Source of the DNA: an uncultured virus (IMG/VR IMGVR_UViG_3300008448_000043)
Taxonomy: Duplodnaviria > Heunggongvirae > Uroviricota > Caudoviricetes
Strand: one strand, 5' to 3'
DNA: 64,000 bases
IMG/VR virus record: IMGVR_UViG_3300008448_000043
Position numbers and translations under genes: made by a program. This document shows, in pieces, positions 1-64,000 of this stretch (positions are counted from its first letter, which is position 1; each line of letters begins with the position of its first letter). The notes beneath the pieces were generated by a model that saw nothing but the letters and a program-made list of their open reading frames with translations, was not told the origin of the DNA and made no database searches.

Positions 1-19
1 TACTTCCTTTACCACTCAT
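1..19 (-). CDS. 5' fragment of a small hypothetical protein (MSGKGS...), truncated by window edge
   Basis: GGAGG ribosome-binding site followed by ATG at 17-19 immediately after the tRNA-Cys CCA. Confidence 0.4.
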
Positions 20-28
20 ATAGCCTCC

Positions 29-106
29 TGGAGCAACGGGTCAGATTCGAACTGACGGTTTTAGAGTTTTGCAGACTCTTGCATTGGGCCTCTCTGCCAC
101 CGTTGC
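29..106 (-). tRNA. tRNA-Cys(GCA)
   Basis: Reverse complement folds to a cloverleaf: acceptor GCAACGG/CCGTTGC, anticodon arm AGAGT-CTGCAAA-ACTCT, T arm GTCAG-TTCGAAT-CTGAC, U73, encoded CCA. Confidence 0.95.
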
Positions 107-107
107 A

Positions 108-704
108 TTAACTTTTAAATGATATGTCACCACCTTCTGCCTTGATTCGTAACTTTACATCCTCAAAAGAGATTGGTGCAAAGTCAGTTTGTTCAACACA
201 TACACAGTGGTATCGAGGATCGATAACTTGCTTTTTAACATCATACGGTCTTGGATCATACGGACTAGACTCTTGCACAGTAACTGTTTTCATTACTCGG
301 TTACTATGAGTATGACCGTGAATATTTGTTCCAAATCTATAAAGGTTACTTTCATGAACTGGAATATGACTTAATATCATTCCACTCATTACATGATAAC
401 CACGAATATCTCTGAAGTAAGGTGTATAATCCTCTAGCTTAAAGATATCGTGATTACCTTTGATTAAAACCTTATCACCATTAAGCAATCCTAGTATCTT
501 TAATGCTTTCCGATTTATTACTACATCTCCAAGATGATACACCTTGTCTCTTGGTTTGACAACAGAGTTCCATTTTTCAATCATAGCTTCATCCATATCA
601 TTTGGATCATCCCATGGCCGAAGCTTGGTTCCATCGTCTCTAAGGAAACGACAAACACCAGCATGACCAAAATGGGTATCGCTAACTAAAAATATATTTG
701 CCAT
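108..704 (-). CDS. calcineurin-like metallophosphoesterase
   Basis: Motifs DTHFGH, HLGDV, GNHD, HGHTH; start moved to ATG 704 (AGGAGG RBS) because the longer ORF runs into tRNA-Ser. Confidence 0.88.
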   Translation of the reverse strand: MANIFLVSDTHFGHAGVCRFLRDDGTKLRPWDDPNDMDEAMIEKWNSVVKPRDKVYHLGDVVINRKALKILGLLNGDKVLIKGNHDIFKLEDYTPYFRDIRGYHVMSGMILSHIPVHESNLYRFGTNIHGHTHSNRVMKTVTVQESSPYDPRPYDVKKQVIDPRYHCVCVEQTDFAPISFEDVKLRIKAEGGDISFKS

Positions 705-719
705 TTCTTCCTCCTTAGT

Positions 720-809
720 TGGTGGAGAATACTGGATTCGAACCAGTGGACCCATTACTGAATCGACGGTTTAGCAAACCGCTGCCTTAAGCCTCTCAGC
801 CAATTCTCC
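720..809 (-). tRNA. tRNA-Ser(GCT)
   Basis: GGAGAAT acceptor, anticodon loop TTGCTAA, long variable arm, GGTTCGAATCC T arm, CCA end. Confidence 0.95.
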
Positions 810-881
810 ATATAAAAGTACACTAGGGTGTAGCAGCCCCACCAGGATCCCTACTGTAGTGGTTAGTGTACTTTTATATGG
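808..881 (-). repeat. 18-bp perfect inverted repeat filling the spacer between the two tRNA-Ser genes
   Basis: CCATATAAAAGTACACTA (808-825) is the exact reverse complement of TAGTGTACTTTTATATGG (864-881). Confidence 0.85.
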
Positions 882-968
882 TGGAAGCTGTGAGATTCGA
901 ACTCACGGACCGCGCAAACGATCGACGGTTTTCAAGACCGCTGCCTTAAACCACTCAGCCAAGCTTCC
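879..968 (-). tRNA. tRNA-Ser(TGA)
   Basis: GGAAGCT acceptor, anticodon loop CTTGAAA, long variable arm, GAGTTCGAATCTC T arm, CCA end. Confidence 0.95.
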
Positions 969-993
969 AATGGATCCTAATTGTTAGAGAGCT

Positions 994-1024
994 AAAAAAA
1001 AACCCGAGTCGTTTTGCTCGGGTC
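994..1024 (-). terminator. intrinsic terminator upstream of the tRNA-Ser genes (attenuator terminator)
   Basis: Minus strand GACCCGAG-CAAAACGA-CTCGGG followed by 9 T. Confidence 0.85.
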
Positions 1025-1051
1025 TTGGAATATACGGAGTATACTATGACC

Positions 1052-1141
1052 CTATGATATCTCGCTCCATGAGTCGGCGCGATATCCTGGCTTCGTAAAG
1101 CCATTAATGGAAATCTGGGGGGTTGTATGTATCTGTATCAT
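1052..1141 (-). CDS. putative 29-aa leader peptide MIQIHTTPQISINGFTKPGYRADSWSEIS
   Basis: Translated by hand; lies between a sigma70 promoter and the terminator; its stop codon overlaps the antiterminator strand. Confidence 0.6.
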   Translation of the reverse strand: MIQIHTTPQISINGFTKPGYRADSWSEIS

Positions 1142-1169
1142 TATTCCAATGGTCCTGCAAAAAAAAGTA

Positions 1170-1198
1170 ATCGTACTACTATATATAAAAAATGTCAA
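1170..1198 (-). promoter_or_regulatory. sigma70-like promoter for the leader/tRNA operon
   Basis: TTGACA-17 nt-TACGAT on the minus strand. Confidence 0.75.
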
Positions 1199-1226
1199 CG
1201 TAAATCAAACTTTTACTAAAAATATT

Positions 1227-1757
1227 TTAGTTTTTTCTTGATCTTTCAATTTCAGAATCAAGTTCTCTAAAAGCAGCCTCTCTATTCTTAGAACTTTTGC
1301 GAGCGTTGTTGAACAGCTTACGACCTTGATCTTCAGATAGCTTGAGCATTACATAAGCTCTATAACCGCCACCTTCTTTAACCACAACAAGTTTTTCACG
1401 TGTATACATTGATAGCACCTGTTCCGTAACTTGTTTAGATACTCGATCAACCTCACGTTCTACATCCTTAACCTTGGATGAACTATCTTCTATAACAGAT
1501 TCTCGAACTATTGATTCTACCTTAGTACTGATACGGTTAGCCAGTTCTACTCGTGCATTTAACATTGCTTTATCAATTGCAAACTGCATGTCCTTAGATA
1601 TATCAGTTGCAGTAACAACAACATCAGTACTGTCTTTCTGAGGCTCGGATGCAAACCAGTCTGGAACAAGACCAGTTGATTCTGGAACTTTGGTCATCTT
1701 ATTACTAGAACAAGCACCAAGAGCCACTACCAACATCATAATATAAAATTTGTTCAT
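1227..1757 (-). CDS. lipoprotein, LPP20-like
   Basis: Signal peptide with lipobox (MNKFYIMMLVVALGAC), followed by VPDWF and 'AIDKAMLNARVELA' segments typical of phage LPP20-like proteins. Confidence 0.7.
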   Translation of the reverse strand: MNKFYIMMLVVALGACSSNKMTKVPESTGLVPDWFASEPQKDSTDVVVTATDISKDMQFAIDKAMLNARVELANRISTKVESIVRESVIEDSSSKVKDVEREVDRVSKQVTEQVLSMYTREKLVVVKEGGGYRAYVMLKLSEDQGRKLFNNARKSSKNREAAFRELDSEIERSRKN

Positions 1758-1758
1758 A

Positions 1759-2424
1759 TCAATCCCAAAGATTTTCATAATATTTGCCAAACAGTTTGAA
1801 CCCATTGGTTATACGGTTCTGAACTTTCTGACGCGCTTCCCAATCACAGGTACGGTTACCTGAATTAACCATAGTATACAACTTTTCCATTTTATTTGTC
1901 AACGAATTAAGATGCTCTTCATCAGTTTCTACAAATTCAGACTTGCCCCATTCACCAGTCCAGAACTCATCGTCCCAGCTATCATTAAGTTTGCACTCGA
2001 AGGCAAATATCATTTCATCAAGTACCCAATCCCACCGCTTGAAATGGTTACCATCGATATCCCACTCATCTTCCCTAGGTGGAGCCGAAGAGCTTTTCAG
2101 TTCTTCAGGGACATCATCATCATCAACGTTAGGAGCTCCATGCTTAGTTTCCTTGAGCTGTTTTAACATCGGTAAGATGATATGAGCAAGTGTATGGTCC
2201 ATTGACCATGTATCATAATTGTCAATTCTGACGCTTATCTTTTGCTTTCTAAACTTCTCAACCCAAAGACAAGCCCTCATCAACAAAGAATAATCGTCCT
2301 TACCAGCAAGCCACTCACCAAACTTGTACACACGATCGTCTTCCCTGTCCATCCAGAACAAAATAGTTCTTGCAATCTGGAAAGGACCGACCCAATTCTT
2401 GTATGGTCCAATGTATACACGCAT
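1759..2424 (-). CDS. hypothetical phage protein
   Basis: Long ORF; likely start MRVYIGPY at 2424, coupled to the upstream stop (TAATG). Confidence 0.75.
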   Translation of the reverse strand: MRVYIGPYKNWVGPFQIARTILFWMDREDDRVYKFGEWLAGKDDYSLLMRACLWVEKFRKQKISVRIDNYDTWSMDHTLAHIILPMLKQLKETKHGAPNVDDDDVPEELKSSSAPPREDEWDIDGNHFKRWDWVLDEMIFAFECKLNDSWDDEFWTGEWGKSEFVETDEEHLNSLTNKMEKLYTMVNSGNRTCDWEARQKVQNRITNGFKLFGKYYENLWD

Positions 2425-2582
2425 TATAGATCTCCGTAAATCATCCAATCAAGGAAAAAGTATATGGCAAAGAAGCCCACAACAAACACAATTATCCACT
2501 CTGTAAACGTAAATTGTTTACGGAGTCTGTAGTGCCAGTCATATCCTAGCAGCTTCTCGTACCAACGTTCAATCACTTTCAT
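2424..2582 (-). CDS. 52-aa predicted membrane protein (not in ORF track)
   Basis: MKVIERWYEKLLGYDWHYRLRKQFTFTEWIIVFVVGFFAIYFFLDWMIYGDL; one hydrophobic segment; overlaps both neighbours and fills the gap. Confidence 0.65.
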   Translation of the reverse strand: MKVIERWYEKLLGYDWHYRLRKQFTFTEWIIVFVVGFFAIYFFLDWMIYGDL

Positions 2583-3000
2583 AATCAATCTCGTTAATCA
2601 GATCTAACTTCTGTTCATCTGTCCAGCTACGAAGATAGTCATTATCCTCGTCGAACATTCTAAGGTACTCATCCTGAGAGATTTTTCGAGCTCCAAGAAT
2701 GTTAAAGTCTATATGTTTCTGGCTAAGCTCTTTCAATGAACCATTATCCATAACAACTTCATCACATGCATGTTCCGCTTGCTTTGCACGAACTACAAAT
2801 TTGATATGGAACATGCTGATACCTTCAACAACATATAGGTCACCCTCAGCTTTAGTTAAGCTGTACGATCCATCTTTAAGATCTTTCCATTGTAATGTGT
2901 CACCAATCTTGAATCCACTACCTTCAAGTATTTCATCGTTAAGTTCAATGTAAAGTTCACCGTTCTCAGTTTCTTTAACAGGTAATGTCCAAGATTTCAT
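2569..3000 (-). CDS. hypothetical protein with AbrB/MazE-like N-terminal segment
   Basis: Start MKSWTLPVKE at 3000 after GGAG RBS; 'GELYIELNDEILEGSGFKIGDTLQW' resembles swapped-hairpin DNA-binding domains. Confidence 0.65.
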   Translation of the reverse strand: MKSWTLPVKETENGELYIELNDEILEGSGFKIGDTLQWKDLKDGSYSLTKAEGDLYVVEGISMFHIKFVVRAKQAEHACDEVVMDNGSLKELSQKHIDFNILGARKISQDEYLRMFDEDNDYLRSWTDEQKLDLINEIDYESD

Positions 3001-3014
3001 ATTATCTCCAATAG

Positions 3015-3091
3015 TGGTGGGCCGTTTGGGATTCGAACCCAATGCCGATCGATTATGAGTCGATTGCTCATACCAAATGAGCTTCCGGCCC
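3015..3091 (-). tRNA. tRNA with CAT anticodon, most likely tRNA-Ile2 (lysidine type); elongator Met not excluded
   Basis: Anticodon arm ATCGA-CTCATAA-TCGAT, T arm TTGGG-TTCGAAT-CCCAA, CCA; no initiator features; C4-G69 and C5-G68 present. Confidence 0.85.
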
Positions 3092-3687
3092 TGAATTAGT
3101 GGGAGGCTACTGTTTTCCACGCTAGCCCCTCCCTCGAGTTGTTACCCTGTCCATCCCTTTTATTCTGTTGTCTGTGTGCAGAGGGATACTGCCTATCAGA
3201 GTCTGAGGGGTTGCCTCGCTAACGGTTTTCTGCCACCGGATCTCTATCGCTAATCAAACGCTACTTTCAGGGAAGTAGTAACCGGATTCTTGCTTCTTTG
3301 ATTCTGCGAGCTGTCCTACTTAAAGCAGGCTCACACTGGTCGCCCTGAGGTGAAGCGCCTCAGTTACTCTAAATTAATATTAATGCTAACAAGGAACTGA
3401 CTGTTACATGATGTCGAAGTCATTACCGCATCAAACCCTTGCTGAACTCTCTGCAGAGACAGAACGCACATTTCTGTTTTATTTCAAAATCTTGCCAAAC
3501 AGAAACATGCTGAGTCTCCCTCACGCTATCTCAACTTTCGTGACTCCTCAATGCTAATTCTATCACACAGGGTAAGTACCTGTGTTTCCTAGCAAGGCAC
3601 ACATCACAGAGAATGTTTCTGTTTTACTATTCTGGTTATGATAACCGCTACCCAGCATGTCGTACTGGTATCACAGTTAGTTGGGTT
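3092..3687 (-). ncRNA. putative structured non-coding RNA region (one or two RNAs)
   Basis: About 600 nt with no credible ORF and at least ten hand-identified hairpins, inside a tRNA region. Confidence 0.5.
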
Positions 3688-3783
3688 ACCATATTGAAAC
3701 ACACTGCTGGATTCGAACCTTCACCCGGCATTAGGGTTACACCACCTCTCGTGCCCTTGAGGATCAGTGTGCTTCAATATGGT
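3688..3783 (-). ncRNA. long-stem element enclosing a tRNA-like T loop
   Basis: 19-bp stem 3688-3706/3765-3783 (one G-U pair on the minus strand) enclosing GGTTCGAATCC. Confidence 0.55.
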
Positions 3784-3813
3784 GCGTTGAAGTGTCGCAC
3801 CCCACTTTAATAC

Positions 3814-4128
3814 TTATACTCGAGCCAGTGCTTGATCCAGACGAGCCTTAGCTACATCTGCACCAACAAAGCGCTTGTAGTAGTAAGCGTTAGCATACGT
3901 GATGCTAAGAGTCTTTGCTACGTCCTTTGCGCTCAGACCTTGACCGTACAGGTTTACTGCCTGAGTCTTCAGATCCACGGACTTTGTCTGTGGCTTCTCT
4001 GTCGCTACTGGATCCGGATTGCGAGCCAGTTTGCGCTTGGGCTTTTTTGAGAATACATTGTTGAAAGCCTCCAGTTGCTGCTCCGGGGTATAACCTGTGT
4101 CCGGATCCACTTTAGATTTTGTTACCAT
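3814..4128 (-). CDS. small basic protein with C-terminal helix-turn-helix
   Basis: 'AVNLYGQGLSAKDVAKTLSITYANAYYY' HTH pattern; AGGAG RBS before ATG 4128; own promoter. Confidence 0.65.
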   Translation of the reverse strand: MVTKSKVDPDTGYTPEQQLEAFNNVFSKKPKRKLARNPDPVATEKPQTKSVDLKTQAVNLYGQGLSAKDVAKTLSITYANAYYYKRFVGADVAKARLDQALARV

Positions 4129-4173
4129 AATATAAACTCCTATCAATTAATCATTTAATTTAACAGCTTGATC

Positions 4174-4202
4174 ATTATCGTCAATTAACGAAATTAGGTC
4201 AA
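4174..4202 (-). promoter_or_regulatory. sigma70-like early promoter
   Basis: TTGACC-17 nt-GATAAT. Confidence 0.6.
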
Positions 4203-4207
4203 CACCT

Positions 4208-4390
4208 TTAAAACACGCATGAACTGTGGTTCATAGCAAGTCTTTTTAAAATAGTAACATCAGTTTCTGACAAAATTCCTTGTTGTTTATATAACTCTGC
4301 ATCTTTCAACGTCTGCTTCAGCATTGCTGGCTTGTGCTTGAAGCAGTTCACAGCCTTGATAAAGTTATCGCGAAGAGACTCGTTATTCAC
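4208..4390 (-). CDS. hypothetical protein
   Basis: 60-aa ORF overlapping the upstream gene, co-oriented. Confidence 0.55.
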   Translation of the reverse strand: MNNESLRDNFIKAVNCFKHKPAMLKQTLKDAELYKQQGILSETDVTILKRLAMNHSSCVF

Positions 4391-4583
4391 AATCTATCTC
4401 CTTCAACTGCTTAGCAATAGTATTTGTCATTACATAGACTGCTGTTAAGACAGCCATAGGATTGTCAGATGCTTTGGCAACCATCATTGCATACTCAAAG
4501 GCCTCCTCAATGGTTTCACGATCAGCCATCATAGGACTGTGAATAGCCTGCATGATCTCGTTCAATGTCATAGTGTCCTCCAT
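4383..4583 (-). CDS. hypothetical protein
   Basis: ORF downstream of a promoter; probable start at MTLNEI after GGAGG. Confidence 0.65.
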   Translation of the reverse strand: MEDTMTLNEIMQAIHSPMMADRETIEEAFEYAMMVAKASDNPMAVLTAVYVMTNTIAKQLKEIDCE

Positions 4584-4598
4584 TTCAAAAGAGATACC

Positions 4599-4627
4599 AC
4601 TATAACGTTTGATAAAAATTAAGTCAA
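4599..4627 (-). promoter_or_regulatory. sigma70-like early promoter
   Basis: TTGACT-17 nt-TATAGT. Confidence 0.7.
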
Positions 4628-4633
4628 CATCAA

Positions 4634-4909
4634 CTATTTCTGCGGCTTTTTAGGCATATCGTTATAGGTTCCCCATGGAAGTCTTAATGCGATGTCGACG
4701 TCATCTGGACCTCCGTTATCAATCCACATTTTTGATATGTTCAACATAATGAAGCCTTGCTCAACAACATATCTAACTTCGTATCCAGAATGGTCATATA
4801 CACCATCTGGTGCCCAAGGAAATTGCCTCCTAATGTGTCTACCGGCTGGATCAAAAGGAATCTTTTTGATCTTTCCACCAGATAGCCAGACGTGTGTTCT
4901 TTTTATCAC
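4634..4909 (-). CDS. hypothetical protein
   Basis: 91-aa ORF with GTGA overlap onto the queD stop. Confidence 0.6.
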   Translation of the reverse strand: MIKRTHVWLSGGKIKKIPFDPAGRHIRRQFPWAPDGVYDHSGYEVRYVVEQGFIMLNISKMWIDNGGPDDVDIALRLPWGTYNDMPKKPQK

Positions 4910-5406
4910 GCAAAAAGATCCTCATTCCACTCACGATGACCCTCACGGAAAGCCATGTTGCTTTGTGTCTCTCGTACTTCTACACGATAGCACCACAAAC
5001 GCTTAGCTTCACCCACACCCCAGTAGTCTGGAATATATACACCGTTCATATACTTGTACAGCTGATCAGCAAGACCTTCACAGCCAAGTTTAGGAAGAAT
5101 GGTTAGCTTGGCCATCTTCTTCTCCTGCAGAATCTTGTATGTTTCCAGCTCAGGATCATCTTCTGCAACAAGCAGGGTGTGATCAAATTGATCTTGTAGT
5201 ACTTCTTTAAGCTCTTTCAATCCACCATAATCAGCTGCCCAATTACGAACATCAAGATCATTAGTACCGAAATAAAACTTCATCGAAAAACTGTAACCAT
5301 GAATAAGGTTACAGTGCGAGTCAGCACGCCACTGACGGTATGCTACTGGAAACGCATCTACATATTCTTTCGTAGACACGTACTTATATTTAATTGGTTG
5401 ATTCAT
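4906..5406 (-). CDS. queD: 6-carboxytetrahydropterin synthase (PTPS/QueD family)
   Basis: 'HCNLIHGYS', 'DYGGLKELK', 'FDHTLL', 'CEGLA', 'VEVRET' motifs. Confidence 0.88.
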   Translation of the reverse strand: MNQPIKYKYVSTKEYVDAFPVAYRQWRADSHCNLIHGYSFSMKFYFGTNDLDVRNWAADYGGLKELKEVLQDQFDHTLLVAEDDPELETYKILQEKKMAKLTILPKLGCEGLADQLYKYMNGVYIPDYWGVGEAKRLWCYRVEVRETQSNMAFREGHREWNEDLFA

Positions 5407-5842
5407 TTTTCTCCCACCAGAAGTTAACCCACTCTTTATCTACGTTTCTATCTATTTGTCTGAACCAAAAGTCCGGAGTAACCAGATCCTGTGCTTTATT
5501 ATAAACCACACAAGCTATTTTAACATTTTTGAAAGACTCTCCAAACTTATTACGTATAGTTATGAAAGTTTCACCACTATCAACAATATCATCTATGAAA
5601 AGTATTTTACTACCTTCCCATGCATCAACAACAATGTCTGGTGGAATGTATTTTTTATGTGAATCTCTCAATGACCACTCAACAGCCCGAAAAGGAATCT
5701 GAAGACGGTGAGAAATAACAACACCAGGAACAAGCCCCCCACGAGAGATTCCAACAACATAGTCAAACTCAATCTTACTGTTTCTGACCTGTGAAACAAG
5801 GCAAGCAATTGCTTTTTGGAAATCATTGTAGTTTATATCCAT
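5390..5842 (-). CDS. type I phosphoribosyltransferase (xanthine/guanine PRT-like)
   Basis: 'VVGISRGGLVP' and PRPP-binding 'LFIDDIVDSGET'. Confidence 0.88.
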   Translation of the reverse strand: MDINYNDFQKAIACLVSQVRNSKIEFDYVVGISRGGLVPGVVISHRLQIPFRAVEWSLRDSHKKYIPPDIVVDAWEGSKILFIDDIVDSGETFITIRNKFGESFKNVKIACVVYNKAQDLVTPDFWFRQIDRNVDKEWVNFWWEKNESTN

Positions 5843-6694
5843 TTAAGTGCCCCAGGCATTTCTCCAGATGTCAACCTGAAGTCTGGGACTATATCTCCAA
5901 CCACGCTTCATAGCCATCTCTGCAACGGCTTTGTAGTTGCTGAAATAAGTTTGATCAGTACCACCAACAGGCATCAGATATACTTCACCAGCAATACCCT
6001 GTTCACGATACGCCGCTACTGCTCTATCAATTTCCTCAAGATCCGTCTCTTTGTCAACGACGAATTTAAAATAAACCTCACCATACCAAGCATACTCTGC
6101 GACTACCTTAGGAAGAATAGCTTCCTCCCACTTCTCACCTGATGGACTCAGCTTTGCACTCACAGAAAATACCACTTCTGTTTTTCCATTGAGCTTGCTT
6201 GAATACTTAGCCAGGAACTTTTTGAAATCATCTGTGAGCTGTTGTGTACCATTAGTCTCAAAAGTCAAAGACTTCAAAGGTCTCATCGTATCATTCCAAA
6301 GCAGATCTTCATACGATCTTTGCCATCCAAGAAGAGGCTCGCCACCGGTAATAATTAAGTGTTCATTCTTCCACTCTTTGTTAGGTAATAGATCTAAAAT
6401 AGAATCTACGATACTGTCAGTTCTAAGTACAGGAGAAAGATGTTTGAATCTAGGATCCCAGCTGGCATACGAATCACAACCTGTATGTACAAGAGGAAGA
6501 GAATCATAGGTCTTATATGCGTCAACATTCATAGCGATGACATCTCGCTCTTTAGAGGCACTTCCTTTTGGCATACCAAAACCACTACACATGAAGTTGC
6601 ATCCAAACGTCCGTAGAAACACACTAGGAACACCTACATACTTACCTTCACCCTGCAAGCTGTAGAACAGCTCGGCTACTTTAATTTTACTCAT
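5843..6694 (-). CDS. queE: 7-carboxy-7-deazaguanine synthase (radical SAM)
   Basis: 'ELFYSLQGEG', 'FLRTFGCN', 'ITGGEPLL', 'ETNGT', 'YLMP', 'SPRLQ'. Confidence 0.88.
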   Translation of the reverse strand: MSKIKVAELFYSLQGEGKYVGVPSVFLRTFGCNFMCSGFGMPKGSASKERDVIAMNVDAYKTYDSLPLVHTGCDSYASWDPRFKHLSPVLRTDSIVDSILDLLPNKEWKNEHLIITGGEPLLGWQRSYEDLLWNDTMRPLKSLTFETNGTQQLTDDFKKFLAKYSSKLNGKTEVVFSVSAKLSPSGEKWEEAILPKVVAEYAWYGEVYFKFVVDKETDLEEIDRAVAAYREQGIAGEVYLMPVGGTDQTYFSNYKAVAEMAMKRGWRYSPRLQVDIWRNAWGT

Positions 6695-7199
6695 ATTCAG
6701 GCACCTTATAAGATTTTTGACGCTTATTCCTTTGTCTCATTGCTTGATCATAATGAAACTTATTTGCTTTGAATGTAAAGTTAACACCATTCAAATGATC
6801 TACTTCGTGTAATACGCACCGTGCTGACATACCAGTAAACTTATCAGTATGCGACTCACCAAAAGAATCCATGTAGCGAATACGTACTAGCTTAGGACGT
6901 TTAATTTTGATAAACAGATTTGGATATGTGACACAACCTTCTTCCAGCATAATCTGCTCTGTGGATACATCAGCTACGACTGGATTAAAGATTACTTTTG
7001 TTGGATTGGACCATAGTACAAAAGCTCTGTACGGTAAACCACATTGGTTAGCAGAAAGACCAATACCCTTATAGTGGATCATTGTCTCGATAAGGTTATT
7101 AGTTAGCTCGTGTGGGTTGATTGGAGGGTTGTTGAAATCAAACCTCTCCAGCTTTGTTCTTAGCAGTGGGTGGTCTGGAGCTACTAAATCATATATCAT
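6687..7199 (-). CDS. def: peptide deformylase
   Basis: All three PDF motifs: GIGLSANQ, EGC, HEVDH. Confidence 0.93.
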   Translation of the reverse strand: MIYDLVAPDHPLLRTKLERFDFNNPPINPHELTNNLIETMIHYKGIGLSANQCGLPYRAFVLWSNPTKVIFNPVVADVSTEQIMLEEGCVTYPNLFIKIKRPKLVRIRYMDSFGESHTDKFTGMSARCVLHEVDHLNGVNFTFKANKFHYDQAMRQRNKRQKSYKVPEYE

Positions 7200-8917
7200 T
7201 ATTTCACCATTTGACTAAAGTTTTTTACTTTTTGGAATTTGATTACTGAATGGAATTTATCGAACAGTTGATCACCCTTGTGCGATATTATAAACAAGTT
7301 AGTATCAGCGGTCAACGTATTGATTATCTTTAGGAACTCTTCTGTACCATTATTATCTAGTGAACTATCAAACACTTCGTCCATGATTAGGAGATTAGTA
7401 GATGCAGAGTTACGAAGCTTGCTGATAGATCTCCATGTAAACAGGAGAGCAAGATCAATACGCATTTTCTCTCCCTCAGAGAACGACTCATAGCTAAAGT
7501 CATCACGATGTCTTGATTTAATTGTCTCTTCGAAGTTTTCATTCAATTCAAAGTTAACAAAGAAGTCCATTGCAGCTAAGTATTTGTTAACAAGTTTATT
7601 TATTACAGGAATATATTGCTTTATAATCTTAGTCTTAACACCAGAGTCCTTCAGTAGTACAGCTGCAACATCAAGAGCGGATTTATCTTTTAGTAGTTCT
7701 TCTTTCGTGTTGATCGCTGCTTTCAAAGTTCTTTTGATCGCATCTAGCTCTTCAGCATCATCCGTTGATTGTACCTCTATGTCTGACTGAAGTGTTGCTA
7801 TCTCATCCTGTAACAGCTTGATTGTGTTCTGATATATTTTTACTTGAGTGTTGCATTCTTGTATGTAAGACTCTTGTTGTTGAATAAAAGAATGCACATC
7901 TGATATGACCATCAACCTCTCATTTAAAGAGTCTAAATGATCTTGTAGTGAGACAAGGGTCTCTTCTACTTTTGTTTTTTGTTTGTTCTTTTCTTCGATA
8001 CTACCATCTTTAAAGTGAGCATCTATATCTTGATTGCAAGTAGGACAGCTTTCATGGTCTTGTAAAAAGTCAATGCTTTCTGTTATTGATCTTAGTTTGT
8101 CTTCACCAGTACGTTTCAAATCAAGGTAGTTAGAATACTTACCTGATACAACGTCCTCATCAACAATACTGCCTTCAAGAAGGGTGATAGTCGTTTTATG
8201 CTCCTTGATAACATCAAGAGCTATCTGCATGTTGCCAGCTACTTCTTTAAGCTGATTATTCTTTGCATCAATTGTTGTTTGTTTATTGTCCTTGATTGTA
8301 GTAGTCAATCTTTTATGCAGCTCAATTTTATCAACAGCATTTTTAATCTCAAACGATACGCTAGTCAACTCTTCTTTGTTGAGAGATATCTTTTCCTTAA
8401 GAATACTATTCATAGTGGAGAAGATTTGGATATCTAATAGATCTTCTATTATCTCTCTACGATGAGCTGCTGGCAGTTGCATGAAAGGAGTGAATGATGC
8501 ACTACCTAAAATAACAATCTGAGAAAAGGATTTGAAGTTCAGCTTAAGAATATTCTTCTCAAGCATCTCTTGATACTCTCTAACATCTGATGTCTGGTTC
8601 ATCATATCACCATTACAGATGATATCAAAGACGTTTGGCTTTTGACCTCTACATATTAAATACTGCTTAGAGCCAATTGAGAACTCTAGCTCAACAAGCA
8701 TTCCCTTCTTATTGATCGAGTTGATCAATTGAGGTTTGTTTATCTTGCGGAAAGGCTTTGCAAAAAGAGCAAAACAGATAGCATCAAGAATAGTACTTTT
8801 ACCAGCACCATTCTCACCTACTATCAATGTTGATTTTGATTTCTGAAAATTAACTTCTGTCCATACATCACCCGTAGATAGAATGTTCTTCCATCTAATA
8901 CATTTGAAACTTATCAT
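7199..8917 (-). CDS. gp46: recombination endonuclease ATPase subunit (Rad50/SbcC-like)
   Basis: Walker A GENGAGKS, CPTC zinc hook, FSEGE signature, LIMDEVFD. Confidence 0.95.
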   Translation of the reverse strand: MISFKCIRWKNILSTGDVWTEVNFQKSKSTLIVGENGAGKSTILDAICFALFAKPFRKINKPQLINSINKKGMLVELEFSIGSKQYLICRGQKPNVFDIICNGDMMNQTSDVREYQEMLEKNILKLNFKSFSQIVILGSASFTPFMQLPAAHRREIIEDLLDIQIFSTMNSILKEKISLNKEELTSVSFEIKNAVDKIELHKRLTTTIKDNKQTTIDAKNNQLKEVAGNMQIALDVIKEHKTTITLLEGSIVDEDVVSGKYSNYLDLKRTGEDKLRSITESIDFLQDHESCPTCNQDIDAHFKDGSIEEKNKQKTKVEETLVSLQDHLDSLNERLMVISDVHSFIQQQESYIQECNTQVKIYQNTIKLLQDEIATLQSDIEVQSTDDAEELDAIKRTLKAAINTKEELLKDKSALDVAAVLLKDSGVKTKIIKQYIPVINKLVNKYLAAMDFFVNFELNENFEETIKSRHRDDFSYESFSEGEKMRIDLALLFTWRSISKLRNSASTNLLIMDEVFDSSLDNNGTEEFLKIINTLTADTNLFIISHKGDQLFDKFHSVIKFQKVKNFSQMVK

Positions 8918-8920
8918 ATA

Positions 8921-9970
8921 TTAAGCTGACTCTATATTGATCGCCTCATTATATAAACTACGTAGAAGTCTGTCTAGTCGTTGTTTGTCAGCAGTTGTTT
9001 CTATCTGCTCACAAAATTTAGATAGGATTGTCATTGTATCTTCAGCACTTTCAACAATATCATTATCATCCTGAAGATCCATATGCATGTGATCATCTAC
9101 CACCTGTAGATCTGCAATACCTGACTTTTCTAGTTTATCAATAAGCATGTCTAATTGAATTGGATTATCTCTGCTTTGTACCACTACCTTAACAAACGTA
9201 TCTGCTAAATGGCTATAATCACCTAGCTCAAACTTATCATTAAAGAATATTTTGTAGAACATCCTGTTAGGGTTCTGTATAAACTCTAACTCTCTTGTCT
9301 CTGTGTCGAAGATGTGGAATCCTCTTGGGTCTTCATAATCAGCCCACGTAAGCTCATAAGGATTTCCGAGATAGTGAATATTGCCAGAGCTTGAACGATG
9401 ATGAAAGTGACCAGTACAAACAAGATCAAATCGTTCGAATATTTTAGAATCAAATCCATGGTCGTTTACCTGTCCTTTATACATTTGGAAACCAGCTAGT
9501 TCAAGATGACCAAAGCATACTTGCGCTCTAGTATTCTTGATCATACCCATGACATCGTTGTAGTTGTCTGCACATATCCATGGCAGCATCAAGATGTCTA
9601 AACCTGCATATGTTAACTCAACAGGGTCACTATAAGGTGATATGTTGTCATAATCAGCTAGTAATAGCTCTGGAGAGTTTATTGAGTTTGTGTTCTTGTA
9701 GAAAACGTCGTGATTACCGACGATAACATCGAGCCTAATTTTCCGATCACGTAAAGGATCAAAAAAGTACTCGCGGCAATTGTTGAGAGTAAGATAGTTA
9801 ATGTACTTGCGACGATCAAACATATCGCCAAGATGAATAACATTCCGTATTCCTCGTTCATCAAGTGTTGGAAAAAACGATTGGTCGTAGAATTTCTTAA
9901 AATGTTTGTCGAATGCTCCATGGTCTCCCCTTGCACCAAAGTGCGTGTCCGTTATTAAAGCTATCTTCAT
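8921..9970 (-). CDS. gp47: recombination endonuclease nuclease subunit (Mre11/SbcD-like)
   Basis: DTHFG, GDMFD, GNHD, GHFH; adjacent to gp46. Confidence 0.95.
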   Translation of the reverse strand: MKIALITDTHFGARGDHGAFDKHFKKFYDQSFFPTLDERGIRNVIHLGDMFDRRKYINYLTLNNCREYFFDPLRDRKIRLDVIVGNHDVFYKNTNSINSPELLLADYDNISPYSDPVELTYAGLDILMLPWICADNYNDVMGMIKNTRAQVCFGHLELAGFQMYKGQVNDHGFDSKIFERFDLVCTGHFHHRSSSGNIHYLGNPYELTWADYEDPRGFHIFDTETRELEFIQNPNRMFYKIFFNDKFELGDYSHLADTFVKVVVQSRDNPIQLDMLIDKLEKSGIADLQVVDDHMHMDLQDDNDIVESAEDTMTILSKFCEQIETTADKQRLDRLLRSLYNEAINIESA

Positions 9971-10509
9971 TATTCCTCAACAAATTTATCAATACCAGTC
10001 TTCTCTGCGGGCTTTCGCTTCTTCTCTAGATTATCCTCGAAAGACTTAATAAAGTCACTCATTTTCTCATTCTCAAACATATTGTTAGTTGGACCACCAT
10101 CAAACATATCTCCATCCTGTAGATCAAACAACTCCTCTGATATAGCCGAGTTCTTATATACCTGATGTTTAATATACAGGTGTTTCTTTTCTTTCTGTAT
10201 CCGTCTTAGAAAAGCAAAGTAGATTATCTGAGTAAAATATGCAAAAGGGTTTGTGGATTTATCTGGATCAAAGTTATCAATATACATGATGCAGTTTTCA
10301 ATTCCATCTGCAATCATCTCATCACGATAAGAATAGTTGATAAAGTTTGGTTTGGTAGCTAGTCTATTTGCAATTAACAATATACACTCACCAAGATAGT
10401 TTGGTAAAATAGGCTTCGTTTTGTTTTGTTGCTCAGCATCTCTTACTGTCTGCTTGTATTGTTTGATGGCTTCGTAGAATGTTTTATTGTCAATGTAGTT
10501 AGTTGTCAT
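9970..10509 (-). CDS. gp55: late transcription sigma factor
   Basis: 'NYIDNK', 'PNFINYSYRDEMIADGIENC', 'NPFAYFTQIIYFAFLRRIQKEKK'. Confidence 0.95.
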   Translation of the reverse strand: MTTNYIDNKTFYEAIKQYKQTVRDAEQQNKTKPILPNYLGECILLIANRLATKPNFINYSYRDEMIADGIENCIMYIDNFDPDKSTNPFAYFTQIIYFAFLRRIQKEKKHLYIKHQVYKNSAISEELFDLQDGDMFDGGPTNNMFENEKMSDFIKSFEDNLEKKRKPAEKTGIDKFVEE

Positions 10510-10510
10510 A

Positions 10511-10909
10511 TCAGTGCATACTATTATTAGGATTAAGTCTTTCCATCATTGCTGTGAGCACATCTGTATTTGTATCATTTTGATTGTCTTCTAGCTCTGC
10601 AATACTTTCTAGCTCAATATCTATGCTTTCATCAACCTCTTTAATGTAGGATTGAAGAACAGCCTCATAATAATTAGCCATAGACTTTCTAGCAGCAAGT
10701 GATACAATTACATTTTCCTTTTGGAAGGATATAGTTCTACTCTCAGCAAAAGGCATATATCTTAAAAGTCCTATCACAGGACGTTCACTTCTTGGTGAAA
10801 AGATATAGTTGATTGTGAAGGGATCTTCGATGAGAACATCTTTCTCATCCTCGTGAATTACATGACCAATGATTTCACTGTTATTTTGAAGCTTAACTAT
10901 TTTAATCAT
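10511..10909 (-). CDS. conserved T4-like hypothetical protein (Sm-like N-terminus possible)
   Basis: 'IKIVKLQNNSEIIG' start; usual position between uvsW and gp55. Confidence 0.7.
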   Translation of the reverse strand: MIKIVKLQNNSEIIGHVIHEDEKDVLIEDPFTINYIFSPRSERPVIGLLRYMPFAESRTISFQKENVIVSLAARKSMANYYEAVLQSYIKEVDESIDIELESIAELEDNQNDTNTDVLTAMMERLNPNNSMH

Positions 10910-12353
10910 TGCTATCCTTTAAAGGTATGGAATATGTTTTATACTCAAACTTCTCTTCATTATATATTTTTATTCTTTCCACAAAATGATTCAAGGTGTA
11001 GTTACGTCGTTGCTTCCACTGTAAATTATCCGCTATGTCGAAAAGAGTGGCTTTATCTTTTCTACTTCCCTTTCGTAGTCCACGTCCGATGGATTGTAGG
11101 TTTCGGATCCTTGATTTTGAAGGTGAAGCGAAAATGATATTGTGCAGGTTTGTAATATTGACGCCAGTAGAAAAAGTACCATAAGAAGCGACAATAATCG
11201 AACCAGTTTCCATTTCCACAGCTCTTCTAATATCATTTCGGTTCTCACCACTAATCTCACCAGAAACGAAATACAGCTGGATGTGATTGTTTTTATTTTG
11301 CTTGATAAGATCATATAGTGCTTTTCCGTGTTTGTCAACATACTGATATAAAATAAGGGTGTTGCCTTTGAGTTGTAATGATAGGTCTGCTATAAATTTG
11401 TTTCTAGCTTGATGATTAATTAGGAACTCAATTTCATCTCTGTACGGAGCTACTTTCATTAACTTCTTATAGTAGTCATCATATTCCAATACAATAGCTT
11501 TGATTCTGAATTCGGATAGATATTTTTGCTCAATCAAATCAGCTGTAGTTGTTACTTTCTTGACTGTACCAAACAAACCCTCGAGTACTAATTTATGAGT
11601 CTGCGACCCATCTAGTGTTCCTGTGAATCCAAACCTATACTTGCAGTTGAAAAGATTCTGCATTATAGATGTAAGAGACTTTGCTTTGAATAGGTGAGCT
11701 TCATCTCCTATCACCACATCAAACTGCTGAAACCATTTACGTGGTTGATTATATATTGACTGCCATGTTGATATGTATATTGATTTATCTTCGTCCTTTT
11801 CCTGACCAGAGAATATCATGTGGCAATTGGACTTTGAATCATAGCCATACTCTTCAAAATCAGAATACATCTGATACACTAAAGATGTGGTGGGTACAAT
11901 CAATAGCGTTTTAAGATTGAAGAACCTGCAGAGAAGATATATTATTAATGACTTACCAGAAGCTGTAGGAGATAATAGTAAAGATCTTTTTTTCTTTATT
12001 GCATGCTTGAAAGCTGCTATCTGATAATCTCTAGGGTGCTTTGTAAGGTTGATTGATTTAAAGAACTGCTCAACATCAACCTCATCAGTGTCATCTGAAA
12101 AATCAGAAAGCAGATCTACAGGATAATCATTTTGTTTTGCAAAGTCTTTAACATAATCTATCAATCCTGTGTAGATGTGATGCGTACCAGAGTTGAACAA
12201 CCGTATCTTACCATCCCATCCTTTCTTTCTCACTGAAGGAATGAAACGAGCACCAGGTACCTCAAACGTAAAATAGTCTGAAAGCTCTTGAGCAACACCA
12301 TCATTACAATGAACCTTAATATAGGTTTCGTTATATCTCTCTAACTGTATCAT
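10902..12353 (-). CDS. uvsW: UvsW helicase
   Basis: PTASGKS, DEAH, TGT, QSIGRGLR SF2 motifs; 'WDGKIRLF'. Confidence 0.95.
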   Translation of the reverse strand: MIQLERYNETYIKVHCNDGVAQELSDYFTFEVPGARFIPSVRKKGWDGKIRLFNSGTHHIYTGLIDYVKDFAKQNDYPVDLLSDFSDDTDEVDVEQFFKSINLTKHPRDYQIAAFKHAIKKKRSLLLSPTASGKSLIIYLLCRFFNLKTLLIVPTTSLVYQMYSDFEEYGYDSKSNCHMIFSGQEKDEDKSIYISTWQSIYNQPRKWFQQFDVVIGDEAHLFKAKSLTSIMQNLFNCKYRFGFTGTLDGSQTHKLVLEGLFGTVKKVTTTADLIEQKYLSEFRIKAIVLEYDDYYKKLMKVAPYRDEIEFLINHQARNKFIADLSLQLKGNTLILYQYVDKHGKALYDLIKQNKNNHIQLYFVSGEISGENRNDIRRAVEMETGSIIVASYGTFSTGVNITNLHNIIFASPSKSRIRNLQSIGRGLRKGSRKDKATLFDIADNLQWKQRRNYTLNHFVERIKIYNEEKFEYKTYSIPLKDSND

Positions 12354-12784
12354 ACACCCATTTTAAACTTTTCCCACTCAATAGCATTTTTCAAAAGATA
12401 TCCTCTGTTATTGAGTGTACGTATAATGTTTTCGATAATTTCTAACTTGTCTTCTGTTAGCTGTATTCTTTGTTGTATAGTCTGAAGATCATCATCTGAT
12501 TCAAGATAAATTGGAATGTCAACCTTAAGTATCTTCAGTGGTTGCGGACTCCAACCATGCTCTTCTAACTCTTCCTGGGATAAGATACCCTGATAGTATT
12601 GATGTTTGAGTTTGTATAGTTTTTTGAAGTCACCGTTAAGTTTGGTAAGCATTGATTTAGCTAGGAACAGCTCCTTCAAATACTTTGAGTGTAATTGAGG
12701 AATACGCAGTGACTCTTTTCCCAGCTCAGTTTTATCAACATCACTATCTCGCTCCCACTCAATTATAAGTTCATCAGTCTTCAT
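12350..12784 (-). CDS. uvsY: recombination mediator UvsY
   Basis: 'IPQLHSKY', 'LNNRGYLLKNAIEWEKF'. Confidence 0.92.
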   Translation of the reverse strand: MKTDELIIEWERDSDVDKTELGKESLRIPQLHSKYLKELFLAKSMLTKLNGDFKKLYKLKHQYYQGILSQEELEEHGWSPQPLKILKVDIPIYLESDDDLQTIQQRIQLTEDKLEIIENIIRTLNNRGYLLKNAIEWEKFKMGV

Positions 12785-12806
12785 ACAATCCTCCCATTTA
12801 GATCAT

Positions 12807-12835
12807 ATGATACATTATTAATCAAACAAGGTCAA
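12807..12835 (-). promoter_or_regulatory. sigma70-like promoter of the uvsY-uvsW operon
   Basis: TTGACC-17 nt-TATCAT. Confidence 0.6.
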
Positions 12836-13368
12836 CTGTATTTTTCAATTTTATATTTGATATAGTCGAAGGTAACCGAACATTGTATGTAAGAGATATC
12901 GGAAGAAACAGTTGTAAAGTTTAATTGGCCAAGACTGGAAGGAAATGCATCATAAAAAGTAACTTCAAGGTTTGGGTTCTTAGCGCTAGAAAGAATCATT
13001 AACTTAATATCTGATCTAGCTCTAGAATTATAATCCGTTACTAACTTATTGTCAAGTCTATCTGTTGATGTTGGGTCTATTGATTCTGGGCCGGCAATGG
13101 AAATAATCCAATTCCATATTTCTAGATAGTTTGTTAGATCCTCATCAACTATGAACTCAACTGTAAGAGGAGCGTAGTTAATATGGTCACCTGGGATAGG
13201 AATTTTAACAAACGGGGTGGGCACATCTATAGAACCCTCAAAAGATAACCCAGGGATTGAAATACCTTGAAGGAAGAAGTTCAGCGAAGGAGCTCTCTGC
13301 AGAGCCATTCTGAAGTTAGATGATGCTAAGAAGTTTCTATTTACTGGTGTATTTGTAATGGCACTCAT
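12832..13368 (-). CDS. gp3: tail completion / tube terminator protein
   Basis: 'NRNFLASSNF', 'FIVDEDLTNYLEIWNW', 'FYDAFPSSLG'; position after gp23. Confidence 0.85.
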   Translation of the reverse strand: MSAITNTPVNRNFLASSNFRMALQRAPSLNFFLQGISIPGLSFEGSIDVPTPFVKIPIPGDHINYAPLTVEFIVDEDLTNYLEIWNWIISIAGPESIDPTSTDRLDNKLVTDYNSRARSDIKLMILSSAKNPNLEVTFYDAFPSSLGQLNFTTVSSDISYIQCSVTFDYIKYKIEKYS

Positions 13369-13385
13369 AGTATATCCTTTTTTAC

Positions 13386-13393
13386 TATTTATG
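13386..13393 (-). promoter_or_regulatory. T4-type late promoter (variant CATAAATA)
   Basis: One mismatch to TATAAATA, just upstream of gp3. Confidence 0.55.
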
Positions 13394-13395
13394 CA

Positions 13396-13425
13396 AATAA
13401 AAAGAGAGGATCCGAAGATCCTCTC
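13396..13425 (-). terminator. intrinsic terminator after gp23
   Basis: GAGAGGATC-TTCG-GATCCTCTC followed by TTTTTATT. Confidence 0.92.
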
Positions 13426-13464
13426 AAAATTGCTGCTATGTTATATTGTAATTTTTATAAACAA

Positions 13465-14793
13465 TTACATTAGGTTGTCAACCATGAGTCTACGGTAGTA
13501 AACGTTAGAATCTTTGGTTAGAGCACCTAGACCAGCTGTCGAACCTTCAGCAAATGGGTTTGCAACCATTCCGTAACGAGTCTTAAAGCCAATCTTAGGC
13601 TGGAAGCTGTCAGGATCAACTGCACGAACCATTTGTAGAGGAACGTATGGGCAATAGAACAGACCTGCGTCGAATGCAGATGCGCCTTTGTAACCAACAG
13701 TCATGTAGTTACCAGTTGCATATGGATCGATGTAAACACGGATACGACCATTTAGAACACCAGCGAAAGTGTTACCTGTGTCATCAACGTTTAGGTTGTT
13801 GCTGTTTAGAGCAGGAGCGTAATCAAGAACACCAGCCATCTGAAGTGCAGAAGCAACGTCAGAAGAACAGATGATCATGTTACCTTTACCACGACGTGTA
13901 GCCTTGGCAATTTGGTTAGCTTCACGCTCAACTTGGAACATTAGACCCTTGAACTTCTCAACGCTCCAACGACCGTTTGAGTCTGTGTCAAGGTCAAAAC
14001 GACCAGCTGTTGTTGTATTCTCAGTAGCACCACGTGTAGCAGTAACATTGATTGTACGAACAACTTCACGGTTGATCTCAGCAAGGATCTCTGAAGAGAG
14101 AATGTTGCTTAGTTCTGTTTCAGCATCTAGACCATGGATTGCTTTCAGATCTTGTGCAAGTTCCATTGTGTACTCAGCTTTTAGAGCACGTGACTTAGCT
14201 GTTACAGTTACTTTCTCAATCGAGAAAGCCATTTCAGCAAAAGAAACGTTACCTGAAGTACCTAGAGCTTCTGCTTGCGCTGTAGACATACCTGAACCGA
14301 AGTTGTAGATACCTGTTTCAGCAAGGTTAGCAGTACCAGTTGTTGTGTTACCAGGAACACCACCAACATGCTTCTGACCTAGTGTGTTAGCACCAGTAAC
14401 AACAGAAGAGAATGATGAGTTAACTTCATTGTAGAAGTTCTCAACACCGCTATTGGAGCTGTTGCTATACTTGGAACGCATTGCGAAGATCAAACCGGTA
14501 GGACCAGTCATTGGCTGAACGCCGCAGATGTCATACGCAATTAGATTTGGCATTGCACGGCGAACTAGAGAGATAAGAACTGGATCGAAAGTATCGATAT
14601 CAGCACCAGTTGCATTAGCAGCTGTCTCTGTAAGTGTTTGTGGAACGTATTGATTGGCTTCGCGAAGTGCCTTCTCTGTGTTCTCTAGAACAACAGCGGT
14701 AACGCTTCTACGATGCTGATCTTTAATAGGAGCTAAATCTGGGTGAGTCAGAATAGGATCCCATTTTGATTGTAATTCTTCAGCTAACATCAT
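13465..14793 (-). CDS. gp23: major capsid protein
   Basis: 'GVQPMTGPTGLIFAMR', 'SRALKAEYTMELAQDLKAIHGLDAE', 'FQPKIGFKTRYG'. Confidence 0.98.
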   Translation of the reverse strand: MMLAEELQSKWDPILTHPDLAPIKDQHRRSVTAVVLENTEKALREANQYVPQTLTETAANATGADIDTFDPVLISLVRRAMPNLIAYDICGVQPMTGPTGLIFAMRSKYSNSSNSGVENFYNEVNSSFSSVVTGANTLGQKHVGGVPGNTTTGTANLAETGIYNFGSGMSTAQAEALGTSGNVSFAEMAFSIEKVTVTAKSRALKAEYTMELAQDLKAIHGLDAETELSNILSSEILAEINREVVRTINVTATRGATENTTTAGRFDLDTDSNGRWSVEKFKGLMFQVEREANQIAKATRRGKGNMIICSSDVASALQMAGVLDYAPALNSNNLNVDDTGNTFAGVLNGRIRVYIDPYATGNYMTVGYKGASAFDAGLFYCPYVPLQMVRAVDPDSFQPKIGFKTRYGMVANPFAEGSTAGLGALTKDSNVYYRRLMVDNLM

Positions 14794-14828
14794 GTTACTT
14801 CTCCTTACGGGGTTGATAAAATCTTTTT

Positions 14829-14836
14829 TATTTATG
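14829..14836 (-). promoter_or_regulatory. T4-type late promoter (CATAAATA) for gp23
   Basis: Overlaps the gp22 stop codon, about 35 nt upstream of gp23. Confidence 0.6.
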
Positions 14837-15785
14837 CTTTATTAATTCTTGAGATCGCAGAAAAGTAACGCTTAACTGATGGATCTTGGAATCTAACTGA
14901 AGTATCTTCAGCTAAATCGTTGTTACCAATTGCATTATCTTCTTCTGTTGTTGAAACTGAAACTTGCTGTGTTGGGAAATAGTTTTCCTTAACAAGTAAC
15001 AATTTCTTTTTGTAGTTGTCTGCTGAGTCGTAATCGATGCCTTCTGCAAGCTGACGTAGTTTTTCAACTTGTGTCATTACTAGGCCTTCTGATACTTCAG
15101 CAAAAATCTCTTGAACATTGTACTGGCTGATAGACTTGGATAGTTCAATGTTTTCAGAAATCTGAGAATTGAGTTTGTCTTCTAGCTCTTCAACCTTGGC
15201 TGTAAGCTGCTCGAGAACATCTAGCTTGTCTTCCGGAATCTCGATATAGTTTTCAGCAAATAGATTCTTTAGACCGTCCATGAAATCTTCTGTGATTTCA
15301 GACTTAAGTGAATGCTCAATTGCAACTTCATTTTCCTTCATCCACTGCTCTACACAGTAATTGAGATAGTCGTCTAATTTAGAAGTGATTTCTTCTGCAA
15401 TCTCGCCAACAGCTTCTTCTACTTTGTCTGCGTACTGCTCTTCTAGACGCTGAACTTCTTCGTTAATACGAGCGTAGATAGCAGCTTCAAAAATTGTAGT
15501 TGCTTTTTCTTTAAATTCTTCGGAGAGATCTTCTCCGTTAAACATTGCGTCGATGTGTTCTTTCATTGCTACCGAAGCCTTATTCTGAGCTGACATATCT
15601 CCTGTTGGAGCTGAGTTGTTTTGAGGATCTGTTTCTTGTTGATCTCCAGCTAGAGACTGTGAACCATCACCCTGTGATTTAGAATTAGGAAGAGATGTTT
15701 TCTTAGTGCCGGCATCAGGTACCATCGAGACACCAGTAGCACCACCACCTACTTGTAATTCATCTAGTTGTTGTTTTGTTGCCAT
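14832..15785 (-). CDS. gp22: prohead core scaffold protein
   Basis: 'LSEEFKEKATTIFEAA', 'YLNYCVEQWMKENEVAIE'. Confidence 0.93.
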   Translation of the reverse strand: MATKQQLDELQVGGGATGVSMVPDAGTKKTSLPNSKSQGDGSQSLAGDQQETDPQNNSAPTGDMSAQNKASVAMKEHIDAMFNGEDLSEEFKEKATTIFEAAIYARINEEVQRLEEQYADKVEEAVGEIAEEITSKLDDYLNYCVEQWMKENEVAIEHSLKSEITEDFMDGLKNLFAENYIEIPEDKLDVLEQLTAKVEELEDKLNSQISENIELSKSISQYNVQEIFAEVSEGLVMTQVEKLRQLAEGIDYDSADNYKKKLLLVKENYFPTQQVSVSTTEEDNAIGNNDLAEDTSVRFQDPSVKRYFSAISRINKA

Positions 15786-15813
15786 TTTCTTTACTCCTTA
15801 AAAGTATCTTTAT

Positions 15814-15821
15814 TATTTATA
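15814..15821 (-). promoter_or_regulatory. T4 late promoter TATAAATA for gp22
   Basis: Exact consensus in the intergenic gap. Confidence 0.8.
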
Positions 15822-15831
15822 TTTTAAAAAT

Positions 15832-16479
15832 TTACAGTGATTTGATGAACTGTTTAAAAACCTTAAGTTGAGCTTCCTCAAGGTTTCTACTAGATGCCTT
15901 TTGGATGGTTTTCTTCATCTCTTCAACCTCTTGAGGTTTTAAGACTCCATTATCCCAAACCCACTCAACACCCTCCATGATGCCTCTAACAAAGGCGCCT
16001 GGAGCGGAAGGATCTGCAACTACATCTGCTGCTGTTGCAAGATAAAAGTCATCCTGTACTTCATTCAATCCCTTGTCATTCATTCTTAAGGAGCCCATAC
16101 CTCTAGATGAAACACCTAGAGTTGCACCTTCCATCATTAGATTTTTAACAATATTACCATAAGGAGTATCCATAACTTTAGCTCTACCAATAAAGTTATC
16201 GCCCTCGCTCTTTAAAGACTTAATAAGAATAGCTGTTCTTTCTAAGTTGATGGTAGGTCCCTGTGGATGACCCAACTCACCAAAAGCCCTATTCTCGTTG
16301 ATGTGCTCTTTAGTATATCTTTGAACTTCTCTTTCAAGAATATCTTTTTTGTATATTCTATTATTCTTGTTGCCTCGATTGGCAACCATGAAAGTTCCTT
16401 CTATGAAAAAGTCTTTTTTACCTTCCTTTTCTTCTACGAGAAAATTTACTTTTTCATATACTTCGCTAATAAGTTTCAT
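15832..16479 (-). CDS. gp21: prohead protease
   Basis: 'GELGHP', 'GVSSRGMGS', 'ADPSAPGAFV'. Confidence 0.96.
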   Translation of the reverse strand: MKLISEVYEKVNFLVEEKEGKKDFFIEGTFMVANRGNKNNRIYKKDILEREVQRYTKEHINENRAFGELGHPQGPTINLERTAILIKSLKSEGDNFIGRAKVMDTPYGNIVKNLMMEGATLGVSSRGMGSLRMNDKGLNEVQDDFYLATAADVVADPSAPGAFVRGIMEGVEWVWDNGVLKPQEVEEMKKTIQKASSRNLEEAQLKVFKQFIKSL

Positions 16480-16488
16480 CTGGTATCC

Positions 16489-16839
16489 TTAGTACTGGCT
16501 TGTGTATGTTGATACTTTTTGGAAGTCAACTATGAGTGTGCAATTAGCAGAAGTACAGTTAACAACAACATTAGCTGATTGATCAAGCTGTATGGCAGCA
16601 CCGCAGCCAGCAAAGTCATTATATAAAGAAGTTTCTGCAATTTGAATTGTGTTAGCACCACGACTAATCTTCCAATAGCCACCATCCAAACCATACCATA
16701 CTTGATTGATATGAAGTCCTGTTACAGTTTCTGTGGCATCAACATTTGCTGAAGCAACTGTCATTTCTGTGTTAGATGTAAAAAGTACAACTAGCTTACC
16801 ACCTTTTTGATTTGATAGAATTCTACTGGCCATATTCAA
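16489..16839 (-). CDS. hypothetical virion protein
   Basis: Beta-rich 116-aa ORF inside the head module. Confidence 0.7.
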   Translation of the reverse strand: MNMASRILSNQKGGKLVVLFTSNTEMTVASANVDATETVTGLHINQVWYGLDGGYWKISRGANTIQIAETSLYNDFAGCGAAIQLDQSANVVVNCTSANCTLIVDFQKVSTYTSQY

Positions 16840-17956
16840 TCTCCAATGCTTCTAAAAAATCAACTAGTTGGTTGGGATCATGATCGATTATCTCATCAAA
16901 AATTTGTTTGTTTTCATCGGAGAGGTGTTCGTAAATTGTGTTCAATAGATCGGTCAAATCATCTTCGAAATAGTCAGCCTCTTCTTTGAGAGGTTTAGGA
17001 GGTCTGCTATAATCAACCTCTTGAGCAATATTCTGATGAAGATCTTCTAGAGCTCTATTAATGTTTTTAATAGCGCTAACATGATGCCACTGTGCCTCAC
17101 CTTTATTATAGTTTTTATTATTTGTCACGTTATCATAGTGGCTGGAAAGTGCTTTGGTAATACCCTTGATGTGCTTAGCAGCTATGTTATGATGATCTTG
17201 GAAAGCCTTGTGTGAGTCTTCGCTTTCGTTAATATATTCTGCTTCCTCATTGGCTTTCATCTTCTTCATTCTGTCAACTGCTCTGTGAACACCCTTATCT
17301 CTGGTACCAGGAGTCAATAATGCTACACCTCTATTACCACCTTTTCCCGGGAGGTTTTCTTTTTTAGCTTTGTCTACATAGCTGCGTAAAGTTCCGTGGC
17401 TCAACTCATCCAACTCCTCCACATCTTCTGCAACCTTCTTAGCTGTGGCAGTAGCAATAGCCATCTTCTTAGCCATCGGCATATTTGGATTCTCACGTTT
17501 GATAGCCTTTGCAACATCTTCACGCTTTTTCATTTCAGCTGGAGTAAGCTTCTTTTCATTAAGATTATCTTCTTTGAGGTGCTTGATTTTAGCACCCATA
17601 TCTGTAGCATCATCTAACTCTGTATCAGATAGATGCTCTCCAACTTTAATCCCATCAGCTAGCTCTTTACCGACAGCATGAACTTTGTATTTCGTTTTTC
17701 CGTTGACGCTAACAGGTTTTACATGAAGTGCCATTGGATGAACAGCCTCATATACCTTCTCGTCATTACCAGGGTTATATCCGTGCTCTGTCTCACGATC
17801 TACTGGTTTAATATTGGAAGCGTTGAATAGGTTATCATCCTGAGTACCTTTATCATCAAGTTTAGATTTAACGACAATATGCTTGTCTTTAAACCTTTTT
17901 TCATCTTTTGATTTTGGAGCATAAACTTCCAAAATATTTTTAAGCGACTTGGCCAT
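16823..17956 (-). CDS. prohead core / internal head protein (gp68 position)
   Basis: Highly charged, modules separated by hydrophobic-x-E sites; located between gp67 and gp21. Confidence 0.65.
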   Translation of the reverse strand: MAKSLKNILEVYAPKSKDEKRFKDKHIVVKSKLDDKGTQDDNLFNASNIKPVDRETEHGYNPGNDEKVYEAVHPMALHVKPVSVNGKTKYKVHAVGKELADGIKVGEHLSDTELDDATDMGAKIKHLKEDNLNEKKLTPAEMKKREDVAKAIKRENPNMPMAKKMAIATATAKKVAEDVEELDELSHGTLRSYVDKAKKENLPGKGGNRGVALLTPGTRDKGVHRAVDRMKKMKANEEAEYINESEDSHKAFQDHHNIAAKHIKGITKALSSHYDNVTNNKNYNKGEAQWHHVSAIKNINRALEDLHQNIAQEVDYSRPPKPLKEEADYFEDDLTDLLNTIYEHLSDENKQIFDEIIDHDPNQLVDFLEALEIEYGQ

Positions 17957-18185
17957 CTTGTGTATCCTCTATGTCTTCGATGTTATTATCTTGATCAGCA
18001 TCTTGATCAAGTTCATCCTTGGTGCCAAAGAACCTTTGAGCTACCTCTACTTTTTTCTGCTGAATAGAATCGTACAATCTACCCATCATTAATTCATTAA
18101 AAACATCCTGCATCTTAGCAGGCTGACCTTCATAAGCGTATTTAACAAGGTCACTCACTTCATATTGTGTTGGTTCGACTTCCAT
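17940..18185 (-). CDS. gp67: prohead core protein gp67-like
   Basis: Small acidic protein right after portal; 'KKVEVAQRFFG'. Confidence 0.7.
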   Translation of the reverse strand: MEVEPTQYEVSDLVKYAYEGQPAKMQDVFNELMMGRLYDSIQQKKVEVAQRFFGTKDELDQDADQDNNIEDIEDTQDGQVA

Positions 18186-18197
18186 TGATACTCCTAT

Positions 18198-19721
18198 TTA
18201 TTGTTGAGGTTCAGGTGGTGGAGGAGGATACAAAATCTGGTTCTTAAGCTCATCAATTATCTGAGCATCTTGAGATTGCTTGTCCTCATCACTCATTTTA
18301 AATATATTGGTTCTTACCCAATCGTGAGAATAATACTTGCCTATGTATGGAACCATTAAAGATGCAGTATTAGTTCTTGTAGTCATTACCTCAGTTTCTT
18401 TTAACTCTTCGTAGTAGTTATCTTTAGAGTAATCAAAAGCAACGTACTGTGACATTACTTTCCAGTCATCCACTGTTACAATACCCTTAAGCACAAGTTG
18501 CTTTTCCAAACACTTTAAGAAAAGACTTGAAAACTTATTTCTCATACGATTGATAAACTTAGAGAACTTTACTTCATCTCTAGTTATCTCTGTTGCACGA
18601 CCAATCGAATAAACTTGTTCTGATTGTAGTCTAGTAACAGGTACGTTCAATGACTGATATAGCTTCTTCTGAAAATATTCAACATCTTCTATCTTACCTA
18701 GATTCTCTCCACCAGGCAAAGTAGTAATTTCAGTTCCACGATTACCTTCTCTTCTTGGAAGCCAGTAATCTTCAAGCATTGTCATGAACTTTCTATCATC
18801 TCTCACTTCACCAGTGGATGCGTCATACACAAGCCGATTCTTATGACGAACCATCATATCTCGAAGATACTGCTCGGCTTTCATCTTCGGTAGATTTCCA
18901 ACGTCAATATAAAATATTCTTCTTTCAGGAGCTCTTGATAATCTGTAGATAACAGTAGCATCTTCAAGAACTCTCAACTGATTGAGTGGTTTGATTGCTT
19001 TGTGCAAATAGGAAATGACCATGGTACCGTTGGTATCCATAAGTCCTGAAGTACAGTGTACAATTGAATCTTTAGCAATCTTTAAACCTGTAGCTGGCGA
19101 AGCAGCTGCTGATCCGCTCCCAATACCTTGAGCATTATATCCCTTTTCGTTGTAGATATAATACTCTCTTGCAGTAGTGGTTATAACTGTATCAGTTTTT
19201 AGATCTTTCTTTTTCTTTTGCTCACGTATTTTTCTGATCTTTCTAGGATCTATATTACGGAGTTCTTTAATACCTTGTCTTGGGTTCTTATCGTCTATGA
19301 TGACGTGATAGTACAATCTACCATCAATATACCATTTACGAAACAAGTCATAAGCAGAGTTTTCGAAGTTTAGTAAACTCTTAATGCCTTCAAATTCTTG
19401 GAGAATCGCTTGTTTGACAGCATCTGGATAAGGTAGTCTATCTAAATTGAGTTCAACTACTTTCTCATCATACTCTAGAACGATTGCCTCGTTTACTATT
19501 TCATCCACAGCTCTATCAATATCTGCTGTGATTGACATATCCCTGTAACGGGTTACAAGCTCTGCTTCAGTTCTAGCAGTGCCTTCTAAATCTACATATG
19601 TACCATAAGAGCCACCAGCAGCTACAATAGCTGCTCCATCATCATTTGTTGGAGGTACAAACGACTCTAGAGGTTCCTCTGGTATACGTTTTCTAAACTC
19701 AAAGCCAAACAAACTTGCCAT
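18198..19721 (-). CDS. gp20: portal protein
   Basis: 'RAPERRIFYIDVGNLPKMKAEQY', 'EDYWLPRREG', 'TEITTLPGGENLG'. Confidence 0.97.
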   Translation of the reverse strand: MASLFGFEFRKRIPEEPLESFVPPTNDDGAAIVAAGGSYGTYVDLEGTARTEAELVTRYRDMSITADIDRAVDEIVNEAIVLEYDEKVVELNLDRLPYPDAVKQAILQEFEGIKSLLNFENSAYDLFRKWYIDGRLYYHVIIDDKNPRQGIKELRNIDPRKIRKIREQKKKKDLKTDTVITTTAREYYIYNEKGYNAQGIGSGSAAASPATGLKIAKDSIVHCTSGLMDTNGTMVISYLHKAIKPLNQLRVLEDATVIYRLSRAPERRIFYIDVGNLPKMKAEQYLRDMMVRHKNRLVYDASTGEVRDDRKFMTMLEDYWLPRREGNRGTEITTLPGGENLGKIEDVEYFQKKLYQSLNVPVTRLQSEQVYSIGRATEITRDEVKFSKFINRMRNKFSSLFLKCLEKQLVLKGIVTVDDWKVMSQYVAFDYSKDNYYEELKETEVMTTRTNTASLMVPYIGKYYSHDWVRTNIFKMSDEDKQSQDAQIIDELKNQILYPPPPPEPQQ

Positions 19722-19735
19722 ATTATCCTCTTGTT

Positions 19736-19760
19736 AGAAAGGGGGCACTGCCCCCTTCTT
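19736..19760 (-). terminator. probable terminator after gp19
   Basis: AAGGGGGC/GCCCCCTT hairpin followed by TTTCT. Confidence 0.6.
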
Positions 19761-19771
19761 TATTCACCATT

Positions 19772-20317
19772 TTAAACTATACCAGCTAAAGGATTAGCAT
19801 CCCAATAATCATAAGACCAAGTGATTGAGTATTCTTCAATCTGGTCTGCTGCACCCCAATCAAGAGCTATTTCACTAACAGCAGTTGGGAAGCAGCCTAT
19901 TAAACTAATAGACTTAAGAGGAATACCAATTCCAGCACCCTTCTTAGAGTATTGAGTTACACGTAGATCTTTTTTATACTCGTTAGGATATGCTCTGAAA
20001 TTGGTTGTCTTGTTATTCATAATTTCAATCCAATTTTCTACGGCATTTCTAATAATGAATCCTTCATCGTTCATTATTGTTGTTGTCCAGTCACCGTATG
20101 TTCTTTCACCAGCAATTTTAATTGTTCTACCACCATAAGGAACTTGGATCTGACCAATAGAAGAGGCCGGTAAACTTGCTGATCTAACAAGAAAAGGACT
20201 AAAAGGAATCAGGGGTGCAACACCCGCGGGTGTTGCAATACTAACTGTGAATAACGACGGTCTTGCAAAATCGGTAGTACTTACTAGCGATTTGAAAGTA
20301 TTAATATTGAAAGCCAT
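19772..20317 (-). CDS. gp19: tail tube protein
   Basis: 'ARPSLF', 'GRTIKIAGERTYGDWTTTIMND', 'IEEYSITWSYDYW'. Confidence 0.95.
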   Translation of the reverse strand: MAFNINTFKSLVSTTDFARPSLFTVSIATPAGVAPLIPFSPFLVRSASLPASSIGQIQVPYGGRTIKIAGERTYGDWTTTIMNDEGFIIRNAVENWIEIMNNKTTNFRAYPNEYKKDLRVTQYSKKGAGIGIPLKSISLIGCFPTAVSEIALDWGAADQIEEYSITWSYDYWDANPLAGIV

Positions 20318-20333
20318 TTATGATTCTCCTTGA

Positions 20334-22625
20334 TTAAAACTTACCAACAACTTCGTCAAACGCAACACCTGTTCTTACAGCAACAAAGTTGAGTTGGATA
20401 AAGTTAATTGATTTAGCAGGCTTAATGTATATATCTCCCACAAATTCATTTCTATCAATCACTTCACCTGTGTTGTTGGTGGAATCACAAACGACTCTGA
20501 AGTCGTAAATACCTCTTCTACCTTGTACATCTCTCAAGAATGGCTCAACTAAGGAAACAAACTGTGCTCTAGTGAACTCATCGTTAAACTCAAATAGTGA
20601 GAATTTAGCAGCAGTAGAAATAGCTTTTTCCAAAGTAATGAACAATCTACGTACGTTAATTCTATCAAAAGCGCTTGGCTTAGCCAACGCTGTTTTATCT
20701 CCAAATAGAACTGTACCCTGTCCTGGGAACGAAACTACAGGATTAACACCATTCTTGTAAAGAACATCTCTGTTAGCTTTGTCTGGATTATAGGCCAGTT
20801 TAATAATGTTCTTGATCTGGCCACGATTGAAACCAGCTGGTGAGAACCATGGATCCCTAGTAGAATCTGTTCTAACGCATAGACCAGCTATATCACCGTT
20901 CAGAGGAATATAACGGAATGTATCGCTGTACTTGTCGTACATATACTTGTAACCTGAGTCAATGACCAAGTAAGAAGAAGAACGACATGAATTTCTGAAT
21001 GTTACAACATCATTTGATTCATCTCTGCTAGCGTTATTAACAACATCGTCCTTTTCTGGAGAAGCAAGAACGATGCAGTCTTTTCTGACCTCAGCAATGT
21101 TATCTACAAGGTAATTAGCTATTTGCTCACCATTAGTACCGCCTCTTGATTTACCTGTCATCAGTAGAGATACATCCACTTCTTCTGATACAAACATATC
21201 GTAAGCAGATAACAATCTACCCATTGGAATTACAGACTCATCATCTCCATCTTGACCATTGTGGAACGATGCATATAGTGGAAGAGTGTTAGCACTAGAT
21301 AAGGTTGATGCAAGACCAGAGCTCACACCGCTTCTATCATTAGCCCATCTAATATAAGTGCTAGTGTCATTAATGACTGTCTTATAGTAGTTTGTTGCAC
21401 CGTCATTTGTTTTTGCATCTGTTGCTCTTGATAGACCTGCGAATACTTCTAGAACTGTTCCTGGAACACCTGTAAACTTACCATCCTCATCAGATACTAC
21501 AATGTGCAATTCATCAACAGCAGATGAATTACCAAAGTTTGCTTGGTAGTCTGAAGTACCTGGAGCTGTGTCAACTACATTGAAATACTCCCAGTATGCA
21601 GAAACAGTATTGCTAGAGTAGTTAGTAGAAAGCTGATATGAGTTGTCAACACTTACAGTAAAGTATCTATGCGTTGAATTTGCAAACATTGAGTTAGTAC
21701 CCATAACACTTGGTATAGAAGTGATTTTCAGATACTGTTTACCAATTGAGCTGTTACCAACTTCAACAATATCATTTAGCTTCAATCTAGATAAAACTGT
21801 ACCTAATTGGGTGTTAGCTTCAGTCAAAGCACCAGATGCACTATTTGCTAGAGCAATTGTAAGTGTATTAGAACCAACTGTAACCGAGACTGTACCCGAT
21901 GCTAAGTTGGCATCGCCGCCTTGAATATTAATTGATCTTGAATAAGCATTGACACTATCACAAACTGAAACTTTGAGAGAGTTGCCTAGATCGCCAGGAT
22001 ACTTTGCAATGTATAGAAGATCTGTATCGGAAAAAGATAATGTTTGATAATGTTCATCATTCTTAACTGTCGATGTCCCTGCAAAGTTGTTAACAGCGAT
22101 AGTGTTAGAACTGTTAGATGTTGCAATAGCACTCAATACAGAATTAGAGCTATACCAGTACGCATTTGTACTTGTTTCAACACCATTAGCCGATACTGAA
22201 ATAACAAATGAAGTAGAATTAGTAATCGACTGAATTAATGCTCCATCTGGAACAGTAGTCATTCCAGCAACTCTCATACCAGTAGCTAGGCTAGTAGTAC
22301 TTGTAGTTGTGATATTTGGGGAAGAGCTTGTTGTTGTACAATCTACGTAAGCTGTGGCTGGAGTTGTATTACCAGCTCTAACAACGTAAAGAGCATTACC
22401 GTAAGCTAAAAAACTAGCTCCAGTAAAGAATGTTTCGGGATTATGGTTGGTTGGTTTACCAAATCTTGAGACGAGATCGATTTCTGAACTGACCAAAGTC
22501 CTTGTTTCAATAGGACCCCACTTAAAAACACCAGCCACAGCACCCACTGAAGAGGATACGGCTGGAACGACTGTCGTTAAGTCAATTTCAGATACGTTTA
22601 CACCAGGACTAACTTGAAATGCCAT
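20334..22625 (-). CDS. gp18: tail sheath protein
   Basis: 'SPGVNVSEIDLT', 'PWFSPAGFNRG', 'FDRINVRRLF'. Confidence 0.97.
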   Translation of the reverse strand: MAFQVSPGVNVSEIDLTTVVPAVSSSVGAVAGVFKWGPIETRTLVSSEIDLVSRFGKPTNHNPETFFTGASFLAYGNALYVVRAGNTTPATAYVDCTTTSSSPNITTTSTTSLATGMRVAGMTTVPDGALIQSITNSTSFVISVSANGVETSTNAYWYSSNSVLSAIATSNSSNTIAVNNFAGTSTVKNDEHYQTLSFSDTDLLYIAKYPGDLGNSLKVSVCDSVNAYSRSINIQGGDANLASGTVSVTVGSNTLTIALANSASGALTEANTQLGTVLSRLKLNDIVEVGNSSIGKQYLKITSIPSVMGTNSMFANSTHRYFTVSVDNSYQLSTNYSSNTVSAYWEYFNVVDTAPGTSDYQANFGNSSAVDELHIVVSDEDGKFTGVPGTVLEVFAGLSRATDAKTNDGATNYYKTVINDTSTYIRWANDRSGVSSGLASTLSSANTLPLYASFHNGQDGDDESVIPMGRLLSAYDMFVSEEVDVSLLMTGKSRGGTNGEQIANYLVDNIAEVRKDCIVLASPEKDDVVNNASRDESNDVVTFRNSCRSSSYLVIDSGYKYMYDKYSDTFRYIPLNGDIAGLCVRTDSTRDPWFSPAGFNRGQIKNIIKLAYNPDKANRDVLYKNGVNPVVSFPGQGTVLFGDKTALAKPSAFDRINVRRLFITLEKAISTAAKFSLFEFNDEFTRAQFVSLVEPFLRDVQGRRGIYDFRVVCDSTNNTGEVIDRNEFVGDIYIKPAKSINFIQLNFVAVRTGVAFDEVVGKF

Positions 22626-22655
22626 TTTATTCTCCTAAAGACGAGAGTTTCTTTA

Positions 22656-22663
22656 TATTTATA
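22656..22663 (-). promoter_or_regulatory. T4 late promoter TATAAATA for gp18
   Basis: Exact consensus in the intergenic gap. Confidence 0.8.
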
Positions 22664-22679
22664 ATATTATTATTCTCCA

Positions 22680-24296
22680 CTAAGATAGCATGAATTTTGT
22701 GAAGGAGTCAGTGTTGACAACAGGCTGCTCCTCTTCAGGCTGGCCATCATAAATTATTCCAAACGGTGTTACATCATCTTCTAAATATCTTTTATGCTCA
22801 TCCACGAGCCTTCTTCTAATATCTAAGTTACTCAATTCCCTAATAAACGTTTGTGTCATTATCCAACCAAAATGCACACCACACATAGCTAAGTCATCAT
22901 TACCATCTTCTGCTTCATACGTTTGACCATTGCTTACAAACCTATACAACTCACCAATAAGATCGATATCATTTAACTCAACCTTATCATTTTCAACCAA
23001 TGCTTTAAAATTATTACATCCAATCTTCTTTGTGGATTTTGTTGTTCTTATACCTTTGTACGATGTTCCACCAAAACCCTGAGAGACTTCTACAGACCCT
23101 TTTGGATTCTTAGCAGTATATACAATATTCTCATATTCTAGATCCTCATGGAGGATATCTACAACCTGCTGACCAATATCATTTATTTCAACAAGTACGT
23201 GAGCATTGAAGAAGTTTCTTGCTGTATTGTATATTACTTCCGGGAACAGTAGTGGTGATATGTTGTTGTTTCTATAAGTAGCAACTACCTTATATGGTGC
23301 TTCAGAAATATCACACACTATAAATGCAGAGTAATCCCCACCCAACCCTCTTGAAACATCAACCATCATTACGTAGAGACCAGTTTGCCTAGGCTCATGA
23401 AATAACTTAAAATGTTCTGTTTGCTTTATTGGTTCGTTGAAAACCAACCTTCTTAATGCCTCTGGTGATATTAACGTATTAGATGATCCTAGAAATTCAC
23501 ATTCAAACTCTTGCCTAAACTGTTCCTTAGACGTGTTACGTATGGTTTCTTCTTTCCACGCTTCATCTCTACCTGGAACATCTGACCAGTGAACATCAAT
23601 CCTTTTGTAGGAGTTACGATCATTCTCACTATCAACCCACAGCTTGTAGAATAAGTTCAAACCGTTAGGTGTAGATGTTATCAATACTTTTGTAGTAGAT
23701 CCTGAAGAGATAGTAGGATAAACTGAAGAGAAAAAGCTTTCCTGGATGTTGTTTGGAACAAATGCAAACTCATCTAGATACACAAGGTTCTGAGAAGTAC
23801 CTCGTATTGCAGATGATCCAGTAGCTTCAGCCTGTATTATAGAACCGTTTTCTAATTCAATGCTACCTTTATTCCATTCTTTAATTCCTTGCTGCAGCCA
23901 CTTTGGTAAATGCTCGTAAGCTAACTGAATTCTACCAAGAATCTCATGAGCTTGTTTTTCTTTGTTAGCAAGAATAGCTATTCTATAATTCTCATTAAAC
24001 AGAGCGTGGTGCAATATAATACCAACAACGATTGTGGTTTTACCAACCTGACGAGGCATCTTACATATAACAAAACGCTCTCGCTCAAATAATTTTACGA
24101 TATCCTTTTGATAATCATATGGCTTAAACTGTATAAGACCACGATCAACGTTAATAATTTTGACGTAATTTTCAATAAAGTAAATTGGATCTCTTGCACA
24201 CTTCACATACTCTTGAATCTGTTCTTTAGTAAATTCAATAGTTACATCAGCACGTTTAAGATTCTTATTACCTAGGTAATTTTCATTCTTTTGCAT
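22680..24296 (-). CDS. gp17: terminase large subunit
   Basis: 'PRQVGKTT', 'YLDEFAF', 'TSTPNG', 'DVSRG..GDYSAF', 'NDDLAM'. Confidence 0.97.
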   Translation of the reverse strand: MQKNENYLGNKNLKRADVTIEFTKEQIQEYVKCARDPIYFIENYVKIINVDRGLIQFKPYDYQKDIVKLFERERFVICKMPRQVGKTTIVVGIILHHALFNENYRIAILANKEKQAHEILGRIQLAYEHLPKWLQQGIKEWNKGSIELENGSIIQAEATGSSAIRGTSQNLVYLDEFAFVPNNIQESFFSSVYPTISSGSTTKVLITSTPNGLNLFYKLWVDSENDRNSYKRIDVHWSDVPGRDEAWKEETIRNTSKEQFRQEFECEFLGSSNTLISPEALRRLVFNEPIKQTEHFKLFHEPRQTGLYVMMVDVSRGLGGDYSAFIVCDISEAPYKVVATYRNNNISPLLFPEVIYNTARNFFNAHVLVEINDIGQQVVDILHEDLEYENIVYTAKNPKGSVEVSQGFGGTSYKGIRTTKSTKKIGCNNFKALVENDKVELNDIDLIGELYRFVSNGQTYEAEDGNDDLAMCGVHFGWIMTQTFIRELSNLDIRRRLVDEHKRYLEDDVTPFGIIYDGQPEEEQPVVNTDSFTKFMLS

Positions 24297-24666
24297 TGTC
24301 TTTTATTAACTTCTGTAACTCAGCAGTTGACCCCACAAATAAATTATTATTTACTGTTTGGGGTTTAGAGTCTTCAGGATTAGCTATATCTTTCTGTCTT
24401 TTTTGAAGTTCAAGTAGATCTTTATTAGCATCCGCTAGCGTTTTTATTAATCCTGCAACCACTTCGTATGCCCTTGGATGTTGTGATTGTTGAGCTACTT
24501 CTAATACTCCATCCAAAGCTTCCTGTCCCTTCTCTAGAATAGAGAGCATGTTACCCCGTGCATATTCATAATCATTAGTTACTGGTAGCTGTTTTTTAGG
24601 TTCAGCAGGTAGCAATTCTTGGAGAGGAGTAATGTTTAAAGCGTCACTTATTGGATCATTAGTCAT
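24283..24666 (-). CDS. gp16: terminase small subunit
   Basis: 'DYEYARGN', 'HPRAYEV', 'NNLFVGSTAELQK'; start set at MTNDPI. Confidence 0.9.
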   Translation of the reverse strand: MTNDPISDALNITPLQELLPAEPKKQLPVTNDYEYARGNMLSILEKGQEALDGVLEVAQQSQHPRAYEVVAGLIKTLADANKDLLELQKRQKDIANPEDSKPQTVNNNLFVGSTAELQKLIKDNAKE

Positions 24667-25456
24667 AGAAATCTTCAATAGTCTGGGAGAAGGTGTAGTC
24701 ATCATCCGCTTCTATTTCACTCAATGTTTTACCAGCAACCACAGGGATCGTAGTTACAGTAGTTATCTTCTGATTAGAATCTATAGCATCAGAGAATGGG
24801 GTAGCAGTTCCAACTTCATAGAAATTAATCATTGATGTTTTAATAGATTTGATAGATTTAGTAGGACCAAACACATATCCTTTAAGAGTAAATTGTAGTG
24901 TCCATATCAACGCTCTTCTATTTAAAAAATCACCCTCGTATGTGTCTTCCGATGAAACAGAATTTAGTATGATGGGGATATCATACTTATGTTGCATGGT
25001 TGAATCTAGATTGAGTGTCGGTGTCCAGTCAGGCGTAAAGAATGGTAATATCTGCTCTAGTATTCTAGTACCATCATCAGCGTTTTTAACCATAATATAC
25101 AATACAAAATTAAAATCATAGGGTACAGGCATGTACTGATAATGCATTTTATTATTATTGTTTGGATCTTGAACAGCTATTTTATTGATGGTAGGTAGCT
25201 TTCTTTCCGGAGCGTAATTAACATCAATAAGTTCAAAACCCATCCTAGGTAGCTGAATTGCAACAGGCTTGTTGAGATTAGGATCTTGAGCAAGCCTAGA
25301 TACAAACTTCTGTTTTGGACCATAGGAGATAGGAATCTTTATTGTTTCACTGTGATCCGTACCATTATTTTTATTAATGTACACATCATTGAATATTGTA
25401 CCAAAAAGAATCACATACTTTCTTATAGTATCGTGATAAAAAACTTGATTAAACAT
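24659..25456 (-). CDS. gp15: tail sheath stabiliser / terminator
   Basis: 'FYHDTIRKYVILFGTIFN', 'LPRMGFE', 'EQILPFFTP'. Confidence 0.93.
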   Translation of the reverse strand: MFNQVFYHDTIRKYVILFGTIFNDVYINKNNGTDHSETIKIPISYGPKQKFVSRLAQDPNLNKPVAIQLPRMGFELIDVNYAPERKLPTINKIAVQDPNNNNKMHYQYMPVPYDFNFVLYIMVKNADDGTRILEQILPFFTPDWTPTLNLDSTMQHKYDIPIILNSVSSEDTYEGDFLNRRALIWTLQFTLKGYVFGPTKSIKSIKTSMINFYEVGTATPFSDAIDSNQKITTVTTIPVVAGKTLSEIEADDDYTFSQTIEDFYD

Positions 25457-26178
25457 TAATACCTTCCTTCACTAAATGGGTCTATTTCAGTAAAATCAAG
25501 TATTAGATCTGCCTCGGTTTGGAAATCTTCATTGTTTGATATAGGATCTTGAACTTCTATATCAAATCTTTCTTGAACTAGATCAAATCCATCTTCGTCT
25601 GTGAGAGATAAACCATCCTCTAGCATTAATGCAAAGTCAGACATATTGAAGGTAATATCTCTCTGACGTTCATCAACAAGAGGTATACCTGTGTTGAGTC
25701 TTTCGTTGTTGTATTCAAACAACTCACAAACCAAATCATAGGTCTGCAAGGATCCTAGCTGATAAAAAATAGCTTCATGTTCAACAAACCTTATTTCAAA
25801 TAACTTATTATTGAGAGGCATGAAAATAAGATCACCCTCTCTAGGTCTTTCGAGAAGAGAGGATGCGCCAATCTCTTCATTAAATGTCCTTCTTGCAATA
25901 GTGAAAGTAACCTGATCTCTTATTTCTAGATTGAATTTGGAAAGGAAATCACCCTGCCCACCAAAACCTTCAACGTTCTTAATATACATTTCAACATAAT
26001 ATTGTGAGTCAAATGATGATGTTTGCTCTTCACCAAGCACATCATCTATCCCTATTCTTGTTCTTGGTAGATAGAAAATATCATGCCCATATATTTTAAT
26101 GGATTCAACAACAAGATTTTCAATAAGAAGTTGTTCTTGGCTAGCTCCAAAATTATTAAAGAAGAATGAAGTAGCCAT
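25456..26178 (-). CDS. gp14: neck protein
   Basis: 'EQLLIENLVVESIKIYG', 'RPREGDLIF', 'DFTEIDPF'. Confidence 0.93.
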   Translation of the reverse strand: MATSFFFNNFGASQEQLLIENLVVESIKIYGHDIFYLPRTRIGIDDVLGEEQTSSFDSQYYVEMYIKNVEGFGGQGDFLSKFNLEIRDQVTFTIARRTFNEEIGASSLLERPREGDLIFMPLNNKLFEIRFVEHEAIFYQLGSLQTYDLVCELFEYNNERLNTGIPLVDERQRDITFNMSDFALMLEDGLSLTDEDGFDLVQERFDIEVQDPISNNEDFQTEADLILDFTEIDPFSEGRY

Positions 26179-26179
26179 T

Positions 26180-26920
26180 TTATCCTATCATGTCTGTGAC
26201 AGGAAGTGAGTAGCTAACAATCATTTCTTTTTCCAGTGCTTCAACTTCGTTGTCAGCGTCATTATATATTTTATCTCCGTTAAACTGAACACCGCCGGGT
26301 AGCTGCATACCAGAGAATTTAGTTAGGTTTGATCCCCACTGACGCTTAATTAAAGCAGCTGCATACCGTGCTAACCATCTATCACCCCACGCATCAGTGT
26401 AAGTGTTTGGATTAATAGTTTCATACGCTTCAACAATTAAAAAATTACCAACATTTACTTTATTCCAATCCATATCAACGTATAGTTTGTTTGTGTGTCG
26501 GTTATATCTAATTGGCTGTTGACCAACTAAAAGCTGCTCTAGAAGTTGAATATGCTGGAACGCCATATAGTAAGGAATCATCGAGACCGATGTCAAAGTG
26601 TATAGGTCATTCAAAGCAATCTGATATCTTATATCAAAAAGGTTATTGGTAACCATAGGATCACCAATATTAAATATACGTACAGCTCCAATAATATTTT
26701 CAGGAAGGGTTATATACTTATCAACAACATTATTAGCTGTTACCTGATGTTTGTAATACAACTTCTCAGATCCATCAAAATGATAATCCCAGTAGTATCT
26801 CAAAGCCTCATCTATTCTGTCTTCAACCTGATCATCATCAACATTAATCTCAATAACAGGCTTACCTAATTTTCTAAGGCAGTATTCTTTAAATTCGCTT
26901 CTTGTTGTAGGTGTGGCCAT
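26180..26920 (-). CDS. gp13: neck protein
   Basis: 'YCLRKLGKPVIEINVDDDQVEDRIDEAL', 'KRQWGSNLTKF'. Confidence 0.95.
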   Translation of the reverse strand: MATPTTRSEFKEYCLRKLGKPVIEINVDDDQVEDRIDEALRYYWDYHFDGSEKLYYKHQVTANNVVDKYITLPENIIGAVRIFNIGDPMVTNNLFDIRYQIALNDLYTLTSVSMIPYYMAFQHIQLLEQLLVGQQPIRYNRHTNKLYVDMDWNKVNVGNFLIVEAYETINPNTYTDAWGDRWLARYAAALIKRQWGSNLTKFSGMQLPGGVQFNGDKIYNDADNEVEALEKEMIVSYSLPVTDMIG

Positions 26921-26951
26921 TTTTTTGATCTTATGTTAATTGGTAATGATG

Positions 26952-27062
26952 CTATCCTGCAAAGCCTACATCTGATAATGGTTCGCCAGAAAATGTTCCC
27001 AGAGTAAGAACCTGTACCTGTGCTTGCGGGCTGACAAATAGAACCATGAATATTCCACTCAT
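26952..27062 (-). CDS. 36-aa peptide MSGIFMVLFVSPQAQVQVLTLGTFSGEPLSDVGFAG (not in ORF track)
   Basis: ATGA overlap with the upstream stop codon; GGAGG RBS; fills the gap before gp13. Confidence 0.6.
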   Translation of the reverse strand: MSGIFMVLFVSPQAQVQVLTLGTFSGEPLSDVGFAG

Positions 27063-27328
27063 GATGAGCCTCCAGAAAATACTACAGTTTCAGAGTCTAT
27101 GAAAGCCGCATTTATTAAACATCTTGGAAGAAAGCGCATTTCTTTGACCGAGTTATGTGTTCCGGATCTATAAGTATTTTTTATGTGAGAGTTAATCTTC
27201 AGTAAAAATTCGCTGTTGTTAAATAAAATTAATACATCACCAGCGTCAAATTCACCTGAAGCAATCTCTACTTCAGGTGAGCTTTCTATATTTATCAATT
27301 TATTAGCATGCTGTTTTTTAAGTATCAT
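27059..27328 (-). CDS. stand-alone paralogue of the C-terminal domain of the 34573-38070 fibre
   Basis: Ungapped visual alignment: FDAGDVLILFNN vs FTEGDAINIFNN; FIDSETVVFSG vs FISSTVCVIAG. Confidence 0.7.
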   Translation of the reverse strand: MILKKQHANKLINIESSPEVEIASGEFDAGDVLILFNNSEFLLKINSHIKNTYRSGTHNSVKEMRFLPRCLINAAFIDSETVVFSGGSS

Positions 27329-27756
27329 GGTTTTGGATATTTGGTTTTAATTGCAGTAATCTTAGCTTGCATGTCGGAAGCAGCACTTCCACCCTTCCAC
27401 ATAGCATCAAGCTGATCCCCAAGAGAAGGATATTCCACCCTACGAAGAGCGTAATAGTCCGGAATATCGGGCCTAACAATTTCACCTTTTAAAATTTCTA
27501 CGGTTTCGATATTGTTAGTGAAAGGATCTGTGTATTCTCTGGTTTTAGGACTTAATGCTTCCCACTGAGCTTCTTTTGAGTCGATATCAGAATAAACCTG
27601 TGACTCTATAGAGCTCAAGTAAGTAGAAAGATCCGCATTTGCTGGAATATACACCGACCAATCATATTCCTGATCATTATGACTGACTTTAAGAATAGCT
27701 AGAGATCGTTCATCACCAGCAACCCCAGATAACCCTTCAAGCGAAATACTACTCAT
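27325..27756 (-). CDS. tail fibre assembly-like protein
   Basis: C-terminal 'RRVEYPSLGDQLDAMWK...IKTKYPKP' typical of phage fibre chaperones. Confidence 0.65.
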   Translation of the reverse strand: MSSISLEGLSGVAGDERSLAILKVSHNDQEYDWSVYIPANADLSTYLSSIESQVYSDIDSKEAQWEALSPKTREYTDPFTNNIETVEILKGEIVRPDIPDYYALRRVEYPSLGDQLDAMWKGGSAASDMQAKITAIKTKYPKP

Positions 27757-29117
27757 TTTACTGCCTCCAATCTAAAGTTCTTACCTATGTGCATACCCTG
27801 CTGAGGTAAGATTTGAATGTCTTTGTATCCAATCTCGGTTAATATATCACTCAACACTTTTGGATAGTATCCCCACAGGTGTGGTGACTTTGTACCGTAC
27901 TTCTTAACTTCTTCTGACGGTACTTCTTCACCATGAGCAACGCCGTAAATACACACGGTGAGCCAGTACCTCTCATCATCAGTCTCTGCTTCAACGAAAG
28001 ATCTACACAGACCTTCAAGGTCCGGCAATTCCATTACAAGTTTGCCACCAGGCTTTAACACATCAAACCACTTCTTAAGCAACTCTGGACCTCTATGGTG
28101 AGGTATATGCTCAATTAAATGAGAAGCCATGATTTCATCTGCACACGCTTCCGGAAGATCAACTTCAAAGATATCTTCGTTAATATCAGCTGAATTATCA
28201 TACTTGTCAACACCAATATACCCTGGAATTTTGTCTCTACCACAACCAATGTTAAACTTGAGAGGTTGCCCTTCTTCCATCATTTGGTTAATAAGACTCT
28301 TGTAGCCTTTTGATGGCCCAGTACCTTCCGGCAATCTATCTATCCAACGACGATCAATAAAGTCTTTGTCGTCCAATGTTAATGGTCTTGTTGGCTTGAT
28401 ATTTGTATAGTAGTTTTTCAAGTCAACTGATGGATGTGCGGTATACATTCCAGTTGCTAAATCCATATGCAAACATTGAACATCTGTGTCTACAAGTAAC
28501 TTTGTTCCACGTTTATGCAACCTATGAACGAAGAAATTATCTTCACCAATAAATGGAATTTCATCGTTGATATTTGTGCCAATGCAACAGAACGGAAGTT
28601 CCGGATCTTCTTCCTTCATCTGACGAAGAATCTCAATTGGTATCAACATAATGTCCATACCTGTTTGCCAAGCATCAATTACTTGACCAGGGTCAACATT
28701 TGGTATAGTGATCCAGTTGCCTTCACGAACCATGATCATGGCATCAGAACACTTAATGTAGTAAACACCTGTAACAACCGAATTTGGATTCTGCTCAGCT
28801 GTTCTCATAAGTTTCTTAAACGCATCATAGGGAACTACCGTATCTTCACCAATAAAGAGAAGGTATTTTGCACCACTTTCTAACGCTCGTTCAATCAAAT
28901 AGTTTCTTGCAACATCAACCTTCTCACCCCCAATGTTACAGAAACCATGAGAGAAGCCCATGAGGTCTACATGGAGGCCTTCATATCCATCAAAGTTCTG
29001 AGCAGCAGTCTCACTCAAATCTCGTCTTGGTTGTGCAATCATTACATAAGGCTGAATCGTTTTAGATTCATCATATATTTCTTGCATCACACTAATTATT
29101 TTATCTCGATTATACAT
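27753..29117 (-). CDS. GT-A glycosyltransferase-like domain fused to class I SAM methyltransferase
   Basis: 'VDVARNYL...KYLLFIGED' GT2-like N half; 'NIGCG', 'SHLIEH', 'VLKPGG' MTase C half. Confidence 0.75.
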   Translation of the reverse strand: MYNRDKIISVMQEIYDESKTIQPYVMIAQPRRDLSETAAQNFDGYEGLHVDLMGFSHGFCNIGGEKVDVARNYLIERALESGAKYLLFIGEDTVVPYDAFKKLMRTAEQNPNSVVTGVYYIKCSDAMIMVREGNWITIPNVDPGQVIDAWQTGMDIMLIPIEILRQMKEEDPELPFCCIGTNINDEIPFIGEDNFFVHRLHKRGTKLLVDTDVQCLHMDLATGMYTAHPSVDLKNYYTNIKPTRPLTLDDKDFIDRRWIDRLPEGTGPSKGYKSLINQMMEEGQPLKFNIGCGRDKIPGYIGVDKYDNSADINEDIFEVDLPEACADEIMASHLIEHIPHHRGPELLKKWFDVLKPGGKLVMELPDLEGLCRSFVEAETDDERYWLTVCIYGVAHGEEVPSEEVKKYGTKSPHLWGYYPKVLSDILTEIGYKDIQILPQQGMHIGKNFRLEAVK

Positions 29118-29137
29118 AATACCTCACTTCAAATAGT

Positions 29138-31159
29138 TTATAATTTATTAAAATGTGGGGCTAAGCAATATCCAATTGGTGTTTCAACTCCAGTGGATAT
29201 TGATTGTCCTCTAATAGCATTTCTAGGTACAAAGATTATCTCGCCATCAGGTGTTAGTACTCCACCTAAGTAAGCGTTAGAAGTAGTATACACCAAAGAG
29301 TATGTAGATACAACACCAGCAGCAGATACCTTTTGGCCTCTATTGGCACTAAATGGAATGAAGTAAATATCTCCATTAGGAGCAAGAACACCTCCTTGAT
29401 AAGCAGCAGTGACTGTATATACTAAAGAGTAAGTGGATACAACTCCAGCAATTGATATTTTCTGGCCAACGGAAGTTGAATATGGTATAAAATGTATATC
29501 ACCATTAGGTGAAAGGACACCACCAGAATATGCACTGGAAACAGTGGTTAATATGGAATACGTAGACACAGTTCCAGCAGCAGATACCTTTTGACCTACA
29601 CTGGCACTAAATGGAATGAAGTGAATATCTCCATTAGGAGCAAGAACACCACCCAAATAAGCATTTGCAGGGGCGTGGACCAACGAATACGTTGAAACTA
29701 CACCGGTAGAAGAAACTTTCTGTCCTCTATCAGTATTAAAAGGTACAAAATGAACATCACCATTCGGTGCAAGTACCCCACCGTAGTAAGCTGTTGCCGC
29801 TGTATATACTAACGAATAAGTTGATACAACGCCCGATGAGCTAACTTTTTGACCTCTAACTGCCGCATAAGGTACAAAATGAACATCACCGTTAGGTTGA
29901 AGAACTCCACCTAAATAAGCATTAGCTGTTGTATATACTAACGAATAAGTTGATACAACGCCCGATGAGCTAACTTTTTGACCTCTAACTGCCGCATAAG
30001 GTACAAAATGAACATCACCGTTAGGTTGAAGAACTCCACCTGCATAAGAGTTTGTGGTAGTGTAAACTAAAGAATACGTTGATACTACTCCACCAGTACC
30101 GTTATTGTCATAAGGATTACTATTCACCACTCCCCTGTCCATCTGCTTTTTTAAATTATACCACTCAGTAAGATCTGAAGAAATGTTTGTTTCGTCTACT
30201 CTAGGAGCACTGCCTATTGTATTATCTGCTAAAAACGATACGATTACATTTTTAGTACCACTTCCCCAGTTGACAGCACTGTCACTATTGGATGATTCGT
30301 ATATTTGATCTCTAGATAGAGAAGGAGTTAATCCAGTAAACGGAATAAGTGTGTTTGGAGTTACAAGTCCAAATCGTGAAATAGGTAGATTGTTAGAACT
30401 TATATCTTCAAGTACACCAGTTCGGCAAGTTAATATGCTGGTGCCAGATATATCTGTCAAAGGCGATGTTGGTACAGTGAGAGTGGATAATGTTGCATCA
30501 TATCCGGATGGAAGGGTTCCTTTAGTCATCCTATAGTTGCTTATGTAACCCACTAGAGGATTAGGACTTCGCTCAGACCCAATGAACTTATTTGAGGTAG
30601 ATGTAATATTTGTTGTACAAGCAGTGGATGATGCAGCCCCGACTCCGTTTAGATATAGTCGAATTACATTGCTATTTCTTACAACTGCAACATGGGCCCA
30701 TGTGTTGAGAGAGAGTGTACCGGCTGTAATTGTTGTACCTCCAGTTCCATCCCATGTAAAACTGAGCACTAATCCGTTAGTTACAAAAAATGAATATCCA
30801 TTTGTACCAACAGTTCCCTTACCGTTTATACCCTGATTATTACCGGTAGTACTGGTAATATACACCCAGGCCTCCATAACAAAATCACTAGTTTCCGGGT
30901 TCAGCAATGCGTTATCAGAAGTCCTCAGAAAGTCTGTGACAGTATTAACAGTTCCACGAAATTGATTACTCCACCCTGTTGCGTATGTACCCGATCCAAC
31001 CTCCCAATCAGTGCCATCAGTAATACTATACGATGTTTGATTACCTTCACCAATAACTGAAAAGCTCTGATAGCCAGATGCAGCAGATCCAAGAGCTAGG
31101 TTACCAGTTCCTGTAGATGTTGATGTGACTGCTACTCTATCTTTGACAACGTATGGCAC
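29138..31159 (-). CDS. virion/receptor-binding protein: N-domain with LamG insert plus 7x43-aa propeller repeats
   Basis: 'DRVAVTSTSTGTG' N-terminus; LamG-like 'MEAWVY..WAHVAVVRN..GYISNYR'; seven VSTYS..GGVL..NGD..F.P repeats. Confidence 0.8.
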   Translation of the reverse strand: MPYVVKDRVAVTSTSTGTGNLALGSAASGYQSFSVIGEGNQTSYSITDGTDWEVGSGTYATGWSNQFRGTVNTVTDFLRTSDNALLNPETSDFVMEAWVYITSTTGNNQGINGKGTVGTNGYSFFVTNGLVLSFTWDGTGGTTITAGTLSLNTWAHVAVVRNSNVIRLYLNGVGAASSTACTTNITSTSNKFIGSERSPNPLVGYISNYRMTKGTLPSGYDATLSTLTVPTSPLTDISGTSILTCRTGVLEDISSNNLPISRFGLVTPNTLIPFTGLTPSLSRDQIYESSNSDSAVNWGSGTKNVIVSFLADNTIGSAPRVDETNISSDLTEWYNLKKQMDRGVVNSNPYDNNGTGGVVSTYSLVYTTTNSYAGGVLQPNGDVHFVPYAAVRGQKVSSSGVVSTYSLVYTTANAYLGGVLQPNGDVHFVPYAAVRGQKVSSSGVVSTYSLVYTAATAYYGGVLAPNGDVHFVPFNTDRGQKVSSTGVVSTYSLVHAPANAYLGGVLAPNGDIHFIPFSASVGQKVSAAGTVSTYSILTTVSSAYSGGVLSPNGDIHFIPYSTSVGQKISIAGVVSTYSLVYTVTAAYQGGVLAPNGDIYFIPFSANRGQKVSAAGVVSTYSLVYTTSNAYLGGVLTPDGEIIFVPRNAIRGQSISTGVETPIGYCLAPHFNKL

Positions 31160-31168
31160 TTTGAATCC

Positions 31169-33193
31169 TTAATATTTATTTAAAAACGGAGAAAGACAAG
31201 TTTCTGATTTAAAAGGTATGCCTGGGCAGGTAGATATTTTTTGCCCAACAGCTCCGGATAAAGGTACGAAATAGATAGTACCATCGGACTGAAGAATTCC
31301 ACCAATGTATCCATTAGATATAGTGTATACTAAAGAATACGTTGACACTATACCAAGAGCTGATATTTTCTGACCCCTATTAGCATTTTGTGGAATAAAA
31401 TGTATATCACCATTAGGTGCTAACACACCACCAGCATAAGCGTTAGTAGTAGTATATACTAGAGAGTACGTGGACACTATACCAAGAGCTGATATTTTCT
31501 GACCTCTGTTTGCACTTTGTGGAATAAAATGTATATCACCATTAGGTGCTAACACACCACCAGCATAAGCGTTAGTAGTAGTATATACTAGAGAGTACGT
31601 GGACACAACTCCACTAGATGATATCTTTTGACCTCTGTTTGCACTTGCTGGTATAAAATGTATATCACCATCAGGTGCAAGAACACCACCGTTATGAGCA
31701 CCAGATGCAGTATATACTAGAGAATAAGTAGATACAACACCAGCCGCAGATACTTTTTGACCTCTGACAGCATCGGTTGGAACAAAATGAATGTCACCAT
31801 TAGGCGCTAAAGCACCACCGGTGTAGGCAGTTGTTGTGGTATACACTAGTGAGTATGTTGACACTACTCCAGATGCACTCACTTTTTGACCTCTAACTGC
31901 CGCATAAGGTACAAAATGTACTTCTCCATTGGGAGCTAAAACCCCACCAGCATATGCACCAGTAGCTAAAGTATACACCAATGAATATGTAGAAACTACA
32001 CCAGCAGAAGATACTTTTTGTCCTCTATTAGCAAAATACGGCACAAGATGTATATCACCGTTGGGTGCTAGAACACCACCTCGGAAAGCTGTACTGGTAG
32101 CATATACCAAAGAATACGTTGATACAATACCATCAGTATTGTTGTTCTTGAATGTGACTCCGGAGTTTATACTCTTGTATAGATTCTTTTGAAAGTTATT
32201 CCATGCAACTAGATTTGTTCCAATTGAACTATTATCTGCGGTTGGTGTTGTACCCTGAGTATTTTCAGCTGGTTGAGGTATGAATACGTTTTTAGTTCCT
32301 GCTGAGAAATTTACAAGCGATCCACCATTACTAGAATCCAAAACAATATCTCTTTCTAAAGCACTTGGATAGCTTGAAAAAGATGGAGTAATAGTTGAAG
32401 GAAATAGAATACTGGAAGTATTTTGGTATGACCGTGTTAATTGAAATGAATTGAGACTGTTATCTACAATAGTTCTTGACTGGCATGTGAGTATACTTGT
32501 ACCAGAAACTACTGATAAGGGAGATGTTGGCGGTGTAAAACCAGCTGTGTATAAAGCTGTGCCTTTAACTATTCGTACGTTTGAAATATATCCCTGGAAA
32601 AACTCCGCACTAACTCTACTAATACTCCACGATGCAGTACTAGAAGTAATAGAATTAGCACCAGGAGTTACTGGAGTGCCTCTACTGACACCATCAACAT
32701 ATAGATTTGTAGTGGTTCCATTCCTAACAGCAGCCACATGATACCATTGATTTGCAGCAGGTAAAGTGTAGTTTATGTTCTGTGAGATACCAGGAAATTG
32801 AAAGAATTGTAAAATTCCGCTATTAATCCTCAATAAAAATCTGGTGGGTGAATTGTTCCAAGCATCAACAATAAGCTGAGTTGAAGGGGTGACAAGACTT
32901 TCTGGGTATATCCAACATTCAATAGTGAAATTACCAGCACCAAAATCAAAAGCTGAATTTCCAGGAACAAGAATACTTGAATTATTACTAAAGTAATAGC
33001 TAGATGCTGGTCGATTAATGGTACCAATACCAGTTTCCCATTCTGTTCCATTTTCAATAGTATAGTACGTCTGGTTTTGATCACCAACACCAGCAAAATC
33101 CTGATAACCAGACACAGCGGAATCCAATACAACGTTACCTGTTCCTGTTGTAGTGGTTGTAACCTTTGCTCTATCTATAGGGTTAAATGCCAT
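31169..33193 (-). CDS. virion/receptor-binding protein paralogue (LamG insert plus 7x43-aa repeats)
   Basis: Same architecture as 29138-31159. Confidence 0.8.
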   Translation of the reverse strand: MAFNPIDRAKVTTTTTGTGNVVLDSAVSGYQDFAGVGDQNQTYYTIENGTEWETGIGTINRPASSYYFSNNSSILVPGNSAFDFGAGNFTIECWIYPESLVTPSTQLIVDAWNNSPTRFLLRINSGILQFFQFPGISQNINYTLPAANQWYHVAAVRNGTTTNLYVDGVSRGTPVTPGANSITSSTASWSISRVSAEFFQGYISNVRIVKGTALYTAGFTPPTSPLSVVSGTSILTCQSRTIVDNSLNSFQLTRSYQNTSSILFPSTITPSFSSYPSALERDIVLDSSNGGSLVNFSAGTKNVFIPQPAENTQGTTPTADNSSIGTNLVAWNNFQKNLYKSINSGVTFKNNNTDGIVSTYSLVYATSTAFRGGVLAPNGDIHLVPYFANRGQKVSSAGVVSTYSLVYTLATGAYAGGVLAPNGEVHFVPYAAVRGQKVSASGVVSTYSLVYTTTTAYTGGALAPNGDIHFVPTDAVRGQKVSAAGVVSTYSLVYTASGAHNGGVLAPDGDIHFIPASANRGQKISSSGVVSTYSLVYTTTNAYAGGVLAPNGDIHFIPQSANRGQKISALGIVSTYSLVYTTTNAYAGGVLAPNGDIHFIPQNANRGQKISALGIVSTYSLVYTISNGYIGGILQSDGTIYFVPLSGAVGQKISTCPGIPFKSETCLSPFLNKY

Positions 33194-33202
33194 GGATTTT
33201 GT

Positions 33203-34573
33203 TTATAATTTGTTTAAAAAAGGACTCAAGCAAACACCAATTCCTAATGGGTTGCCAGAATTTGTAGATATTTTTTGACCTACAGGTGCGCTAGCTGGAA
33301 CAAAATAAATATCACCATTAGGTGCCAGTACTCCACCAAAATAAGAACCTGACGTAGATACTAAAGAGTAAGTTGAAACAGTACCAGTAGCAGACACTCT
33401 ACTTCCTGCACCAGTCTGAGGTATAAGAAACACATCTCCATTAGGTGCCAGCACAGCGGATCCTGGAGTTGCTGAAAGATTGTGTGAGTACGTAGACACA
33501 ACACCGTTGATACTTACCTTCTGACCTACGGCAGCATTGGATCTGATAAAAACAACATCTCCGTTAAGTGATAATACTCCGCCCACATACGCTTGGGTTG
33601 TGGTATATATAAGCGAATATGTTGAAACGACACCAGCAGAAGATACTTTTTGTCCTACTCTCGCTGCACGAGGAACAAAATAAATGTCACCATTGGGCGC
33701 TAGAACACCACCCGCATATGCTGCAGATGTAGTATACACCAGTGAGTATGTTGAAACCACACCAGTAGCCGATACTTTCTGACCTCTGGTAGCACTGTAT
33801 GGGATAAAATGAATATCTCCATTTTGTGCTAGTACTCCACCATAATATGCGGTGTTGGTAGTAAATACCAGTGAGTATGTACTAACCAAACCAGAAGCTG
33901 ATACTTTCTGACCTCTATTAGCGGTATATGGAACAAAGTGAATATCACCGTTAGGTGCTAACACCCCACCAAAGTAAGCTGCACCGGTGTATACCAATGA
34001 ATAAGTGGATACTACACCCGTTAAATAGTTTACCTTCTGACCTCGAACTGCATTATCGGGTATAAAGTGAATATCGCCATTGGGTGCTAGTACTCCGCCA
34101 GTATACGCTACAGGAGCAGTATACACCAACGAATACGTTGATACTATACCACCTGCATTGTTATTATTGAAAGCTACATCTCCAGCAACTCCGTTATTCA
34201 AAGCAGCTTTAAACATTGTCCAACCGGAAAGATCTGTTCCAACATCATTGTCATCCGCATATGGAACACCACCAGGCATAGCTGCTGCCGGATATACACA
34301 TAGGACATCTTTTGTACCAGCACTAAAGTTAACTAGCTCACCACTATTGGATGAGCTGAACACAACGTCTCGAGAGAGTGTTGTACCAGACGCTGTGTAT
34401 GTTCCTTTACCAACTTCCCACTCGGTAGCACTTTTAATAGTATAGTATGTTTGATTACCGTTTTCAATAACTGAAAAGTCTTGGTAACCCGTAGCTGCAC
34501 TACCAAGAGTGATTGCTCCTGTACCTGTTGTTGTGGTTGTAGACTTTACACGATTTTTTAATATCAATGCCAT
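33203..34573 (-). CDS. virion/receptor-binding protein paralogue (no LamG; 7 repeats)
   Basis: 'MALILKNRVKSTTTTTGTG' N-domain intact; seven repeats. Confidence 0.8.
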   Translation of the reverse strand: MALILKNRVKSTTTTTGTGAITLGSAATGYQDFSVIENGNQTYYTIKSATEWEVGKGTYTASGTTLSRDVVFSSSNSGELVNFSAGTKDVLCVYPAAAMPGGVPYADDNDVGTDLSGWTMFKAALNNGVAGDVAFNNNNAGGIVSTYSLVYTAPVAYTGGVLAPNGDIHFIPDNAVRGQKVNYLTGVVSTYSLVYTGAAYFGGVLAPNGDIHFVPYTANRGQKVSASGLVSTYSLVFTTNTAYYGGVLAQNGDIHFIPYSATRGQKVSATGVVSTYSLVYTTSAAYAGGVLAPNGDIYFVPRAARVGQKVSSAGVVSTYSLIYTTTQAYVGGVLSLNGDVVFIRSNAAVGQKVSINGVVSTYSHNLSATPGSAVLAPNGDVFLIPQTGAGSRVSATGTVSTYSLVSTSGSYFGGVLAPNGDIYFVPASAPVGQKISTNSGNPLGIGVCLSPFLNKL

Positions 34574-37500
34574 TATGTTATGTTACCCGCTATAACGCAA
34601 ACAGTTGAACTTATGAATAGGATTGTAGCCATACCTCTTGTAGCAAGAGTGACAGAAGCAACATCAGTATCTGCTCCTGCAATATAGGCTGTCGTTATTG
34701 AACACGTTATAGTAATAGATCCAGAAGTGTTGTTAAAGATATTTATTGCATCACCCTCAGTAAATGTTGCATCAGGTATTACTATTGATCCACCCGATCC
34801 AATCTGCACATACTTACCAACATCTGATGTGGTCAGAGTATAACTTGAAGTCTTGGTTCCAACAGGAGGAATGTTTCTGAAACCTATAGTAAAAGTTTCA
34901 TCGGGTATCGTTACTGTCCTACTTGCTGTTAGTGTTGTAGGGTTAAGTGTAGCAGCAAATGAACCAGAGCTACCTCTTAGCGATACGGTATTAGATGTTA
35001 CTGTAGACGTGGCATTCACAAAACCAGTAATAGTTGTATTACCAGCTGCTAGTGTGGTTATACCAGATGCAGCACCAGCAATAGTTAAACTAGAACCACC
35101 TTGAATGGTACCAGTAACGTTAGCAAACCCAGCGATTGTTGTGTTACCGGCATCAAGAGTTGTGCCAATAGTGCCAGAACCTGACGTTGTAATCGAGTTT
35201 GCTGTTATAACCCAACGCTGGGATGTTGTGCCAAGCGCAGTACCAATTGTATTTGATGAAGGGTTAACACCAGATCCACCCGAAGAGGTGATACCACCTG
35301 TAGTTATAGCAACATTTACAGATGTATTACCAACAGTAATTATTGTAGAATTAGCTATTAATCCGTTTGAAGATGCACCAATAACTCCAGAACTAAGAGT
35401 AATTAGATTAGCAGTGTTTGCTGCAAAGTTTCCTTCACTATCTCTTGCTATTAATACTGATGCAGTACTTGAACTTGTAGCATTTGCATTAAACTGAGAA
35501 CCACTTAGATAGAGATAGTTTCCAGCTGTGTATGTGCCAGCACCAGAAAACTGTGTATATAATATAGCATCTGTACCAACCGTAGTTACTGATTCTGTCT
35601 GAACCCAACCAGAATTATTATACAACGTACCGTTGGTAACAAAAGTGAAATCACCACCAGCTATTTCAACACCGGAGTCTGTGTCTTGTGCTCTAGTTAA
35701 AACAGTACTACTTGTTCTTTCATATATGCCATTATGAGCTGTGTTGGCTTCATTTTTTACAAGTATACGATTTCCTGGCAGTAAGCTGTACCCATCCAGA
35801 GTTGTTAATGCGACGGACAGTGTCAATGTAGCACCAACACCAGAAGTTCCATTATTGTATGTTACTGTGCCACCTGTAATTACGGCAAGCGTATCTGTGG
35901 TTGCAGCTTCAACTGAAGCGTGAATATGTAAACCCTCAATGAATGTATCAACATACTGCTTGTTAACAGCATCTCTTGGATCAATTGGATCAGCCACATT
36001 AGCAATGATGTTGTTGGACATCTGAACAGTGTTGCTAAATGTAGCTACTCCAAGAACACTGAGAGTACCGTCAGTATCAATGGATACCGGTGTGATAGCA
36101 GTATTGACTGTAGAATTACCTACTGAAAATGCAGTAGATATACTTATTGTACCTGGTAGTCTACCAGTGTTAAGGGTTCCAGATGATATATTAGTAGCGT
36201 TACTACTGTACAATGTTGCATTGGTATATGCGTCCGATGCAGCTGTGTTAGCATTTATAGCAGCATCGTATGCTGTCTTGACACTGTTTGCTGAAGCTGC
36301 GTAAATAGATATAGAGGTATTTGATACACTATCAAGAATAATAACTGCACCGTTAGATGTAGTATTTGCCTGTGGTAGTCTTGCTGGTGAGATTGTTCCA
36401 GATGATATATTAGTAGCGTTACTTGAATAAGCAGTAGCGTTTGAATATGCAGTACTAGAGTTGTCGGCAGCCCAATACGGCGATCCAGTGGTCCCGTTTG
36501 AATATAATAATTGTCCTGCAGTTCCAGTAGATCCATTTGCAGATAATGGTATACCGGTCAGGGTAAGTTGAGATGAATTGGCTATGAAATTGGATCCAAC
36601 CGTATGGCTAGCTGCATTAACTGCACCAATAATGTTCATCATCCCTGTGCCACTCAAAGACCCTACTTGTGTTTCGCCACCGTACCATTTGAAGAATTGG
36701 CCAGCGTCATTACCAGGAATACTAGTCCACAATGCACCAGTATCAACACCAAGTGCATAGTCAACTGAACTGCCGCTTATAGCTGGATATAGTGCTACTT
36801 TGGTGCCTGCACTACGCGTAGTATATGTTGGTGCAGCCACACCATTTGTGTTAAAATCAATACGGTTCTGTGTGGCACCGTTAAGATAAATCTGTGCACC
36901 ACCAGTTGTAGAAGTACCGGTTAATGTATAGGAAACTGTGCCAGTGAAATTACCGATGTTTGCTGAGATTGATGTACTATTAATTACTGAATTAACTGTA
37001 CTATTACCAACTGTGATTGTAGATACAGCTGTTAAGTTGTTTGCCGCATAGCTGGTTGCTGAATCTAAGGTTGCAACTACTGCAAGCTCTCTTATTTGTA
37101 TGTTTACACTACTAGCTGGAGCAGCAGTGAATGTAAGTGTTGTTCCAGATACGGAATAATCTGTACTAGGAGTTTGGACAATACCATTTTCCATCACAAG
37201 CAGACTATTATTTGAAACTCCGTCTGTGACCGTAAACTGAGTACAAGCACCTGTACCTGTGTAGGTTCTAGATACAAAAGCACCTGAACCTGATGACTGG
37301 GTGGTCCAATAAAGAGATGTGCCGTTAGAGGCTAGAATCTGACCACTTGAACCCGTACTACCATTAGCAGTCAAGCCTCCAGTGATTGTTAAATCTGCTA
37401 CTGAGATTGAAGAACCATTGGTAAAACCACCACCAGATACAGTAGACCAGTATGTTGCTGTACCATTAGACGTGAGCACCTGCCCCGTTGTCCCTGTCGA

Positions 37501-38070
37501 TCCATTGGCCATTAACCCTACAGTGTTGCTTATATTGAAAACACTGTTATTAACCTGTAATCTAGTCTGCTCATTAGTTACGAACCCAAGGGTATCTGCC
37601 GCTACTCTGTACATTCCAGTATTGGTATCATCTGTAAAAGCAAAAGAGGGATTCGATTCACTTCCACCACCAACATACATATAACCACCACTTAAAAGCG
37701 ATAGCCCAGACGAATTAAAATAAGCTCTAGCAGTTCCCCCTGTAGAAATACCCAAAAAATCACCAGCATATCTATACAACCCAGTATCTGGATCATTTGA
37801 TAGGGCAATACTAGGGGTTGCAGCTGATCCATCACCTGCTAAAAAGGTATTGGCGGTAACTGTGTTGAGAGAAGCATTCCCAGCAACAGAAAGGCTTGCT
37901 AAATTGGCACCAACCTCAAAGCGAGCAGTACCATTAGACGAAAACATCTTACCATCGGTAAGGTTGAGAGCTAGCTCACCCGTATCAATAAAGTGTGTGT
38001 TACCAGAGTTGGTAGTGTTGGGGGCACGACCAGAGATGGTCGTACGCTTGATTTGTAATTTATTAGCCAT
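34573..38070 (-). CDS. long tail-fibre-like protein
   Basis: N-terminal 'LQIKR...GELALNLTDGKMF' module; Ser/Thr/Asn/Gly-rich; 'DAVNKQYVD' fibre motif; start at ATG 38070 after GAGGGG. Confidence 0.8.
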   Translation of the reverse strand: MANKLQIKRTTISGRAPNTTNSGNTHFIDTGELALNLTDGKMFSSNGTARFEVGANLASLSVAGNASLNTVTANTFLAGDGSAATPSIALSNDPDTGLYRYAGDFLGISTGGTARAYFNSSGLSLLSGGYMYVGGGSESNPSFAFTDDTNTGMYRVAADTLGFVTNEQTRLQVNNSVFNISNTVGLMANGSTGTTGQVLTSNGTATYWSTVSGGGFTNGSSISVADLTITGGLTANGSTGSSGQILASNGTSLYWTTQSSGSGAFVSRTYTGTGACTQFTVTDGVSNNSLLVMENGIVQTPSTDYSVSGTTLTFTAAPASSVNIQIRELAVVATLDSATSYAANNLTAVSTITVGNSTVNSVINSTSISANIGNFTGTVSYTLTGTSTTGGAQIYLNGATQNRIDFNTNGVAAPTYTTRSAGTKVALYPAISGSSVDYALGVDTGALWTSIPGNDAGQFFKWYGGETQVGSLSGTGMMNIIGAVNAASHTVGSNFIANSSQLTLTGIPLSANGSTGTAGQLLYSNGTTGSPYWAADNSSTAYSNATAYSSNATNISSGTISPARLPQANTTSNGAVIILDSVSNTSISIYAASANSVKTAYDAAINANTAASDAYTNATLYSSNATNISSGTLNTGRLPGTISISTAFSVGNSTVNTAITPVSIDTDGTLSVLGVATFSNTVQMSNNIIANVADPIDPRDAVNKQYVDTFIEGLHIHASVEAATTDTLAVITGGTVTYNNGTSGVGATLTLSVALTTLDGYSLLPGNRILVKNEANTAHNGIYERTSSTVLTRAQDTDSGVEIAGGDFTFVTNGTLYNNSGWVQTESVTTVGTDAILYTQFSGAGTYTAGNYLYLSGSQFNANATSSSTASVLIARDSEGNFAANTANLITLSSGVIGASSNGLIANSTIITVGNTSVNVAITTGGITSSGGSGVNPSSNTIGTALGTTSQRWVITANSITTSGSGTIGTTLDAGNTTIAGFANVTGTIQGGSSLTIAGAASGITTLAAGNTTITGFVNATSTVTSNTVSLRGSSGSFAATLNPTTLTASRTVTIPDETFTIGFRNIPPVGTKTSSYTLTTSDVGKYVQIGSGGSIVIPDATFTEGDAINIFNNTSGSITITCSITTAYIAGADTDVASVTLATRGMATILFISSTVCVIAGNIT

Positions 38071-38109
38071 ATGGCCCCTCAAAAACCCTATCTAGGGCTA
38101 TGTTTTGAA

Positions 38110-38322
38110 TTAGAACGTCGAATCAGGAGTTTCTGATTTCTTCTTTGTTCTAGTATTTAGCTTATCTATTTGAGAGTTAGATTCAGATAAAAGCTCAGCT
38201 AGCTGAGCACTCTTTGCCTCAGCTAGCTGTAACCTTGTTTCTAAAATTATGTTTTTTGCTACTAAATCTTCAATCCAGGATTTTTGTTTTGCAATATAAG
38301 CATTAACGAATTCAATTTCCAC
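38110..38322 (-). CDS. small coiled-coil protein
   Basis: 70 aa with heptad pattern; abuts the upstream stop. Confidence 0.7.
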   Translation of the reverse strand: MEIEFVNAYIAKQKSWIEDLVAKNIILETRLQLAEAKSAQLAELLSESNSQIDKLNTRTKKKSETPDSTF

Positions 38323-40392
38323 TTAGAATGTGCCTCCATCAAGTGTACCATAAACAAGAGCTGTACCGTTAGACTGCAGGACATATCCATCTGTACCAAG
38401 ACCTAGTTTTCTAAATCCATTTGAGGAATTAGCAACTAGAATATCTTCTGCAGTATAGCTTGACAATCCTGTACCACCACTAGTACCTGCAAGAGCAGTT
38501 CCAAGAGTAATACTGTTAGCAGTAATACTTACAGAAACAGTTGAGTTGGAAGAAATAGCAACAGCTGAGCTGTTAGTCTGTAATCCACCCGACTCAAGGT
38601 AAGCAACAAGAGTAGCTGTTGTGTACGTGGTATTTGATGTGTCTACAGTAGTGGTTGGAGCTGCTGTTAAATCTTTGAAAAGTTTCCACTTACCATCTGT
38701 CGCATCACGGAACAAACCGGTGTGTTCATGATCACCACCACCTGTTTGATAATTTCCATACAAACCAATATCTAGAGTATCACTAGTTGTATTATTAGCA
38801 GCTAGCTGAATTAACGAGTCGGTTACTGTTAGGTTGTTAGCGTTAACAGTAGTTAATGTACCAGTGATAGATAGGTTACCACTGATCGAAACATCCTTGT
38901 CAAAATAACCATACTCTGAATGTACATTAGCAGCATGTAACTCAAACCATCTTACAGTGTTGTTACCAAAGCTATAGGTAGCATTGGCAGCAGGCATAAT
39001 GTTTGAATTTACAACTGCATTGAACGAAACTACATCTGATGTATTCGAACCTAGAGTTGTGTTTCCTGTGACGCTAAAATCTGCGGCAGAAGTATTACCT
39101 GTGGAAATAGTACCACCACTCTCAGTAATAGAAGCTGCTCCCAAGTAGATAGTACTACCTGCCAAATACAAGTCTTTCCAACGTAATGCTGTTGTACCTA
39201 AATCGTAAGTTACATTAGCTGAAGGAACAATTGCAGTGTTAACATGGCCTGTAAATGATACTACATCAGATGATGCACTACCAAGAATAGTATTACCGTT
39301 AATAGTAACATCGTTAAATGTTACATTATCTGTAGTTCCAACAGCCTGCCCAATATGAACACCAGTAGCGTTAGATGTAACACCGGTACCAGCTACAACG
39401 TGTACACCGGTAGCGTTAGAAGCGATACCATTACCAGCAACAACAGCTATTGTTGGTGTTGAACCCTCTGTAGTGGCATTACCAGAAAGACCATTGCCTG
39501 CTGTGATTGTAGCAACGTAGTTACCAGAGGTATCTGTACCAAGAGTAATTGCATCTGCTGCAATAGACACTACACCATCAGCATTAATTGTTACATCCCC
39601 AGATAGACTTACGTTTCTAAAGACACCGGTAGAATTAGAAACGAGAATTTGACCAGCTGAAGGTGTCGCAACAGCAACATCTGATAGATCATCAAGATCA
39701 TTGACAGTTGAAGATACATTACCCCAGTAGAGTCCGCCTGTTGAGTTCGAGTACAATAGCTGACCATCTGTACCATGAGCACCGTTAGCATAAACTTTAG
39801 TGATTGCTGCGTTTGTAAGTGCAGCAGTTGTTGCAGTGATTGTGCCAGTTGTAACAGAGCTAGAATTTACAGCAGTGTTAACAGTGCTGTTTCCGATGGA
39901 GAGAGCGCTGGTTGAAAGAGATACATTAGCACCAACCGTAACAGTGTTGGAAACGTTAAGTGTGTTCGAATCTTTATTGAAAGTGAATCCAGCAGAAGCT
40001 GCTAGAACTCCACTATCATTAAACTGAACTTGAGTGTTCGTACCACCGGGAGATGTAGCAAGTGTGCCTGTTGATACCCAGTACGCATTGCTTCCTGTGC
40101 CACCGGATGCGAGAACATAACCGGCAGTACCAAACTCACCGTTAGCATATACTTTTTGGGTTACTAGATTGGCTGCTTTTACGGAATCCATCCAGCTGGT
40201 TGAGTTTGCAACCAGTGCTTGATTGGCTGTTAAAACACCAGGATTTCTCGCACCACCAATAGCTACGATAGAGCCGTTACTACCAACATATAATACATCA
40301 CCATTAGCGGTATAGGCTAATTCACCATTAGCCAGTGACCCTGGCTGAGCGGTAGTGAGCGACCTTTTGATTTGAATTAAATTGTTTGCCAT
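38323..40392 (-). CDS. tail-fibre-like protein
   Basis: 'IQIKRS...LANGELAY' N-module, 'TQVQFND' motif, C-terminal DGGTF. Confidence 0.8.
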   Translation of the reverse strand: MANNLIQIKRSLTTAQPGSLANGELAYTANGDVLYVGSNGSIVAIGGARNPGVLTANQALVANSTSWMDSVKAANLVTQKVYANGEFGTAGYVLASGGTGSNAYWVSTGTLATSPGGTNTQVQFNDSGVLAASAGFTFNKDSNTLNVSNTVTVGANVSLSTSALSIGNSTVNTAVNSSSVTTGTITATTAALTNAAITKVYANGAHGTDGQLLYSNSTGGLYWGNVSSTVNDLDDLSDVAVATPSAGQILVSNSTGVFRNVSLSGDVTINADGVVSIAADAITLGTDTSGNYVATITAGNGLSGNATTEGSTPTIAVVAGNGIASNATGVHVVAGTGVTSNATGVHIGQAVGTTDNVTFNDVTINGNTILGSASSDVVSFTGHVNTAIVPSANVTYDLGTTALRWKDLYLAGSTIYLGAASITESGGTISTGNTSAADFSVTGNTTLGSNTSDVVSFNAVVNSNIMPAANATYSFGNNTVRWFELHAANVHSEYGYFDKDVSISGNLSITGTLTTVNANNLTVTDSLIQLAANNTTSDTLDIGLYGNYQTGGGDHEHTGLFRDATDGKWKLFKDLTAAPTTTVDTSNTTYTTATLVAYLESGGLQTNSSAVAISSNSTVSVSITANSITLGTALAGTSGGTGLSSYTAEDILVANSSNGFRKLGLGTDGYVLQSNGTALVYGTLDGGTF

Positions 40393-40418
40393 TTTTTTAC
40401 CTTATTGTTCAGGCAATA

Positions 40419-40667
40419 CTAAAAAGATCCACCATCAAGAGCGCCTGTTGAGTTTTCTAAACTAAATGAAATGTTACTGGATACAACATATTTATCATCT
40501 GAAGCACGGTAAACAAGAAATGCACCGTCTTGGGGATCAATTTCTTCTACGTCAACAAGAGAGTCCAACCTACTAGCTGACACAGCACCTGTTGTGTTTT
40601 TAAGAGTAAGTGGAGATGTAGATTGTAATTGATTGCTTGCTCCAAATTTTACCTTAATATTTGCCAT
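40419..40667 (-). CDS. small virion-associated protein
   Basis: 'LDSLVDV..DGAFLVY' and C-terminal DGGSF. Confidence 0.7.
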   Translation of the reverse strand: MANIKVKFGASNQLQSTSPLTLKNTTGAVSASRLDSLVDVEEIDPQDGAFLVYRASDDKYVVSSNISFSLENSTGALDGGSF

Positions 40668-40996
40668 TATGTAGTGACCTCTGGTGTTACAGTTACTATA
40701 CCTTCAACAATTCTTGAAACAACATTAGAGGGATCAACCAATTCAACATCGTAAACATATCTTCCAGGAACAATATTTGAAGTCTGGGTAGCAGAAAGAG
40801 ATAGTGTAAGAACACCAGTAGTCCCACCAAGACTCACTGTAAAGGTGTGTGAGTTGGATGATGAGTAGTGCTTTTTCATCTTAGAGCGACCAAGATACCC
40901 AGTTAAGTTAATTGGAGCATCATCATCATCCGTTAGATTTATAGTGGTACTAAACGTAGTACCCTGATCTATGACGATGTTTGCTTTTGTTGCCAT
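40667..40996 (-). CDS. conserved virion structural adaptor protein
   Basis: 'ANIVIDQGTTFS...GRYVYDVEL...RIVEGIVTVTPEVT' family common in T4-like phages. Confidence 0.8.
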   Translation of the reverse strand: MATKANIVIDQGTTFSTTINLTDDDDAPINLTGYLGRSKMKKHYSSSNSHTFTVSLGGTTGVLTLSLSATQTSNIVPGRYVYDVELVDPSNVVSRIVEGIVTVTPEVTT

Positions 40997-41018
40997 TTAA
41001 GTAACCTTTGTTTATATA

Positions 41019-41026
41019 TATTTATG
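41019..41026 (-). promoter_or_regulatory. T4-type late promoter (CATAAATA) for the fibre operon
   Basis: One mismatch to consensus, in the gap between hldD and the adaptor gene. Confidence 0.55.
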
Positions 41027-41806
41027 TTATTTTTGTTCTTGTGTTAGAGAGTATTTCAGTCGCGTAAGATCAGCGCAAGTATACTTCTGGTAGCTATCCT
41101 TAAGATTTTCTGGCATCGGAATAGTTTTTATGTTTCTAGTAAATGTTCTAGCTACATCCATAAAGCTTTTTGGCTCACCGGTACCAACATTCCACAAACC
41201 ACTTTTCTTTATGTTAAAAAATCGTTTATGTATATTTATCACTTCGTCAACATGAATAAAATCTCGTTGGTATTTTTCACTATCCTCAAAAACTGTAACA
41301 TGCCCTTGTCGATCAGCCTGTAGCTTAAACTTATGGTAAGGGCTAGCTTGATCGTGTTTATGATCCTCGTGTGGGCCATATACATTGAAATACCTAAATC
41401 CTTGTATCATGCAAGCGGGATTAGTTTTGATATATTTAGCTGCATATCTTTCAACCATGTATTTAGACCAAGCATAAGGTGTTTTTGGGTCAACCATACT
41501 GGTTTCTTTAAAAGAAGATCCTAGTCCATACACTGATGCTGAACTTGCATATTGAATATTGACCCTGTGATATACACACAAATCAAGTAACCAGCAAGAG
41601 AAGTCATAGTTCTGAGTCATCACTAGATCTATGTTTCTTTCTGTTGTTGAGGTGATAGCTCCAAGATGTATTACCCAGTCCAACCCTTTGATGGTTGGAA
41701 GGTCATCACCCCATTCAAAATAGCTAAGGTCGTGACCATCAGCAATAAGACTACCAGTGATATTTTTACCTATGAAACCCTGATATCCGGTTACAAGTAT
41801 TTTCAT
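41027..41806 (-). CDS. hldD: ADP-L-glycero-D-manno-heptose 6-epimerase-like NAD-dependent epimerase
   Basis: TGYQGFIG, YASSASVYG, YAWSK, FRYFNVYGPHEDHK, RDFIHV, YQKYTCAD. Confidence 0.85.
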   Translation of the reverse strand: MKILVTGYQGFIGKNITGSLIADGHDLSYFEWGDDLPTIKGLDWVIHLGAITSTTERNIDLVMTQNYDFSCWLLDLCVYHRVNIQYASSASVYGLGSSFKETSMVDPKTPYAWSKYMVERYAAKYIKTNPACMIQGFRYFNVYGPHEDHKHDQASPYHKFKLQADRQGHVTVFEDSEKYQRDFIHVDEVINIHKRFFNIKKSGLWNVGTGEPKSFMDVARTFTRNIKTIPMPENLKDSYQKYTCADLTRLKYSLTQEQK

Positions 41807-42552
41807 TCTATATCCTCTATTGCTGGAGAGTATACACCCATATGCTGTACTGTAATAGCAGCAGATTTAATAGCGAATGAAATAGCTGCATTTAGATCAT
41901 TACTATCAAGGTATTTGTATACAAGCGCTGCTAGGAAGGTATCACCAGCACCACACACATCCGATACTTCTACACTGGGCGCTGGGAAGTATTTGTCTTT
42001 CCACATTGCTCCTTGCTTTCCATATGTTACTATTAGATTAGATACGTTGTGGCCACCTTCAGATTCCAGATACTCTCTGCTGTTTATTTTAATTATGGCA
42101 TCTTTAAATCTTTGGAGATCGGTCTTTTTTGTGTCTACAAAAACAGGACCCTTGAAGCGTCTAATAGTGTCTTCTATCAGCTCATACGTACAAGTACCTT
42201 TGTTGTAGTCGGAAAAAACTATGGCATCATAATAAAAACCAGGTATGTAGGGTACTGGATCTGATTCTTGATCCTGATCTATTCTGAGGAGATGTTGATT
42301 TGATTTGGAATCAATTAACCTAGTTTTGATTGACCTGTTATTGCCAGCAATGAGTTGGACATTACATCCAAGAGCTAGAAGATTATTTTGGACATTGGAA
42401 GCCATCCCCTCCTTGGTTTCCTCATATTCTTTGACAAAAATTGGAACAGGGGCTTCAGGACTAAGTTTAGTTGTACGACCATACTGATACACATCTGTGC
42501 AAGTATCACCGACTACTAGTATGTTGAATTTTTTTGGTAGTTGAGTATCCAT
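41803..42552 (-). CDS. hldA: heptose-7-phosphate kinase (HldE/RfaE domain I, PfkB family)
   Basis: 'LSPEAPVP', 'FSDYNKG', 'DVCGAGDTF'. Confidence 0.85.
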   Translation of the reverse strand: MDTQLPKKFNILVVGDTCTDVYQYGRTTKLSPEAPVPIFVKEYEETKEGMASNVQNNLLALGCNVQLIAGNNRSIKTRLIDSKSNQHLLRIDQDQESDPVPYIPGFYYDAIVFSDYNKGTCTYELIEDTIRRFKGPVFVDTKKTDLQRFKDAIIKINSREYLESEGGHNVSNLIVTYGKQGAMWKDKYFPAPSVEVSDVCGAGDTFLAALVYKYLDSNDLNAAISFAIKSAAITVQHMGVYSPAIEDIE

Positions 42553-42895
42553 CTATTATGTCAAAAAAAACTAAACGTTTACAAAGAGTATCACCAATGA
42601 TTGGCTTGTTTATATAATCACTGCCCTTGACCATTATATCACAATCCTGAATCAACTCTTCTAGTTCTTGATCCGTATCAAATATAATAACCCCATTTAC
42701 TGGTTTAAGAGCTGATAAAAGCATAAATCTCTCATATTCATTGTTGATAGGTCTACTCTCTCCTTTGAGACTCTTGACTCTTTCATCGGAGTCAATACCA
42801 ACAATCAACCTATCACCAAGGCTTTTAGCGTAATAAAGTAGCTGTATGTGCCCGACGTGAAGTATGTCAAAAGTACCGTTAACAAATACTTTCAT
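42506..42895 (-). CDS. hldC: heptose-1-phosphate adenylyltransferase (HldE/RfaE domain II)
   Basis: 'NGTFDILHVGH', 'LKGESRPIN', 'KGSDY', 'GYSTT'. Confidence 0.85.
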   Translation of the reverse strand: MKVFVNGTFDILHVGHIQLLYYAKSLGDRLIVGIDSDERVKSLKGESRPINNEYERFMLLSALKPVNGVIIFDTDQELEELIQDCDIMVKGSDYINKPIIGDTLCKRLVFFDIIDGYSTTKKIQHTSSR

Positions 42896-43892
42896 CTTTA
42901 TTTTCAGAACTGACTTTTACAAACTTGTTGATAGGGCGTGACACCTGAGAAACATTTGATTGTTTGGCAGGAGCAATATCGTTAACTATCTGATTACAGA
43001 GTGAATCCAACTCTTCTTTGGTAAAATCCATTACACTGTCATTCATCATATCGGTAAGATCACAATCAATACCACCGACCCTTATTGGATTGTATACAGG
43101 TCGGATATTATTTCTATAAAACTTAAAATGACCGGGATATGATACATTTATTTCAAAAGTTGATCCCATTACAATTGTACCTGGTTTATTAAACGCTCTT
43201 GCCATATGCTGGCCTACTGAATCACATCCAACAAAATAATCAGCCATCTGAACAGCTGTCATAAACATCCTAAGGTCTGGCTTCATAGGATGTATATTCA
43301 GCATAATATTGTCATTAGGATGTATAAATTGCTCTTCACCAAAATAAACAACAATAGCATGCTTTGATAGCTGCTGTGCAATATAGAGTGCATGATCTGG
43401 ATCTATACTTCTATTTGACTGATCAACTGATCTTCCACCTACCAAACTCATAGTACTTCCGTATGGTTGAAACACAACCACTTTGTTTTTAGACTTGTCA
43501 AGTTTAGCTTTAGTGAAGATAGATGTTATAAAATTACGCTCGCTCTTTTTTGTAAAGAGTCGAGGTGATAGCAAATCAGTATGGTCATCGGTGTTATTAA
43601 TCTCCTCATCAAAACACTCAGCCATCGACTTTTTCTGATTATAATAAGACCAGTGTTGATAAGGCTCCGGAACAACAAGTCTGTTGTTTTTAATTAGCTG
43701 TTCAAACATTCCTTTATGACCCATTCCAAATGTTCTATTTTGTAGTATTGGATTACCCCAGAAAAGGAAATCCCATCCATGAACAATTATTTTAAAATCA
43801 TCATCAGGATTATTAATAGCAAATTTTTCAAGTGCAGGAATGGCACATATAACTCTTCCTGCCCCACCGCTTAACATGAATGTTGTATTCAT
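42879..43892 (-). CDS. GT-B glycosyltransferase, GT9 (heptosyltransferase)-like
   Basis: 'GGAGRVICAIPAL' start and 'FVGCDSVGQHMARAFNKP' C-domain. Confidence 0.7.
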   Translation of the reverse strand: MNTTFMLSGGAGRVICAIPALEKFAINNPDDDFKIIVHGWDFLFWGNPILQNRTFGMGHKGMFEQLIKNNRLVVPEPYQHWSYYNQKKSMAECFDEEINNTDDHTDLLSPRLFTKKSERNFITSIFTKAKLDKSKNKVVVFQPYGSTMSLVGGRSVDQSNRSIDPDHALYIAQQLSKHAIVVYFGEEQFIHPNDNIMLNIHPMKPDLRMFMTAVQMADYFVGCDSVGQHMARAFNKPGTIVMGSTFEINVSYPGHFKFYRNNIRPVYNPIRVGGIDCDLTDMMNDSVMDFTKEELDSLCNQIVNDIAPAKQSNVSQVSRPINKFVKVSSENKDESIC

Positions 43893-44542
43893 TTATTATT
43901 CACGATCGATCTGGTAAATGCAGGTTTTCCTTTGATAAAGACAACCATGCTGTTATAAAAATGGATTGAGCCAACATCTGCTGTAAGTTCAAACAACTCC
44001 TTTGGAGGAGTTCTATCCGGGATGTGCTCAACATTAATCATATCGCATATATGTTTTGAGAACTCCATAAAAGTAAAGGGTTGGTGTAAACCACCACCAC
44101 AATCAGCCCAATAGCTGGTGTGAGTATCTTCGCAGATATACACACCTCCCTCTGATATCTTAGGCCACACCTTCGTAAAGGTTGTTATTTGTTGATCCAT
44201 ATGATGACCACCATCATCAAGGAAGCAATCGATTGTCTCGACCTTATCATTAAAGTAATCCCAAAACTCGGGATTAGCTTGATCACCTATTTCTATGTTA
44301 ACGCCCGGAATATCAATATTGAGGGTGTTTGGATCATTATCAACACCAACTATGGTAGAGCCTTCTCCAAAGTAATGTTTCCACATTTCAAGAGAACCAC
44401 CACCACATACTCCAACTTCCACCATGACTGGACTCTTATTTCGAAATTTAGAGAAGTATGTCTCATACACTTCAAAATAGGGATCCCATTTATCAGAGCG
44501 AAGTGTTATCATATTATCAAATATAAACCTTAATGAATTCAT
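43889..44542 (-). CDS. class I SAM methyltransferase (sugar O-methyltransferase-like)
   Basis: 'VEVGVCGGGSLEMW', 'GDQA', 'LDDGGH', 'GGVYICED'. Confidence 0.8.
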   Translation of the reverse strand: MNSLRFIFDNMITLRSDKWDPYFEVYETYFSKFRNKSPVMVEVGVCGGGSLEMWKHYFGEGSTIVGVDNDPNTLNIDIPGVNIEIGDQANPEFWDYFNDKVETIDCFLDDGGHHMDQQITTFTKVWPKISEGGVYICEDTHTSYWADCGGGLHQPFTFMEFSKHICDMINVEHIPDRTPPKELFELTADVGSIHFYNSMVVFIKGKPAFTRSIVNNK

Positions 44543-45888
44543 AAAATACCTTGTTCTTTCAAATATTGTTCAAGTTCTTTCTTTGGGATGTCCCACACTC
44601 TAGGTTTTGTTTGACGTATGAGCTTAACATTATCGCCGTACCACGGACTTTGGCTACTAGAATGGCACCAGACATAGTAGCTTGAAATTGGAGTGAATAC
44701 AACAACTTTTTTACCCATGGCTGCAGCTGCGTGGGCTATAGATGTGCATGATGTTATAATAAGATCTAGTTTTGATATTACACTAAGAGTTGTTTCAAAG
44801 TTATTAAGTTCAGACGATAGATCCACTATATCGGGAAATTGTTCAAGTTCTTCAAGTCCAACATCTCTCTGTAGTGAATATAGATCTGCGTTAGTATTCT
44901 GAAGAACATCATAAAAGTCTTTTAACGGTACTGATCTGTGAAGATCATGATCGTACTCCGGATTACCTTGCCACCTTATACCTATTTTGAACTCTCCATT
45001 ATCTCTGATCAAGTGGTCAGCTAGGTTTGGTTGTGCACTGATATATGGCCCGTCCCATAAATCTTCGTATTGAAGATTAAGAAATATTGGTACATCCATT
45101 GAGTGGGTCCATAATGTATCTTTATCAAAATCTTCCGGATTGATTGATGCTACACTCCTATATCCACATCTGTTAAATATATCTACTGTATCTTTGTTTG
45201 TAGAGAACCATACAGGTTTCATTCCAAGTTTCTCAAGATGCTTCATGAATCTAATATTGATGAATTCATCTCCGATACCTGCCTCTGCTAGTAATATAAT
45301 TTCTTTACCTGGTTGTATTTCACCTTCCCAGAACTTAAATGGAAGTTGGGGTTTATTCCAAAGATTGAGTTTCCGTCCTTCGAACAAGAATCTACGGAGA
45401 CCTGATTGAAAGTTATCTTTAAGCAGCTCATATGCTCCTAGATTAAAATTCAATCTTATTCTTTTTTCATCGCTGAGTGAGTGGTTATCAAGCTCCTGTC
45501 TGATAATATCTTCAGCTTCATCTTTGTGGTTTAGTAGAAAATAACTGAATGACTTTACCACGTTGTAACTTGTATCCCGGGGATTTGCAATTTCAAGCTG
45601 TTTAATTAGCTGAAGTGCTTTTTCTGGGTAGTTAGCACTGTTATATAAATCAACAAGATTGGATTTTATTGATATAGTCTGATCAAGAGAAGAAGCATTT
45701 TTTAATGCTTTCTCACAATATTCTATTGCTTTAAGTGGTAACTTTGCTTGTTGATATAGGTAAGCTACTTGATCATATTGATCAAGTCCATGTGAATGTC
45801 TAGCAAGAGCGTCTATCATTTCAATAGCAGCTTTTCTCTCACCATGTTTAAGCAATATATCTAGAGTTATTTCAAAGGGTGTTTTCAT
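44539..45888 (-). CDS. TPR-repeat protein with GT9-like glycosyltransferase C-domain
   Basis: Helical repeats, then 'EAGIGDE', 'GIRWQGNP', 'YSLQ', 'DLIITSCTSIAHAAAAMGK'. Confidence 0.75.
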   Translation of the reverse strand: MKTPFEITLDILLKHGERKAAIEMIDALARHSHGLDQYDQVAYLYQQAKLPLKAIEYCEKALKNASSLDQTISIKSNLVDLYNSANYPEKALQLIKQLEIANPRDTSYNVVKSFSYFLLNHKDEAEDIIRQELDNHSLSDEKRIRLNFNLGAYELLKDNFQSGLRRFLFEGRKLNLWNKPQLPFKFWEGEIQPGKEIILLAEAGIGDEFINIRFMKHLEKLGMKPVWFSTNKDTVDIFNRCGYRSVASINPEDFDKDTLWTHSMDVPIFLNLQYEDLWDGPYISAQPNLADHLIRDNGEFKIGIRWQGNPEYDHDLHRSVPLKDFYDVLQNTNADLYSLQRDVGLEELEQFPDIVDLSSELNNFETTLSVISKLDLIITSCTSIAHAAAAMGKKVVVFTPISSYYVWCHSSSQSPWYGDNVKLIRQTKPRVWDIPKKELEQYLKEQGIL

Positions 45889-46684
45889 ACCAAGTTAAGT
45901 CAATTGATTCCCACACGGGTTTCCAGTCAATGTAAGGATCTTTTTCATAATCACTTTGCATATGAAAAGTGACGGAGTTGATGGGGCAAAAGCCGGCAAT
46001 ACCTCGTCTGACCAGCATGTAGTTAAGCGAGTCTGCTTCCAACATAGAGTTGAGAGGGTGGAGGTTTAAAAATCTTTCTATCAAATCCCAGTTATCTTTA
46101 AGTATATTTATAGACGTCAAAAAAGAGCATGATGTGTTGAATATTTGTCTCCAATATCTTGACATTCCTGGTACCATAACAATAGGCTCCTGGCTGTATT
46201 TGTTTTCTCCAATATACCACCCTGGACAGTTGTACCCACTAATTATTGATTGTGTGTCCTTATCAGCATATAACTGGTAGAATAAATCAACCATTTCATA
46301 AACAGCTGACTTAGTAAACATATAATCATCCTGCACTTGAAACACAAGATTATCACCCTGATCTCTAAGGTATTCATAACACGCTCTTATAGAATCCATC
46401 AACCCTTCAAAACTTGTTGACACTATATCAGCTTTAATGTTATCGCTATTAAACCTATTACACAACGCCTTAAGATATCTTAACGTTTCAGCATCTGATG
46501 AATCGTCAATTATTTTAATGTGATGTACCAGATCACCTTGCATACTAACACAGTATTGTACGGATTCAAAAAATGAAGTTACACACTTCTTGGTTATTTC
46601 AGCCCTGTCATCAGAGCAAAACCTTTTTTGATTCTGATTACTTTTAGTAGTACATGTTTGGATAGCATAATGGATATTAATCAT
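45872..46684 (-). CDS. GT-A fold glycosyltransferase-like protein
   Basis: 'IIDDSS' and 'FQVQDDYMF' GT2-like motifs; cluster context. Confidence 0.6.
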   Translation of the reverse strand: MINIHYAIQTCTTKSNQNQKRFCSDDRAEITKKCVTSFFESVQYCVSMQGDLVHHIKIIDDSSDAETLRYLKALCNRFNSDNIKADIVSTSFEGLMDSIRACYEYLRDQGDNLVFQVQDDYMFTKSAVYEMVDLFYQLYADKDTQSIISGYNCPGWYIGENKYSQEPIVMVPGMSRYWRQIFNTSCSFLTSINILKDNWDLIERFLNLHPLNSMLEADSLNYMLVRRGIAGFCPINSVTFHMQSDYEKDPYIDWKPVWESIDLTWYENTL

Positions 46685-47385
46685 AAGAAAGTACTAAAGA
46701 TTTCTCGAGAGTGTCTTTGCCACTCTTCATCTCGACCAGTAATAGTAGTTTCACCCGGAAGATCATAAGCATAAAAACCGGTTTGAACAATGTTAAAAAG
46801 ATCAACACGAATTATCATATCTGCTGGAGCTGATAAGCCAAAACGAATAACATGAGACACAAGCTGTCTAGCAATATAGGGATCTATAGCATATGCATGC
46901 GCTCTACATATAAATCTATTATTATCTGTAGCTGCTGCATGTGGAGGGAAGTCAGGATACTCTTGAGCAATCCATTGCTCATAATTACCAAGATAGTTTA
47001 TTTGATTGAACCCATTATGCCTCAAATAGGGGTTGACCATAACAGCATCATGCTCAAGTATAACAATTGGTTGGTCCACCTCAACACAGTGACACCACAG
47101 TGAAAAATGACTAAGAATAGCAGCCACCTCTGTCATCTTCAGCTTATCATTCATCTGCTTAAGCCATTTATACTGTGGCTTATCAATAGCATGCTTTGGA
47201 TATACTATGTGCTGGTGAGATGTTCCATCAAAGGCATCCCATACTTTAAACGGCTGTTGTATCTCAATACAGGATAGTTGACATCTTCTTGAGAGATCTT
47301 GAGATACTTGGTTACCGGGTAGAGTGATAATGTAAGCTGATTCTACATCAAAGTTGTAAGTATAATTCAACGAATCAAGATGCAT
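46681..47385 (-). CDS. GT25-like glycosyltransferase
   Basis: 'AYIITL', 'DAFDG', 'SHFSLW', 'ILEHDA', 'AHAYAI'. Confidence 0.75.
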   Translation of the reverse strand: MHLDSLNYTYNFDVESAYIITLPGNQVSQDLSRRCQLSCIEIQQPFKVWDAFDGTSHQHIVYPKHAIDKPQYKWLKQMNDKLKMTEVAAILSHFSLWCHCVEVDQPIVILEHDAVMVNPYLRHNGFNQINYLGNYEQWIAQEYPDFPPHAAATDNNRFICRAHAYAIDPYIARQLVSHVIRFGLSAPADMIIRVDLFNIVQTGFYAYDLPGETTITGRDEEWQRHSREIFSTFL

Positions 47386-48052
47386 ATTTTAACACTTCTT
47401 TACATTTATTAATAAACAGATAATCATGGACAAGTCGTCTACTTTCGAAGAGATGGTAAAACATCTCCTCTCCCTGATCATTCACAAAAGTAGTACCTAT
47501 ACCATACTTAGGCTTACCGGTACCAAGATCCCACTGAGTGCCATCATAAGAGTCAGACTCATATTTAGAAGGCATGAGAATCTGTAAAGGGATTATATTG
47601 GATTCAGCCATGTAAGTCAACTCTTCAGCTGTATCACCACGATCTGTAGGGAGAAAGGAAGGAGAACCTAGTTTGTTAAATGTTTGTTTAGAAAAGCCGA
47701 TACACGGGGACCCAATGTATATGTGTTGATTATTGTTAATATGCAAAGATCTTTGAGCGCACCCAAACAGATAACCCTGCTCAATAATACTGAAAGCTTT
47801 TTTGAGAGATGTTCTCGATAGAGGGATACAATCAATATCAATAACTAAAACATTATCATATTCTTCCAGAAGTTTTGGAATGAAGATGTCTAATATTTGT
47901 CCGTGAACTAATTCTTGATTACTGTGTGGATAGTATAGAGGTTTGTAATGGATATCAGTGTTGGTTATTAACTTTAGCAATACATCATGATTAGCCTGAA
48001 CTAGACTTGATCGTATTTGACTGTTAAAGGATGTAAATATGCATTTATTCAT
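47375..48052 (-). CDS. putative nucleotide-sugar transferase
   Basis: 'VLVIDIDCIP' DxD motif; cluster context. Confidence 0.55.
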   Translation of the reverse strand: MNKCIFTSFNSQIRSSLVQANHDVLLKLITNTDIHYKPLYYPHSNQELVHGQILDIFIPKLLEEYDNVLVIDIDCIPLSRTSLKKAFSIIEQGYLFGCAQRSLHINNNQHIYIGSPCIGFSKQTFNKLGSPSFLPTDRGDTAEELTYMAESNIIPLQILMPSKYESDSYDGTQWDLGTGKPKYGIGTTFVNDQGEEMFYHLFESRRLVHDYLFINKCKEVLKYAS

Positions 48053-48071
48053 AATATAAAATAAAAATATG

Positions 48072-50069
48072 TTACCAGGCGTCTTCTCTTAATCCTGAAG
48101 TTGCACACTGTCCTGCACTAACATCATACCACCCTGAAGTATTACCTAATACCTGAACAGGAGATGATCTATTGACCCTATCTCCTCTTCCAAGCTCGCC
48201 AAATTGATTTGAACCCCACGCCCAAATAGTACCGTCCGTTTGTATGGCAGCAAAGTGAGAATCACCACCGCTTATTTTTTTCCAGCTAGTACAGCTACTA
48301 GTGATCTGTGTAGGTGATGAGCGGTCTGTTGTTGTGTTTATACCAAGCTGACCGTCTGTATTTTCACCCCATGTATATAGTACTGCAGCATTAAATTTAA
48401 AAGAACCAGCTAATATTGCTGCTGAGAAATTGCATCCAGCAGTTATTGCAGTCCAATTATTAGATGTTCCAACCTGGACTGGACGAGATCTATCTACCGT
48501 ATCTCCTGTACCAAGCTGACCTTTGTGATTGCATCCCCAAACCCACAAAGTACCATCACACTTCAAGCCTACAGCATGTGTATTTCCAGCAGATACGCTC
48601 TTCCACGAATCACTAGACAGTGTGTATGTTGTATGTGATTCTATGTTGAAAATTTCCAACGAGCATGTGGCAGCTACATCGGTAATATTATAACAATTTA
48701 GTGATTCTTGAGCTGATGGAGAATTTGCATTTAATAGCAAGGATGTATTAGCTGTGGCGTTAGAAACTAGTGTCAGAGGAGGCTTTGGTACATCTATTGT
48801 AGCTCCATTGTAAATACCTGCACCCTTAATAATTCTTATGTTTGAAAGACTGCCCTTGTAGCAATCACCTGTAATAGATGCGTTGGAGCCATCAGCACCA
48901 ATTGTTATACAGGTATTTGCATGACTAAAATTATCACATATACTCCCATACCTGGTTCCATCCACATAAAACTGGGTTGTATTACCTATTCTTGAAGCGG
49001 CAACATGATACCACCTCTCACTACCTAACCTTAAAGTTGAATTGGCAAATGAAGTTGTTCCATTTGCTAATCTAACCTGGAAATGAAGACACTGGGTAGT
49101 TCCTATTTGAATGCTAGGCATGTAGGTACCAGGACAAGAGCTTACTGTAAATGGACATCTCATGTCAAATACAACCTGTGCACATTCGTTAATTATTCCT
49201 GTCATACAGGTGTAGAATTCAATTGTATAATCATTAGAAAGAGCAAGTGTATTGTTACCATTGCCAGTAGAGCAACTGATTCGTGTGAGCCCAGTACCGG
49301 TATAGTTTCTTGAGTAAACTGTTCGTGTAAGATCAAGATAGCAAGCTGATGGTCTACCCGCACCCCACTCTACTAAGTTACCTGGAACTGCACTGAAATC
49401 CTCGCTTTGTGTTGATGTAATGCAATTGTCTATTATACCAACACCAAATCTATTACCCATGGATATATCAACCCATTTTTTATCGACGTCAGCACAGTTA
49501 TTGAAACTAGACAAAGAACAAATGGTTTCGGAATCATAACCACCTCTACAACCTTCAACACATCCCCATACAAATCTACACGTTTCTCCATTTGTGTGAC
49601 CTGGTGCTGTGACTGGGGCACCATATCCGGTTTGTTCAAGATCTACTCCGGGTGAATATGCAGTTGCTGAAGCTCCACCGGCTGATATAACGCTTATATT
49701 ATCTTTAGCAACTAACCTTCTAGGACAAAGATAATCACCAGTTGTTCCATCAGCTAACTGATAAGTATCATTACATCCCCATCCCCAGACTTGACCAGTA
49801 GAAGATAAAGCAATAGCAAAGTGACCATCATGTTTTGAAAGACACACTTTACGCCATCTGCTACCTCTGATACAAGTTTGAACAGGAGAAGATCTACTTG
49901 TTGTCAAGTCATTTCCAAGCTGGCCACCTAATCCACTACCCCAAACCCAAAGACCGCCTCTGGTAAATGTATCTTTACGAATGAACAAATCATCAAGATC
50001 ATAGTAGTCTCTTGTTGCGGGATATTCAGTCCCACAATATATCTTAAAACCTGTAGGATTAGAAGACAT
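48072..50069 (-). CDS. RCC1-repeat protein with LamG insert
   Basis: 'LWVWG.N..GQLG....DRSSPVQ' repeats; internal 'WYHVAASR..FYVDG..SNIRIIKG'. Confidence 0.8.
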   Translation of the reverse strand: MSSNPTGFKIYCGTEYPATRDYYDLDDLFIRKDTFTRGGLWVWGSGLGGQLGNDLTTSRSSPVQTCIRGSRWRKVCLSKHDGHFAIALSSTGQVWGWGCNDTYQLADGTTGDYLCPRRLVAKDNISVISAGGASATAYSPGVDLEQTGYGAPVTAPGHTNGETCRFVWGCVEGCRGGYDSETICSLSSFNNCADVDKKWVDISMGNRFGVGIIDNCITSTQSEDFSAVPGNLVEWGAGRPSACYLDLTRTVYSRNYTGTGLTRISCSTGNGNNTLALSNDYTIEFYTCMTGIINECAQVVFDMRCPFTVSSCPGTYMPSIQIGTTQCLHFQVRLANGTTSFANSTLRLGSERWYHVAASRIGNTTQFYVDGTRYGSICDNFSHANTCITIGADGSNASITGDCYKGSLSNIRIIKGAGIYNGATIDVPKPPLTLVSNATANTSLLLNANSPSAQESLNCYNITDVAATCSLEIFNIESHTTYTLSSDSWKSVSAGNTHAVGLKCDGTLWVWGCNHKGQLGTGDTVDRSRPVQVGTSNNWTAITAGCNFSAAILAGSFKFNAAVLYTWGENTDGQLGINTTTDRSSPTQITSSCTSWKKISGGDSHFAAIQTDGTIWAWGSNQFGELGRGDRVNRSSPVQVLGNTSGWYDVSAGQCATSGLREDAW

Positions 50070-51421
50070 TAAATGTTCTCCTCTGTTATACCTACCATGT
50101 GATTAGGACTTGCCAAGTCTCCTCTACATCCTTGGATAGAAACCTTAACCCAATTTTTCTTTGTGCCAACCTGTACCGGTGAGCTACGTCTCACACTTTC
50201 AAGAGCAGAACCCTGCACATTAGAAACATCACCCCACACCCACAGTGTTCCATCGTTTCTAATTGCTGCTACGGCTGTGCCCATTGAATTTGTTGTTACA
50301 TATCTCCAATTGTCGTTCTTGTCTATACTTTGGATTGGACATGAAGTTCCAACAGTTCTATTTGTACCAAGTTGACCGTATGTGTTGTCCCCCCACGCCC
50401 ATAGAGTACCATTACTTGCCACAGCAAATGAAGAACAAACGCCTAAACTAAAACTTCTTACACAGAGAGCCGGATTGGTATTTGCAAAACAAGTGTTTGT
50501 ATAACCTATCCTATTGATTGTTGTACTGCTTCCTAGCTGTCCCTTATCATTATAACCCATCAATACTAACAAGTTGGTATTTATTTCACCTGTTATGTCT
50601 TTAAGTACTACACCAACAGTAGCTCTACTTGCACAATAATCACTTACATTATTAGCAGATCCACATATACTGGAAACTACAACTGGTCTTGATCTCCTGC
50701 TAGCTGCATTATTATTATTACCCCAATAATACAAGTTACCGGAACTAATCATATGACCACTATACACATCTATACAAGTATCACACACCAAACTTGATTT
50801 AGTTGTTGCACAAGTACAAGCCACCGTGATGGGTGGCCATACGTTTGTAACTGTTGGTAAGCTTGCATCAGTACCCAATTGTCCAAAACAATTATTACCC
50901 CATGCCCGATAGGTATAATCACCGAAAGATGTTTCACTAACAGTGATATAAGACACCTGGCCTTGAGAGTGATCACTACCCAATTTAACAATTGAATTAT
51001 AGAAAGAACAGTTTTCTATAAGAGACGTGCTATTACTACCTGATGGTGATGTAAAGCTAGTTCCTCCCGTAGTCGCATTTGCATTCCAAATTAGACCAGT
51101 AAAACAACCCCATAAAAATAACTTTCCCTGATTATCTAACAGTCTTGCGTTATTAAAAGTAGAATGGGAGGACAAGTGAAAATCTTTCCATGATGTTGGG
51201 TACATACCACATCTAACTGCAGGCTTAACAATATAAGGATCGTCTGCCTGATAGTTGCCACCAGATTCATTCATAGAAGCTGGAAGGTATCCCCATGCCC
51301 AAAGAACATTTCGTTTGTACGATGGAGTTAAAGAGTTGTAGATACTGTTAAAATAGTCACGAGTAACCAAGCAATTGCTTAGGTCTACATTACTAAGTTT
51401 GTAGTTTGTATTGTTAGCCAT
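50069..51421 (-). CDS. RCC1-repeat protein
   Basis: 'LWAWGDNTYGQLG', 'SSPVQVG'. Confidence 0.8.
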   Translation of the reverse strand: MANNTNYKLSNVDLSNCLVTRDYFNSIYNSLTPSYKRNVLWAWGYLPASMNESGGNYQADDPYIVKPAVRCGMYPTSWKDFHLSSHSTFNNARLLDNQGKLFLWGCFTGLIWNANATTGGTSFTSPSGSNSTSLIENCSFYNSIVKLGSDHSQGQVSYITVSETSFGDYTYRAWGNNCFGQLGTDASLPTVTNVWPPITVACTCATTKSSLVCDTCIDVYSGHMISSGNLYYWGNNNNAASRRSRPVVVSSICGSANNVSDYCASRATVGVVLKDITGEINTNLLVLMGYNDKGQLGSSTTINRIGYTNTCFANTNPALCVRSFSLGVCSSFAVASNGTLWAWGDNTYGQLGTNRTVGTSCPIQSIDKNDNWRYVTTNSMGTAVAAIRNDGTLWVWGDVSNVQGSALESVRRSSPVQVGTKKNWVKVSIQGCRGDLASPNHMVGITEENI

Positions 51422-52046
51422 CTAAATTTACTTGATCCAGCTGCTGAAGTGTGGTGCATGAATCAATTTCACTACACTTTTCAATTTCCCAATCAAATGC
51501 ACCTTGAACCGATGTATCTATAGCTCTAACAATCTCTAATAAATTCTGTTTGGTGAGAGATATCCATGTCTCTTCAAATTTCCACATAGATGTATCTTCA
51601 TCCCGCATAGCCAATAATTTATCCGTGTAAACACGTCTTTGATCTCGTGATGTTGGTATACTAATATCTTGATTGTTAATTGAAGCAGTAGTACCAGCTT
51701 GTTCTTTATCCCATCTCTTAGCAGCTACTGCATTTTTAAGTTCACCCTTAACCTCGTCTAGCTCTTTATCTATTATGGTGTGTGATGCATACCCGTTGTT
51801 CTCATCAAATGTCCATGTAGTTCCACCAAACTTTTGAATTTTAGGGTTGTATTCTGGTTTATTCACAACAGCATTTCTTACATATATTTCAGGTAGGATG
51901 TAATAGGGTACTTTAAACATATCTGATGGTAGTACCGTAGGTCGCTGCGATAGATCAAGATCGTTCTGGAGAACAGATGCTATATATGACGCATTCCACT
52001 CCACCGGACCAAGTAGTATTTTATTATGCTGAGTAATTACGTACAT
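51414..52046 (-). CDS. DUF4376-like tail fibre assembly protein
   Basis: 'AAKRWDKEQAG', 'WKF', 'VQGAFDWE' pattern. Confidence 0.65.
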   Translation of the reverse strand: MYVITQHNKILLGPVEWNASYIASVLQNDLDLSQRPTVLPSDMFKVPYYILPEIYVRNAVVNKPEYNPKIQKFGGTTWTFDENNGYASHTIIDKELDEVKGELKNAVAAKRWDKEQAGTTASINNQDISIPTSRDQRRVYTDKLLAMRDEDTSMWKFEETWISLTKQNLLEIVRAIDTSVQGAFDWEIEKCSEIDSCTTLQQLDQVNLDG

Positions 52047-52070
52047 TAAGTAGAACTCCTAATTAATTCT

Positions 52071-53291
52071 TTAATATGAAATATAGTGCATTTTTTTTGT
52101 AAGGAAAGATATATTATCTGTACTAACATTTACAGCTTCCACATCATTATACTGCCATGGTACAGGACAATTGTCACTTACACCCGTCGGCCTGAATAGA
52201 ATAGTTGGACTTGTTGCAATGAATGCCGTATCAAAACAACCAAGACCCAGCATGTTGTTGGAGTTTGAGCCCCACACATATATAGCACCTTCAGTTGTAA
52301 TTCCACTAGCAGCTTGATTATTTATAGACACATCTCTCCACCTGAGTGGCGATGTAAGCTGTACAGGGCAGCTGATACATTGAGCAGTAGTTATACCAAG
52401 ACCAAGGTTATTCCTACAATTATATCCCCACACATATATATTTCCATCCATATCTATAGCCGCAACTTGAGTAGGTCCTGCACTCACTTTTTTCCACAAC
52501 TTGTTAGGGCATATTTGAACAGGAGAACTACGGTTTATAGTGTCACCAAGACCTAGCCGTCCATCAGGATTATTACCCCATACCCAAAGGGTATTGTCTG
52601 TCTTCAATGCAACCGCAAATCCAGAACCCGCAGACACACACTTATATCCACTACCAACAAAAGTTGGAGTAGATAATGATGAAGTTGATACGGAAGGTAT
52701 TCCGGATTGACCATATCTGGAATCACCCCAGGCATATAGGCTGTTATTACTAGAGATTGCAAAGGAGCTAAACTCTCCTCCTGCAACCCTCTTCCACCCA
52801 CTTAGTGATACTTGAACAGGGGAGCTCCTTGATATTGTTGTAGCTTCGCCAAGCTGGTTACAGTTGTTTCTACCCCAGGCCCACAAAGAACCGTCAACTT
52901 TGACGGAAAGAGTGTGAGCCGACCCCATTGCAGCACACACATGGTCCAAGCAATCAATAGGATTTGTTACCGGATTAATAGTTACTTCTGCTTTACATGA
53001 TACAGTGCTAAGGTTACCAAGTTGTCCGTGTTCATTACAACCTGTGATTCCTATTCTATAAACAGAAGAAGCACCGGTGTCTGGAAAACATTGGAAAAAA
53101 GCAAGGTGGCTACTAGTCGAGCCCTTAGCTATACTTTCTACACCATAAGTATACCCAGTAATATCATCAGCTACGTACCCCGCCAAATTTCTGGTTGCAA
53201 AAATATGACCCAATGTAACAGAATCTAACAACTCTTCTTCTGTGAGGAAAATATTTGTTATGTTTTCACCACATTTAGTACCATACGCCAT
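52071..53291 (-). CDS. RCC1-repeat protein
   Basis: 'DGSLWAWGRN..QLG..SRSSPVQ' and further repeats. Confidence 0.8.
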   Translation of the reverse strand: MAYGTKCGENITNIFLTEEELLDSVTLGHIFATRNLAGYVADDITGYTYGVESIAKGSTSSHLAFFQCFPDTGASSVYRIGITGCNEHGQLGNLSTVSCKAEVTINPVTNPIDCLDHVCAAMGSAHTLSVKVDGSLWAWGRNNCNQLGEATTISRSSPVQVSLSGWKRVAGGEFSSFAISSNNSLYAWGDSRYGQSGIPSVSTSSLSTPTFVGSGYKCVSAGSGFAVALKTDNTLWVWGNNPDGRLGLGDTINRSSPVQICPNKLWKKVSAGPTQVAAIDMDGNIYVWGYNCRNNLGLGITTAQCISCPVQLTSPLRWRDVSINNQAASGITTEGAIYVWGSNSNNMLGLGCFDTAFIATSPTILFRPTGVSDNCPVPWQYNDVEAVNVSTDNISFLTKKMHYISY

Positions 53292-55657
53292 CAGTCACGC
53301 TCCAGGTCACTGATTCTCTTATCCAAGTGCTTGACTGTCTCGACTAGCATAGCTATGATTTGAATGTAGTTGATAGCCTTTAGCGATCCTTTTTTATCTA
53401 CAATTTCTGGTATAATCTTTTCCACATCTTGAGCAACAAATCCATACTGCTTTCTAGATGCTCCTTTAAAATTGTACTCTTTACCCGTTAGTGAAAGAAT
53501 CTTTAATGGGTCGTTAATATTATGTATATTTTCTTTTAAAACTACGTCAGATATTGAGTAGAAATTATTTGCGTATATATCAGCATTGGTATCACGGAAC
53601 GCTAGTGTATTTGGAATTGGTTCTGAATTACCTACCAACTCTCCTGATGTAATAAACGTATTCCATGAACTGTTGTAATACACCTCAGGCTTAGTTAGTT
53701 CATTATTAAACCTAAACAATCCTACAGCACCTGTTGGGCGTTGAGTGGTATTACCGACTGGAATTTGAATACCATCTGTGGCTGTGATTGTTAATGATAC
53801 AGTAGGTGCTGAATTGTTAATACCAATTCTATTATTTGTAGCATCTACAAAAAGTACGTTTGTGTCAACAGCTAGATTTGCAGCGCCAATAGTAACTTTT
53901 TGATCGTCGGTCACAGTCATTAGCGATCCAACTAAACCAACATTACCTGATACATTAGCTGTACCAGTAATTGTTGTGTTTCCTACTGCAAGAGTATTGC
54001 CTACTGTAACAGCACCATTGACTGTCAATGTACTTCTTAAGTTAGTAGCACCGCCAACATTTGCTGTAGACGTTGCGTTGATGTATCCAGTAATCTCAGT
54101 ATTACCAACAGATATTGTGTTTGCAATTGTGGCTGCACCGTTTACCACAAGAGTGCTTCTTAGATTCGTTGCACCACCAATGTTAGCAGTTGATGTTACA
54201 TTCATGAATCCAACAATATCTGTATTACCAACAAGCACTGTGTTAGCTATGGTTAACACACCATTGACTGTAAGACCACCACGAGCAGTTAAGAGACCTT
54301 GTACATTTGCTGATGCAGAAATATCTACATCACCTGTTACTCTTAGTGCCACAGAAGGTACTGTATTGTTGATACCAACACGATTGTTTACAGAATCTAC
54401 AAATAGAACGGATGTGTCAAACGTAACATTGCCTGCACCAAACTGGATAGAGTTTGCTGTACTGTTTACTGTTGAAACAATCAGGCCGTTTGATATGGAG
54501 GAATTTCCATCTACGGTTAAAGTAGTTCTCAGTGTAGCAGCACCACCAACATTTGCGGTTGATGATACGTTAATATAACCAGTGAGCTCTGTGTTACCAA
54601 CCGCTAATGTATTTGCAACGGTTGCAGCACCATTTACAGTTAGAGTGCTTCGTAGTGTTACAGCACCACCAACGTTAGCTGTTGATGATGTATTGATAAA
54701 TCCAGTTACGGTTGTATTACCAACAGCAATTGTATTAGGCACGGTTACAGAACCATTAACCGTTAGATTACCTCTTAGGTTTGTATCCCCTTGAACATTT
54801 GCTGTGGTTGAAATATCAACATCACCAGTCACTCTCAATGTTGATTCAGGAGCTGTGTTATTAACTCCTACTCTATTGTTTACCGAGTCGACAAAAAATA
54901 CACCAGAGTCTATGTTGAGATTAGCAGAACCTGTTGTTATAGCTGAAGGATTTGCCGTAATCAAACCATTCACGAAAGAAACATTTCCAGTAACACTAAA
55001 CGTATTACCAATAACCATTCCGCTTTGAATATTAGCAACACCTGATACATCAACATCTCCCGTCACTCTTAGAGCAACACCAGGAGCGGCATTATTAATA
55101 CCAACTCTATTATTAACAGCATCAACAAAGAACACTCCTGTATCAATGTTTACATTTGCTGCATTTATAGTAAGAGTGTTTGACGTGTTGTTTGTGGTTA
55201 GATTAAATATTGAACATGCAAACGTAGCATTACCACCAGCGTTGATATAGCCACCAACATTAGCAGACCCACCTACGTTAAAATTCTGAGATATATTAGC
55301 AGTACCGGATGCATTGAATCCAACAACGTTGGCAGTTCCGGTAACAACAATTGTGTTTGATAATGTAACAGGGCCGGTTACCTGAAGCGAGTTAGCCATC
55401 TGTGCGGCACCAACAACATTAAACGTCGATCCTACGTTAGCTGTAAATGCACTAAGATTCCATCTGAGTGAAGAATTGCCTAGTGCCTTTTGATCTTCAT
55501 TTGGAAAAAAGTCGCCTGAAAGTCCAGATAAGGTTTGAAAAGCAATACTACCGTTTACGGCTAGATCACCATTGATGGTAAAGTCACCATCAACAAAACT
55601 GTTTGAGTTTGCTTGTAATCCATAATGCGTTTTAAATCTTGTGTTTGCGGTAGCCAT
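53291..55657 (-). CDS. fibre protein with C-terminal peptidase S74 intramolecular chaperone
   Basis: Internal repeats; 'SDVVLKENI', 'GFVAQDVEKIIPEIV', 'INY..IIAMLVE'. Confidence 0.8.
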   Translation of the reverse strand: MATANTRFKTHYGLQANSNSFVDGDFTINGDLAVNGSIAFQTLSGLSGDFFPNEDQKALGNSSLRWNLSAFTANVGSTFNVVGAAQMANSLQVTGPVTLSNTIVVTGTANVVGFNASGTANISQNFNVGGSANVGGYINAGGNATFACSIFNLTTNNTSNTLTINAANVNIDTGVFFVDAVNNRVGINNAAPGVALRVTGDVDVSGVANIQSGMVIGNTFSVTGNVSFVNGLITANPSAITTGSANLNIDSGVFFVDSVNNRVGVNNTAPESTLRVTGDVDISTTANVQGDTNLRGNLTVNGSVTVPNTIAVGNTTVTGFINTSSTANVGGAVTLRSTLTVNGAATVANTLAVGNTELTGYINVSSTANVGGAATLRTTLTVDGNSSISNGLIVSTVNSTANSIQFGAGNVTFDTSVLFVDSVNNRVGINNTVPSVALRVTGDVDISASANVQGLLTARGGLTVNGVLTIANTVLVGNTDIVGFMNVTSTANIGGATNLRSTLVVNGAATIANTISVGNTEITGYINATSTANVGGATNLRSTLTVNGAVTVGNTLAVGNTTITGTANVSGNVGLVGSLMTVTDDQKVTIGAANLAVDTNVLFVDATNNRIGINNSAPTVSLTITATDGIQIPVGNTTQRPTGAVGLFRFNNELTKPEVYYNSSWNTFITSGELVGNSEPIPNTLAFRDTNADIYANNFYSISDVVLKENIHNINDPLKILSLTGKEYNFKGASRKQYGFVAQDVEKIIPEIVDKKGSLKAINYIQIIAMLVETVKHLDKRISDLERD

Positions 55658-55667
55658 TCAAATTCCG

Positions 55668-56759
55668 TTAGAATAGTTGAGCTATAATTTTTACAGCTGT
55701 ATTTGCATTGGTTTGTTGTATTTGTAATTCTACATTAGCATTATTTATAGCTGCGGTAATTGAACCAAGTTCACCTGTTGTTGTTGGGCAAACAACAGTA
55801 CCGAATACAGTAATATTTGTGTTATCGTTAGAATCATGAGTAAGAAGCATCTCTGACATCTGAGAAGTATTTGCTCTGCTCATGTTAATTACAAACTTAC
55901 CACCTTTGTGAGATGATTTGGGGAAGCTTACCAGAGTCAGATAACTTGTTGTATTACTTCCTAAGTCTGAATTTGATACACCAAAATTAACTATATTACC
56001 TATACTAACATTGCTTTGGAGTGTTGTATTTTCTTCTACAACAACGTTAGCTGTAAATGTTGCAGGAGCATTTACAGATACTGAGCTTCCAGCAATCACA
56101 AACAAATTAGCAGATAGATATGTGTTTGCGTTGGTAACAAAGTCTTTCGTGATTGTTGTATTTCCAGCAACAGTCATAGTGTTAGAGAAACTGGCAGCAC
56201 CATTTGTTGACAATGTTCCACCCAAAGTGGTGTTTCCTTGAACATTAGCAGTAGTTGTGATGTCAGTAGCTCCAGTAACTCGTAGAGCTACACCAGGAGC
56301 TGTGTTATTAATACCAATGCGGTTATTAACCGAGTCAATGAACAATACACCACTGTTGAAGTTAGTATTTCCAGTGTCTTTAGAGAACGATCCAGATACA
56401 GTAATATCACCAGTGATAATCAAAGCACCTGTAACAACAGCATTACCTGAGATGGATATGTCATTAGAGAAATCAGCATTACCGGTAAAAATTGTATTAC
56501 CAGAAATTGACAGGTTACTAGACACTGTCAGCACTGCGCTGGTTGTAACGTTACCACCTCTCAACGCTGTTCCTACAGCAACAGTATTCGAATTGAAAAT
56601 ACCAATAAGACTAGCATTACCAGTTGTTGTACCACCAGAGGAATTAGCAGCTGTAGTTATAATCGTAGTGGAATACGCATCAAGCAGCGTATTAGTTTTA
56701 TCAAACCAATTGAGGAACGTATCAGTTGATGTATTTAAATTAGCGGTTGGTAGAGCCAT
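55668..56759 (-). CDS. fibre-like virion protein
   Basis: 'DTFLNWFDKTN' N-terminus; shares the 'LFIDSVNNRIGINN..P' module with the next gene. Confidence 0.75.
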   Translation of the reverse strand: MALPTANLNTSTDTFLNWFDKTNTLLDAYSTTIITTAANSSGGTTTGNASLIGIFNSNTVAVGTALRGGNVTTSAVLTVSSNLSISGNTIFTGNADFSNDISISGNAVVTGALIITGDITVSGSFSKDTGNTNFNSGVLFIDSVNNRIGINNTAPGVALRVTGATDITTTANVQGNTTLGGTLSTNGAASFSNTMTVAGNTTITKDFVTNANTYLSANLFVIAGSSVSVNAPATFTANVVVEENTTLQSNVSIGNIVNFGVSNSDLGSNTTSYLTLVSFPKSSHKGGKFVINMSRANTSQMSEMLLTHDSNDNTNITVFGTVVCPTTTGELGSITAAINNANVELQIQQTNANTAVKIIAQLF

Positions 56760-56967
56760 TATTCTCTCTTTGGATTAAAATTTGTAACATGGTTTTTATA
56801 CTTCCTAAATCTTCCTTGAGACTATCCACTTCATTCTTTAGGGTGCTGTAATCCTGGTGCTGCTTACGCTTTTCTTTGTATTGAACGTAAGCAGTAGCAT
56901 TTGTATTTATTAGAGCACTATTTTTTGGGTCTCTTATGAAACCCTCAATCTCAGTCTTTATTGTCAT
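56740..56967 (-). CDS. small conserved protein following the DUF4815 gene
   Basis: 'GFIRDPKNSALIN' followed by a coiled coil. Confidence 0.75.
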   Translation of the reverse strand: MTIKTEIEGFIRDPKNSALINTNATAYVQYKEKRKQHQDYSTLKNEVDSLKEDLGSIKTMLQILIQRENNGSTNR

Positions 56968-59900
56968 AGAGATACCGCTAACGCTCTAATATCCTTTAGT
57001 ATAGGAGGAAAATGTTCTGAGCTAGAGAGCAACACAACCTTGATAGCATAGGTTTTGTATCCGGTATACAAGGATCCTGAAGAGTTATAATATCTTAAAA
57101 TAGCTCCATCACCAGCATCATACTTGAACGAGGCTCCAGGTTGAGTAATCTTTTCAAGAATCAAACCAGTGGCAGTTGTATTTGAATAAGGACCAAGAGC
57201 GTTCTTAAGAGTTAAACTTGTAGTGTTTGCTACCGAATTAACAATATTAACCTCATAGTCGGTGTTGGTATCAAAACCAACAATTTTAACTAGGTCGTTT
57301 GCAGCTAGTAAAGTAAAGTCTGTACCCACACCAACTAACGTAGTATTACTATACGTTTGAACTCTACCGTCAATAGTAGAGGATGGTGGAGAAAGTTTAG
57401 GAGCGTATTCATATTCTATGTAATCGTACTCATTTGCCTTGTCACTGTACAGATTAGCTTCCGTAACTTGTTCTAGAAGCGTCCAATCCTTATTTTCAAA
57501 GTCTTCAGAGTCAACCCCACTTAATACCTTACCATACACCAATATACTGGATCCAGAGGGTTTGTATGCTGTTAGATAAACTCTCATGTCCTCAGCATCC
57601 AACTTGTCAGCCAGTACAACACGTCTTGAAACATATCTAACCTGCGAATTTCCGTAGGAGGTGGTTTCATCAACAGCGCTGTTGTTAATTATATTTCTCT
57701 TAGTGAGAATACTAACTGGACTAACATCGATAACCGGGGCAACCAATACTGTATCAGCGTTACGAGTCAATCTAGCATACAGTTTGAATGATTTGGCTCC
57801 AGATAGCTGAGTAATTTCGTTACTCTTTGATCGTATTTGGGATACTGCTACTGTCTTATTAGATACTCCAAATGACATCGCATTGTTAGATGCTGCCCCA
57901 GACACCCTATCAGCTCTCTGCGTAAGTGTTATTGATGTTGTAGGAGGGATATTTGTCATTATATGAGGCTCTACGAAACTGAAAGTAGAGTTGTCAATAC
58001 TGGATATGACTGCTGATGACTGACTCCGATCACCAAAAATTGTTTTTCCTGTTTGGAATAGGAAAGAAGAATTAGAGGCGTTAGAATCCTTAACAATAAC
58101 AGTATCATCATTATCCTTCTGAGATAAAATACCCCTAACTACTTTTTGAGCACTGGCAAATACAGTAGTGTTATTGATTGTAAATCTTGGTTTATTTTTA
58201 ATTGTAACAGTTGTAGTGTTTGCAGTTATAACACGAACAACTTGGAACGTTTCTGTAACAGATAAATGAGTATTTGTTGTCACAGCACTTGATAGAGGAG
58301 CATCGATAGTCAACTGAGTATTATTAGCAATAGTTACAACTTGTCTTAGTTCGTTGTTAATGCAAATGAAATCACCAACAGCATATTGTGTAGTGAATGT
58401 TGAAGATGATCCAGTAACTGTAGTGTCTGAGGATGTAACTGTAACTGTTCCTGTACCTGTTACTGCATTGTTACCATATACAATTAACAAGTAATCGTCC
58501 ATGGTTACCGTACCTGAAATGTTATTAGTGGTTGTAATAACCGACAAACCTCTTGAATTAATACTTGAGTTGCCAAACTGTGTGCTCAAGTATGTATTCG
58601 CCTTTTGAGCAATGGCTTCTCCAACTTCAAATGAACCTTGAGTATTCGCAATCGTCATGAACTCAATATTATCATTCTCAAAAACAACTGTTCCAAACTG
58701 ACTATTAGTAAAGTCTGCACAGTACACTCTGAATTTGATATCTTCGTTTATCAACGGAGTCCATACTTTGTCATTAGAAGATAGATAACAGCTACCATCG
58801 CCCCAGTCTTTATTCTTGGCAACGTTAGTTAATATATCCGGATAACCTGCTTCTGCAGACCATGCAATGTATTCAGGAGAATCTGCATCTGGTAATAACA
58901 CAACAGCATAGTCGCGACCATGTCTGACATAAACGGGACTGTTAAATATAACCGTCGTCACTGCACTAGAGTTGTTACTGACATTAACGTATTTTGAAGG
59001 CACCATCTTCTGTGCCAATATGGAAGGGATTGGTGCTCCTGATGATGGATCAGTTTCTCTTATTTGTACAACAAGTCCAAAGTTAGAATCCTTCTGCTTG
59101 AAGTACAAATCTACTTTCGTGATGTATATACCATCTGTACCATCATTAAGACTTACTGCAAAAGTTTGAGCTAAAGGATCAGGAGGAGGTGCTGTCGTCC
59201 TGGTTGCAGTAGTAACGGTTGTTGTTGTGTTGGAAAGCAATACATTGGTTATGTTACCAGGCTTCTTTGTAGTTACAGATAGAGTAGCCATGTCTTTAGT
59301 AAAGTTGTAAGCACTAAAGACACAGCTAGCTCTTGATATGGTCGTATCAGCCGATTGATAATCATCAACATCCAGTAGAAGAACTTCTCTATCTCCACAG
59401 AAATACTTTTGCTCTTCGATGTAGAATGTACCAGCAAGCATACCTAGTGTATTAGCAACAAGAACATCACCCAAATCTCCAATTATACTGTATCCTGTAG
59501 TGGAGCTTGTTTTATCTAAGTCTGTGGTTTTATCATACGAATTAAAAAGATCTATGTCAAATTGAGCAGGTAAAGTCAGGTTACTTACGGGACGTTTATC
59601 AAAATACACATAGTGTTTTGTACCTGGTCTCAGACCTGAAGCAACAAAAGAAACCCACTGAGGTCTTATGTATGGATTAAGACTAAAGTCCGTTACAAAA
59701 TCACCAATTTCTTGTGTGTTTGTAACCGTAGATCCAACAGATAGTTGATTCTGTGTTGTTGTAGTCTGGGTTGTTACAGTTGACTGTTGATTTTCAGAAC
59801 CGTTTCTATTTGTTGAAACAGTATTCCATGCAGTAGCCGTCTGCGCAATTGTAGTACCACCAGCTTTAAAGTTAGGGTTCTTATTAATAGCATTGATCAG

Positions 59901-62900
59901 ATTATTGAGTGGAGTTGCAAGATCTATTGTAAAATTGAGCTGCGATGTTGTAGTATCGTAGAAGTTATCGTACGGAGGAAACAACTGCATTGCTCCTTGA
60001 TAGCTCCATGTACTCTGAGTAACTCTCCTCTGTCTATTTGCCAGTGGTTGTTCAGTGTAGAGTTTTTGAGTGTAGCTCAATGTAGCCAAATCACCCTTAA
60101 ATGTTAGATTTGAAGACGCTGAGGTATTTGCAACTAGATCAATCATCCTTGAATCTAGCTGAGGTCTAGCTATACTTTTTATGGGATCTATGGTAATTAG
60201 ATATTCGGGATTATTGACATCTGAAATATCGTATGTAGAGAAAGAGTCTACAAAGAATCCGTTTTTGAATCTGTTTATTGAACTATTTGCTTCGCTAGGA
60301 ATTACAAGGTCACTTGCATTTGTTTCCAAAAGAGATAGTAGAGAGTAATATTCTAGCTTGGAAATTCTATCCTCAATCCTTCGAATATCACTCATTGTGT
60401 AGTTTCTGATCTGATCTTGTTTCACCAGAGTAGAATATTCTGGACGACCACTATCCTTAGCTTGCTTTGGTGATAGGGTTGGGTAAGGTGGAACATGTAC
60501 AGTTCCAAGAGACATTCCAGTATCCGGAGCTTTTGGAGGCTCAGGGTTCTCTGAAGGAACACCCTCCACAATACTAATTTGACCAAATTGATCCAGAATA
60601 ACTCTATCTGCTCGTCTCAAGTAGTGTTCAATCTCTGCCTCAAAATCCTTGTTTGGTGTTGGAAAGTAAAGAGTACCTGTGAGAGTGTTTGTACCTGATG
60701 GATCAATAGTAGCACCAGCAACAGTGTTTGCATTAACGTTTGCTGTATTAGATACTATTGGTCTAAAATCTATTGCATCTCTTAAATTGATAGTAATACC
60801 AGATTTAGGTGAGACGTGGTTTGGTATATCCTGAGTTCTTATCTCCGTGTTAGCATTATAGGTGTTAGAGTCGTTTACAGGATACGATTCCGTAGAGATA
60901 TAGTATCCAGATCCGTGGGTGAAGCAGCTCAATTCTACTAGCAAGCAGGATGAAGAAGTTAGTGATAGTGTTCCTCCAGGCCTCTTTCTAAGACTAGCTA
61001 GTTTGTATACATTGTCTGTTTGACCACTAATCAACTCAAAGCTGTTCTTATAGTTTGTGGTGGTGTTGGAGTACGTGTTACCCGTTCCAACATACACTGC
61101 ATCAATGCTATAAACATCAGGAATACCCAGACTCCAAGGACCTTTATTTTTTGCTGATAGTATTGATGTTGAGAGCTTTACGAATACTCCCTTTTTGACT
61201 GTTTTTGTTTTAGGGCTAGCGCTGCTAACTTGAATATCGTGATATATCTTTGAAGTAACAGAAGTCGCAAGCGTATTACCCAAGAAGATAGTAGCCTGTT
61301 GTCTTGCACCGTCAATATTTACATTAGCAGATCCTTTATCCAACCTCACTGGGACATTCTTAGGATATGCTAATGTGTATGTGTTTGACACGAGTGAAGC
61401 TGGACCAGCACCTGCAACCTTCATAGTTGTTGGAGAAGTGATTGATGCAATTCTAAAGAAGCCTGAATCACCACTGAATTTAACGTAGTCACCTTGATCT
61501 AATTCGGAAATGAAGCTTGTACCAACTCCAGTAATTGTATTTCCAGAAGTAGATATTGTACCGGATAATGTAGTTGAAGATACTACATTAGAGGCAGGTA
61601 CTACAATGAAATCTAATGTCTGAATATCGTTGAGAGGTGAGCTAGCAGTGTATGGGAAATACTCTGATCCTGTTAGATTAATTATGGCCGTGCCAGTACC
61701 ATCAAAGGTATAGTTAGCAGCTGTTCTGTATATAAACTCTTCATTGGTAAATTGTTTTACTGCTTGAACACCTGAAGAGAATAAAAGTGAATCAAAATCA
61801 GTATCTTGTAGCTGCGCACCGGCATCATCCAACACACAGTCAGCAGTTCCATCACCACTTTGAACCGATAACACATCTTCGAATGCAAATCCGGGATTGA
61901 GGGCTATATCATAAAGATACAGTCTGTAAGTAGCAGAAGGTGTGCCTATATTTCCGGAGTGGTACACGAACGATCGTATTTTAGCTGTTCCAATTAACGA
62001 ACCCGGTGTTGTTGGTCCACCACCGTAGTTATCTGTGATATCTGTAGCAGCAGCGTTTCTTAAGTTTACCGATCCACCAGAAGTAAAATCAAAATTACCA
62101 AGCATCTCGTTAATTAAAACATAGTTGCCGTAATTTGTTGAAATCACCTGACTTGCTAGGTTTGCAGTATCAGTTCCTTTTCTGATAGGAGTTCTTACAA
62201 TATCCTCAATCTCCATTCTGTAACCATCAACATAACCAACACCAGATCCAATGGAGACATCAATGTGTGTGGTGTTTCCAGTGATTTCTTCAGTATATAT
62301 GTTAAATGGTCTAACGACGTAATCTCCACTCTCCTCGGCAGTTCTTCTTGCTAACTTAGAGTTAATCGAATTAAATTCTGTTTCTGTTCTTCTTCTAACA
62401 ATCTTACCGCGCTCATACTCCAACAAGCTAAAGAATTCTGTATTAGCTGCAGCATCAGCCTTAGTTTTAACAACTAAAGATGGTGTTAGCTTCAAACGGT
62501 ATGCACCAGGTGCAGTAAAGTTGCTATATCCCTGTGCATTGTCAAGTAGTGTTGTATCTACACTATTATTAACCACAGACTCAAGAGTGTTGAAACCAAG
62601 AACTAAACCATCGGGTTCTGAAGAGAATCTGTCAATAATAGTGGTTTGCGTTTCTACTCTTACAAAATTACCTTTTTGATATATTACTCCATCAGAAACG
62701 GTTGCAGCACTACCTAAACCTGTAGGTGTTGTTGAGTTTGCACTGAAACTTGAGTTAGCAACAGTAACGTCAGCAATATAGTTTTTGACTGTGAATTGAG
62801 CACCAGAACCAGTAGATGTGGTTATAGATAGCGATGGTGCAGTTGTGTATCCACTACCTTGAGATGTAATTGTAACTGATCTAATCGTACCGTTTGCATA

Positions 62901-63473
62901 TGTAATTAATGTGGCAGCTGCGCCAGAACCATCTCCACCTGAGAAAGATATACTATCACTGTTGCTATAAAGAGTACCACCACTATCAATAGTAATATCC
63001 TCAACAGGATAGTTACGATCAAATACTCGAACAACGTCTGAGTTAGCAAAAGTCTTTTTATCTCCCGTACCGGTATTAAGGTACTTCACAAAGAGCATGT
63101 TTGTATCAGGATCTTGTGATTCAAGACCATCAAATGAATTAACAACCAGTGATTGTAGGTTGGATGATAGATGGATAGCGTATGCGTTCACATAATTTGA
63201 AGGAACTGCAGTCTGGCCATCTACCTGTAGATCCAGAATTTTAATGTAATAATAGTTATAATCAAAAGTAAAAGTACATCCTTTGAGAATAGTACCCTGC
63301 TTGTAGATGTTGTCACCAAATCTTTCAAACTGATTTTGTAAAATGGACTGTAGCTGAGTTAATTCTCTTGCCTGAACAGGCACGGCAGGGCGGAAAAGAA
63401 CTCTATGAAAGTTCTTCTCTTCGTCGTAATCATCATAAAAAGGAGCTACGTTTAGATTAGTGTCAAGTGGCAT
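56964..63473 (-). CDS. large virion structural protein (DUF4815 / VrlC-like)
   Basis: 'NLNVAPFYDDYD...VLFRP..VQARELTQLQSILQNQ', 'APGAYRL', 'RFKNGFFVDSF'. Confidence 0.88.
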   Translation of the reverse strand: MPLDTNLNVAPFYDDYDEEKNFHRVLFRPAVPVQARELTQLQSILQNQFERFGDNIYKQGTILKGCTFTFDYNYYYIKILDLQVDGQTAVPSNYVNAYAIHLSSNLQSLVVNSFDGLESQDPDTNMLFVKYLNTGTGDKKTFANSDVVRVFDRNYPVEDITIDSGGTLYSNSDSISFSGGDGSGAAATLITYANGTIRSVTITSQGSGYTTAPSLSITTSTGSGAQFTVKNYIADVTVANSSFSANSTTPTGLGSAATVSDGVIYQKGNFVRVETQTTIIDRFSSEPDGLVLGFNTLESVVNNSVDTTLLDNAQGYSNFTAPGAYRLKLTPSLVVKTKADAAANTEFFSLLEYERGKIVRRRTETEFNSINSKLARRTAEESGDYVVRPFNIYTEEITGNTTHIDVSIGSGVGYVDGYRMEIEDIVRTPIRKGTDTANLASQVISTNYGNYVLINEMLGNFDFTSGGSVNLRNAAATDITDNYGGGPTTPGSLIGTAKIRSFVYHSGNIGTPSATYRLYLYDIALNPGFAFEDVLSVQSGDGTADCVLDDAGAQLQDTDFDSLLFSSGVQAVKQFTNEEFIYRTAANYTFDGTGTAIINLTGSEYFPYTASSPLNDIQTLDFIVVPASNVVSSTTLSGTISTSGNTITGVGTSFISELDQGDYVKFSGDSGFFRIASITSPTTMKVAGAGPASLVSNTYTLAYPKNVPVRLDKGSANVNIDGARQQATIFLGNTLATSVTSKIYHDIQVSSASPKTKTVKKGVFVKLSTSILSAKNKGPWSLGIPDVYSIDAVYVGTGNTYSNTTTNYKNSFELISGQTDNVYKLASLRKRPGGTLSLTSSSCLLVELSCFTHGSGYYISTESYPVNDSNTYNANTEIRTQDIPNHVSPKSGITINLRDAIDFRPIVSNTANVNANTVAGATIDPSGTNTLTGTLYFPTPNKDFEAEIEHYLRRADRVILDQFGQISIVEGVPSENPEPPKAPDTGMSLGTVHVPPYPTLSPKQAKDSGRPEYSTLVKQDQIRNYTMSDIRRIEDRISKLEYYSLLSLLETNASDLVIPSEANSSINRFKNGFFVDSFSTYDISDVNNPEYLITIDPIKSIARPQLDSRMIDLVANTSASSNLTFKGDLATLSYTQKLYTEQPLANRQRRVTQSTWSYQGAMQLFPPYDNFYDTTTSQLNFTIDLATPLNNLINAINKNPNFKAGGTTIAQTATAWNTVSTNRNGSENQQSTVTTQTTTTQNQLSVGSTVTNTQEIGDFVTDFSLNPYIRPQWVSFVASGLRPGTKHYVYFDKRPVSNLTLPAQFDIDLFNSYDKTTDLDKTSSTTGYSIIGDLGDVLVANTLGMLAGTFYIEEQKYFCGDREVLLLDVDDYQSADTTISRASCVFSAYNFTKDMATLSVTTKKPGNITNVLLSNTTTTVTTATRTTAPPPDPLAQTFAVSLNDGTDGIYITKVDLYFKQKDSNFGLVVQIRETDPSSGAPIPSILAQKMVPSKYVNVSNNSSAVTTVIFNSPVYVRHGRDYAVVLLPDADSPEYIAWSAEAGYPDILTNVAKNKDWGDGSCYLSSNDKVWTPLINEDIKFRVYCADFTNSQFGTVVFENDNIEFMTIANTQGSFEVGEAIAQKANTYLSTQFGNSSINSRGLSVITTTNNISGTVTMDDYLLIVYGNNAVTGTGTVTVTSSDTTVTGSSSTFTTQYAVGDFICINNELRQVVTIANNTQLTIDAPLSSAVTTNTHLSVTETFQVVRVITANTTTVTIKNKPRFTINNTTVFASAQKVVRGILSQKDNDDTVIVKDSNASNSSFLFQTGKTIFGDRSQSSAVISSIDNSTFSFVEPHIMTNIPPTTSITLTQRADRVSGAASNNAMSFGVSNKTVAVSQIRSKSNEITQLSGAKSFKLYARLTRNADTVLVAPVIDVSPVSILTKRNIINNSAVDETTSYGNSQVRYVSRRVVLADKLDAEDMRVYLTAYKPSGSSILVYGKVLSGVDSEDFENKDWTLLEQVTEANLYSDKANEYDYIEYEYAPKLSPPSSTIDGRVQTYSNTTLVGVGTDFTLLAANDLVKIVGFDTNTDYEVNIVNSVANTTSLTLKNALGPYSNTTATGLILEKITQPGASFKYDAGDGAILRYYNSSGSLYTGYKTYAIKVVLLSSSEHFPPILKDIRALAVSL

Positions 63474-63485
63474 TTGTTCCTCTAA

Positions 63486-64000
63486 TTAAAATTCCAATAT
63501 TAATTTTAACGATTCTGTTTGTCCGGATGTCTTCGATATCGGTACAAAATTCTCAATGTAAATTACATCACCTGTGTTTTTAACCAAGTCAGGTGGGATG
63601 ATTGCATCTATTGATGCTCGAGCCGATGAGTTAGCTCCGTCAATATATTCAGTAGTACTTATATCGGATGTATTGAATGTTCCTTTGGGATCTACGACCC
63701 TTATTACTGTGGCATTGGATGAATAAAAATAAGCATTAGCTGCTATTTGGTACACTCTTTCATCCTCTATAAAATTGTTAGATGTTTGGAGTGAGGCAAC
63801 AAATTTTGTTGTCTGATCAACATACGTTGTCGGTTGTGAAATTGCATCGCATATCGCAGTGTATCCTGAAACATTACCAGTTAGTAAGTTGGTTGATGAA
63901 TTTCCTGTTGCGAAGAAACCAAAAGCATTCGACAGTTTAACCGATGTACTGTTTGCTGATACAACTATACCGTATGCTCCAGTGTTGGATTGAGATACAC
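63486..64000 (-). CDS. gp8: baseplate wedge protein, 3' part (truncated by window edge)
   Basis: Frame open to the window end; C-terminus 'GDVIYIEN..PI.K...QTESLKLILEF' matches gp8-like proteins. Confidence 0.8.
   Translation of the reverse strand, partial: VSQSNTGAYGIVVSANSTSVKLSNAFGFFATGNSSTNLLTGNVSGYTAICDAISQPTTYVDQTTKFVASLQTSNNFIEDERVYQIAANAYFYSSNATVIRVVDPKGTFNTSDISTTEYIDGANSSARASIDAIIPPDLVKNTGDVIYIENFVPISKTSGQTESLKLILEF

Follow-up and report, generated by a model that had tools for sequence, protein, structure and literature searches.

In the general model of leader-peptide attenuation, a ribosome that terminates at the stop codon of a short leader ORF blocks an antiterminator. The locus described here lies within a 64,000-nucleotide stretch of an uncultured virus (IMG/VR record IMGVR_UViG_3300008448_000043; this whole analysed stretch is called the window below), and shares with the attenuators of amino-acid operons (trpL, hisL, pheL, thrL, leuL and ilv) a promoter, a short ORF, two mutually exclusive structures and a terminator placed before the genes. 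A further likeness is the stop codon, placed as in those operons such that a terminating ribosome would block the antiterminator (on this class of attenuator, see PMC1183508; PMC3082878). Unlike the amino-acid attenuators, the locus and its relatives are viral, lack a run of codons for any single amino acid, encode maximally varied peptides and would control tRNAs instead of biosynthetic enzymes; in addition, no conserved upstream pause or anti-antiterminator helix was found, and one large group of relatives (type II) would be leaderless. T-box riboswitches, in which the state of a tRNA governs read-through of a terminator, offer another comparison. In contrast to our locus, they lack a leader ORF, make direct contact with the tRNA and act on synthetase and related genes, and Rfam searches of the leaders of the window and of loci L003, L021 and L274 found no T-box match.

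In a further group of attenuators, the translation status of the leader decides between terminator and antiterminator, as is also proposed here. These include bmrCD of Bacillus subtilis (PMC4191407) and the leaders of macrolide and aminoglycoside resistance operons (PMC4335068), which, in the accessible portions of these sources, respond to antibiotics, control efflux or resistance genes and show no link to tRNAs, boxA or phages. The logic of the phage element is nearer to such general ribosome-stalling attenuators than to codon-run attenuators. In pyrBI and in the repression of terminators by a nearby ribosome, the outcome is set by how far the leading ribosome is from the terminator, and our modules, with spacers of 22–32 nt, lie at the threshold; as far as the accessible text of the source goes, pyrBI differs from our locus in having no competing hairpin and in using UTP-dependent pausing as its signal (PMC4824070).

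Our literature search for attenuators on tRNA genes, or for any phage example, found none; the locus would be, to our knowledge, the first case of a leader-peptide attenuator controlling tRNA genes. The timing and dosing of phage tRNA gene expression are poorly known, and a switch at the head of a tRNA array would, if true, link the state of the host decoding machinery to phage tRNA output. The reason why phages carry tRNAs is still debated, the proposals in the available part of one account being codon supply and escape from tRNA-cleaving defences (PMC10264068).

The features of the locus, all on the minus strand, are the following, from upstream to downstream:

1170..1198, minus strand: sigma-70-type (T4 early-type) promoter, with the -35 hexamer at 1198-1193, a 17-nt spacer and the -10 hexamer at 1175-1170
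1153..1156, minus strand: probable ribosome-binding site AGGA, 11 nt ahead of the start codon
1052..1141, minus strand: leader ORF of 29 codons plus TAG, whose peptide includes 17 of the 20 kinds of amino acid
1020..1052, minus strand: hairpin competing with the terminator (candidate antiterminator), with an outer 5-bp helix (1052-1048/1024-1020) and an inner 7-bp helix (1045-1039/1035-1029)
994..1026, minus strand: intrinsic terminator, with its stem at 1026-999 and a T9 tract at 1002-994
982..992, minus strand: boxA-like block between the terminator and the first tRNA, matching 10 of 11 positions of the gamma-proteobacterial BoxA consensus
879..968, minus strand: tRNA-Ser(tga), the first array gene, 25 nt past the terminator T tract
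720..809, minus strand: tRNA-Ser(gct), the second array tRNA
108..704, minus strand: calcineurin-like metallophosphoesterase inside the tRNA array (phrog_547, E 1e-48)
29..106, minus strand: tRNA-Cys(gca)

A first-pass annotation, made from the letters of the sequence, had proposed a translation-sensing attenuator gating a phage tRNA operon. Its coordinates and letters were all correct, with the elements placed to the base on the minus strand. Our analysis recovered the promoter TTGACA-17-TACGAT (scan score 10/12) and the 29-codon ORF at 1141-1052, the candidate antiterminator and the terminator at 1052-1020 and 1026-994, and the gene order tRNA-Ser(TGA), tRNA-Ser(GCT), phosphoesterase and tRNA-Cys.

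The source, a lake virus, is a T4-like myovirus; its tail sheath and that of Stenotrophomonas phage DLP_6 are 58% identical, and the virus record that contains the window spans 162 kb with terminal repeats. The nearest cultured relatives, chosen by tail sheath, are DLP_6 and Caulobacter phage Cr30. Since 20 additional tRNA genes lie just past the window start, the array headed by the stretch comprises 23 tRNAs; one extra tRNA is found 1.9 kb upstream, and the genome also encodes a tmRNA. We regard it as an even call whether the stretch is the control region of a phage tRNA transcription unit. A T4-type late promoter was considered as the identity of the block before the tRNA and rejected, the late motif being found 17 times before structural genes (coding strand) and never near the leader. 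The idea of a middle promoter was approached by a MotA domain search of the genome record, which gave no match, yet the control search likewise matched nowhere. Among the sequencing runs listed, no RNA run contained the stretch, and the four DNA runs examined yielded sequence variants only.

In the window, the hairpin shares 5 nt with the 5′ arm of the terminator, and the leader ORF's stop codon lies at its first base. Because the 3′ arm of the hairpin is also the 5′ arm of the terminator, the two structures are mutually exclusive. The hairpin comprises 12 bp with internal loops and folds at -11.2 kcal/mol in a 44-nt context (z -2.6; -9.8 alone), the terminator folds at -14.2 kcal/mol (z -3.95), and the whole leader folds better than its shuffles (z -2.95). 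A pairing of the region of the ribosome-binding site with 1032-1025, apparent in the fold of the window, is absent from L003 as judged by eye and was discarded.

These elements must be weighed against their chance levels. Promoter-like sites are not enriched in positions 1-6000 (20 vs 14.4 expected), and terminator-like sites number 9 there vs 3.3 expected. Among the fetched loci, our own detector called a competing upstream hairpin at 15 of the 89 terminators outside the module (17%), and an ORF stop inside the competing hairpin as well at 2 of the 89. The window copy alone is therefore suggestive only, since such a hairpin also accompanies 17% of unrelated terminators; it is the conservation in relatives that places the module above chance.

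This conservation was assessed on 330 loci, collected around homologues of the upstream LPP20-like gene and of the phosphoesterase and by two pattern scans. The module, which runs from a promoter through a short ORF, a hairpin sharing its 3′ arm with an intrinsic terminator and a boxA-like block to the first tRNA, stands at the head of tRNA arrays in 92 fetched loci, representing 33 distinct hairpin–terminator segments (the presence of a terminator in all 33 follows from the construction of the search) and 39 distinct peptides. In every displayed module with a called ORF, the ORF's stop is placed at or within the hairpin's 5′ arm. The hairpins of the 33 segments measure 12–21 bp and have 14 distinct outer helices, and in relatives they overlap the terminator by 4–8 nt. 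The first tRNA follows 7–194 nt past the module, and its identity varies (Ser, Gln or Trp).

Four loci (L003, L313, L315 and L323) carry a window-type leader and keep the promoter hexamers, AGGA or AAGGA, an ORF of 28–29 codons, the hairpin, the terminator and tRNA-Ser(tga). Type II, a much larger group, presents the same layout with a different sequence, ahead of a tRNA-Gln that heads arrays of about 20 tRNAs; other module types precede tRNA-Gln (L239, L274/L280) or tRNA-Trp (L284). The type II hairpins (19–21 bp, -20 to -26 kcal/mol) are more stable than the type II terminators (-14 to -19 kcal/mol). The upstream flank of type II contains a stem-loop and a consensus promoter and has no ribosome-binding site; in L021 the leader promoter matches the consensus at 12 of 12 positions and the ATG lies 6 nt past the -10 hexamer. 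A covariance model of the type II hairpin recovers the modules of L239, L274, L280 and L284 and misses the window type, and aligning window-type with type II peptides (MAFFT) gave no convincing alignment. Surveying the regions upstream of relatives' tRNA arrays, as the first-pass annotation had suggested, revealed a conserved short ORF with a covarying hairpin and compensatory changes in the terminators, and the attenuator geometry proposed from the window is kept both in the four closer relatives and in a large group of related phages with quite different sequence.

Outside these loci, matches were rare. Against 50,697 phage records, the leader DNA had no close or distant match, the tRNA parts alone matching, and the module was found in none of the cultured relatives searched. 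Scanning viral contigs for exact 15-mers produced 26 chance matches and one true relative, and in a metagenome scan 17 of the 20 matches were due to chance. In L002, the terminator is kept while the leader ORF and both tRNA-Ser genes are lost; a 41-codon ORF at this locus, which we took to resemble ArfA, was rejected as ArfA-like, as it had no search support and its lone match was a weak one to DUF7230.

The helices were compared across 28 distinct rows (type II, L239 and L280) aligned with a covariance model. In this alignment, which was fitted to the structure and so favours pairing, 98.6% of the cells of the hairpin are paired and 4 of 13 pairs have changed on both sides. The covariation score of the hairpin is 0.143, vs 0.068 in shuffles (reached by none of 500) and at most 0.047 in slid controls; the folds of the hairpins obtained sequence by sequence are independent of the fitted alignment. 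In the window-type inner helix, the sequence changes and the pairing stays (L003, L313, L315 and L323), and the L003 terminator shows a compensatory change from A-U to G-C, the hairpin partner still pairing as G-U. The segment common to both helices differs by type (window, L003, type II, L239 and L274) and both of its partners track it, which is the pattern to expect of two structures that are both in use. Another candidate pairing, a long-range one between the 5′ end of type II and the spacer ahead of the tRNA, was rejected, since it showed no covariation.

Several signs point toward translation of the leader ORF, as judged from its sequence. It is open in every module, with its start and stop at fixed places relative to the promoter and hairpin; its indels are all multiples of three, the frame remaining intact in L003 despite a 3-nt indel; and the +1 and +2 frames are closed in all 42 distinct leader sequences. 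The pN/pS ratio is 0.79 overall and 0.63 in the core, vs 0.84–2.0 in shifted frames, so that purifying selection is weak, and the ORF core is nearly invariant, third codon positions included. Start signals differ between the types. Both promoter hexamers, which score 10 of 12 consensus matches in the window, occupy the same place in the five window-type leaders, and AGGA or AAGGA is present in all five. The AGGA at 1153..1156 is probably a ribosome-binding site, although initiation may be weak because its spacing to the start codon is long (11 nt). L239 and L274 have GGAG followed by GTG. In type II, the ATG lies 6–10 nt past a near-perfect -10 hexamer, and the transcript would therefore start at or next to the AUG, being leaderless.

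The peptides themselves match no protein family in the collections searched. Leader peptides retrieved no family in Pfam or PHROG and no usable match in the ESM Atlas, tblastn with two of them gave chance-level matches only, and a set of 5.8 billion proteins contained two near-identical entries. Likewise, Rfam covariance models found no match in the leaders of the window, L003, L021 and L274 at E up to 1 or 0.1; the tRNAs were the sole true matches, and the chance-level ones also fall on tRNAs.

The composition of the peptides is unusual. Among the 39 distinct leaders, 17 contain all 20 amino-acid kinds, 18 contain 19, two contain 18, the 29-residue window peptide contains 17 and that of L284 contains 16. 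Hence 35 of the 39 have 19 or 20 kinds within 29–41 residues, vs a mean of 13.7–15.8 kinds in random same-length windows of the phage's proteins, of which 0.2–4% reach at least 19 kinds and 0–0.9% reach 20. This test is post hoc, with random protein windows as its null, and its P values are not independent because the leaders are related. The high diversity also extends across types that share just 20–35% of their residues. In the alignment, Cys, Gln, Val and Tyr occupy differing positions among variants, and in the three type II peptides without the usual Cys, a Cys is present close to the N-terminus. Within the ORF segment in which a stall would leave the 5′ arm free, the number of kinds is 12–19 (P 0.001–0.48), a modest rise only, and Asp and Glu fall outside this stall-effective part in most type II leaders. 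We do not know of peptides holding all amino acids in the attenuators of bmrCD or of resistance operons.

The first-pass annotation had drawn a different message from the leader codons. The last six are indeed as it quoted them (TCA TGG AGC GAG ATA TCA), and the three ATA codons are present. The argument that TCA, AGC and ATA are read by the phage's own tRNAs did not survive, as 12 of the 28 post-start codons are exact cognates of phage tRNAs vs 41% genome-wide (P 0.5); 27% of the phage's Ser codons are TCA and 34% of its Ile codons are ATA. Of the match to trp/his-type attenuation that had been put forward, the geometry holds, but the leader is not of the trp/his type with respect to codons, as there is no run of regulatory codons. 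With a near-complete amino-acid set, the switch would sense general decoding capacity and not one amino acid.

Between the terminator and the first tRNA, the boxA-like block of the window is by itself not above chance (20 matches vs 15.4 expected, with a gamma-proteobacterial consensus from which that of the host may differ; consensus as published in the part of PMC5725501 available). At the homologous place, perfect BoxA matches occur in L112, L156, L176, L214, L239, L244, L274 and L282, among others. By analogy, the array looks like an rRNA-operon-style, Nus-protected unit: in rRNA-operon leaders also, BoxA stands shortly past the promoter or promoters and ahead of a long array of untranslated stable-RNA genes, according to the same source. 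Unlike an rRNA operon, the locus belongs to a phage, contains tRNAs only, has a leader ORF and a terminator first, and shows one mismatch in the window block. The block suggests that phage tRNA arrays may borrow the antitermination of host rRNA operons.

The effect of ribosome position was explored by folding the leader with and without a masked ribosome footprint, a check that the first-pass annotation had proposed. Its outcome agrees with the switch in type II and L274, in which a ribosome at the stop codon gives a terminator probability (P) of 0.92–0.96. It does not in the window, where the terminator has P 0.96 with or without the ribosome and the hairpin appears in no state. A ribosome placed 14 codons upstream lowers the terminator to P 0.01–0.08 in L024, L112 and L274, with mixed results elsewhere, and in L020 and L024 without a ribosome the hairpin is favoured (terminator P 0.17–0.18). 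In the window the hairpin is weaker than the terminator (-9.8 vs -12.1), and it enters the minimum-energy fold only while the 3′ arm of the terminator is absent; in L003, L239 and L284 the equilibrium folds likewise form the terminator in every ribosome state. Therefore, any effect in the window, L003, L239 and L284 must be kinetic, as the terminator wins in all equilibrium states. Over 14 module types, the spacer from stop codon to terminator is 22–32 nt, and at least 27 nt in half of them. In Escherichia coli, a terminator was hindered by a ribosome on the stop codon when the spacer was shorter than about 27 nt, according to the accessible part of PMC4824070, and the sign of control could accordingly be reversed or mixed, the spacers of the modules straddling this threshold.

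Whether the terminator is the only way into the array differs between loci. No sigma-70-like promoter was found by scan between the terminator and tRNA-Ser of the window, and no consensus promoter lies between terminator and tRNA in the window, L003, L284 or type II (scans, the rest by eye). In L156, L239, L255, L274, L282 and L304, the interval from the terminator to the boxA or tRNA contains one or two strong sigma-70-like promoters. A separate promoter past the terminator, which the first-pass annotation had named as evidence against its proposal, is thus absent from the window and present in six relatives. In those six relatives, the module is not the sole gate and could be a separate small gene.

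Our main reading, to which we give an even chance of being correct, is that of a ribosome-dependent attenuator of a boxA-equipped tRNA unit, in which coupled translation leads to termination and a late or stalled ribosome to read-through. The early-type promoter would start a transcript that begins with a short translated ORF. A ribosome pacing RNA polymerase as far as the stop codon would keep the 5′ arm of the hairpin open; the terminator would then form, stopping transcription about 170 nt from its start. With a ribosome that is late, stalled far upstream or absent, the hairpin would form first and tie up the base of the terminator stem, and the polymerase would continue. It would then pass the boxA-like site, where host Nus factors would be recruited as in rRNA operons, and enter the tRNA array. 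Translation of the leader, the sign of the response, its signal and the function of the boxA-like block are the parts of this model that we infer. More tentatively, as a possibility that we think less probable than the switch itself, the leader could be a universal decoding test, selected to contain every or nearly every amino acid. Loss of charged tRNAs through host anticodon nucleases, host tRNA decay in infection or starvation would then allow escape from the terminator, and the polymerase would transcribe the near-complete tRNA set of the phage under boxA/Nus protection. The near-invariant ORF core is a feature that the sensor idea does not explain.

This core is accommodated by another account, doubtful in our view, in which the module is a self-contained early mini-gene cassette of T4-like variable regions, made up of an early promoter, a small ORF and a stem-loop terminator as in cassettes flanked by PeSL motifs. 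Its peptide or a short RNA would act in trans, the tRNAs would be expressed through leaky read-through and other promoters, and the hairpin would serve RNA stability or RNase III. The strongly conserved core of the peptide and its nucleotides would fit such a gene, as would the strong promoter past the terminator in six relatives and the locus L002, which keeps its terminator in spite of having neither the leader ORF nor either tRNA-Ser gene. RNase III could cut helices of 19–21 bp, the size of the type II hairpins, whereas the window hairpin, with 12 bp and internal loops, is too short for it. The stem-loop and consensus promoter upstream of type II also resemble the PeSL motifs of T4-like phages, which, in the available part of the source, combine a stem-loop, a near-consensus sigma-70 promoter and a small ORF (PMC4122927), and terminator-then-promoter pairs are present in L239, L255, L274, L282 and L304. 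A PeSL nevertheless needs a stem-loop, an early promoter, a ribosome-binding site and a start codon, and type II has the stem-loop and promoter without the ribosome-binding site. In that part of the source, PeSLs are described as recombination and expression cassettes, with no hairpin/terminator competition, tie to tRNA arrays or statement on peptide composition. The cassette account would moreover leave unexplained the 4–8 nt overlap of hairpin and terminator in every lineage, with its covarying partners, the stop codon always at or in the 5′ arm, the lasting adjacency of the module to the first tRNA despite changes in both neighbours, and the 19–20 amino-acid kinds at movable positions; furthermore, the peptides match no protein family.

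The attenuator reading could also be turned around, with a ribosome at the stop codon blocking the terminator as in pyrBI, so that read-through would follow from good translation and termination from poor. We think this improbable. The spacers of 22–32 nt in 14 module types are compatible with it when set against the threshold of about 27 nt in E. coli (accessible part of PMC4824070), and the window terminator forms whenever it is unblocked in equilibrium folds. However, half of the types have spacers of at least 27 nt, the folds of L020 and L024 without a ribosome already favour the hairpin, and the conserved, covarying hairpin would have no role, since a terminating ribosome would open its 5′ arm. 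If this reversed sign were true, tRNA synthesis would track translational capacity instead of offsetting its loss. It is more improbable still that the module is a non-coding structured RNA, either a small RNA or a signal for the processing or stability of the tRNA precursor, with the ORF being incidental. The near-invariant nucleotides of the ORF core up to the third positions, the weak pN/pS signal, the z-score of the whole leader against shuffles and the type II transcripts, which would begin at the ATG without a ribosome-binding site, could all be read in this direction. Against it stand the restriction to in-frame indels, an ORF open in every module with the other frames closed in 42 of 42 sequences, the fixed places of start and stop relative to promoter and hairpin, the ribosome-binding site conserved in window-type and L239/L274-type leaders, and the lack of any Rfam family at E up to 1 or 0.1.

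Should the universal-test version of the attenuator be true, it would represent a demand-driven tRNA supply by a virus. The leaders' near-complete repertoire hints at a design principle of one codon for every kind, as opposed to a run of one kind, and such a leader could be reused as a synthetic sensor of translation capacity, testable in a cell-free coupled system.

Two observations concern the arrays more generally. Ahead of its 36-tRNA array, DLP_6 has a tmRNA-like tag region and a 56-codon ORF with no terminator, a different arrangement from that of the module. The phosphoesterase at 108..704 matches Pfam Metallophos_2 at E 7e-5, under the curated cut-off, and its homologues lie within tRNA arrays at most of the 80 fetched loci.

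Both in the type II leaders, the larger group preceding tRNA-Gln (alignment A1), and in the window-type leaders (alignment A4), the leader ORF has a core of near-invariant nucleotide sequence, including the third codon positions, between variable flanks, as follows.

A1, columns 56-118: near-invariant core of the type II leaders
A4, columns 131-161: near-invariant core of the window-type leaders

Such constraint is explained neither by the idea that the leader ORF acts as a general gauge of decoding capacity nor by simple selection on the peptide; the core could possibly represent a pause site, or a further contact with RNA or protein. Type II loci also carry a conserved stem-loop of 7-9 bp just 5' of the leader promoter (e.g., at 5128-5148 in locus L021), and the pair formed by this stem-loop and the promoter resembles the PeSL (promoter-early stem-loop) motifs of T4-like phages.

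The relative L002 has neither the leader ORF nor either tRNA-Ser gene; it retains the terminator, in whose loop another ORF ends.

L002, 4563-4688: 41-codon ORF that overlaps the LPP20-like gene at that gene's end and stops within the terminator loop

The product of this ORF has a weak match to DUF7230 (E 0.006), under the cut-off.

Two other segments of note adjoin tRNA genes in the window.

810-878, minus strand: spacer of 69 nt separating the tRNA-Ser genes, with a perfect inverted repeat of 16 bp closing it
3092-3813, minus strand: stretch of 722 nt without any ORF of at least 60 aa, immediately 5' of tRNA-Met(cat)

The spacer is possibly a processing site, and its weak Rfam microRNA matches are due to the 16-bp inverted-repeat hairpin. 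The longer stretch folds more stably than its shuffled versions (-224.6 vs -202.6, z -3.3) and is a candidate large structured RNA adjoining tRNA genes. Its position is reminiscent of the GOLLD and ROOL RNAs; neither of these models matched it, nor did an Rfam search up to E 10 or a blastn search against phage records retrieve any match. By eye, GC-richer stretches of similar look lie 5' of the first tRNAs in loci L233 and L257.

Beyond the window, two other RNA genes were noticed in the same genome.

L102, 379-473: tRNA with anticodon TAT, labelled Ile by ARAGORN
L106, 6176-6544: permuted tmRNA gene

The TAT tRNA is unusually long (89-95 nt according to ARAGORN), suggesting a long variable arm or an intron, and is also predicted by this program in six other loci (L239, L243, L254, L255, L302, and L304), its usual place being directly 3' of tRNA-Ser(gct). 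The tmRNA gene is likewise found in relatives (L066 and L259). In phage DLP_6 (L310, 520-760), a tmRNA-like tag region was noticed by eye just 5' of the tRNA array.
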